Below are positions 1 through 64,000 of a DNA stretch of 64,000 nucleotides, piece by piece; position 1 is the first letter of the stretch; the number at the start of each line of letters is the position of its first letter. Both the position numbers and the translations under genes were made by a program. The notes under the pieces are model-generated. The model had not been told where the DNA came from. It saw only the letters and a program-made list of their open reading frames with translations, and searched no databases. The DNA is from Eledone cirrhosa (Eukaryota): assembly GCA_964016885.1 (NCBI GenBank), contig OZ024741.1, positions 3,472,001-3,536,000 of the forward strand, read 5' to 3'.

Positions 1-3000
1 CGCTATATACACACCTGCTGGACTATATATGTAGGTTGTTGGCTACTTAACGCTATATACACACCTGCTAGACTATATATGTAGGTTGTTGGTGACTTAA
101 CACTATATACACACCTGCTAGAATATATATGTAGGTTGTTGGTGACTTAACACTATATACACGCCTGCTAGACGGTATATGTAGGTTGTTGATGACTTAA
201 CACGATATACAGACCTGCTAGACTATATATGTATATTTTTGATGACTTAACACTATATACACACCTGCTAGACTATATATGTAGGTTGTTGGTGACTTAA
301 CGTTATATACACACCTGCTAGACTATATATGTAGGTTGTTGGTGAGTTAACACTATATACACACCTACTAGACTATATATGTAGGTTGTTGGTGACTTAA
401 CACTATATACACACCTGCTAGACTATATATGTAGGTTGTTAGTGATTTAACGCTATATACACACATGCTAGACTATATATGTACTTTGTTGGTGACTTAA
501 CACAATATACACACCTGCTAGACTATATATGTAGGTTGTTGGTGACTTAACACTATATACACACCTGCTAGTCTATATATTTAGGTTGTTGGTGACTTAA
601 CACTATATACACACCTGCTGGAATATATATGTAGGCTGTTGTTGACTTAAAACTATATACACACCTGCTAGACTATATATGTAGGTTGTTGATGACTTAA
701 CGCTATATACACACCTGCTAGACTATATATGTAGGTTGTTGGTGACTTAACACTATATACACCTGCTGTACTATATATGTAGGTTGTTGGTGACTTAACG
801 CTATATACACACCTGCTAGACTATATATGTAGGTTGTTGGTGATTAACACTATATACACACCTGCTAGACTATATATGTAGGTTGTTGGTGACTTAACAC
901 TATATACACACCTGCTAGACTATATATGTAGGTTGTTGATGTCTTAACACTATATACACACCTGCTAGACTATATATGTAGATTGTTGATGACTTAACAC
1001 TATATACACACCTGCTAGACTATATATGTAGGTTGTTGGTGACTTAACACTATATACACACCTACCTAGAATATATATGTAGGTTGTTGGTGACTTAACA
1101 CTATATACACACCTGCTAGACTATATATGTATGTTGTTGGTGACTTAACACTATATACACACCTGCTAGTCTATATATTTAGGTTGTTGGTGACTTAACA
1201 CTATATACACACCTGCTAGACTATATATGTAGGTTGTTGGTGACTTAACACTATATACACACCTGCTAGACTATATATGTAGGTTGTTGGTGACTTAACA
1301 CTATATACACACCTGCTAGACTATATATGTAGGTTGTTGATGTCTTAACACTATATACACACCTGCTAGACTATATATGTAGGTTGTTGGTGACTTAACT
1401 CTATATACACACCTGCTAGACTATATATGTAGGTTGTTGGTGACTTAACACTATATACACACCTGCTAGACTATATATGTAGGTTGTTGGTGACTTAACA
1501 CTATATACACACCTACCTAGAATATATATGTAGGTTGTTGGTGACTTAACACTATATACACACCTGCTAGACTATATATGTATGTTGTTGGTGACTTAAC
1601 ACTATATACACACCTGCTAGTCTATATATTTAGGTTGTTGGTGACTTAACACTATATACACACCTGCTAGACTATATATGTAGGTTGTTGGTGACTTAAC
1701 ACTATATACACACCTGCTAGACTATATATGTAGGTTGTTGGTGACTTAACACTATATACACACCTGCTAGACTATATATGTAGGTTGTTGATGTCTTAAC
1801 ACTATATACACACCTGCTAGACTATATATGTAGGTTGTTGGTGACTTAACTCTATATACACACCTGCTAGACTATATATGTAGGTTGTTGGTGACTTAAC
1901 ACTATATACACACCTGCTAGACTATATATGTAGGTTGTTGGTGACTTAACACTATATACACACCTACCTAGAATATATATGTAGGTTGTTGGTGACTTAA
2001 CACTATATACACACCTGCTAGACTATATATGTATGTTGTTGGTGACTTAACACTATATACACACCTGCTAGTCTATATATTTAGGTTGTTGGTGACTTAA
2101 CACTATATACACACCTGCTAGACTATATATGTAGGTTGTTGGTGACTTAACACTATATACACACCTGCTAGACTATATATGTAGGTTGTTGGTGACTTAA
2201 CACTATATACACACCTGCTAGACTATATATGTAGGTTGTTGATGTCTTAACACTATATACACACCTGCTAGACTATATATGTAGGTTGTTGGTGACTTAA
2301 CTCTATATACACACCTGCTAGACTATATATGTAGGTTGTTGGTGACTTAACACTATATACACACCTGCTAGACTATATATGTAGGTTGTTGGTGACTTAA
2401 CACTATATACACACCTGCTAGACTATATATGTAGGTTGTTGGTGACTTAACACTATATACACACCTGCTAGTCTATATATGTAAGTTGTTGGTGACTTAA
2501 CACTATATACACACCTGCTAGACTATATATGTAGGTTGTTGGTGAATTAACGCTATATACACACCTGCTAGACTATATATGTTGGTTGTTGGTGACTTAA
2601 CACTATATACACACCTGCTAGACTATATATGTAGGTTGTTGGTGACTTAACACTATATACACACCTGCTGGACTATATATGTAGGTTGTTGGTGATTAAC
2701 ACTATATACACACCTGCTAGACTATATATGTAGGTTGTTGGTGATTAACACTATATACACACCTGCTAGACTATATATGTAGGTTGTTGGTGACTTAACA
2801 CTATATACACACCTGCTAGACTATATATGTAGGTTGTTGATGTCTTAACACTATATACACACCTGCTAGACTATATATGTAGATTGTTGATGACTTAACA
2901 CTATATACACACCTGCTAGACTATATATGTAGGTTGTTGGTGACTTAACACTATATACACACCTACCTAGAATATATATGTAGGTTGTTGGTGACTTAAC

Positions 3001-6000
3001 ACTATATACACACCTGCTAGACTATATATGTATGGTGTTGGTGACTTAACACTATATACACACCTGCTAGTCTATATATTTAGGTTGTTGGTGACTTAAC
3101 ACTATATACACACCTGCTAGACTATATATGTAGGTTTTTGGTGACTTACACTATATACACACCTGCTGGAATATATATGTAGGCTGTCGTTGACTTAAAA
3201 CTATATACACACCTGCTAGACTATATATGTAGGTTGTTGATGACTTAACGCTATATACACACCTGCTAGACTATATATGTACGTTGTTGGTGACTTAAAA
3301 CTATATACACCTGCAGTACTATATATGTAGGTTGTTGGTGACTTAACACTATATACACCTGCTGTACTATATATGTAGGTTGTTGGTGACTTAACGCTAT
3401 ATACACACCTGCTAGACTGTATATGTAGGTTGTTGATGACTTAACGCTATATACACACCTGCTAGACTATATATGTAGGTTGTTGGTGACTAAACACTAT
3501 ATACACACCTGCGAGACTATATATGTAGGTTGTTGATGACTTAACACTATATACACACCTGCTAGACTATATATGTAGGTTGTTGGTGACTTAACGCTAT
3601 ATACACACCTGCTAGACTATATATGTAGGTTGTTGATCACTTAACACTATATACACACCTGCTAGACTATATATGTTGGTTGCTGATGTCTTAACACTAT
3701 ATACACACCTGCTAGACTATATATGTAGATTGTTGATGACTTAACACTATATACACACCTGCTAGACTATATATGTAGGTTGTTGGTGACTTAACGCTAT
3801 ATACACACCTGCTAGACTATATATGTAGGTTGTTGGTGACTTAACACTATATACACACCTGCTAGACTTTATATGTAGTTTGTTGGTGACTTAACGCTAT
3901 ATACACACCTGCTGGACTATATATGTAGGTTGTTGGCTACTTAACGCTATATACACACCTGCTAGACTATATATGTAGGTTGTTGGTGACTTAACACTAT
4001 ATACACACCTGCTAGAATATATATGTAGGTTGTTGGTGACTTAACACTATATACACGCCTGCTAGACGGTATATGTAGGTTGTTGATGACTTAACACGAT
4101 ATACAGACCTGCTAGACTATATATGTATATTTTTGATGACTTAACACTATATACACACCTGCTAGACTATATATGTAGGTTGTTGGTGACTTAACGTTAT
4201 ATACACACCTGCTAGACTATATATGTAGGTTGTTGGTGAGTTAACACTATATACACACCTACTAGACTATATATGTAGGTTGTTGGTGACTTAACACTAT
4301 ATACACACCTGCTAGACTATATATGTAGGTTGTTAGTGACTTAACGCTATATACACACATGCTAGACTATATATGTACTTTGTTGGTGACTTAACACTAT
4401 ATACACACCTGCTAGACTATATATGTAGGTTGTTGGTGACTTAACACTATATACACACCTGCTAGACTATATATTTACGATGTTGGTGACTTAACACTAT
4501 ATACACACCTGCTAGACTATATAATGTAGGTTGTTGGTGACTTAACATTATATACACACCTGCTAGACTATATATATAGGTTGTTGATGTCTTAACAATA
4601 TATACACACCTGCTAGACTATATATGTACGATGTTGATGACTTAACTCTATATACACACCTGCTAGACTACATATGTAGGTTGTTGGTGACTTAACGCTA
4701 TATAGACACCTGCTAGACTTTATATGTAGGTTGTTGGTGACTTAACACTATATACACACCTGATAGACTATATATGTAGGTTGTTGGTGAAATAACGCTA
4801 TATACACACCTTCTAGACTATATATGTAGGTTGTTGGTGACTTAACACTATATATACACCTGCTAGACTACATATGTAGGTTGTTGGTGACTTAACACTA
4901 TATACACACCTGCTAGACTATATATGTAGGTTGTTGGTGACTTAACACTATATATACACCTGCTAGACTATATATGTACGATGTTGGTGATTTAACGCTA
5001 TATACAGACCTGCTTAACTATATATGTAGGTTGTTGGTGACTTAACACTATATACACACCTGCTAGACTATATATGTAGGTTGTTGGTCACCTAACGCTA
5101 TATACACACCTGCTAGACTATATATGTAGGTTGTTGATGTCTTAACACTATATACACACCTGCTAGACTATATATGTAGATTGTTGATGACTTAACACTA
5201 TATACACACCTGCTAGACTATATATGTAGGTTGTTGGTGACTTAACACTATAGACACACACCTGCCAGAATATATATGTAGGTTGTTGGTGACTTAACGC
5301 TATATACACACCTGCTAGACTATATATGTATGTTGTTGGTGACTTAACACTATATACACACCTGCTAGTCTATATATTTAGGTTGTTGGTGACTTAACAC
5401 TATATACACACCTGCTAGACTATATATGTAGGTTTTTGGTGACTTAACACTATATACACACCTGCTGGAATATATATGTAGGCTGTTGTTGACTTAAAAC
5501 TATATACACACCTGCTAGACTATATATGTAGGTTGTTGATGACTTAACGCTATATACACACCTGCTAGACTATATATGTAGGTTGTTGGTGACTTAACAC
5601 TATATACACCTGCTGTACTATATATGTAGGTTGTTGGTGTCTTAACACTATATACACCTGCTGTACTATATATGTAGGTTGTTGGTGACTTAACGCTATA
5701 TACACACCTGCTAGACTGTATATGTAGGTTGTTGATGACTTAACGCTATATACACACCTGCTAGACTATATATGTAGGTTGTTGGTGACTTAACACTATA
5801 TACACACCTGCTAGACTATATATGTAGGTTGTTGGTGACTTAACACTATATACACACCTGCTAGACTATATATGTAGGTTGTTGATGTCTTAACACTATA
5901 TACACACCTGCTAGACTATATATGTAGGTTGTTGGTGACTTAACTCTATATACACACCTGCTAGACTATATATGTAGGTTGTTGGTGACTTAACACTATA

Positions 6001-9000
6001 TACACACCTGCTAGACTATATATGTAGGTTGTTGGTGACTTAACACTATATACACACCTGCTAGACTATATATGTAGGTTGTTGGTGACTTAACACTATA
6101 TACACACCTGCTAGTCTATATATGTAAGTTGTTGGTGACTTAACACTATATACACACCTGCTAGACTATATATGTCGGTTGTTGGTGAATTAACGCTATA
6201 TACACACCTGCTAGACTATATATGTTGGTTGTTGGTGACTTAACACTATATACACACCTGCTAGACTATATATGTAGGTTGTTGGTGACTTAACACTATA
6301 TACACATCTGCTGGACTATATATGTAGGTTGTTGGTGACTTAACGCTATATACACACCTGCTAGACTATATATGTAGGTTGTTGGTGATTAACACTATAT
6401 ACACACCTGCTAGACTATATATGTAGGTTGTTGGTGACTTAACACTATATACACACCTGCTAGACTATATATGTAGGTTGTTGATGTCTTAACACTATAT
6501 ACACACCTGCTAGACTATATATGTAGATTGTTGATGACTTAACACTATATACACACCTGCTAGACTATATATGTAGGTTGTTGGTGACTTAACACTATAT
6601 ACACACCTACCTAGAATATATATGTAGGTTGTTGGTGACTTAACACTATATACACACCTGCTAGACTATATATGTATGTTGTTGGTGACTTAACACTATA
6701 TACACACCTGCTAGTCTATATATTTAGGTTGTTGGTGACTTAACACTATATACACACCTGCTAGACTATATATGTAGGTTGTTGGTGACTTAACACTATA
6801 TACACACCTGCTAGACTATATATGTAGGTTGTTGGTGACTTAACACTATATACACACCTGCTAGACTATATATGTAGGTTGTTGATGTCTTAACACTATA
6901 TACACACCTGCTAGACTATATATGTAGGTTGTTGGTGACTTAACTCTATATACACACCTGCTAGACTATATATGTAGGTTGTTGGTGACTTAACACTATA
7001 TACACACCTGCTAGACTATATATGTAGGTTGTTGGTGACTTAACACTATATACACACCTGCTAGACTATATATGTAGGTTGTTGGTGACTTAACACTATA
7101 TACACACCTGCTAGTCTATATATGTAAGTTGTTGGTGACTTAACACTATATACACACCTGCTAGACTATATATGTAGGTTGTTGGTGAATTAACGCTATA
7201 TACACACCTGCTAGACTATATATGTTGGTTGTTGGTGACTTAACACTATATACACACCTGCTAGACTATATATGTAGGTTGTTGGTGACTTAACACTATA
7301 TACACACCTGCTGGACTATATATGTAGGTTGTTGGTGACTTAACGCTATATACACACCTGCTAGACTATATATGTAGGTTGTTGGTGATTAACACTATAT
7401 ACACACCTGCTAGACTATATATGTAGGTTGTTGGTGACTTAACACTATATACACACCTGCTAGACTATATATGTAGGTTGTTGATGTCTTAACACTATAT
7501 ACACACCTGCTAGACTATATATGTAGATTGTTGATGACTTAACACTATATACACACCTGCTAGACTATATATGTAGGTTGTTGGTGACTTAACACTATAT
7601 ACACACCTACCTAGAATATATATGTAGGTTGTTGGTGACTTAACACTATATACACACCTGCTAGACTATATATGTATGTTGTTGGTGACTTAACACTATA
7701 TACACACCTGCTAGTCTATATATTTAGGTTGTTGGTGACTTAACACTATATACACACCTGCTAGACTATATATGTAGGTTTTTGGTGACTTACACTATAT
7801 ACACACCTGCTGGAATATATATGTAGGCTGTCGTTGACTTAAAACTATATACACACCTGCTAGACTATATATGTAGGTTGTTGATGACTTAACGCTATAT
7901 ACACACCTGCTAGACTATATATGTACGTTGTTGGTGACTTAACACTATATACACCTGCTGTACTATATATGTAGGTTGTTGGTGACTTAACGCTATATAC
8001 ACACCTGCTAGACTGTATATGTAGGTTGTTGATGACTTAACGCTATATACACACCTGCTAGACTATATATGTAGGTTGTTGGTGACTAAACACTATATAC
8101 ACACCTGCGAGACTATATATGTAGGTTGTTGATGACTTAACACTATATACACACCTGCTAGACTATATATGTAGGTTGTTGGTGACTTAACGCTATATAC
8201 ACACCTGCTAGACTATATATGTAGGTTGTTGATCACTTAACACTATATACACACCTGCTAGACTATATATGTTGGTTGCTGATGTCTTAACACTATATAC
8301 ACACCTGCTAGACTATATATGTAGATTGTTGATGACTTAACACTATATACACACCTGCTAGACTATATATGTAGGTTGTTGGTGACTTAACGCTATATAC
8401 ACACCTGCTAGACTATATATGTAGGTTGTTGGTGACTTAACACTATATACACACCTGCTAGACTTTATATGTAGTTTGTTGGTGACTTAACGCTATATAC
8501 ACACCTGCTGGACTATATATGTAGGTTGTTGGCTACTTAACGCTATATACACACCTGCTAGACTATATATGTAGGTTGTTGGTGACTTAACACTATATAC
8601 ACACCTGCTAGAATATATATGTAGGTTGTTGGTGACTTAACACTATATACACGCCTGCTAGACGGTATATGTAGGTTGTTGATGACTTAACACGATATAC
8701 AGACCTGCTAGACTATATATGTATATTTTTGATGACTTAACACTATATACACACCTGCTAGACTATATATGTAGGTTGTTGGTGACTTAACGTTATATAC
8801 ACACCTGCTAGACTATATATGTAGGTTGTTGGTGAGTTAACACTATATACACACCTACTAGACTATATATGTAGGTTGTTGGTGACTTAACACTATATAC
8901 ACACCTGCTAGACTATATATGTAGGTTGTTAGTGATTTAACGCTATATACACACATGCTAGACTATATATGTACTTTGTTGGTGACTTAACACAATATAC

Positions 9001-12000
9001 ACACCTGCTAGACTATATATGTAGGTTGTTGGTGACTTAACACTATATACACACCTGCTAGTCTATATATTTAGGTTGTTGGTGACTTAACACTATATAC
9101 ACACCTGCTGGAATATATATGTAGGCTGTTGTTGACTTAAAACTATATACACACCTGCTAGACTATATATGTAGGTTGTTGATGACTTAACGCTATATAC
9201 ACACCTGCTAGACTATATATGTAGGTTGTTGGTGACTTAACACTATATACACCTGCTGTACTATATATGTAGGTTGTTGGTGACTTAACGCTATATACAC
9301 ACCTGCTAGACTATATATGTAGGTTGTTGGTGATTAACACTATATACACACCTGCTAGACTATATATGTAGGTTGTTGGTGACTTAACACTATATACACA
9401 CCTGCTAGACTATATATGTAGGTTGTTGATGTCTTAACACTATATACACACCTGCTAGACTATATATGTAGATTGTTGATGACTTAACACTATATACACA
9501 CCTGCTAGACTATATATGTAGGTTGTTGGTGACTTAACACTATATACACACCTACCTAGAATATATATGTAGGTTGTTGGTGACTTAACACTATATACAC
9601 ACCTGCTAGACTATATATGTATGTTGTTGGTGACTTAACACTATATACACACCTGCTAGTCTATATATTTAGGTTGTTGGTGACTTAACACTATATACAC
9701 ACCTGCTAGACTATATATGTAGGTTGTTGGTGACTTAACACTATATACACACCTGCTAGACTATATATGTAGGTTGTTGGTGACTTAACACTATATACAC
9801 ACCTGCTAGACTATATATGTAGGTTGTTGATGTCTTAACACTATATACACACCTGCTAGACTATATATGTAGGTTGTTGGTGACTTAACTCTATATACAC
9901 ACCTGCTAGACTATATATGTAGGTTGTTGGTGACTTAACACTATATACACACCTGCTAGACTATATATGTAGGTTGTTGGTGACTTAACACTATATACAC
10001 ACCTGCTAGACTATATATGTAGGTTGTTGGTGACTTAACACTATATACACACCTGCTAGTCTATATATGTAAGTTGTTGGTGACTTAACACTATATACAC
10101 ACCTGCTAGACTATATATGTAGGTTGTTGGTGAATTAACGCTATATACACACCTGCTAGACTATATATGTTGGTTGTTGGTGACTTAACACTATATACAC
10201 ACCTGCTAGACTATATATGTAGGTTGTTGGTGACTTAACACTATATACACACCTGCTGGACTATATATGTAGGTTGTTGGTGACTTAACGCTATATACAC
10301 ACCTGCTTGACTATATATGTAGGTTGTTGGTGATTAACACTATATACACACCTGCTAGACTATATATGTAGGTTGTTGGTGACTTAACACTATATACACA
10401 CCTGCTAGACTATATATGTAGGTTGTTGATGTCTTAACACTATATACACACCTGCTAGACTATATATGTAGATTGTTGATGACTTAACACTATATACACA
10501 CCTGCTAGACTATATATGTAGGTTGTTGGTGACTTAACACTATATACACACCTACCTAGAATATATATGTAGGTTGTTGGTGACTTAACACTATATACAC
10601 ACCTGCTAGACTATATATGTATGGTGTTGGTGACTTAACACTATATACACACCTGCTAGTCTATATATTTAGGTTGTTGGTGACTTAACACTATATACAC
10701 ACCTGCTAGACTATATATGTAGGTTTTTGGTGACTTACACTATATACACACCTGCTGGAATATATATCTAGGCTGTCGTTGACTTAAAACTATATACACA
10801 CCTGCTAGACTATATATGTAGGTTGTTGATGACTTAACGCTATATACACACCTGCTAGACTATATATGTACGTTGTTGGTGACTTAAAACTATATACACC
10901 TGCAGTACTATATATGTAGGTTGTTGGTGACTTAACACTATATACACCTGCTGTACTATATATGTAGGTTGTTGGTGACTTAACGCTATATACACACCTG
11001 CTAGACTGTATATGTAGGTTGTTGATGACTTAACGCTATATACACACCTGCTAGACTATATATGTAGGTTGTTGGTGACTAAACACTATATACACACCTG
11101 CGAGACTATATATGTAGGTTGTTGATGACTTAACACTATATACACACCTGCTAGACTATATATGTAGGTTGTTGGTGACTTAACGCTATATACACACCTG
11201 CTAGACTATATATGTAGGTTGTTGATCACTTAACACTATATACACACCTGCTAGACTATATATGTTGGTTGCTGATGTCTTAACACTATATACACACCTG
11301 CTAGACTATATATGTAGATTGTTGATGACTTAACACTATATACACACCTGCTAGACTATATATGTAGGTTGTTGGTGACTTAACGCTATATACACACCTG
11401 CTAGACTATATATGTAGGTTGTTGGTGACTTAACACCATATACACACCTGCTAGACTTTATATGTAGTTTGTTGGTGACTTAACGCTATATACACACCTG
11501 CTGGACTATATATGTAGGTTGTTGGCTACTTAACGCTATATACACACCTGCTAGACTATATATGTAGGTTGTTGGTGACTTAACACTATATACACACCTG
11601 CTAGAATATATATGTAGGTTGTTGGTGACTTAACACTATATACACGCCTGCTAGACGGTATATGTAGGTTGTTGATGACTTAACACGATATACAGACCTG
11701 CTAGACTATATATGTATATTTTTGATGACTTAACACTATATACACACCTGCTAGACTATATATGTAGGTTGTTGGTGACTTAACGTTATATACACACCTG
11801 CTAGACTATATATGTAGGTTGTTGGTGAGTTAACACTATATACACACCTACTAGACTATATATGTAGGTTGTTGGTGACTTAACACTATATACACACCTG
11901 CTAGACTATATATGTAGGTTGTTAGTGACTTAACGCTATATACACACATGCTAGACTATATATGTACTTTGTTGGTGACTTAACACTATATACACACCTG

Positions 12001-15000
12001 CTAGACTATATATGTAGGTTGTTGGTGACTTAACACTATATACACACCTGCTAGACTATATATTTACGATGTTGGTGACTTAACACTATATACACACCTG
12101 CTAGACTATATAATGTAGGTTGTTGGTGACTTAACATTATATACACACCTGCTAGACTATATATATAGGTTGTTGATGTCTTAACAATATATACACACCT
12201 GCTAGACTATATATGTACGATGTTGATGACTTAACTCTATATACACACCTGCTAGACTACATATGTAGGTTGTTGGTGACTTAACGCTATATAGACACCT
12301 GCTAGACTTTATATGTAGGTTGTTGGTGACTTAACACTATATACACACCTGATAGACTATATATGTAGGTTGTTGGTGAAATAACGCTATATACACACCT
12401 TCTAGACTATATATGTAGGTTGTTGGTGACTTAACACTATATATACACCTGCTAGACTACATATGTAGGTTGTTGGTGACTTAACACTATATACACACCT
12501 GCTAGACTATATATGTAGGTTGTTGGTGACTTAACACTATATATACACCTGCTAGACTATATATGTACGATGTTGGTGATTTAACGCTATATACAGACCT
12601 GCTTAACTATATATGTAGGTTGTTGGTGACTTAACACTATATACACACCTGCTAGACTATATATGTAGGTTGTTGGTCACCTAACGCTATATACACACCT
12701 GCTAGACTATATATGTAGGTTGTTGATGACTTAACGTTATATACACACCTGCTAGACTATATATGTAGGTTGTTGGTGACTAAACACTATATACAAACCT
12801 GCTAGACTATATATGTAGGTTGTTGATGACTTAACGTTATATACACACCTGCTAGACTATATATGTAGGTTGTTGGTGACTTAACACTATATACTCACCT
12901 CTTAGACTATATATTTAGGTTGTTGGTAATTAACACTATATACACACCTGCTAGACTATATATGTAGTTTGTTGGTGACTTAACACTATATACACACCTG
13001 CTAGACTATATATGTAGGTTGTTGGTGACTTAACACTATATACTCACCTCTTAGACTATATATGTAGATTGTTGATGACTTAACATTATATACACACCTG
13101 CTAGACTATATATGTAGGTTGTTGGTGACTTAACGCTATATACACACCTGCTAGACTATATATGTAGGTTGTTGATCACTTAACACTATATACACACCTG
13201 CTAGACTATATATGTTGGTTGTTGATGTCTTAACACTATATACACACCTGCTAGACTATATATGTAGATTGTTGATGACTTAACACTATATACACACCTG
13301 CTAGACTATATATGTAGGTTGTTGGTGACTTAACGCTATATACACACCTGCTAGACTATATATGTAGGTTGTTGGTGACTTAACACTATATACACACCTG
13401 CTAGTCTATATATGTAAGTTGTTGGAGACTTAACACTATATACACACCTGCTAGACTATATATGTAGGTTGTTGGTGAATTAACGCTATATACACACCTG
13501 CTAGACTATATATGTTGGTTGTTGGTGACTTAACACTATATACACACCTGCTAGACTATATATGTAGGTTGTTGGTGACTTAACACTATATACACACCTG
13601 CTAGACTATATATGTAGGTTGTTGATGTCTTAACACTATATACACACCTGCTAGACTATATATGTAGATTGTTGATGACTTAACACTATATACACACCTG
13701 CTAGACTATATATGTAGGTTGTTGGTGACTTAACACTATATACACACCTACCTAGAATATATATGTAGGTTGTTGGTGACTTAACACTATATACACACCT
13801 GCTAGACTATATATGTATGTTGTTGGTGACTTAACACTATATACACACCTGCTAGTCTATATATTTAGGTTGTTGGTGACTTAACACTATATACACACCT
13901 GCTAGACTATATTTGTAGGTTTTTGGTGACTTACACTATATACACACCTGCTGGAATATATATGTAGGCTGTCGTTGACTTAAAACTATATACACACCTG
14001 CTAGACTATATATGTAGGTTGTTGATGACTTAACGCTATATACACACCTGCTAGACTATATATGTACGTTGTTGGTGACTTAACACTATATACACCTGCA
14101 GTACTATATATGTAGGTTGTTGGTGACTTAACACTATATACACCTGCTGTACTATATATGTAGGTTGTTGGTGACTTAACGCTATATACACACCTGCTAG
14201 ACTGTATATGTAGGTTGTTGATGACTTAACGCTATATACACACCTGCTAGACTATATATGTAGGTTGTTGGTGACTAAACACTATATACACACCTGCGAG
14301 ACTATATATGTAGGTTGTTGATGACTTAACACTATATACACACCTGCTAGGCTATATATGTAGGTTGTTGGTGACTTAACGCTATATACACACCTGCTAG
14401 ACTATATATGTAGGTTGTTGATCACTTAACACTATATACACACCTGCTAGACTATATATGTTGGTTGCTGAAGTCTTAACACTATATACACACCTGCTAG
14501 ACTATATATGTAGATTGTTGATGACTTAACACTATATACACACCTGCTAGACTATATATGTAGGTTGTTGGTGACTTAACGCTATATACACACCTGCTAG
14601 ACTATATATGTAGGTTGTTGGTGACTTAACACTATATACACACCTGCTAGACTTTATATGTAGTTTGTTGGTGACTTAACGCTATATACACACCTGCTGG
14701 ACTATATATGTAGGTTGTTGGCTACTTAACGCTATATACACACCTGCTAGACTATATATGTAGGTTGTTGGTGACTTAACACTATATACACACCTGCTAG
14801 AATATATATGTAGGTTGTTGGTGACTTAACACTATATACACGCCTGCTAGACGGTATATGTAGGTTGTTGATGACTTAACACGATATACAGACCTGCTAG
14901 ACTATATATGTATATTTTTGATGACTTAACACTATATACACACCTGCTAGACTATATATGTAGGTTGTTGGTGACTTAACACTATATACACACCTGCTAG

Positions 15001-18000
15001 ACTATATATTTACGATGTTGGTGACTTAACATTATATACACACCTGCTAGACTATATATATAGGTTGTTGATGTCTTAACAATATATACACACCTGCTAG
15101 ACTATATATGTACGATGTTGATGACTTAACGCTATATACACACCTGCTAGACTACATATGTAGGTTGTTGGTGACTTAACGCTATATAGACACCTGCTAG
15201 ACTTTATATGTAGGTTGTTGGTGACTTAACACTATATACACACCTGATAGACTATATATGTAGGTTGTTGGTGAAATAACGCTATATACACACCTTCTAG
15301 ACTATATATGTAGGTTGTTGGTGACTTAACACTATATATACACCTGCTAGACTACATATGTAGGTTGTTGGTGACTTAACACTATATACACACCTGCTAG
15401 ACTATATATGTAGGTTGTTGGTGACTTAACACTATATATACACCTGCTAGACTATATATGTACGATGTTGGTGATTTAACGCTATATACAGACCTGCTTA
15501 ACTATATATGTAGGTTGTTGGTGACTTAACACTATATACACACCTGCTAGACTATATATGTAGGTTGTTGGTCACCTAACGCTATATACACACCTGCTAG
15601 ACTATATATGTAGGTTGTTGATGACTTAACGTTATATACACACCTGCTAGACTATATATGTAGGTTGTTGGTGACTAAACACTATATACAAACCTGCTAG
15701 ACTATATATGTAGGTTGTTGGTGACTTAACACTATATACACACCTGCTAGACTATATATGTAGGTTGTTGATGACTTAACGTTATATACACACCTGCTAG
15801 ACTATATATGTAGGTTGTTGGTCACCTAACGCTATATACACACCTGCTAGACTATATATGTAGGTTGTTGATGACTTAACGTTATATACACACCTGCTAG
15901 ACTATATATGTAGGTTGTTGGTGACTAAACACTATATACAAACCTGCTAGACTATATATGTAGGTTGTTGGTCACCTAACGCTATATACACACCTGCTAG
16001 ACTATATATGTAGGTTGTTGATGACTTAACGTTATATACACACCTGCTAGACTATATATGTAGGTTGTTGGTGACTTAACACTATATACTCACCTCTTAG
16101 ACTATATATTTAGGTTGTTGGTAATTAACACTATATACACACCTGCTAGACTATATATGTAGTTTGTTGGTGACTTAACACTATATACACACCTGCTAGA
16201 CTATATATGTAGGTTGTTGGTGACTTAACACTATATACTCACCTCTTAGACTATATATGTAGATTGTTGATGACTTAACATTATATACACACCTGCTAGA
16301 CTATATATGTAGGTTGTTGGTGACTTAACGCTATATACACACCTGCTAGACTATATATGTAGGTTGTTGATCACTTAACACTATATACACACCTGCTAGA
16401 CTATATATGTTGGTTGTTGATGTCTTAACACTATATACACACCTGCTAGACTATATATGTAGATTGTTGATGACTTAACACTATATACACACCTGCTAGA
16501 CTATATATGTAGGTTGTTGGTGACTTAACGCTATATACACACCTGCTAGACTATATATGTAGGTTGTTGATCACTTAACACTATATACACACCTGCTAGA
16601 CTATATATGTTGGTTGTTGATGTCTTAACACTATATACACACCTGCTAGACTATATATGTAGGTTTTTGGTGACTTAAAACTATATACACACCTGCTGGA
16701 ATATATATGTAGGCTGTTGTTGACTTAAAACTATATACACACCTGCTAGACTATATATGTAGGTTGTTGATGACTTAACGCTATATACACACCTGCTAGA
16801 CTATATATGTAGGTTGTTGGTGACTTAACACTATATACACCTGCTGTACTATATATGTAGGTTGTTGGTGACTTAACACTATATACACCTGCTGTACTAT
16901 ATATGTAGGTTGTTGGTGACTTAACGCTATATACACACCTGCTAGACTGTATATGTAGGTTGTTGATGACTTAACGCTATATACACACCTGCTAGACTAT
17001 ATATGTAGGTTGTTGGTGACTTAACACTATATACACACCTGCTAGACTATATATGTAGGTTGTTGGTGACTTAACACTATATACACACCTGCTAGACTAT
17101 ATATGTAGGTTGTTGATGTCTTAACACTATATACACACCTGCTAGACTATATATGTAGGTTGTTGGTGACTTAACTCTATATACACACCTGCTAGACTAT
17201 ATATGTAGGTTGTTGGTGACTTAACACTATATACACACCTGCTAGACTATATATGTAGGTTGTTGGTGACTTAACACTATATACACACCTGCTAGACTAT
17301 ATATGTAGGTTGTTGGTGACTTAACACTATATACACACCTGCTAGTCTATATATGTAAGTTGTTGGTGACTTAACACTATATACACACCTGCTAGACTAT
17401 ATATGTAGGTTGTTGGTGAATTAACGCTATATACACACCTGCTAGACTATATATGTTGGTTGTTGGTGACTTAACACTATATACACACCTGCTAGACTAT
17501 ATATGTAGGTTGTTGGTGACTTAACACTATATACACACCTGCTGGACTATATATGTAGGTTGTTGGTGACTTAACGCTATATACACACCTGCTAGACTAT
17601 ATATGTAGGTTGTTGGTGATTAACACTATATACACACCTGCTAGACTATATATGTAGGTTGTTGGTGACTTAACACTATATACACACCTGCTAGACTATA
17701 TATGTAGGTTGTTGGTGACTTAACACTATATACACACCTACCTAGAATATATATGTAGGTTGTTGGTGACTTAACACTATATACACACCTGCTAGATTAT
17801 ATATGTATGTTGTTGGTGACTTAACACTATATACACACCTGCTAGTCTATATATTTAGGTTGTTGGTGACTTAACACTATATACACACCTGCTAGACTAT
17901 ATATGTAGGTTTTTGGTGACTTACACTATATACACACCTGCTGGAATATATATGTAGGCTGTTGTTGACTTAAAACTATATACACACCTGCTAGACTATA

Positions 18001-21000
18001 TATGTAGGTTGTTGATGACTTAACGCTATATACACACCTGCTAGACTATATATGTACGTTGTTGGTGACTTAACACTATATACACCTGCAGTACTATATA
18101 TGTAGGTTGTTGGTGACTTAACACTATATACACCTGCTGTACTATATATGTAGGTTGTTGGTGACTTAACGCTATATACACACCTGCTAGACTGTATATG
18201 TAGGTTGTTGATGACTTAACGCTATATACACACCTGCTAGACTATATATGTAGGTTGTTGGTGACTAAACACTATATACACACCTGCGAGACTATATATG
18301 TAGGTTGTTGATGACTTAACACTATATACACACCTGCTAGACTATATATGTAGGTTGTTGGTGACTTAACGCTATATACACACCTGCTAGACTATATATG
18401 TAGGTTGTTGATCACTTAACACTATATACACACCTGCTAGACTATATATGTTGGTTGTTGATGTCTTAACACTATATACACACCTGCTAGACTATATATG
18501 TAGATTGTTGATGACTTAACACTATATACACACCTGCTAGACTATATATGTAGGTTGTTGGTGACTTAACGCTATATACACACCTGCTAGACTATATATG
18601 TAGGTTGTTGATCACTTAACACTATATACACACCTGCTAGACTATATATGTTGGTTGTTGATGTCTTAACACTATATACACACCTGCTAGACTATATATG
18701 TAGATTGTTGATGACTTAACACTATATACACACCTGCTAGACTATATATGTAGGTTGTTGGTGACTTAACGCTATATACACACCTGCTAGACTATATATG
18801 TAGGTTGTTGGTGACTTAACACTATATACACACCTGCTAGTCTATATATGTAAGTTGTTGGTGACTTAACACTATATACACACCTGCTAGACTATATATG
18901 TAGTTTGTTGGTGAATTAACGCTATATACACACCTGCTAGACTATATATGTTGGTTGTTGGTGACTTAACACTATATACACACCTGCTAGACTATATATG
19001 TAGGTTGTTGGTGACTTAACACTATATACACACCTGCTGGACTATATATGTAGATTGTTGGTGACTTAACGCTATATACACACCTGCTAGACTATATATG
19101 TAGGTTGTTGGTGATTAACACTATATACACACCTGCTAGACTATATATGTAGGTTGTTGGTGACTTAACACTATATACACACCTGCTAGACTATATATGT
19201 AGGTTGTCGATGTCTTAACACTATATACACACCTGCTAGACTATATATGTAGATTGTTGATGACTTAACACTATATACACACCTGCTAGACTATATATGT
19301 AGGTTGTTGGTGACTTAACGCTATATACACACCTGCTAGACTATATATGTATGTTGTTGGTGACTTAACACTATATACACACCTGCTAGTCTATATATTT
19401 AGGTTGTTGGTGACTTAACACTATATACACACCTGCTAGACTATATATGTAGGTTTTTGGTGACTTAACACTATATACACACATGCTGGAATACATATGT
19501 AGGCTGTTGTTGACTTAAAACTATATACACACCTGCTAGACTATATATGTAGGTTGTTGATGACTTAACGCTATATACACACCTGCTAGACTATATATGT
19601 AGGTTGTTGGTGACTTAACACTATATACACCTGCTGTACTATATATGTAGGTTGTTGGTGACTTAACACTATATACACCTGCTGTACTATATATGTAGGT
19701 TGTTGGTGACTTAACGCTATATACACACCTGCTAGACTATATATGTAGGTTGTTGGTGACTTAACACTATATACACACCTGCTAGACTATATATGTAGGT
19801 TGTTGGTGACTTAACACTATATACACACCTGCTAGACTATATATGTAGGTTGTTGATGTCTTAACACTATATACACACCTGCTAGACTATATATGTAGGT
19901 TGTTGGTGACTTAACTCTATATACACACCTGCTAGACTATATATGTAGGTTGTTGGTGACTTAACACTATATACACACCTACCTAGAATATATATGTAGC
20001 TTGTTGGTGACTTAACACTATATACACACCTGCTAGACTATATATGTATGTTGTTGGTGACTTAACACTATATACACACCTGCTAGTCTATATATTTAGG
20101 TTGTTGGTGACTTAACACTATATACACACCTGCTAGACTATATATGTAGGTTTTTGGTGACTTACACTATATACACACCTGCTGGAATATATATGTAGGC
20201 TGTTGTTGACTTAAAACTATATACACACCTGCTAGACTATATATGTAGGTTGTTGATGACTTAACGCTATATACACACCTGCTAGACTATATATGTACGT
20301 TGTTGGTGACTTAACACTATATACACCTGCTGTACTATATATGTAGGTTGTTGGTGACTTAACACTATATACACCTGCTGTACTATATATGAAGGTTGTT
20401 GGTGACTTAACGCTATATACACACCTGCTAGACTGTATATGTAGGTTGTTGATGACTTAACGCTATATACACACCTGCTAGACTATATATGTAGGTTGTT
20501 GGTGACTAAACACTATATACACACCTGCGAGACTATATATGTAGGTTGTTGATGACTTAACACTATATACACACCTGCTAGACTATATATGTAGGTTCTT
20601 GGTGACTTAACGCTATATACACACCTGCTAGACTATATATGTAGGTTGTTGATCACTTAACACTATATACACACCTGCTAGACTATATATGTTGGTTGTT
20701 GATGTCTTAACACTATATACACACCTGCTAGACTATATATGTAGATTGTTGATCACTTAACACTATATACACACCTGCTAGACTATATATGTAGGTTCTT
20801 GGTGACTTAACACTATATACACACCTGCTAGACTATATATGTAGGTTGTTGATCACTTAACACTATATACACACCTGCTAGACTATATATGTTGGTTGTT
20901 GATGTCTTAACACTATATACACACCTGCTAGACTATATATGTAGATTGTTGATCACTTAACACTATATACACACCTGCTAGACTATATATGTAGATTGTT

Positions 21001-24000
21001 GATCACTTAACACTATATACACACCTGCTAGACTATATATGTAGATTGTTGATGACTTAACACTATATACACACCTGCTAGACTATATATGTAGGTTGTT
21101 GGTGACTTAACGCTATATACACACCTGCTAGACTATATATGTAGGTTGTTGGTGACTTAACACTATATACACACCTGCTAGTCTATATATGTAAGTTGTT
21201 GGTGACTTAACACTATATACACACCTGCTAGACTATATATGTAGTTTGTTGGTGAATTAACGCTATATACACACCTGCTAGACTATATATGTTGGTTGTT
21301 GGTGACTTAACACTATATACACACCTGCTAGACTATATATGTAGGTTGTTGGTGACTTAACACTATATACACACCTGCTGGACTATATATGTAGATTGTT
21401 GGTGACTTAACGCTATATACACACCTGCTAGACTATATATGTAGGTTGTTGGTGATTAACACTATATACACACCTGCTAGACTATATATGTAGGTTGTTG
21501 GTGACTTAACACTATATACACACCTACTAGACTATATATGTAGGTTGTTGATGTCTTAACACTATATACACACCTGCTAGACTATATATGTAGATTGTTG
21601 ATGACTTAACACTATATACACACCTGCTAGACTATATATGTAGGTTGTTGGTGACTTAACACTATATACACACACCTGCTAGAATATATATGTAGGTTGT
21701 TGGTGACTTAACGCTATATACACACCTGCTAGACTATATATGTATGTTGTTGGTGACTTAACACTATATACACACCTGCTAGTCTATATATTTAGGTTGT
21801 TGGTGACTTAACACTATATACACACCTGCTAGACTATATATGTAGGTTTTTGGTGACTTAACACTATATACACACATGCTGGAATATATATGTAGGCTGT
21901 TGTTGACTTAAAACTATATACACACCTGCTAGACTATATATGTAGGTTGTTGATGACTTAACGCTATATACACACCTGCTAGACTATATATGTAGGTTGT
22001 TGGTGACTTAACACTATATACACCTGCTGTACTATATATGTAGGTTGTTGGTGACTTAACACTATATACACCTGCTGTACTATATATGTAGGTTGTTGGT
22101 GACTTAACGCTATATACACACCTGCTAGACTGTATATGTAGGTTGTTGATGACTTAACGCTATATACACACCTGCTAGACTATATATGTAGGTTGTTGGT
22201 GACTTAACACTATATACACACCTGCTAGACTATATATGTAGGTTGTTGGTGACTTAACACTATATACACACCTGCTAGACTATATATGTAGGTTGTTGAT
22301 GTCTTAACACTATATACACACCTGCTAGACTATATATGTAGGTTGTTGGTGACTTAACTCTATATACACACCTGCTAGACTATATATGTAGGTTGTTGGT
22401 GACTTAACACTATATACACACCTGCTAGACTATATATGTAGGTTGTTGGTGACTTAACACTATATACACACCTGCTAGACTAAATATGTAGGTTGTTGGT
22501 GACTTAACACTATATACACACCTGCTAGACTATATATGTAGGTTGTTGGTGACTTAACTCTATATACACACCTGCTAGACTATATATGTAGATTGTTGAT
22601 CACTTAACACTATATACACACCTGCTAGACTATATATGTAGGTTGTTGGTGACTTAACACTATATACACACCTGCTAGACTATATATGTAGGTTGTTGAT
22701 GTCTTAACACTATATACACACCTGCTAGACTATATATGTAGTTTGTTGGTGACTTAACTCTATATACACACCTGCTAGACTATATATGTAGGTTGTTGGT
22801 GACTTAACACTATATACACACCTGCTAGACTATATATGTAGGTTGTTGGTGACTTAACACTATCTACACACCTGCTAGACTTTATATGTAGGTTGTTGCT
22901 GACTTAACACTATATACACACCTGCTAGACTATATATGTAGGTTGTTGGTGACTTAACTCTATATACACACCTGCTAGACTATATATGTAGGTTGTTGGT
23001 GACTTAACACTATATACACACCTGCTAGACTATATATGTAGGTTGTTGGTGACTTAACACTATATACACACCTGCTAGACTATATATGTAGGTTGTTGGT
23101 GACTTAACACTATATACACACCTGCTAGAATATATATGTAGGTTGTTGGTGACTTAACACTATATACACGCCTGCTAGCCTATATATGTAGGTTGTTGAC
23201 GACTTAACACGATATACACACCTGCTAGACTATATATGTAGGTTGTTGATGAGTTAACGCTATATACACACCTGCTAGACTATATATGTAGGTTGTTGGT
23301 GACTTAACGTTATATACACAACTGCTAGACTATATATGTAGGTTGTTGGTGACTTAACACTATATACACACCTCCTAGACGCTATATGTAGGTTGTGGAT
23401 GAGTTAACGCTATATACACACCTGCTAGACTATATATGTAGGTTGTTGGTGACTTAACGTTATATACACACCTGCTAGACTATATATGTAGGTTGTTGGT
23501 GACTTAACACTATATACACACCTACTAGACTATATATGCAGGTTGTTGGTGACTTAACACTATATACACACCTGCTAGACTATATATGTAGGTTGTTGGT
23601 GACTTAACACTATATACACACACCTGCTAGTCTATATATGTAGGTTGTTGATGTCTTAACACTATATACACACCTGCTAGACTATATATGTAGGTTGTTG
23701 GTGACTTAACACTATATACACACCTGCTAGACTATATATGTAGTTTGTTGGTGACTTAACACTATATACACACCTCCTAGACTATATATGTAGATTGTTG
23801 ATCACTTAAAACTATATACACACCTGCTAGACTATATATGTAGGTTGTTGTGACTTAACACTATATACACACACCTGCTAGACTATATATGTAGGTTGTT
23901 GATGTCTTAACACTATATACACACCTGCTAGACTATATATGTAGGTTCTTCGTGAGTTAACGCTATATACACACCTGCTAGACTATATATGTAGGTTGTT

Positions 24001-27000
24001 GATCACTTAACACTATATACACACCTGCTAGACTATATATGTTGGTTGTTGATGTCTTAACACTATATACACACCTGCTAGACTATATATGTAGATTGTT
24101 GATGACTTAACACTATATACACACCTGCTAGACTATATATGTAGGTTGTTGGTGACTTAACGCTATATACACACCTGCTAGACTATATATGTAGGTTGTT
24201 GGTGACTTAACACTATATACACACCTGCTAGTCTATATATGTAAGTTGTTGGTGACTTAACACTATATACACACCTGCTAGACTATATATGTAGTTTGTT
24301 GGTGAATTAACGCTATATACACACCTGCTAGACTATATATGTTGGTTGTTGGTGACTTAACACTATATACACACCTGCTAGACTATATATGTAGGTTGTT
24401 GGTGACTTAAAACTATATACACACCTGCTGGACTATATATGTAGATTGTTGGTGACTTAACCCTTAATACACACCTGCTAGACTATATATGTAGGTTGTT
24501 GGTGATTAACACTATATACACACCTGCTAGACTATATATGTAGGTTGTTGGTGACTTAACATTATATACACACCTGCTAGACTATATATGTAGGTTGTTG
24601 ATGTCTTAACACTATATACACACCTGCTAGACTATATATGTAGATTGTTGATGACTTAACACTATATACACACCTGCTAGACTATATATGTATGTTTTTG
24701 GTGACTTAACACTATATACACACACCTGCTAGAATATATATGTAGGTTGTTGGTGACTTAACGCTATATACACACCTGCTAGACTATATATGTATGTTGT
24801 TGGTGACTTAACACTATATACACACCTGCTAGTCTATATATTTAGGTTGTTGGTGACTTAACACTATATACACACCTGCTAGACTATATATGTAGGTTTT
24901 TGGTGACTTAACACTATAGACACACACCTGCTAGACTAAATATGTAGGTTGTTGGTGACTTAACACTATATACACACCTGCTAGACTATATATGTAGGTT
25001 GTTGGTGACTTAACTCTATATACACACCTGCTAGACTATATATGTAGATTGTTGATCACTTAACACTATATACACACATGCTGGAATATATATGTAGGCT
25101 GTTGTTGACTTAAAACTATATACACACCTGCTAGACTATATATGTAGGTTGTTGATGACTTAACGCTATATACACACCTGCTAGACTATATATGTAGGTT
25201 GTTGGTGACTTAACACTATATACACACCTGCTAGACTATATATGTAGGTTGTTGATGTCTTAACACTATATACACACCTGCTAGACTATATATGTAGGTT
25301 GTTGATGTCTTAACACTATATACACACCTGCTAGACTATATATGTAGATTGTTGATGACTTAACACTATATACACACCTGCTAGACTATATATGTATGTT
25401 TTTGGTGACTTAACACTATATACACACACCTGCTAGAATATATATGTAGGTTGTTGTTGACTTAACTCTATATACACACCTGCTAGACTATATATGTAGG
25501 TTGTTGGTGACTTAACACTATATACACACCTGCTAGACTATATATGTAGGTTGTTGGTGACTTAACACTATATACACACCTGCTAGACTAAATATGTAGG
25601 TTGTTGGTGACTTAACACTATATACACACCTGCTAGACTATATATGTAGGTTGTTGGTGACTTAACTCTATATACACACCTGCTAGACTATATATGTAGA
25701 TTGTTGATCACTTAACACTATATACACACCTGCTAGACTATATATGTAGGTTGTTGGTGACTTAACACTATATACACACCTGCTAGACTATATATGTAGG
25801 TTGTTGATGTCTTAACACTATATACACACCTGCTAGACTATATATGTAGTTTGTTGGTGACTTAACTCTATATACACACCTGCTAGACTATATATGTAGG
25901 TTGTTGGTGACTTAACACTATATACACACCTGCTAGACTATATATGTAGGTTGTTGGTGACTTAACACTATATACACACCTGCTAGACTATATATGTAGG
26001 TTGTTGGTGACTTAACACTATATACACACCTGCTAGACTTTATATGTAGGTTGTTGCTGACTTAACACTATATACACACCTGCTAGACTATATATGTAGG
26101 TTGTTGGTGACTTAACTCTATATACACACCTGCTAGACTATATATGTAGGTTGTTGATGACTTAACACTATATACACACCTGCTAGACTATATATGTAGG
26201 TTGTTGGTGACTTAACACTATATACACACCTGCTAGACTATATATGTAGGTTGTTGGTGACTTAACACTATATACACACCTGCTAGAATATATATGTAGG
26301 TTGTTGGTGACTTAACACTATATACACGCCTGCTAGCCTATATATGTAGGTTGTTGACGACTTAACACGATATACACACCTGCTAGACTATATATGTAGG
26401 TTGTTGATGAGTTAACGCTATATACACACCTGCTAGACTATATATGTAGGTTGTTGGTGACTTAACGTTATATACACAACTGCTAGACTATATATGTAGG
26501 TTGTTGGTGACTTAACACTATATACACACCTCCTAGACTCTATATGTAGGTTGTGGATGAGTTAACGCTATATACACACCTGCTAGACTATATATGTAGG
26601 TTGTTGGTGACTTAACGTTATATACACACCTGCTAGACTATATATGTAGGTTGTTGGTGACTTAACACTATATACACACCTACTAGACTATATATGTAGG
26701 TTGTTGGTGACTTAACACTATATACACACCTGCTAGACTATATATGTAGGTTGTTGGTGACTTAACACTATATACACACACCTGCTAGACTATATATGTA
26801 GGTTGTCGATGTCTTAACACTATATACACACCTGCTAGACTATATATGTAGATTGTTGATGACTTAACATTATATACACACCTGCTAGACTATATATGTA
26901 GGTTGTTGGTGACTTAACGCTATATACACACCTGCTAGACTATATATGTATGTTGTTGGTGACTTAACACTATATACACACCTGCTAGTCTATATATTTA

Positions 27001-30000
27001 GGTTGTTGGTGACTTAACACTATATACACACCTGCTAGACTATATATGTAGGTTTTTGGTGACTTAACACTATATACACACATGCTGGAATATATATGTA
27101 GGCTGTTGTTGACTTAAAACTATATACACACCTGCTAGACTATATATGTAGGTTGTTGATGACTTAACGCTATATACACACCTGCTAGACTATATATGTA
27201 GGTTGTTGGTGACTTAACACTATATACACCTGCTGTACTATATATGTAGGTTGTTGGTGACTTAACACTATATACACCTGCTGTACTATATATGTAGGTT
27301 GTTGGTGACTTAACGCTATATACACACCTGCTAGACTATATATGTAGGTTGTTGGTGACTTAACACTATATACACACCTGCTAGACTATATATGTAGGTT
27401 GTTGGTGACTTAACACTATATACACACCTGCTAGACTATATATGTAGGTTGTTGATGTCTTAACACTATATACACACCTGCTAGACTATATATGTAGGTT
27501 GTTGGTGACTTAACTCTATATACACACCTGCTAGACTATATATGTAGGTTGTTGGTGACTTAACACTATATACACACCTACCTAGAATATATATGTAGCT
27601 TGTTGGTGACTTAACACTATATACACACCTGCTAGACTATATATGTATGTTGTTGGTGACTTAACACTATATACACACCTGCTAGTCTATATATTTAGGT
27701 TGTTGGTGACTTAACACTATATACACACCTGCTAGACTATATATGTAGGTTTTTGGTGACTTACACTATATACACACCTGCTGGAATATATATGTAGGCT
27801 GTTGTTGACTTAAAACTATATACACACCTGCTAGACTATATATGTAGGTTGTTGATGACTTAACGCTATATACACACCTGCTAGACTATATATGTACGTT
27901 GTTGGTGACTTAACACTATATACACCTGCTGTACTATATATGTAGGTTGTTGGTGACTTAACACTATATACACCTGCTGTACTATATATGAAGGTTGTTG
28001 GTGACTTAACGCTATATACACACCTGCTAGACTGTATATGTAGGTTGTTGATGACTTAACGCTATATACACACCTGCTAGACTATATATGTAGGTTGTTG
28101 GTGACTAAACACTATATACACACCTGCGAGACTATATATGTAGGTTGTTGATGACTTAACACTATATACACACCTGCTAGACTATATATGTAGGTTGTTG
28201 GTGACTTAACGCTATATACACACCTGCTAGACTATATATGTAGGTTGTTGATCACTTAACACTATATACACACCTGCTAGACTATATATGTTGGTTGTTG
28301 ATGTCTTAACACTATATACACACCTGCTAGACTATATATGTAGATTGTTGATGACTTAACACTATATACACACCTGCTAGACTATATATGTAGGTTCTTG
28401 GTGACTTAACGCTATATACACACCTGCTAGACTATATATGTAGGTTGTTGATGACTTAACACTATATACACACCTGCTAGACTATATATGTAGGTTCTTG
28501 GTGACTTAACGCTATATACACACCTGCTAGACTATATATGTAGGTTGTTGATCACTTAACACTATATACACACCTGCTAGACTATATATGTTGGTTGTTG
28601 ATGTCTTAACACTATATACACACCTGCTAGACTATATATGTAGGTTGTTGGTGACTTAACACTATATACACACCTGCTGGACTATATATGTAGGTTGTTG
28701 GTGACTTAACGCTATATACACACCTGCTAGACTATATATGTAGGTTGTTGGTGATTAACACTATATACACACCTGCTAGACTATATATGTAGGTTGTTGG
28801 TGACTTAACACTATATACACACCTACTAGACTATATATGTAGGTTGTTGATGTCTTAACACTATATACACACCTGCTAGACTATATATGTAGATTGTTGA
28901 TGACTTAACACTATATACACACCTGCTAGACTATATATGTAGGTTGTTGGTGACTTAACACTATATACACACACCTGCTAGAATATATATGTAGGTTGTT
29001 GGTGACTTAACGCTATATACACACCTGCTAGACTATATATGTATGTTGTTGGTGACTTAACACTATATACACACCTGCTAGTCTATATATTTAGGTTGTT
29101 GGTGACTTAACACTATATACACACCTGCTAGACTATATATGTAGGTTTTTGGTGACTTAACACTATATACACACATGCTGGAACATATATGTAGGCTGTT
29201 GTTGACTTAAAACTATATACACACCTGCTAGACTATATATGTAGGTTGTTGATGACTTAACGCTATATACACACCTGCTAGACTATATATGTAGGTTGTT
29301 GGTGACTTAACACTATATACACCTGCTGTACTATATATGTAGGTTGTTGGTGACTTAACACTATATACACCTGCTGTACTATATATGTAGGTTGTTGGTG
29401 ACTTAACGCTATATACACACCTGCTAGACTGTATATGTAGGTTGTTGATGACTTAACGCTATATACACACCTGCTAGACTATATATGTAGGTTGTTGGTG
29501 ACTTCACACTATATACACACCTGCTAGACTATATATGTAGGTTGTTGGTGACTTAACACTATATACACACCTGCTAGACTATATATGTAGGTTGTTGATG
29601 TCTTAACACTATATACACACCTGCTAGACTATATATGTAGGTTGTTGGTGACTTAACTCTATATACACACCTGCTAGACTATATATGTAGGTTGTTGGTG
29701 ACTTAACACTATATACACACCTGCTAGACTATATATGTAGGTTGTTGGTGACTTAACACTATATACACACCTGCTAGACTAAATATGTAGGTTGTTGGTG
29801 ACTTAACACTATATACACACCTGCTAGACTATATATGTAGGTTGTTGGTGACTTAACTCTATATACACACCTGCTAGACTATATATGTAGATTGTTGATC
29901 ACTTAACACTATATACACACCTGCTAGACTATATATGTAGGTTGTTGGTGACTTAACACTATATACACACCTGCTAGACTATATATGTAGGTTGTTGATG

Positions 30001-33000
30001 TCTTAACACTATATACACACCTGCTAGACTATATATGTAGTTTGTTGGTGACTTAACTCTATATACACACCTGCTAGACTATATATGTAGGTTGTTGGTG
30101 ACTTAACACTATATACACACCTGCTAGACTATATATGTAGGTTGTTGGTGACTTAACACTATCTACACACCTGCTAGACTTTATATGTAGGTTGTTGCTG
30201 ACTTAACACTATATACACACCTGCTAGACTATATATGTAGGTTGTTGGTGACTTAACTCTATATACACACCTGCTAGACTATATATGTAGGTTGTTGGTG
30301 ACTTAACACTATATACACACCTACCTAGAATATATATGTAGCTTGTTGGTGACTTAACACTATATACACACCTGCTAGACTATATATGTATGTTGTTGGT
30401 GACTTAACACTATATACACACCTGCTAGTCTATATATTTAGGTTGTTGGTGACTTAACACTATATACACACCTGCTAGACTATATATGTAGGTTTTTGGT
30501 GACTTACACTATATACACACCTGCTGGAATATATATGTAGGCTGTTGTTGACTTAAAACTATATACACACCTGCTAGACTATATATGTAGGTTGTTGATG
30601 ACTTAACGCTATATACACACCTGCTAGACTATATATGTACGTTGTTGGTGACTTAACACTATATACACCTGCTGTACTATATATGTAGGTTGTTGGTGAC
30701 TTAACACTATATACACCTGCTGTACTATATATGAAGGTTGTTGGTGACTTAACGTTATATACACACCTGCTAGACTGTATATGTAGGTTGTTGATGACTT
30801 AACGCTATATACACACCTGCTAGACTATATATGTAGGTTGTTGGTGACTAAACACTATATACACACCTGCGAGACTATATATGTAGGTTGTTGATGACTT
30901 AACACTATATACACACCTGCTAGACTATATATGTAGGTTGTTGGTGACTTAACGCTATATACACACCTGCTAGACTATATATGTAGGTTGTTGATCACTT
31001 AACACTATATACACACCTGCTAGACTATATATGTTGGTTGTTGATGTCTTAACACTATATACACACCTGCTAGACTATATATGTAGATTGTTGATGACTT
31101 AACACTATATACACACCTGCTAGACTATATATGTAGGTTCTTGGTGACTTAACGCTATATACACACCTGCTAGACTATATATGTAGGTTGTTGATCACTT
31201 AACACTATATACACACCTGCTAGACTATATATGTTGGTTGTTGATGTCTTAACACTATATACACACCTGCTAGACTATATATGTAGATTGTTGATGACTT
31301 AACACTATATACACACCTGCTAGACTATATATGTAGGTTGTTGGTGACTTAACGCTATATACACACCTGCTAGACTATATATGTAGGTTGTTGGTGACTT
31401 AACACTATATACACACCTGCTAGTCTATATATGTAAGTTGTTGGTGACTTAACACTATATACACACCTGCTAGACTATATATGTAGTTTGTTGGTGAATT
31501 AACGCTATATACACACCTGCTAGACTATATATGTTGGTTGTTGGTGACTTAACACTATATACACACCTGCTAGACTATATATGTAGGTTGTTGGTGACTT
31601 AACACTATATACACACCTGCTGGACTATATATGTAGGTTGTTGGTGACTTAACGCTATATACACACCTGCTAGACTATATATGTAGGTTGTTGGTGATTA
31701 ACACTATATACACACCTGCTAGACTATATATGTAGGTTGTTGGTGACTTAACACTATATACACACCTACTAGACTATATATGTAGGTTGTTGATGTCTTA
31801 ACACTATATACACACCTGCTAGACTATATATGTAGATTGTTGGTGACTTAACACTATATACACACACCTGCTAGAATATATATGTAGGTTGTTGGTGACT
31901 TAACGCTATATACACACCTGCTAGACTATATATGTATGTTGTTGGTGACTTAACACTATATACACACCTGCTAGTCTATATATTTAGGTTGTTGGTGACT
32001 TAACACTATATACACACCTGCTAGACTATATATGTAGGTTTTTGGTGACTTAACACTATATACACACATGCTGGAACATATATGTAGGCTGTTGTTGACT
32101 TAAAACTATATACACACCTGCTAGACTATATATGTAGGTTGTTGATGACTTAACGCTATATACACACCTGCTAGACTATATATGTAGGTTGTTGGTGACT
32201 TAACACTATATACACCTGCTGTACTATATATGTAGGTTGTTGGTGACTTAACACTATATACACCTGCTGTACTATATATGTAGGTTGTTGGTGACTTAAC
32301 ACTATATACACACCTGCTAGACTATATATGTAGGTTGTTGATGTCTTAACACTATATACACACCTGCTAGACTATATATGTAGGTTGTTGGTGACTTAAC
32401 TCTATATACACACCTGCTAGACTATATATGTAGGTTGTTGGTGACTTAACACTATATACACACCTGCTAGACTATATATGTAGGTTGTTGGTGACTTAAC
32501 ACTATATACACACCTGCTAGACTATATATGTAGGTTGTTGGTGACTTAACACTATATACACACCTGCTAGAATATATATGTAGGTTGTTGGTGACTTAAC
32601 ACTATATACACGCCTGCTAGCCTATATATGTAGGTTGTTGACGACTTAACACGATATACACACCTGCTAGACTATATATGTAGGTTGTTGATGAGTTAAC
32701 GCTATATACACACCTGCTAGACTATATATGTAGGTTGTTGGTGACTTAACGTTATATACACAACTGCTAGACTATATATGTAGGTTGTTGGTGACTTAAC
32801 ACTATATACACACTCCTAGACTCTATATGTAGGTTGTGGATGAGTTAACGCTATATACACACCTGCTAGACTATATATGTAGGTTGTTGGTGACTTAACG
32901 TTATATACACACCTGCTAGACTATATATGTAGGTTGTTGGTGACTTAACACTATATACACACCTACTAGACTATATATGTAGGTTGTTGGTGACTTAACA

Positions 33001-36000
33001 CTATATACACACCTGCTAGACTATATATGTAGGTTGTTGGTGACTTAACACTATATACACACACCTGCTAGTCTATATATGTAGGTTGTTGATGTCTTAA
33101 CACTATATACACACCTGCTAGACTATATATGTAGGTTGTTGGTGACTTAACACTATATACACACCTGCTAGACTATATATGTAGGTTGTTGGTGACTTAA
33201 CACTATATACACACCTCCTAGACTATATATGTAGATTGTTGATCACTTAAAACTATATACACACCTGCTAGACTATATATGTAGGTTGTTGTGACTTAAC
33301 ACTATATACACACACCTGCTAGACTATATATGTAGGTTGTTGATGTCTTAACACTATATACACACCTGCTAGACTATATATGTAGGTTCTTCGTGAGTTA
33401 ACGCTATATACACACCTGCTAGACTATATATGTAGGTTGTTGATCACTTAACACTATATACACACCTGCTAGACTATATATGTTGGTTGTTGACGTCTTA
33501 ACACTATATACACACCTGCTAGACTATATATGTAGATTGTTGATGACTTAACACTATATACACACCTGCTAGACTATATATGTAGGTTGTTGGTGACTTA
33601 ACGCTATATACACACCTGCTAGACTATATATGTAGGTTGTTGGTGACTTAACACTATATACACACCTGCTAGTCTATATATGTAAGTTGTTGGTGACTTA
33701 ACACTATATACACACCTGCTAGACTATATATGTAGTTTGTTGGTGAATTAACGCTATATACACACCTGCTAGACTATATATGTAGGTTGTTGGTGATTAA
33801 CACTATATACACACCTGCTAGACTATATATGTAGGTTGTTGGTGACTTAACATTATATACACACCTGCTAGACTATATATGTAGGTTTTTGGTGACTTAA
33901 CACTATATACACACATGCTGGAATATATATGTAGGCTGTTGTTGACTTAAAACTATATACACACCTGCTAGACTATATATGTAGGTTGTTGATGACTTAA
34001 CGCTATATACACACCTGCTAGACTATATATGTAGGTTGTTGGTGACTTAACACTATATACACCTGCTGTACTATATATGTAGGTTGTTGGTGACTTAACA
34101 CTATATACACCTGCTAGACTATATATGTAGGTTGTTGGTGACTTAACGCTATATACACACCTGCTAGACTGTATATGTAGGTTGTTGATGACTTAACGCT
34201 ATATACACACCTGCTAGACTATATATGTAGGTTGTTGGTGACTTAACACTATATACACACCTGCTAGACTATATATGTAGGTTGTTGGTGACTTAACACT
34301 ATATACACACCTGCTAGACTATATATGTAGGTTGTTGATGTCTTAACACTATATACACACCTGCTAGACTATATATGTAGGTTGTTGGTGACTTAACTCT
34401 ATATACACACCTGCTAGACTATATATGTAGGTTGTTGGTGACTTAACACTATATACACACCTGCTAGACTATATATGTAGGTTGTTGGTGACTTAACACT
34501 ATATACACACCTGCTAGACTAAATATGTAGGTTGTTGGTGACTTAACACTATATACACACCTGCTAGACTATATATGTAGGTTGTTGGTGACTTAACTCT
34601 ATATACACACCTGCTAGACTATATATGTAGATTGTTGATCACTTAACACTATATACACACCTGCTAGACTATATATGTAGGTTGTTGGTGACTTAACACT
34701 ATATACACACCTGCTAGACTATATATGTAGGTTGTTGATGTCTTAACACTATATACACACCTGCTAGACTATATATGTAGTTTGTTGGTGACTTAACTCT
34801 ATATACACACCTGCTAGACTATATATGTAGGTTGTTGGTGACTTAACACTATATACACACCTGCTAGACTATATATGTAGGTTGTTGGTGACTTAACACT
34901 ACACACCTGCTAGACTTTATATGTAGGTTGTTGCTGACTTAACACTATATACACACCTGCTAGACTATATATGTAGGTTGTTGGTGACTTAACTCTATAT
35001 ACACACCTGCTAGACTATATATGTAGGTTGTTGGTGACTTAACACTATATACACACCTGCTAGACTATATATGTAGGTTGTTGGTGACTTAACACTATAT
35101 ACACACCTGCTAGACTATATATGTAGGTTGTTGGTGACTTAACACTATATACACACCTGCTAGAATATATATGTAGGTTGTTGGTGACTTAACACTATAT
35201 ACACGCCTGCTAGCCTATATATGTAGGTTGTTGACGACTTAACACGATATACACACCTGCTAGACTATATATGTAGGTTGTTGATGAGTTAACGCTATAT
35301 ACACACCTGCTAGACTATATATGTAGGTTGTTGGTGACTTAACGTTATATACACAACTGCTAGACTATATATGTAGGTTGTTGGTGACATAACACTATAT
35401 ACACACCTCCTAGACTCTATATGTAGGTTGTGGATGAGTTAACGCTATATACACACCTGCTAGACTATATATGTAGGTTGTTGGTGACTTAACGTTATAT
35501 ACACACCTGCTAGACTATATATGTAGGTTGTTGGTGACTTAACACTATATACACACCTACTAGACTATATATGTAGGTTGTTGGTGACTTAACACTATAT
35601 ACACACCTGCTAGACTATATATGTAGGTTGTTGGTGACTTAACACTATATACACACACCTGCTAGACTATATATGTAGGTTGTTGATGTCTTAACACTAT
35701 ATACACACCTGCTGTACTATATATGTAGGTTGTTGGTGACTTAAAACTATATACACACCTGCTAGGCTATATATGTAGATTGTTGATCACTTAAAACTAT
35801 ATACACACCTGCTAGACTATATATGTAGGTTGTTGTGACTTAACACTATATACACACACCTGCTAGACTATATATGTAGGTTGTTGATGTCTTAACACTA
35901 TATACACACCTGCTAGACTATATATGTAGGTTGTTGGTGACTTAAAACTATATACACACCTGCTAGGCTATATATGTAGGTTGTTGGTGACTTAACTCTA

Positions 36001-39000
36001 TATACACACCTGCTAGACTATATATGTAGGTTGTTGGTGACTTAACACTATATACACACCTGCTAGACTATATATGTAGGTTGTTGGTGACTTAACACTA
36101 TATATACACCTGCTAGACTACATATGTAGGTTGTTGGTGACTTAACACTATATACACACCTGCTAGACTATATATGTAGGTTGTTGGTGACTTAACACTA
36201 TATATACACCTGCTAGACTATATATGTACGATGTTGGTGATTTAACACTATATACACACCTGCTAGACTATATATGTAGGTTGTTGGTCACCTAACGCTA
36301 TATACACACCTGCTAGACTATATATGTAGGTTGTTGATGACTTAACGTTATATACACACCTGCTAGACTATATATGTAGGTTGTTGGTGACTAAACACTA
36401 TATACACACCTGCTAGACTATATATGTAGGTTGTTGATGACTTAACGTTATATACACACCTGCTAGACTATATATGTAGGTTGTTGATGACTTAACGTTA
36501 TATACACACCTGCTAGACTATATATGTAGGTTGTTGATGACTTAACGTTATATACACACCTGCTAGACTATATATGTAGGTTGTTGGTGACTTAACACTA
36601 TATACACACCTGCTAGACTATATATGTAGGTTGTTGGTGACTTAACACTATATACACACCTGCTAGACTATATATGTAGGTTGTTGGTGACTTAACACTA
36701 TATACTCACCTCTTAGACTATATATTTAGGTTGTTGGTAATTTAACACTATATACACACCTGCTAGACTATATATGTAGTTTGTTGGTGACTTAACACTA
36801 TATACACACCTGCTAGACTATATATGTAGGTTGTTGGTGACTTAACACTGTATACTCACCTCTTAGACTATATATGTAGATTGTTGATGACTTAACACTA
36901 TATACACACCTGCTAGACTATATATGTAGGTTGTTGGTGACTTAACGCTATATACACACCTGCTAGACTATATATGTAGGTTGTTGATCACTTAACACTA
37001 TATACACCCTGCTAGACTATATATGTTGGTTGTTGATGTCTTAACACTATAGACACACCTGCTAGACTATATATGTAGATTGTTGATGACTTAACACTAT
37101 ATACACACCTGCTAGACTATATATGTAGGTTGTTGGTGACTTAACGCTATATACACACCTGCTAGACTATATATGTAGGTTGTTGATCACTTAACACTAT
37201 ATACACACCTGCTAGACTATATATGTAGGTTGTTGGTGACTTAACACTATATACACACCTGCTAGACTATATATGTAGGTTGTTGATCACTTAACACTAT
37301 ATACACCCTGCTAGACTATATATGTTGGTTGTTGATGTCTTAACACTATATACACACCTGCTAGACTATATATGTAGATTGTTGATGACTTAACACTATA
37401 TACACACCTGCTAGACTATATATGTAGGTTGTTGGTGAATTAACGCTATATACACACCTGCTAGACTATATATGTTGGTTGTTGGTGACTTAACACTATA
37501 TACACACCTGCTAGACTATATATGTAGGTTGTTGGTGACTTAACACTATATACACACCTGCTGGACTATATATGTAGGTTGTTGGTGACTTAACGCTATA
37601 TACACACCTGCTAGACTATATATGTAGGTTGTTGGTGATTTACACTATATACACACCTGCTAGACTATATATGTAGGTTGTTGGTGACTTAACACTATAT
37701 ACACACCTGCTAGACTATATATGTAGGTTGTTGATGTCTTAACACTATATACACACCTGCTAGACTATATATGTAGATTGTTGATGACTTAACACTATAT
37801 ACACACCTGCTAGACTATATATGTAGGTTGTTGGTGACTTAACACTATATACACACACCTGCTAGAATATATATGTAGGTTGTTGGTGACTTAACGCTAT
37901 ATACACACCTGCTAGACTATATATGTATGTTGTTGGTGACTTAACACTATATACACACCTGCTAGTCTATATATTTAGGTTGTTGGTGACTTAACACTAT
38001 ATACACACCTGCTAGACTATATATGTAGGTTTTTGGTGACTTAACACTATATACACACCTGCTGGAATATATATGTAGGCTGTTGTTGACTTAAAACTAT
38101 ATACACACCTGCTAGACTATATATGTAGGTTGTTGATGACTTAACGCTATATAAACACCTGCTAGACTATATATGTAAGTTGTTGGTGACTTAACACTAT
38201 ATACACCTGCTGTACTATATATGTAGGTTGTTGGTGACTTAACACTATATACACCTGCTGTACTATATATGTAGGTTGTTGGTGACTTAACGTTATATAC
38301 ACACCTGCTAGACTGTATATGTAGGTTGTTGATGACTTAACGCTATATACACACCTGCTAGACTATATATGTAGGTTGTTGGTGACTTAACACTATATAC
38401 ACACCTGCTAGACTATATATGTAGGTTGTTGGTGACTTAACACTATATACACACCTGCTAGACTATATATGTAGGTTGTTGATGTCTTAACACTATATAC
38501 ACACCTGCTAGACTATATATGTAGGTTGTTGGTGACTTAACTCTATATACACACCTGCTAGACTATATATGTAGGTTGTTGGTGACTTAACACTATATAC
38601 ACACCTGCTAGACTATATATGAAGGTTGTTGGTGACTTAACACTATATACACACCTGCTAGTCTATATATGTAAGTTGTTGGTGACTTAACACTATATAC
38701 ACACCTGCTAGACTATATATGTAGGTTGTTGGTGAATTAACGCTATATACACACCTGCTAGACTATATATGTTGGTTGTTGGTGACTTAACACTATATAC
38801 ACACCTGCTAGACTATATATGTAGGTTGTTGGTGACTTAACACTATATACACACCTGCTGGACTATATATGTAGGTTGTTGGTGACTTAACGCTATATAC
38901 ACACCTGCTAGACTATATATGTAGGTTGTTGGTGATTAACACTATATACACACCTGCTAGACTATATATGTAGGTTGTTGGTGACTTAACACTATATACA

Positions 39001-42000
39001 CACCTGCTAGACTATATATGTTGGTTGTTGATGTCTTAACACTATATACACACCTGCTAGACTATATATGTAGATTGTTGATGACTTAACACTATATACA
39101 CACCTGCTAGACTATATATGTAGGTTGTTGGTGACTTAACACTATATACACACCTACCTAGAATATATATGTAGGTTGTTGGTGACTTAACACTATATAC
39201 ACACCTGCTAGACTATATATGTATGTTGTTGGTGACTTAACACTATATACACACCTGCTAGTCTATATATTTAGGTTGTTGGTGACTTAACACTATATAC
39301 ACACCTGCTAGACTATATATGTAGGTTTTTGGTGACTTACACTATATACACACCTGCTGGAATATATATGTAGGCTGTTGTTGACTTAAAACTATATACA
39401 CACCTGCTAGACTATATATGTAGGTTGTTGATGACTTAACGCTATATACACACCTGCTAGACTATATATGTACGTTGTTGGTGACTTAACACTATATACA
39501 CCTGCTGTACTATATATGTAGGTTGTTGGTGACTTAACACTATATACACCTGCTGTACTATATATGTAGGTTGTTGGTGACTTAACGCTATATACACACC
39601 TGCTAGACTGTATATGTAGGTTGTTGATGACTTAACGCTATATACACACCTGCTAGACTATATATGTAGGTTGTTGATCACTTAACACTATATACACACC
39701 TGCTAGACTATATATGTTGGTTGTTGATGTCTTAACACTATATACACACCTGCTAGACTATATATGTAGGTTGTTGGTGACTTAACGCTATATACACACC
39801 TGCTAGACTATATATGTAGGTTGTTGATCACTTAACACTATATACACACCTGCTAGACTATATATGTTGGTTGTTGATGTCTTAACACTATATACACACC
39901 TGCTAGACTATATATGTAGATTGTTGATGACTTAACACTATATACACACCTGCTAGACTATATATGTAGGTTGTTGGTGACTTAACGCTATATACACACC
40001 TGCTAGACTATATATGTAGGTTGTTGGTGACTTAACACTATATACACACCTGCTAGACTATATATGTAAGTTGTTGGTGACTTAACACTATATACACACC
40101 TGCTAGACTATATATGTAGTTTGTTGGTGAATTAACGCTATATACACACCTGCTAGACTATATATGTTGGTTGTTGGTGACTTAACACTATATACACACC
40201 TGCTAGACTATATATGTAGGTTGTTGGTGACTTAACACTATATACACACCTGCTGGACTATATATGTAGATTGTTGGTGACTTAACGCTATATACACACC
40301 TGCTAGACTATATATGTAGGTTGTTGGTGATTAACACTATATACACACCTGCTAGACTATATATGTAGGTTGTTGGTGACTTAACACTATATACACACCT
40401 GCTAGACTATATATGTAGGTTGTTGATGTCTTAACACTATATACACACCTGCTAGACTATATATGTAGATTGTTGATGACTTAACACTATATACACACCT
40501 GCTAGACTATATATGTATGTTGTTGGTGACTTAACACTATATACACACCTGCTAGTCTATATGTTTAGGTTGTTGGTGACTTAACACTATATACACACCT
40601 GCTAGACTATATATGTAGGCTGTTGTTGACTTAAAACTATATACACACCTGCTAGAATATATGTAGGTTGTTGATGACTTAACGCTATATACACACCTGC
40701 TAGACTATATATGTAGGTTGTTGGTGACTTAACACTATATACACCTGCTGTACTATATATGTAGGTTGTTGGTGACTTAACACTATATACACCTGCTGTA
40801 CTATATATGTAGGTTGTTGGTGACTTAACGCTATATACACACCTGCTAGACTGTATATGTAGGTTGTTGATGACTTAACGCTATATACACACCTGCTAGA
40901 CTATATATGTAGGTTGTTGGTGACTTAACACTATATACACACCTGCTAGACTATATATGTAGGTTGTTGGTGACTTAACACTATATACACACCTGCTAGA
41001 CTATATATGTAGGTTGTTGATGTCTTAACACTATATACACACCTGCTAGACTATATATGTAGGTTGTTGATCACTTAACACTATATACACACCTGCTAGA
41101 CTATATATGTTGGTTGTTGATGTCTTAACACTATATACACACCTGCTAGACTATATATGTAGATTGTTGATGACTTAACACTATATACACACCTGCTAGA
41201 CTATATATGTAGGTTGTTGGTGACTTAACGCTATATACACACCTGCTAGACTATATATGTAGGTTGTTGATCACTTAACACTATATACACACCTGCTAGA
41301 CTATATATGTTGGTTGTTGATGTCTTAACACTATATACACACCTGCTAGACTATATATGTAGATTGTTGATGACTTAACACTATATACACACCTGCTAGA
41401 CTATATATGTAGGTTGTTGGTGACTTAACGCTATATACACACCTGCTAGACTATATATGTAGGTTGTTGGTGACTTAACACTATATACACACCTGCTAGT
41501 CTATATATGTAAGTTGTTGGTGACTTAACACTATATACACACCTGCTAGACTATATATGTAGTTTGTTGGTGAATTAACGCTATATACACACCTGCTAGA
41601 CTATATATGTTGGTTGTTGGTGACTTAACACTATATACACACCTGCTAGACTATATATGTAGGTTGTTGGTGACTTAACACTATACACACACCTGCTGGA
41701 CTATATATGTAGATTGTTGGTGACTTAACGCTATATACACACCTGCTAGACTATATATGTAGGTTGTTGGTGATTAACACTATATACACACCTGCTAGAC
41801 TATATATGTAGGTTGTTGGTGACTTAACACTATATACACACCTGCTAGACTATATATGTAGGTTGTTGATGTCTTAACACTATATACACACCTACTAGAC
41901 TATATATGTAGGTTGTTGATGTCTTAACACTATATACACACCTGCTAGACTATATATGTAGATTGTTGATGACTTAACACTATATACACACCTGCTAGAC

Positions 42001-45000
42001 TATATATGTAGGTTGTTGGTGACTTAACACTATATACACACACCTGCTAGAATATATATGTAGGTTGTTGGTGACTTAACGCTATATACACACCTGCTAG
42101 ACTATATATGTATGTTGTTGGTGACTTAACACTATATACACACCTGCTAGTCTATATATTTAGGTTGTTGGTGACTTAACACTATATACACACCTGCTAG
42201 ACTATATATGTAGGTTTTTGGTGACTTAACACTATATACACACATGCTAGAATATATATGTAGGCTGTTGTTGACTTAAAACTATATACACACCTGCTAG
42301 ACTATATATGTAGGTTGTTGATGACTTAACGCTATATACACACCTGCTAGACTATATATGTAGGTTGTTGGTGACTTAACACTATATACACCTGCTGTAC
42401 TATATATGTAGGTTGTTGGTGACTTAACACTATATACACCTGCTGTACTATATATGTAGGTTGTTGGTGACTTAACGCTATATACACACCTGCTAGACTG
42501 TATATGTAGGTTGTTGATGACTTAACGCTATATACACACCTGCTAGACTATATATGTAGGTTGTTGGTGACTTAACACTATATACACACCTGCTAGACTA
42601 TATATGTTGGTTGTTGATGTCTTAACACTATATACACACCTGCTAGACTAAATATGTAGGTTGTTGGTGAATTAACGCTATATACACACCTGCTAGACTA
42701 TATATGTAGGTTGTTGGTGACTTAACACTATATACACACCTGCTAGTCTATATATGTAAGTTGTTGGTGACTTAACACTATATACACACCTGCTAGACTA
42801 TATATGTAGTTTGTTGGTGAATTAACGCTATATACACACCTGCTAGACTATATATGTAGGTTGTTGGTGACTTAACACTATATACACACCTGCTAGACTA
42901 TATATGTAGGTTGTTGGTGACTTAACACTATATACACACCTGCTGGACTATATATGTAGGTTGTTGGTGATTAACACTATATACACACCTGCTAGACTAT
43001 ATATGTAGGTTGTTGGTGACTTAACACTATATACACACCTGCTAGACTATATATGTAGGTTGCTGATGTCTTAACACTATATACACACCTGCTATACTAT
43101 ATATGTAGATTGTTGGTGATTAACACTATATACACACCTGCTAGACTATATATGTAGGTTGTTGGTGACTTAACACTATATACACACCTGCTAGACTATA
43201 TATGTAGGTTGTTGGTGACTTAACACTATATACACACACCTGCTAGAATATATATGTAGGTTGTTGGTGACTTAACGCTATATACACACCTGCTAGACTA
43301 TATATGTATGTTGTTGGTGACTTAACACTATATACACACCTGCTAGTCTATATATTTAGGTTGTTGGTGACTTAACACTATATACACACCTGCTAGACTA
43401 TATATGTAGGTTTTTGGTGACTTAACACTATATACACACATGCTGGAATATATATGTAGGCTGTTGTTGACTTAAAACTATATACACACCTGCTAGACTA
43501 TATATGTAGGTTGTTGATGACTTAACGCTATATACACACCTGCTAGACTATATATGTAGGTTGTTGGTGACTTAACACTATATACACCTGCTGTACTATA
43601 TATGTAGGTTGTTGGTGACTTAACACTATATACACCTGCTGTACTATATATGTAGGTTGTTGGTGACTTAACGCTATATACACACCTGCTAGACTGTATA
43701 TGTAGGTTGTTGATGACTTAACACTATATACACACCTGCTAGACTATATATGTAGGTTGTTGGTGACTTAACACTATATACACACCTGCTAGACTATATA
43801 TGTAGGTTGTTGGTGACTTAACACTATATACACACCTGCTAGACTATATATGTAGGTTGTTGATGTCTTAACACTATATACACACCTGCTAGACTATATA
43901 TGTAGGTTGTTGGTGACTTAACTCTATATACACACCTGCTAGACTATATATGTAGGTTGTTGGTGACTTAACACTATATACACACCTGCTAGACTATATA
44001 TGTAGGTTGTTGGTGACTTAACACTATATACACACCTGCTAGACTATATATGTAGGTTGTTGGTGACTTAACACTATATACACACCTGCTAGACTATATA
44101 TGTAGGTTGTTGGTGACTTAACTCTATATACACACCTGCTAGACCATATATGTAGGTTGTTGGTGACTTAACACTATATACACACCTGCTAGACTATATA
44201 TGTAGGTTGTTGATGTCTTAACACTATATACACACCTGCTAGACTATATATGTAGTTTGTTGGTGACTTAACTCTATATACACACCTGCTAGACTATATA
44301 TGTAGATTGTTGATCACTTAACACTATATACACACCTGCTAGACCATATATGTAGGTTGTTGGTGACTTAACACTATATACACACCTGCTAGACTATATA
44401 TGTAGGTTGTTGGTGACTTAACACTATATACACACCTGCTAGACTATATATGTAGGTTGTTGGTGACTTAACACTATATACACACCTGCTAGAATATATA
44501 TGTAGGTTGTTGGTGACTTAACACTATATACACGCCTGCTAGCCTATATATGTAGGTTGTTGACGACTTAACACGATATACACACCTGCTAGACTATATA
44601 TGTAGGTTGTTGATGAGTTAACGCTATATACACACCTGCTAGACTATATATGTAGGTTGTTGGTGACTTAACGTTATATACACAACTGCTAGACTATATA
44701 TGTAGGTTGTTGGTGACTTAACACTATATACACACCTCCTAGACTCTATATGTAGGTTGTGGATGAGTTAACGCTATATACACACCTGCTAGACTATATA
44801 TGTAGGTTGTTGGTGACTTAACGTTATATACACACCTGCTAGACTATATATGTAGGTTGTTGATGTCTTAACACTATATACACACCTGCTAGACTATATA
44901 TGTAGGTTGTTGATCACTTAACACTATATACACACCTGCTAGACTATATATGTTGGTTGTTGATGTCTTAACACTATATACACACCTGCTAGACTATATA

Positions 45001-48000
45001 TGTAGATTGTTGATGACTTAACACTATATACACACCTGCTAGACTATATATGTAGGTTGTTGGTGACTTAACGCTATATACACACCTGCTAGACTATATA
45101 TGTAGGTTGTTGATCACTTAACACTATATACACACCTGCTAGACTATATATGTTGGTTGTTGATGTCTTAACACTATATACACACCTGCTAGACTATATA
45201 TGTAGATTGTTGATGACTTAACACTATATACACACCTGCTAGACTATATATGTAGGTTGTTGGTGACTTAACGCTATATACACACCTGCTAGACTATATA
45301 TGTAGGTTGTTGGTGACTTAACACTATATACACACCTGCTAGTCTATATATGTAAGTTGTTGGTGACTTAACACTATATACACACCTGCTAGACTATATA
45401 TGTAGTTTGTTGGTGAATTAACGCTATATACACACCTGCTAGACTATATATGTTGGTTGTTGGTGACTTAACACTATATACACACCTGCTAGACTATATA
45501 TGTAGGTTGTTGGTGACTTAACACTATATACACACCTGCTGGACTATATATGTAGATTGTTGGTGACTTAACGCTATATACACACCTGCTAGACTATATA
45601 TGTAGGTTGTTGGTGATTAACACTATATACACACCTGCTAGACTATATATGTAGGTTGTTGGTGACTTAACACTATATACACACCTGCTAGACTATATAT
45701 GTAGGTTGTTGATGTCTTAACACTATATACACACCTGCTAGACTATATATGTAGATTGTTGATGACTTAACACTATATACACACCTGCTAGACTATATAT
45801 GTAGGTTGTTGGTGACTTAACACTATATACACACACCTGCTAGAATATATATGTAGGTTGTTGGTGACTTAACGCTATATACACACCTGCTAGACTATAT
45901 ATGTATGTTGTTGGTGACTTAACACTATATACACACCTGCTAGTCTATATATTTAGGTTGTTGGTGACTTAACACTATATACACACCTGCTAGACTATAT
46001 ATGTAGGTTTTTGGTGACTTAACACTATATACACACATGCTGGAATATATATGTAGGCTGTTGTTGACTTAAAACTATATACACACCTGCTAGACTATAT
46101 ATGTAGGTTGTTGATGACTTAACGCTATATACACACCTGCTAGACTATATATGTAGGTTGTTGGTGACTTAACACTATATACACCTGCTGTACTATATAT
46201 GTAGGTTGTTGGTGACTTAACGCTATATACACACCTGCTAGACTGTATATGTAGGTTGTTGATGACTTAACGCTATATACACACCTGCTAGACTATATAT
46301 GTAGGTTGTTGGTGACTTAACACTATATACACACCTGCTAGACTATATATGTAGGTTGTTGGTGACTTAACACTATATACACACCTGCTAGACTATATAT
46401 GTAGGTTGTTGATGTCTTAACACTATATACACACCTGCTAGACTATATATGTAGGTTGTTGGTGACTTAACTCTATATACACACCTGCTAGACTATATAT
46501 GTAGGTTGTTGGTGACTTAACACTATATACACACCTGCTAGACTATATATGTAGGTTGTTGGTGACTTAACACTATATACACACCTGCTAGACTATATAT
46601 GTAGGTTGTTGGTGACTTAACACTATATACACACCTGCTAGACTATATATGTAGGTTGTTGGTGACTTAACTCTATATACACACCTGCTAGACTATATAT
46701 GTAGATTGTTGTTCACTTAACACTATATACACACCTGCTAGACTATATATGTAGGTTGTTGGTGACTTAACACTATATACACACCTGCTAGACTATATAT
46801 GTAGGTTGTTGGTGACTTAACACTATCTACACACCTGCTAGACTTTATATGTAGGTTGTTGCTGACTTAACACTATATACACACCTGCTAGACTATATAT
46901 GTAGGTTGTTGGTGACTTAACTCTATATACACACCTGCTAGACTATATATGTAGGTTGTTGGTGACTTTACACTATATACACACCTGCTAGACTATATAT
47001 GTAGGTTGTTGGTGACTTAACACTATATACACACCTGCTAGACTATATATGTAGGTTGTTGGTGACTTAACACTATATACACACCTGCTAGAATATATAT
47101 GTAGGTTGTTGGTGACTTAACACTATATACACGCCTGCTAGCCTATATATGTAGGTTGTTGATGAGTTAACGCTATATACACACCTGCTAGACTATATAT
47201 GTAGGTTGTTGGTGACTTAACGTTATATACACAACTGCTAGACTATATATGTAGGTTGTTGGTGACTTAACACTATATACACACCTCCTAGACTCTATAT
47301 GTAGGTTGTGGATGAGTTAACGCTATATACACACCTGCTAGACTATATATGTAGGTTGTTGGTGACTTAACGTTATATACACACCTGCTAGACTATATAT
47401 GTAGGTTGTTGGTGACTTAACACTATATACACACCTACTAGACTATATATGTAGGTTGTTGGTGACTTAACACTATATACACACCTGCTAGACTATATAT
47501 GTAGGTTGTTGGTGACTTAACACTATATACACACACCTGCTAGACTATATATGTAGGTTGTTGATGTCTTAACACTATATACACACCTGCTAGACTATAT
47601 ATGTAGGTTGTTGGTGACTTAACACTATATACACACCTGCTAGACTATATATGTAGGTTGTTGGTGACTTAACACTATATACACACCTCCTAGACTATAT
47701 ATGTAGATTGTTGATCACTTAACACTATATACACACCTGCTAGACTATATATGTAGGTTGTTGGTGACTTAACACTATATACACACACCTGCTAGACTAT
47801 ATATGTAGGTTGTTGATGTCTTAACACTATATACACACCTGCTAGACTATATATGTAGGTTGTTGGTGACTTAACACTATATACACACCTGCTAGACTTT
47901 ATATGTAGGTTGTTGGTGACTTAAAACTATATACACACCTGCTAGACTATATATGTAGGTTGTTTGTGACTTAACACTATATACACGCCTGCTAGACTAT

Positions 48001-50317
48001 ATATGTAGGTTGTTGACGACTTAACACGATATACACACCTGCTAGACTATATATGTAGGTTGCTGATGAGTTAACGCTATATACTCACCTGCTAGACTAT
48101 ATATGTAGGTTGTTGGTGACTTAACGTTATATACACAACTGCTAGACTATATATGTAGTTTGTTGGTGACTTAACACTATATACACACCTGCTAGACTAT
48201 ATATGTAGGTTGTTGATGAGTTAACGCTATATATACACCTGCTGGACTATATATGTAGGTTGTTGGTGACTTAACACTATATACACACCTGCTAGACAAT
48301 ATATGTAGGTTGTTGGTGACTTAACGTTATATACACACCTGCTAGACTATATATGTAGGTTGTTGGTGACTTAACGTTATATACACACCTGCTAGACTAT
48401 ATATGTAGGGTGTTGGTGACTTAACACTATATACACACCTGCTAGACAATATATGTAGGTTGTTGGTGACTTAATGCTATATACACACCTGCTAGACAAT
48501 ATATGTAGGTTGTTGGTGACTTAATGCTATATACACACCTGCTAGACTATATATGTAGGTTGTTGGTGACTTAACACTATATACACACCTGCTAGACTAT
48601 ATATGTAGGGTGTTGGTGACTTAACACTATATACACACCTGCTAGACAATATATGTAGGTTGTTGGTGACTTAATGCTATATACACACCTGCTAGACTAT
48701 ATATGTAGGTTGTTGGTGACTTAACACTATATACACACCTGCTAGACTATATATGTAGGTTGTTGGTGATTTAACACTATATACACACCTGCTAGACTAT
48801 ATATGTAGGTTGTTGGTGACTTAACGCTATATACACACCTGCTAGACTATATATGTAGGTTGTTGGCGACTTAACACTATATACACACCTGCTAGACTAT
48901 ATATGTACGATGTTGGTGACTTAACGCTATATACACACCTGCTAGACTATATATGTACGATGTTGGTGACTTAACGCTATATACACACCTGCTAGACTAT
49001 ATATGTACGGTGTTGGTGACCTAACACTATATACACACCTGCTAGACTATATATGTAGGTTGTTGATGACTTAACACTATATACACACCTGCTAGACTAT
49101 ATATGTAGGTTGTTGGTGACTTAACACTATATACACACCTGCTAGACTATATATGTAGGTTGTTGGTGACTTAACACTATATACACACCTGCTAGACTAT
49201 ATATGTAGGTTGTTGGTGACTTAACGTTATATACACACCTGCTAGACTATATATGTAGGTTGTTGGTGACTTAACACTATATACACACCTGCTAGACTAT
49301 ATATGTAGGTTGTTGGTGACTTAACGTTATATACACACCTGCTAGACTATATATGTAGGTTGTTGGTGACTTAACACTATATACACACCTGCTAGACTAT
49401 ATATGTAGGTTGTTGGTGACTTAACGTTATATACACACCTGCTAGACTATATATGTAGGTTGTTGATGACTTAACGCTATATACACACCTGCTAGACTAT
49501 ATATGTAGGTTGTTGGTGACTTAACACTATATACACACCTGCTAGACTATATATGTAGGTTGTTGGTGACTTAACACTATATACACACCTGCTAGACTAT
49601 ATATGTAGGTTGTTGGTGACTGAACGTTATATACACACCTGCTAGACTATATATGTAGGTTGTTGGTGACTTAACACTATATACACCTGCTGTACTATAT
49701 ATGTAGGTTGTTGGTGACTTAACACTATATACACACCTGCTAGACTATATATGTAGGTTGTTGGTGACTTAACACTATATACACACCTGCTAGACTATAT
49801 ATGTAGGTTGTTGGTGACTTAACACTATATACACACCTGCTAGACTATATATGTAGGTTGTTGGTGACTTAACGTTATATACACACCTGCTAGACTATAT
49901 ATGTAGGTTGTTGGTGAAATAACGCTATATACACACCTGCTAGACTATATATGTAGGTTGTTGGTGACTGAACGTTATATACACACCTGCTAGACTATAT
50001 ATGTAGGTTGTTGGTGACTTAACACTATATACACACCTGCTAGACTATATATGTAGGTTGTTGGTGACTTAACACTATATACACACCTGCTAGACTATAT
50101 ATGTAGGTTGTTGGTGACTTAACACTATATACACACCTGCTAGACTATATATGTAGGTTGTTGGTGACTGAACGTTATATACACACCTGCTAGACTATAT
50201 ATGTAGGTTGTTGGTGACTTAACGTTATATACACACCTGCTAGACTATATATGTAGGTTGTTGGTGACTTAACGTTATATACACACCTGCTAGACTATAT
50301 ATGTACGATGTTAATGA
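1..50317. repeat. 50-bp tandem satellite array, ~1,000 monomers, open at the left window edge
   Basis: Continuous head-to-tail copies of CACTATATACACACCTGCTAGACTATATATGTAGGTTGTTGGTGACTTAA, mostly 0-4 substitutions per unit, with recurrent 48/49/51/52-bp indel variants. No unique spacers, inversions or insertions noticed. No ORFs in the supplied track. Confidence 0.99.
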
Positions 50318-50319
50318 TG

Positions 50320-50413
50320 TTCCTCAGCTCTTCGGCAATCGACTGACAGAACCCTCTGGCAGGAGTGTTTCAGGAATCTGCACCCATGAACCTCTCAAGA
50401 ATAAGTGGGAGTA

Positions 50414-50416
<3 letters not shown>
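50320..50416 (+). mobile_element. 3'-terminal remnant of an RTE/Rex3-like LINE
   Basis: ctgacagaaccctctggcaggagtgtttcaggaatctgcacccatgaacctctcaagaataagtggg aligns by eye with the LINE 3' end at ~60342-60407 (ctgacaaggcccgctggaagaagtgtttgaggactctaccccacgaccctctctggaataagtggg). Translates TDRTLWQECFRNL versus SDKARWKKCLRTL. Confidence 0.7.

Positions 50417-50487
<71 letters not shown>
50417..50487. repeat. compound microsatellite (TA)n(TG)n
   Basis: Directly visible. Confidence 0.98.
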
Positions 50488-50490
<3 letters not shown>

Positions 50491-50826
50491 TATAGTATAT
50501 GAATTTATAAAAATAAGTGTCATTTTATTTCTTGTTATATACAAGTTATGTTCAAATAGTATGTGTAACAACAGTTTGAACGAAAAGGGTCCGTAAAGAT
50601 GGCTGTATATTTGTTATTTATATTTGTGTGTATGTGACTGGCAACCGTTCTCACTTCCCACCTCCACCACATTCGGTATATATGTCCGATGCTGTATGCT
50701 AACCACTCCCTCATGAATATATCATAGAACAGACAAGGGGAAGATGGAGAGTCCTGTAATCCGCAATGTAGGCAACTCGTCGAGGAGAGCTACCACTCCG
50801 AATAAATTGGTGCGGGGTAGAGAAGT

Positions 50827-51078
50827 CCCCTAAGTCCAGTAAGACAACTTCTTTAGTGCTGGTGGCACTAATAAAAACACCCAGTCCATGCTGTAAAATG
50901 GAGGTGTTGATAGGGCCCCTGAGTCCAGTAAGACAACCTCTCTAGTGCTGGTGGCACGAATAAATGCACCCAGTCCATGCTGTAAAATGGAGATGTGGTT
51001 AGGGCCCCTGAGTTCACTAAGACAACCTCTCTAGTGCTGGTGGCACGAATAAAAGCACCCAGTCCATGCTGTAAAGTG
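50827..51078 (+). repeat. three tandem 89-bp units in the RTE 5'UTR
   Basis: tagtgctggtggcac..ataaa..cacccagtccatgctgtaaa starts at 50854, 50943 and 51032 (period exactly 89). Confidence 0.95.
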
Positions 51079-51128
51079 GTGCTGGTGTTAGGAAGGGCAT
51101 CGAACCAGTATAATAAAAAGCCAAAATT

Positions 51129-54100
51129 ATGAGCACGACAAATAAGAATTGTAACAACTGCATCAACAGCAATAATACTAACCGTGTTAGGGCTGCGCAC
51201 GGTAGTGGGGTGGCTGGTGCGGCCATGTGCGAGAACCCCCCGACCGTCATCAAGCAGTCGCACAAAAACAACTGCGTAAACAACAATAACTCTAACCATG
51301 TTAGAGCTGCGCAGGGAAGTGGGGTGGCTAGTGAGGCCATGTGTGAGAAACCCACAACCGTCATCAAGCAATCGCACAACAGGAAAAAGAACGAGACGTC
51401 GCATCTCAGAGTTGCCACACTTAATGTTGGCACTCTAACAGGTAGATCTGGTGAGATTGCAGAGATGCTGGAGAGAAGGCATGTGGATGTGTGCTGTGTG
51501 CAAGAGGTGAGATGGAGAGGAGCCTCTGCAAGACTAATCGCAGGCAAACATCGTAGTTATAAGCTTTTCTGGGTGGGTAATGATGATGGGTTAGGTGGGG
51601 TGGGCATATTACTGGCTGAGAGATGGATCAATAAGACAATAGAGGTAGTTAGAGTTAGTAATAGAATAATTAAGCTTAGTTTAGTTGTAGGTCAGAGACT
51701 ACTGACAATCATCTCTGCCTATGCTCCCCAGGCAGGCCTAGGTAAAGAAGAGAAAGACTGCTTTTATGCGCAACTTTTACAGACAGCCTCAATGACAGAG
51801 GACAAAGACATCATTATGCTAGCAGGGGACTTCAATGGACATGTTGGACAGCTCCAGGATGGATACACTGGGGTACATGGTGGGCACGGTTACGGCTCAA
51901 GAAATGAAGGAGAGAAGCTTCTTGAATTTTGTGATGCAAATGCACTAACCATTTGCAACACTAACTTCCAGAAGCTTACCAACCACCTAATAACCTACAA
52001 ATTAAGCGAGCACATAAGCCAGATTGACTTCCTGCTAGTTAGACAGCGAAACAGACGGATGGTGTCAAATACTAAGGCTTACTCTGGGGAAGAATGTACC
52101 CCACAGCATAGGTTAGTCGTTAGTGACATCTCAGTAAGCAAGAGAAAGAATGAAACATACAGGAAGGTGTGGAAAAGAAAGGTCTGGAAACTAAAAGACC
52201 TTTCATTAAAATATAAATTTAGGAAAGCCCTTCAAGATGTGTATGACGAAAAAGAAGACGATTTAGAATCGTATGACATAGATGATAACTGGAATTTCTT
52301 GCGTGACAACTTACTGCAGGCTACTGAAGAAACTTGTGGTTGGGGCAGAGCTTCAACCAGACAGAGTGACCTGGTGGGGGACAGCACGGTAGATAGGGCC
52401 ATTAGAGACAAAAGACTAGCATGGAAGGCTTGGAAAAATGGTGGGAGTAGGGAAGGATACACAGCCGCTAAGAGAGAAGCTAGACGTCAGGTGTACTTAG
52501 CACGCAGGGAGGCTGAGAGTAGGAGGTTTGCCAATGTTCTGCGACAGGAAGATCAGAGACATGCGGTGTTCCGCATTGCAAGGCAGTGTGTCAGTGCAAA
52601 TCAGGGTGTTGTTAGAGATAAGTGTGTCTGGTGTACTTAGTGTCACGAATGATCAAAAGAAGGAGGGCTGGAAATGTCATTATGAGAGACTGATGAATGT
52701 AGAGAACGAATGGGACAGAGAGAAATTACCCCCAGTAGACTCAACAGAGGGACCAGCTATTGAGATTGACGAATATCGGATACAAGAGGCAATTAAAGAA
52801 ATGAAGAATGGTAAGGCTGCTGGGCTGTCAGGGATAGTTGCTGAGATGCTGAAGGCTTCAGAAGTAGGCACTAAACTAGTTGCACGCATTAATCAAGCTA
52901 TATATGGTGGTGTCATACCCAAAGACTGGTGCAGCAGTATTCTCATAAATTGCTACAAAGGTAAAGGGGATGCTCTAGAGAGGAGCAATTATAGGGGCAT
53001 AAAGCTGATGGATCAGGTTATGAAAGTGGCAGAGAGAATATTAGCGCAACTGATTAGAGAAAGGGTCAAATTAGATGAGATGTTTTGTGTCTCGGAAAAG
53101 TACAACAGATGCCCTCTTCTTAGTGAGGCAACTACAAGAGAGGGTCTTAGAGAAGAATAAGCCACTATGCTTAGCTTTTGTTGACCTAGAGACGGCCTTT
53201 GATAGGGTACCCCCAATCTGTCATCTGGTGGTCCTAAGGAAACTAGGTGTAGAGGAATGGCTTGTGAGGACAGTGCAAGATATGTACAGGGGTACTGTCA
53301 GTAAAGTGAGAGTAGGTATGGAGTTTAGTGAGGAATTCCAGATACAAGTAGGTGTACATCAAGGTTCTGTCCTCAGCCCACTCTTATTCATTATAGTCCT
53401 CCAAGCCATAACGGAGGAGTTTAAGCCTGGATGCCCATGGGAACTTCTTTATGCTGATGATCTGGTTCTTATAGCAGAATCAGTAAAGGAGCTAGAGAAT
53501 AAATTCTGGCTATGGAAACAGTAGTTGGAATCAAGAGGACTGAGAGTGAACATAGCTAAAATAAAGGCGTTGATAAGTAGAAGAGAGGAAAATACTCTGA
53601 TTCCATCAGGGAAATGACCATATTCGATATGTAGGAAAGGAACTGGCATAAATTCCATAAAATGTACGCAATGCAGATCTTGGGTACACAAGAAATGTAG
53701 TGGGATAGCAGGCAAACTAACAGGTAGGGAAAACTACGTATGCAGTAGATGTATGCAGTAGATGTACAGTAGATGTACAAAGTTGGCAGTAGTAATCGAT
53801 GTGATAGATTCATTTTTCCAATGCAGGTGGGTTCTATAGAAGTGGTTGATAGCTTCCGGTACCTAGGTTTTCAGATTAGCATGGGAGGGAGGGGGGTCCG
53901 GGGCCATAGTATCTAGAATAAGGACGGGTTGGAAGAAGTTTAGGGAGCTGCTCCCTCTGTTGACAAAGAAGGGTTTCTTCCTGCGTACGAAAGGACGGTT
54001 ATATGATGCCTGTGTGAGATGCGCGATGCTGCATGGTAGTGAGACATGGGCAGCAACTGCAGAGGATATGCGACGGCTGGAGAGAATAAAGCAAGTATGT

Positions 54101-54447
54101 TCCGTTGGATGTGCAATGTCAATGTGCGTGAACGACCAAGCATAGACGAGTTGAGAAAGAAACTGGGTATAAGAGGGATAAGTTGTGGTGTTCAGGAGAG
54201 AAGGCTGAGATGGTATGGACATGTGATGCGCATGGAGGCTGACCGATGGGTGGAGAAGTGCCAGGAAGTCCCAGTGGAGGGAAGACGCAGTAGAGGTAGA
54301 CCACGAAAAACATTGGCGAAGGTGGTGAGAGCAGACCTCAGATCGCTGAAACTCACGGAGGAGATGACGAAGGGCCGTGACGGGTGGAGAGATGCTGTGC
54401 TGAATATGACCCGTCCAACCCTTGCAAGCAGGGAAAAGCGGGCGTAA
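51129..54447 (+). pseudogene. RTE ORF (APE endonuclease + reverse transcriptase), frameshifted with internal stops
   Basis: EN motifs TLNVGTL, VQEVRW, SAYAPQ, GDFNGHVG, IDFLL, QHRLV. RT motifs YKGKGD..NYRGIKL, AFVDLETAFDRVP, GVHQGSVLSPLLF, LLYADDLVL. Split over ORFs 51129-52640, 52528-53160, 53075-53524, 53960-54145 and 54046-54447. Stops at 53522 and 53615. Confidence 0.95.
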
Positions 54448-54448
54448 A

Positions 54449-54480
<32 letters not shown>

Positions 54481-54493
54481 ATATATATATATA
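54449..54493 (+). repeat. (GAT)n LINE tail followed by (AT)n
   Basis: Ten GAT units (54451-54480) just after the RTE stop codon. Short tandem-repeat tails are characteristic of RTE elements. Confidence 0.9.
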
Positions 54494-54495
54494 CA

Positions 54496-54651
54496 TCAGT
54501 AATTGCTTTTGTAATGGTCTCTGATATCTTTGATTCTGTGCTGGATGTTCGGGTTAAGAGGGGGGCTGAACTGTCAACTGATCACCATCTAGTTATATAC
54601 AAGTTGAGACTACCTAAAGCCAAAGAAGCCCACAAAACTGGCAGGTCCAGG
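54496..54651 (+). mobile_element. RTE/Rex3-like LINE, left part (end of the endonuclease domain), interrupted by the hAT element
   Basis: Manual translation ...DSVLDVRVKRGAELSTDHHLVIYKLRL...KTGRSR contains the APE C-terminal SDH-type motif in the Rex3-like form. Confidence 0.85.
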
Positions 54652-54856
54652 CAGTGGCGTAACTAACGGGGAGAAGGGGGGGGTCCCTATCGGTCTAGGT
54701 GGGCCCCCTAGGCTATAATTCTAAACACATAACTTATTACACATGTAATTACGAATCCTTAACTTCAACAACGTAAAGAAAACGCTTAATCTCTAATAAG
54801 ACTAGAAGTTAAGACCAATCTCTTGTTTATTTAAAAAATATAATATTTCAGATAAA

Positions 54857-55105
54857 ATGGCAACTGCATCTAAAAAAAAGTGTAGACAATATTCCGTCGA
54901 ATAAAAACGTAAAATTTTTTTTACTTGCTTTCCCCACATCTTATTTAGTTGAGTCAGGTTTCAGTCAGGTGATGCATCTGCTTTCAAAAAGTCAAAATCG
55001 CCTTGATATAGAAAGAAGAGGTGATTTACGACTCTCTCTCTAACGGCTTTCACACCAAACATTGACAAATTAGTAGCCTTGCATCAATCACGGGGATCTC
55101 ATTAA
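54857..55105 (+). pseudogene. internally deleted Charlie/Buster-type hAT transposase remnant (N-terminus fused to C-terminus)
   Basis: MATASKKK/CRQYSVE (one frameshift) joined within ~20 bp to LLAFPTSYLVESGFSQVMHLLSKSQNRLDIERRGDLRLS...PNIDKLVALHQSRGSH*, which match the two termini of Buster/Charlie transposases. Confidence 0.8.
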
Positions 55106-55519
55106 AAACCGATTATTATATTCTTTGATTTGTAAATATAAATAAATGATTTGATATCTAAATTCTATATTATTCTATTTGTTTGAAATGTTGTAATACA
55201 TACTTATGTTATTCTCGATACTCAGGTTTTTAACCTAATATTTAATTAAAAGTATAATTATGCATGAGTATATACACACAAATATATATATCTATATATT
55301 GTGTGTATATATCGAAAAAATATATATAATATTTTTATTTATGTTGTTACTTTTTATCATTAGTCACATTTTAGAACAATTTGGTATTTGCGACATTTCT
55401 TGAACTTTTGCTCTATGTTTTGTTTTTCGTCGATTATTTGACGTGTTTTACATTCTTCGGTGTTGAATATCAAATCAAGCTAATTGCATTATTCCAAGTG
55501 TGTCAATATAGTGCTCATT

Positions 55520-55859
55520 GGGGGTATAGTGTGATGTGTAGTGGCCGGAGGCTGGGCGTGCTTGACCGGAAGCGTACTCGACCGGAAGGGCGAGCAGATG
55601 TGACGTCAGCTTGAGAGGCCCCTTTCTCTTCTGCGGCAGTCATCGGACTGAGACAGACGTGCGATTTGAGGCTGCGATCGGCGAGCTGGATTGTACACAC
55701 GTGGAAGAGAGGAAAACCAGCCAACGACTTTGCCAGGACCAGAGAAATGCGGTAAGTGAGGTGGCTTTCTAATCACAAGCTATTTCGGCACTTAAAGACT
55801 TATAGAAAAAAAAAGGAAAAAGGAAGAATTTTTTTTTAAGACAAAGCCACTGGAAAACA
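55520..55859 (+). other. 340-bp GC-rich, promoter-like segment flanked by 20-bp direct repeats
   Basis: gtgtcaatatagtgctcatt at 55500-55519 and 55860-55879. Inside: CCGGAAG twice (55566, 55582), TGACGTCA (55601), CACGTG (55698), GTAAGT (55752). Confidence 0.65.
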
Positions 55860-55883
55860 GTGTCAATATAGTGCTCATTAACA

Positions 55884-58704
55884 ATGCTGCATAAAAAAAA
55901 CTTACAAAACTGGAGCAACAAAGAGGGGAGAAGCTAGACAAGCTGCCACGGAAGAATCTGCAAAGAAATGTCATCTAATCACATCACAAGTTTTCTGAAA
56001 AGTCAACAGTCTTCGTCAACAAGTAGTGACGCATCCCAAAGCAACGTAACTGCCGGAATTTCCGGCGAGTCGGTCTGGTCAGATGAACTGGAGAAACAGA
56101 AAAGCACTGGAGAGTCGCGAGAACCTGACGTCGAAGATGCCTCAGGTCCATCTCAACAACCGTCGGAGACACTGAAGATGTAGTTCCAACTGGGGATCCG
56201 AACTCAATAGAGGGAAAAATGGCTGTATTGGAATCTGAAAATGAAAATGATTCAGAGGAAACTACATTGGCAAAACAAATCCCAGAGTATGAGCCAATAG
56301 AATGCATGTTGAATTTACAAGAGAAGTATCCAAGCGATCCGAAACATTTCGAGGACAGACCTTTGACGACACCTCTAATGCGCGCCCTCGTGGCCGTTGG
56401 TCCTTGTCAGCCAGGATTGAAAGATAATTTTGCTGATTTCCCTCTCGACTCGAACCACAGAAAATTCAACATCAGTTGGTACAAGAGAAAGTGTGCTGGA
56501 ATCCATAAAGTTGACCGACACTGGTTAGTATACTCTCCTGAATCCAACAGACTATATTGCTTTTGTTGTTGGCTGTTTGCTGATAAAAATGCCGAATCTT
56601 GGGGCAATCCAGAGTGTGGGATGGCAAACTTCAAAAAGGGAATCGTAAATTGCCAAGCATGAGAAAAGTGCCATTCACATCAATGCAAAAAAGCAATACT
56701 TCATGACAAAATATCGTTTGGACGCAGATAAAACAGTGATCGATAACCTCATCCATGAAGAGAAGAAGCGAATTGAACGAAATCGCCAGATATTGAGGCG
56801 ATTGCTTGATTGAACGTTATTTCTCGCAAAACAAGGCCTGGCCTTCAGAGGTCACAGGGAATATGCTGGACTTGGCGCCAAATCAGAAAATGAAGGAAAC
56901 TTTATTGAATTGTTGAAATTGATGACCAAGTATGATACGATCTTGGAAAGCCATTTATTCTCTCCTGGGTGCACTAAAAGACAGCCTATGTACTTAAGTC
57001 CAAAATTACAAAACGAATTCATAGAATGCCTGGCAAACGAATGTACTCAACAAATAATCACGGAAGTGAAAGCGGCAAAATACTATTCAGTCATCGTCGA
57101 TTCCACAATAGACATTTCGCATCAGGATCAATGCTCTGTGTCACTGCGATATGTATCAAAAAGTGGCCACGCACAGGAGCATTTCCTGTCGTTTTGTGAA
57201 CTAGAATCAGCAGCCACTGAATCATTTTACGATACGCTTGTGAAAGTTCTTTTCCAGGATCTATCCTTGGATGCTCAATATATTAGGGGACAAGCTTACG
57301 ACGGAACGTCGAATATGTCCGGCCATATTTCTGGGCTTCAGGCCAGAGTTAAAGAGGGATGCTCTTCGAAAGCTGTTTACGTCCATTGTTGCGCTCATAA
57401 CCTGAACCTGGTGTTAATCGATGCTAGCCAATCGTCAGGGGATGGTAAATTATTTTTTGGTATATTGGAGAGCCTGTATGTTTTCTTAACATCAAGCTTG
57501 CCAAGGCTGAAAATCCTCGAAGAAGAACAAGAAAAACTATTGACTTCAACGGTATTAACATTAAAAAGACTCAGATACCCGCTGGTTTAGTCACATTCAG
57601 GCTGTAGAGGCTACCATTAACAACTTACCGGCAGTAATAAGTGCACTAGAGAGGATAATAAGTGGGGATGTTCACAACACTCTCCGAAAGTATTAGCCGA
57701 GGCCAGAGGTTTGCTACTAAATGTGAGCAAGTTTGAATTCATTTTCATGTTGAAGTTTTTTCAGAATTTACTTAAAAAGCTGCATTCTGTTTCACAATAT
57801 TTGCAGAGGGAGGCTATCGACTTATATTCCGCGGATGTCATGATTAAAAATGTAGTAAAAGAAATTGAAGACATCCGCTCAAATGAATATTTTGACCGAA
57901 CATTATCAGACGCTAAAAATCTCGCCGAGCAATGTCAAGTTGAACCAGAGTTTACAACAGAAAAACGGAAAAGAGAAAAGAAGCGTTTTCATGACGAAAA
58001 TGACAGTGACGAACCTCATGAGACGATGAGTCAGCATTTTAAACGGGACGTTTATTTCACTATCTTAGATAGAATCTGTTTGTTTTTATATTTTTTATTC
58101 GACTGTATGTAAAATCCCCGGCATGTCTTTGTATTGTCCCCTTTTCTTGTTGCGCCCTTGTGGCTAATAAAGAAATCTATCTTAGATAGAATCATTAGTA
58201 GCTTTAACGAACGTTTTGCCGACTTGCACGATCTAGTGAAGGAATTTTCGTGTTTGATACCGGCGCACTTCGACGACGACGGCACATGCAATAGAGAGAG
58301 AATCGATAATCTTGTGAAATTCTACGAGGGTGACATCGAAAATTACACTATCTTCGACGAGTATTTATCATTCAAAGATTTTTTACAAGGAAGTGTGTTT
58401 AGATAAATCCATATCGAGTTCTGAGATCGTTCCGTTTATGATTTCTAATGACTTAGATAGAGCCTATCCGAACGTGTTTTCCTTATACAAAATGTTCATA
58501 ACTATTCCGGTTAGCTCGGCGCATGCTGAGCGAACATTCAGCAGGCTCAAACTGATAAATAATTATTTGCGTAGTACCATGAGTGAAGAGTGGTTGAATG
58601 CTCTGGCAATGATGTACATAGAGCGAGAACTGACTGAAAAAATTGACTTCAGCATCGTGATTGAAACATTTTCTAAAGTAAAACATCGCAAATTAGAACT
58701 GTAG
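55884..58704 (+). pseudogene. hAT transposase (TTF-type Zn finger, DUF4371-like region, RNase H-like core, hAT C-terminal dimerisation domain), disrupted
   Basis: Motifs WLVYS..LYCFCCWLF, LAFRGH, EGNFIELL, YLSPKLQNEFI, SVIVDSTIDISH, GQAYDGTSNMSG, VHCCAHNLNL, DTRW (shifted frame), IPVSSAHAERTFSRLKLINNYLRSTM. Stops at 56181 and 56811, several frameshifts and one insertion. Start inferred at ATG 55884 (MLHKK/TYKTGATKR). Confidence 0.93.
58077..58176 (+). mobile_element. 100-bp insertion with 17-bp target-site duplication, probably a 5'-truncated retroelement 3' end
   Basis: ctatcttagatagaatc at 58060-58076 and 58177-58193. Removing the insert restores YFTILDRIISSFNERF. AATAAA lies near the 3' end of the insert. 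Confidence 0.85.
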
Positions 58705-59056
58705 AACAAGTGATGTGCTCGAATGTCAAAGTAAAGTTTTAGATGGACGATTTATTGTACATACGAATTTTTGTTGGTGAATAATCGATTGCAAAACTAG
58801 TTTTATTGGATGTTGTTGTTTTTTTCTGAAGATAGACCACCGTCTTCGCAGTTAATAAAGTTTTCACGGAACATGCTAACTCTGTAATCTATGATGCTGT
58901 CTACTCTATTATAAATTATCTATTCTATATGCGTGTATGAACATATTTCCTTGCAGCCGATGGAAATGAGCGTATGGAATTGGTGGGCCCCCTTTAGATC
59001 AAATTTGCCCCCCCCCCCCCGGCTTTAAAAGCTAGTTACGCCACTAGTTACGCCAC

Positions 59057-60423
59057 TACAGGATACAGTGAGAGGCTTTGGTAGATAAGGAAGTCAGGAC
59101 CAGGTATATAGATACTATTGCATCCAAATTCAGAGAACTCCCTAAGAAAACTGGGGATGTTGAGTGGAGTTTGTTCAGCTCAGGAGTTTCTGCTTCAGCT
59201 GTTAAATGCTGCAGGTGAAAAAGGCTTGGTGTGGCACCAGATGGCCGGAGGACACCTTGGTTCAATCAAGGGGTCAAAGATGCCTACCAAGCAAAGAAGG
59301 AGGCCTACAAAGTTTAGCTTGGAAATAAGTCCCCCTTCTTGCACTTGTGGTACAAGCAGGCATGAAGAATTGCAGCAGTGACAGTAAAGGTGTCCAAAGT
59401 TAAGACATGGGAGGATTTTGGTGTTAAGCTGGAATCCGACTGCTGATTAGTGAATAAAGTGTTCTGGCAGACCATCGGCCTCCACACCTGCTACCAAGAA
59501 CGTGTCTGGGTTTCTCCTCTCTGCAGAGAGGTGAATCCTCGCGAGGTAGAGAGAATACTTTTCAGATCTCCTAAGCCCAATCACAACAGCATCTTCTGAT
59601 GTACATGAAGTGCATCTGGGAGTGGCAAGGCCACTGTGGAAGATGAAATCCGGCCCAAGATGTTAAAAGCCTTAAATAGAGAAGGTATTCTCTGGCTGAC
59701 TCATGTGTACCGGGTGGCCTGGATCTCTGGAAAGACACCTAAGCAATGGCAATTGAGAGTGATAATCCCAATTTTAAAAAAAAGGAGTCAAGAGAGATTG
59801 CTCCAATTACAGAAGGATCTCCTTGTTGAGCCTCCCCACTAAAGTCTATGCTAAGTACCTGGCAAAGAGATGTAGGGAGATTGTCAAGTACAAGCTAGCT
59901 CATGAACAATGCGGTTTTCGACCCGGATGCAGCACAGCCCACCAAATAGTCATAATGCGGCTGGTATTTGAGAAATCGTGGGAGTTCTGCCAAGAGGTAT
60001 ATTTTTTTGTTTTGTAGATCTCGAAAAGGTATATGACTGCGTTCCTCGGGACCTGCTGTGGAAGGTTGTAAAGGAGTGTACGATCGATGGTCAACTTCTT
60101 CTTGCCCTGGTGTCTCTATTTGTGAAATCAGAGAGTCACTTCAGATAGAACAGTTACGTCTCCGATACTACGGGCATGTAGTTAGAATGTCTCAGGAGTG
60201 AATCGCTGGACAGATTTTACTGGCAAGACCAACCGACAGGAGACCCCAGGAGTAGACCCCGAGCAAGAATGTTGGATAACATCCATGAGCTTAGATGGTC
60301 ACTCTTGGGGATCCAGCCGGATCAGTTGGAGACGGTTTCTTCTGACAAGGCCCGCTGGAAGAAGTGTTTGAGGACTCTACCCCACGACCCTCTCTGGAAT
60401 AAGTGGGCGAAGAGGAAGAAGAA
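59057..60423 (+). mobile_element. RTE/Rex3-like LINE, right part, old and internally deleted
   Basis: YRIQ*EALVDKEVR...RTPWFNQGVKDA; EDEIRPKMLKAL..IIPILKK; EQCGFRPGCST; VDLEKVYDCVPR; then jumps near 60120 to LRYYGHVVRM, with no YADD block. Ends gaataagtggg plus a GAA-rich tail. Confidence 0.88.
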
Positions 60424-60430
60424 TATATGT

Positions 60431-60590
60431 ATATATCATAGATTTCTTTCTAAACTAGTTACATGCTGAAGTTTGAATTTGCCTTGTTATTGATTGAACG
60501 GAACGGAATTGTAACAAACCTTGTAGATGACCCACTCTCCGAATGGTTGGAAGATAAAGTCGACCCGGGCAGGACTTGAACTCAGAACTT
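60431..60590 (-). mobile_element. 5'-truncated SINE copy (subfamily B), inverted partner of 63028-63187
   Basis: Minus strand carries B-box-like GAGTTCAAGTCC. Ungapped match, about 13 mismatches in 160 bp, to 63028-63187. Confidence 0.8.
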
Positions 60591-60599
60591 CTTCTATAT

Positions 60600-60735
60600 A
60601 ATGATATCTAAATTACCTACAAGTCCAACAATTTGTTGGGTGGAGAAACCCGATTATATCGACCTCCGTACTTGATCAATACATTATTTTATCGACCCCA
60701 GGAAATATGAACGGCAAAATTGACCTTTGTGGAGT
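60600..60735 (-). mobile_element. degenerate SINE fragment
   Basis: Contains the family core ttattttatcgacccc...atgaacggcaaaattgacct. Confidence 0.65.
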
Positions 60736-60744
60736 GGCAATGAA

Positions 60745-60960
60745 ATAAAACTGTTTCCTTATTTGGACACAAATCCAGCGACTTGAAGGGAGGGGGTCGA
60801 ATATATCAACCCTAGTTCTTCACAGATACTTTATTTTATCAACCCACGAATGGATGAAAGACAAAGCTAACCTTAACAGAACTTGAACTCAACGTAAAAA
60901 GTCGAAATTGAACACCGCAAAATATCTTGCTCGGCGATTTAACAATGCTACTACTCCACA
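60745..60960 (-). mobile_element. degenerate full-length SINE
   Basis: Core tactttattttatcaacccacgaatggatgaaagacaaagctaacct...acttgaactc, plus decayed head and tail. Confidence 0.75.
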
Positions 60961-60977
60961 GGTCCTGTTGATAATGA

Positions 60978-61170
60978 AATAATAATTGTTTCTACTTTGG
61001 GCACAAGGCCAGCAATTACACAGTACATTACTGGTACTTTATTTTATCGACCCCGTAAGGATGAAAGGCAAGGTTAACCTCGGCGGGATTTGAACTCAGA
61101 CCGTAAAGAGAGGTAACTATGCTGGAAAGCATGGCGTCCGACCCTCTACCGATACTGCCAATTCACCGCC
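60978..61170 (-). mobile_element. tRNA-derived SINE (subfamily A), full length
   Basis: Reverse complement closely matches 62043-62233. Has a B box (ggatttgaactc on the + strand), the conserved core and an AAT tail. Confidence 0.9.
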
Positions 61171-61182
61171 TTTGATCATGAA

Positions 61183-61400
61183 ATAATAATGATTTCTAAC
61201 TTAAACACAAGTCCAGTGACTTGAGGAGGGGAAAGTCGGTTAAATCGACCCCAGTACTTGACTGGTACTTTATTTTATCGACCATTGAAAGGATAAAAAG
61301 GAAAACTGACCTCTGTAAGATTTGAACTGAGAACGTAAAAAGTTGTAATTGAATACCGCAAATTATTTTGTTGAACACTTTGACAATTGTACCAGTGGAG
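61183..61400 (-). mobile_element. older SINE copy
   Basis: ctggtactttattttatcgacc...agatttgaactgagaacgtaaa, with an aataataat tail. Confidence 0.8.
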
Positions 61401-61657
61401 CGGCCGAGTTGTTAATAAAATAATAAGGAGACTTGCCACAAAGGAGAATTTTAAATTGTTTACGACCACCATGTTTTCTTGTCGTTTCAAACAGATTGTA
61501 TTGTGTTGTATCTATTGTAGAGTTGTTAGAAACGGTAGAGGACGGGAGAGGGATATTTACTGTATTTATATTTAATAAGTCACTCAACTGTCAAGATGGC
61601 AGCGGGTGTCGTCTGCTGATTAACAACTGCAGCGGGTATTTTGGTAATTAAACATTC

Positions 61658-61806
61658 TACACATATACACACACATACATACATCTATACACGTGCATAC
61701 AAACATATATACATACATATACATACATATACACACATATCAACCATACATACAGAGAGACAGACATATACACACATATATAACACATATACACATTCAC
61801 ACACAT
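61658..61806. repeat. degenerate (CA)/(CATA) microsatellite
   Basis: Directly visible. Confidence 0.9.
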
Positions 61807-61857
61807 GACTGACATTTTAAGTGTTGTCTTCAAATGTGAGGTGTGTATGTGGACCGA

Positions 61858-61975
61858 TGTTGTAGTTGTTGTTGGTGGTGGTGGTGGTGCTGCTGGTGCT
61901 GGTGATGGCGGTGGTTCTGGTGGTGGTGGTGGTGGTGTGTGAGGCGGTGGTGGTGGTGTTGGGTGTGGCGGCGAT
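61858..61975. repeat. degenerate (GGT/GTT/GCT)n trinucleotide tract
   Basis: Directly visible. Explains the poly-V/H/T ORFs in the track. Confidence 0.9.
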
Positions 61976-62042
61976 GTGCAGTTTGTTTAGAGAACATAAT
62001 TCCAATAAAAACAAACAGCTTTACATTATATTGTATATAAAG

Positions 62043-62233
62043 GGCGGTGGATTGGCAGTATCGGTAAGGGTCGGACGCCATGCTTTGAAGCATAGAGTTA
62101 CCTCCCTTTATGATCTGAGTTCAAATCCCGCCGAGGTTAACTTTGCCTTTCATCCTTACGGGGTCGATAAAATAAAGTACCAGTAATGCACTGGAATAAT
62201 AGCTGGCCTTGTGCCAAAAGTAGAAACAATTAT
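62043..62233 (+). mobile_element. tRNA-derived SINE (subfamily A), full length
   Basis: GGCGGTGGATTGGCAGTATCGGT head (A-box-like), GAGTTCAAATCC B box at 62117-62128, core GCCTTTCATCCTTACGGGGTCGATAAAATAAAGTACC, tail GGCCTTGTGCCAAAAGTAGAAACAATTAT. Confidence 0.9.
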
Positions 62234-62255
62234 ATTGTATATATTAAAGAGTGGA

Positions 62256-62290
62256 CGAGGAGGAGGAGGGGGAGAAGAGGAGGAGGAGAG
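62256..62290. repeat. (GAG)n purine tract
   Basis: Directly visible. Confidence 0.85.
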
Positions 62291-62399
62291 ATGCAGGTGG
62301 GGGGTAGCAGACACAGTGAAGTACCGGGATTTATTATCTTCCTAGTTTAGTTACCTCCCATTGAGAGTGAGGGGTTTAAACTCAACCAAGCTTGACCAG

Positions 62400-62432
62400 T
62401 TGCTGCTGATGTTGTTGTTGTTGTTGTTGTTT
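62400..62432. repeat. (TGC)/(TTG)n microsatellite, followed by a 12-bp tandem duplication taacctctgaaa
   Basis: Directly visible. Confidence 0.85.
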
Positions 62433-62528
62433 AACCTCTGAAATAACCTCTGAAATATACCTTCCAGGCGTGGCCATCCCGTCTATATATCTAAGACTAC
62501 ATTTTAATCAATGTGTTATTGATGTTTT

Positions 62529-62630
62529 GGGGTAAATAAAATAAGGTACCAGTCACGTACTAGGGTTAATTTAATCAACTTTGGCCTTACCTCAAATATG
62601 CTGGCCACGTGTCTAAAATAGAAATTAGTA
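62529..62630 (+). mobile_element. 3' half of a degenerate SINE
   Basis: ggggtaaataaaataaggtaccagt...gctggccacgtgtctaaaatagaaa parallels 62160-62226. Confidence 0.65.
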
Positions 62631-62986
62631 TGTACCGCTACACTATTTAATGTGGGGTTCCTTTTTTTAAAACACTCGAGTCGGAGTTAATGGGAAGTTG
62701 GTAGCTATATGTCTTACCTCGTGGTAAGACTGGCACCTCTCCTACCCTAATATGTCGCCTGCCACATGGTCCTGGCCGACAGGATGGAGAATACATTGCC
62801 GCGAGGGGCGGCGATGGAGACGCGCTGGAATAGTCACTCCAACTGGTGGGGCTGGGCCTTACAGGCAACTCTGAACAGGGATGTGGTCCGGGGGCCAAGA
62901 ACGCCGAAAGTCTCCACTGTTACAGCCTCTTCCACAAACTTATCAGAGAGTGGCCGATACTTCAATAATTGTCCCAATTATTCATG

Positions 62987-63187
62987 TGTCGGACAAAACA
63001 CATTGCAGTATTTAATTATAGCCTTTTAAGTTCTGAGTTCAAGTCCTGCCCAGGTCGACTTTATCTTCCAACCATTCGGAGAGGGGGTCATCTGCCAGTT
63101 TTGTTACAATTCCGTTCCCTTGAATCAATAACAAGGAAAATTGAAACTTCACTATGTAACTAGTTAAGGAAGAAATCTATGATATAT
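62987..63187 (+). mobile_element. SINE (subfamily B) ending in (TA)n
   Basis: Partial head gtcggacaaaac..gcagtattt, B-box-like GAGTTCAAGTCC, 3' part shared with 60431-60590, followed by (TA)n to 63207. Confidence 0.8.
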
Positions 63188-63354
63188 ATATATATATATA
63201 TATATATGGGATAACAAGTTATCATTATGGTAATCCAGTTTCCATAGTTAGGTAGCGAGTTCGCGAGAATTCCTATGCAGGTTATACTTGGAGTAATAAT
63301 AGTGAAAGATTGAAGAATAACATGGTCGGCTGTACAACAAGGGGCTTTATTTCA

Positions 63355-63467
63355 AGTATTAACAATTGTTTCATTGATGAGGTGAGTCTAAAGGCCGCTA
63401 ATCACTCGAAGTTGCGTCACTCGACCTTAAATACAGTGTTTACCTCTCATCAAATCATCGGAATACT
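63355..63467 (-). ncRNA. type I hammerhead-ribozyme-like motif (Penelope-type, minimal palindromic stem III), with core mutations
   Basis: Minus strand reads AGUAUU-CCGAUGA-U-UUGAUGAG...CUCAUCAA-U-GAAA-CAAUUG-UU-AAUACU, then AAUAAA. 6-bp stem I, 8-bp stem II, GUU cleavage triplet. Confidence 0.75.
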
Positions 63468-63589
63468 AGAGGTTTTACATATGGCATTGGTATATATAGA
63501 GATACAACGGAGAATCAAAACAATAACATCAATAATAAAAGATAATGATAAAGAGGTAAGGAAGTTACAGATGTAAAAAATAAGTAAAA

Positions 63590-63780
63590 AATAATAATTG
63601 TTTCTACTTTTGGCACAAGGCCAGTAATTAACCAGTGCATTACTGGTACTTTATTTTATCGACCCCGTAAGGATGAAAGGCAAAGTTAACCTTGGCGGGA
63701 TTTGAACTCAGAATGGCAAGGGCCGTAACTCTATGCGTCAAAGCATAACGTCCGACCCTCTACCGATACTGCCAGTCCAT
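63590..63780 (-). mobile_element. tRNA-derived SINE (subfamily A), nearly full length
   Basis: Direct homologue of 60978-61170 and inverted homologue of 62043-62233. Confidence 0.9.
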
Positions 63781-64000
63781 AAGTACAGAATACGATTGCT
63801 GATAATAGTGGTGGTAGTGGGTAAGTGTATGTGGTGGTATGTATAAAGACGTAGTGAGGGTGGAGGTAATACTAACATGAAAAGCAACATTAGATACATA
63901 CATACGTGGTGGTCAAATCTCAGAGGGTTAGAAGTAGAGAATAAAAAATAGTAACAAATGACAGATAAAAGATAAAAAATACAGGACAGGAGACAGAGAG

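Follow-up and report, generated by a model that had tools for sequence, protein, structure and literature searches.

A predicted type I hammerhead with an ~80-nt stem II arm in a broken Hydra-type Penelope-like element of Eledone cirrhosa

The window analyzed here, a stretch of 64,000 nt from E. cirrhosa (contig OZ024741.1, positions 3,472,001 to 3,536,000), carries near its end a minus-strand sequence in which the parts of a hammerhead ribozyme follow one another in order, with two unusual core letters and a very long stem II. This raises the question whether the motif is the damaged remnant of a small solo repeat, as had been supposed at first, or a heritable variant that belongs to a larger element. 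The first 50 kb of the window are filled by a 50-bp satellite (3-50312; ~1,008 copies, 93% matches, 0% indels).

The motif and the element that carries it

The motif has the layout of a type I hammerhead, namely a three-helix junction with an open stem I and the order core, stem II, GAAA, stem III, NUH, and 3′ strand of stem I. Its parts are located as follows:

63355..63467, minus: type I hammerhead motif, 113 nt
63462..63467, minus: stem I, 5′ strand; helix 1 covaries across subfamilies
63455..63461, minus: core CCGAUGA (C3 to A9), with C at position 4
63373..63454, minus: stem II arm, 82 nt, with a U10.1-U11.1 mismatch at its base
63454 and 63373, minus: U10.1 and U11.1, respectively
63453-63446 with 63381-63374, minus: outer 8-bp helix of stem II, enclosing exactly 64 nt
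63428-63422 with 63397-63391, minus: inner helix of the arm
63369..63372, minus: GAAA (G12-A13-A14-A15.1)
63362..63369, minus: stem III palindrome, 8 nt, from A15.1 to U16.1; self-duplex of -6.4 kcal/mol
63361, minus: U17
63360..63361, minus: cleavage site predicted after U17 (triplet GUU) from hammerhead numbering
63355..63360, minus: stem I, 3′ strand
63346..63351, minus: AAUAAA, a putative poly(A) signal

Each hammerhead part listed in the original prediction was recovered at its place on the minus strand, including the 64 nt enclosed by stem II and the further helix inside them; only the palindrome, given as 6 nt, proved to be 8 nt long (63369-63362). From its base outward, the arm is composed of U10.1-U11.1, a proximal helix, an A-rich asymmetric loop, a middle helix of ~12 bp, and a short terminal helix. 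The canonical CUGANGA core and the G10.1-C11.1 pair are replaced in this copy by C4 and U-U. A hexamer similar to AAUAAA is present downstream of the motif in most related families.

When folded alone, a 122-nt piece with the motif is unexceptional (z -1.42; 18 of 200 shuffles were equally stable), and its minimum-energy fold mispairs the core and is 5.7 kcal/mol more stable than the monomer constrained to the hammerhead fold, whose stem III has only 2 bp. The case for the reality of the motif is therefore made by its relatives. Scanning 671,388 fetched bases, from stretches selected because they hold the repeat, with a relaxed type I descriptor yielded 61 distinct matches vs 0 in one locally shuffled copy. 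Across the 3.0 Gb of the genome, exact long-arm patterns matched 3,161 times with C4 and 3,475 times with U4, compared to 4 and 23 times, respectively, in the reversed control. As these counts far exceed those of the shuffled and reversed controls, the motif is not a chance arrangement, and the related genomic copies on which the original prediction depended exist, judged by pattern, in the thousands. The Rfam models yielded no hammerhead match in window positions 60000-64000 at E<=10. They also missed every other motif tried, including short-armed ones in stretches L191 and L194, and the long arm alone thus does not account for the miss.

Around the motif, and in the stretch L031 (G000:C2:3533001-3543000) that overlaps the window end and continues past it, the following features were found:

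63208..64000, minus: 3′ UTR and 3′ pseudo-LTR (pLTR) of the broken element, extending beyond the window
63182..63207, no strand: (AT)13 microsatellite at the insertion junction
63594..63778, minus: ~185-bp short interspersed repeat inserted in the 3′ UTR
L031 3936-3291, same strand as the motif: endonuclease remnant, just outside the window
L031 3984-5162, inverted: RT-bearing piece, next after the endonuclease remnant

Homology to related copies stops at the (AT)n run (63208) on one side and on the other resumes after the inserted repeat and leads out of the window, so that the limits first drawn for the repeat, 63208-63580, were too short. The inserted repeat, which we take to be SINE-like, has a 91% identical second copy in opposite orientation near 62048-62233. 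The search for adjacent RT or GIY-YIG sequences that had been proposed as a check led to broken remnants of RT and endonuclease just past the window end. Because these same-family remnants adjoin the motif, the locus is assigned to a Penelope-like element (PLE); judged from sequence, it is the 3′ end of a broken, 5′-inverted Hydra-type element and not a solo repeat. DNA identity to the tandem copy L097 is 88-92%, except for one stretch of the UTR at 72%; the adjoining remnants in L031 are 89-92% identical to that copy. In itself, the window copy is a commonplace fossil, with stops and frameshifts, the inversion, the inserted repeat, and a ~65-bp deletion near 63239. About 4 kb past the window end there is a second, distantly related Hydra-like element (L031 6701-8821, G000:C2 about 3539700-3541800; 37% protein identity, 519-codon open stretch).

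The reading offered first, a solo pLTR or non-autonomous retrozyme remnant inactivated by private mutations, is very improbable against this background. Many copies in the genome are indeed 5′-truncated, with only about 0.8-1.4 kb in common, and the window copy is defective. The adjoining RT and endonuclease remnants contradict it, however, as do core letters common to hundreds to thousands of copies, and no short tandem array of the motif was found in the window or L031, where the window copy is a single motif lacking a tandem partner. Metazoan non-LTR retrozymes share the PLE-pLTR-derived type I hammerhead (PMC7229834; bioRxiv 10.64898/2026.07.22.740005), but they are short non-coding tandem units, whereas the window motif sits on a protein-coding element; units of this kind with a hammerhead in each are absent from the locus.

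Intact relatives, clade assignment and core letters

From 4,998 candidates of the DNA search, 40 were scored and 30 fetched at 89-100% identity (the close copies below); the protein search gave 31,825 candidates, 150 of which were scored. The relatives include subfamilies A (the youngest, with C4 and a broken palindrome), B (with U9), and C (including the window copy). A sister young subfamily has an RT 78% identical to that of the window family and open frames of 808 codons; seven young copies share 98.0-99.6% identity in the ORF. Each of these seven elements carries two direct-repeat C4 motifs ~3.5 kb apart, one on either side of the ORF. The full layout is pLTR-ORF-pLTR with one motif per pLTR, the upstream one ~280 nt before the start codon. 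The young motif (C4, broken palindrome) has 624 exact matches in the genome vs 0 in the control. Partial tandems that form pLTRs were found in L081, L082, L084-L087, L097, and L199, and an inverted 5′-truncated copy in L031.

The 808-codon frame is a single ORF in which RT motifs precede a VY-x11-YIG motif, as in an RT followed by a GIY-YIG-type endonuclease. Pfam gave no informative match for 7 proteins; the Penelope-like assignment therefore rests on motifs, layout, and homologues. Database homologues at 31-42% identity number 69, most of them nameless. Stated marks of the Hydra clade are RWK, DKT, a CxCx5C linker, CxxC, CxH, and (TA)n targets (Craig et al., 2021, PMC8557442). Both RWK (residue 37) and DKT in place of DKG (residue 120) are present in L084, whose YGFKS stretch is not a strict match to GxKF/Y. 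The CxCx5C linker is kept in 4 of 5 young frames checked, with alterations in L084 and L087; in the window remnants its third cysteine is N in the sense piece and kept in the inverted piece. CxxC and CxH are present in the endonuclease, and insertions adjoin (TA)n, the target preference of the clade. By these marks the element appears to fit the Hydra clade, with whose members it shares the C-terminal GIY-YIG-type endonuclease and the 3′ type I hammerhead with near-palindromic stem III (PMC8557442). The unit of ~3.5 kb is longer than the under 3 kb typical of Hydra elements according to the same source. An octopus member, Hydra-1_Obim (PMC8557442), has a short arm and a motif sequence unlike that of the window family, which is therefore distinct from it.

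C4 and U-U had been regarded as probable impairments of this particular copy, a view that the relatives do not uphold. U10.1, U11.1, and U17 occur in all 30 close copies and C4 in 18 of them; among exact 24-mers of the window subfamily, 130 have C4 and 146 have U4. Of the first 100 matches listed for each form, 5 with C4 and 74 with U4 have G at position 7, and this linkage to position 4 implies that both forms were amplified as sub-lineages. Young intact elements combine C4 with U-U. Since the two features are common to hundreds to thousands of copies, including such intact elements, they are inherited family traits and not damage to the window copy. Whether a consensus restores CUGAUGA and the 10.1-11.1 pair had been proposed as a check: U4 sister copies do exist, but the pair is not restored. 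The RT tree described below did not separate the order of the U4 and C4 changes.

What these letters mean for activity is indicated by other hammerheads. A natural viroid hammerhead with C4, as here, is less active in vitro, yet U4C supports infectivity, and U10.1-U11.1 is the best-tolerated mismatch (cited in Perreault et al., 2011, PMC3088659); single mutants of CUGA scored poorly in a saturation scan (PMC9901934). U4C is rare in the viroid (PMC3088659), whereas here long-armed copies with it number at least 3,161, and it is also carried by a majority of the first 100 short-armed matches listed. By our own count of the Hydra rows in File S2 of PMC8557442, U10.1-U11.1 occurs in 14 of 26 and U17 in 10 of 26, as here; in contrast, C4 occurs in 0 of 26 and loop 2 measures 3-10 nt, while in this family C4 is common and the arm ~80 nt long. 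C4 and the 82-nt arm likely mark a slowed ribozyme.

The core is otherwise strongly kept. Among the 30 BLAST-chosen close copies, departures from the majority base amount to 3 of 300 at fixed core positions and 70 of 2,460 in the arm, compared to 200 of 2,730 upstream and 61 of 1,380 downstream of the motif. C3, G5, A6, G8, G12, A13, A14, A15.1, and U16.1 are constant in all seven family representatives, of which A, B, and C were reached via homology and D, E, G, and H via core-bearing patterns. Position 17, which the search pattern left unconstrained, is C, U, or A depending on the subfamily and G in 0 of 115 motifs. Subfamily B (L091, L092, L094, L096, L099, L100) has U9 with a G10.1-C11.1 pair and C17, a combination present in 17 of 17 motifs of its cluster.

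The stem II arm

The original prediction had treated the long stem II as a possible family variant, and this has been confirmed. For the structural comparison 39 motifs were aligned, drawn from 115 distinct motifs in 22 clusters. The proposed arm and hammerhead structure pairs 86% of the cells in these 39 sequences vs 27-38% for slid controls. Changes on both sides affect 13 of 29 pairs, with 94 such cells compared to 34 +/- 6 in shuffles; as the structure was derived from the same sequences and relatedness inflates the shuffle control, this covariation is support and not proof. Compensatory changes are present in all three helices of the arm. Run with default settings on the 39-sequence alignment, RNAalifold returned no consensus pairs; relaxed settings recovered the arm and mispaired the core and stem I. 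Mutual information on the same alignment placed one proposed pair among the top 30, its signal being dominated by relatedness. Subfamilies A and C share 64% identity in the arm and 48% in the upstream UTR, the latter at the shuffle level of 47-49%. The ~80-nt arm is therefore, as far as such comparisons reach, conserved and covarying across subfamilies while the neighbouring 3′ UTR has been randomised.

Long arms are not restricted to these subfamilies. Families D, E, and G have hairpin arms of 88-92 nt, a pattern for the stem III variants that characterise D and E matched 5,482 times vs 40 times in the control, and long-armed pattern matches total about 12,000 genome-wide. An RT tree (FastTree) retained 44 of 64 rows after 20 database proteins were dropped and family H was omitted for short coverage; its tips are this genome's copies and database homologues. 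In it A, B, C, D, E, and G group together with a FastTree support of 0.998, to the exclusion of the short-armed family, which suggests that the long arm may have had a single origin. Homology of all long arms is unsupported by their sequence, as an arm covariance model recognises only certain types: built on A/B/C/H arms, it failed to detect the 88-92-nt D/E/G arms at E<=1, found no match on the 47-95-nt arms of other families, and gave 15 matches in 22 loci, all of the A/B/C/H type.

This failure speaks for the arm as an unselected fold-back insertion that hitchhikes on a small core which alone matters, a reading that we regard as improbable. It also draws on the abundance of short-armed relatives (8,096 pattern matches vs 93 in the control, C4 in most of the first 100 listed) and on the modest stability of the window arm folded alone (z -1.77). 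Against it, the two strands of the arm are not a recent inverted duplication, compensatory changes occur in three arm helices, arm identity exceeds UTR identity between A and C, and the long-armed families form a single clade in the RT tree (support 0.998).

Part of the perfect 8-bp stem II is peculiar to the window copy. A double change at 63448 and 63379 keeps a pair; of the 7 genome matches with the 5′ change, the window copy alone also shows the 3′ change, and the 6 others have the 5′ change by itself. As it is private to this copy, the pair was rejected as evidence of selection, and it may reflect chance or local conversion. SECIS and kink-turn readings of the arm were rejected by eye, as the helix is too short, the positions are not conserved, and the 808-codon frames lack an in-frame UGA.

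Several other hammerhead groups were encountered in the same genome. L191, L192, L203, and L204 represent a separate, abundant Hydra-like family with a 20-nt stem II, C4, and an identical stem III palindrome. Further U4 hammerheads with stem II arms of 47-95 nt lie at L193 5199, L194 429, L047 8384, L207 1051, L195 5585, L089 2503 and 2989 (486 bp apart), L098 7370, and L100 3137, with no linked ORF in the fetched stretches. Hammerheads with a 14-nt stem II recur at ~420-470 bp spacing in L194 (3985, 4407, 4833) and L091 (1996-2830), and are possibly retrozyme-like tandem units.

Hammerheads with a minimal or palindromic helix III in metazoan PLEs are, according to a review summary, reportedly also treated by Lunse et al. 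2017. Both PLE pLTR hammerheads and octopus Hydra elements have been published before. The metazoan pLTR hammerheads of Cervera and De la Pena (2014, PMC4209133) share with the present ones the type I topology, the position in both pLTRs, the unstable palindromic helix III, and the predicted action as dimers; their helix II of 6-8 bp with a conserved G10.1-C11.1 pair contrasts with the three-helix arm and the mostly U-U or other 10.1-11.1 mismatches seen here. The nearest printed precedent found for a long arm is PLE-X1_sMoe of a spike moss (File S2, PMC8557442), whose enlarged stem II has a 35-nt loop and ~54 nt in all; it differs in belonging to an unrelated PLE clade, in its shorter arm, and in U4. 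No description of an ~80-nt conserved arm or of family-wide C4 in PLEs was found in the literature as searched; precedents may exist in Lunse et al. 2017, in the viroid U4C paper, or in the supplements of PMC4209133.

Stem III, copy termini and the proposed working of the motif

The centre of stem III takes three different forms, and the helix is still palindromic in 5 of the 7 family representatives. In the youngest subfamily the palindrome is broken (self-duplex -0.7 kcal/mol), a point against a strictly dimeric mode of action. In family E, stem I is nearly absent at the canonical register (8 of 8 copies). There (L189 4202-4330, L201 5766-5890, and 6 others) the 8 nt past the predicted cut complement 8 nt within the 3′ portion of the arm, where a pseudoknot or a swapped pairing might be possible. 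The fixed core, the non-G position 17, and the stem III kept palindromic are signs of selection for chemistry.

The 3′ ends of 58 copies cluster downstream of the predicted cut, at places that correspond in the window to:

63299..63301, minus: first recurrent 3′ terminus of the family, ~60 nt past the predicted cut (16 of 58 end at +60/+61)
63208..63298, minus: tail to the second recurrent terminus, at ~+220 in the family (27 of 58 end at +220 to +225)

The window copy reads through the +60 terminus. The element tail between the two termini, ~160 nt, exceeds the 30-40 bp described for PLEs. None of the 58 copies ends at the predicted cut; the template was therefore not a linear RNA ending there, and hence was an uncut read-through RNA or a religated circle. 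Comparison of pLTR identity within and between elements did not separate circular from read-through templates.

For related elements, hammerheads of PLEs are reported to cut weakly as dimers (PMC4209133). The hammerhead of an anole PLE cuts only with its protein and its tail is defined by RT start sites; insertion in vitro does not need cleavage, and no RNA-seq read ends at the cleavage site (PMC11167929). For the hammerhead in the 3′ pLTR of the broken Hydra-type element, we consider it probable that it acts in active relatives as a slow, assisted ribozyme that yields unit-length, possibly circular RNA. A transcript through both pLTRs would be cut at both motifs, where stem III would form between the two palindromes and/or be assisted by the protein that the element encodes, and the resulting unit-length RNA would perhaps be circularised. 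The RT-endonuclease would then nick (TA)n DNA, with reverse transcription starting either ~60 or ~220 nt downstream of the cut; start sites there could account for both clusters of 3′ ends as well as for the partial tandems and 5′ inversions. Cutting would be slowed by C4 and U-U and so become conditional, and the arm probably stiffens the fold or binds the element's protein.

A more specific version, which we regard as unlikely, takes the ~80-nt domain to be grafted into loop 2 as a dock for the RT-endonuclease, so that the protein switches on in cis a ribozyme weakened by C4, U-U, and the broken palindrome. If true, a protein-gated ribozyme would time the production of circular template with no need for a dimer.

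The main alternative holds that the motif descends from a ribozyme whose cutting is now dispensable, the fold and arm being kept to bind or position the RT and the core changes being drift. We regard it as rather unlikely. In its favour, each of the departures C4, U9, broken palindrome, and absent stem I has spread in some family, copy termini lie downstream of the predicted cut, cleavage of the anole PLE is not required in vitro (PMC11167929), and Naiads spread without canonical hammerheads (PMC8557442). Against it stand nine core positions constant in 7 of 7 representatives, of which D, E, G, and H were found by core-bearing patterns, and a non-G at position 17 in 115 of 115 motifs.

The hammerhead of the window, a type I form with palindromic stem III linked to PLEs as originally anticipated, belongs to a lineage that provides natural matched variants on recently amplified elements, namely U4 and C4, A9 and U9, perfect and broken palindromes, and long and short arms. 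The role of the hammerhead in PLEs is an open question (PMC8557442), and such variants make both the need for cutting and the purpose of the arm directly testable. With about 12,000 long-armed matches in one genome and Rfam blind to long-armed motifs wherever tested, ribozyme censuses likely undercount.
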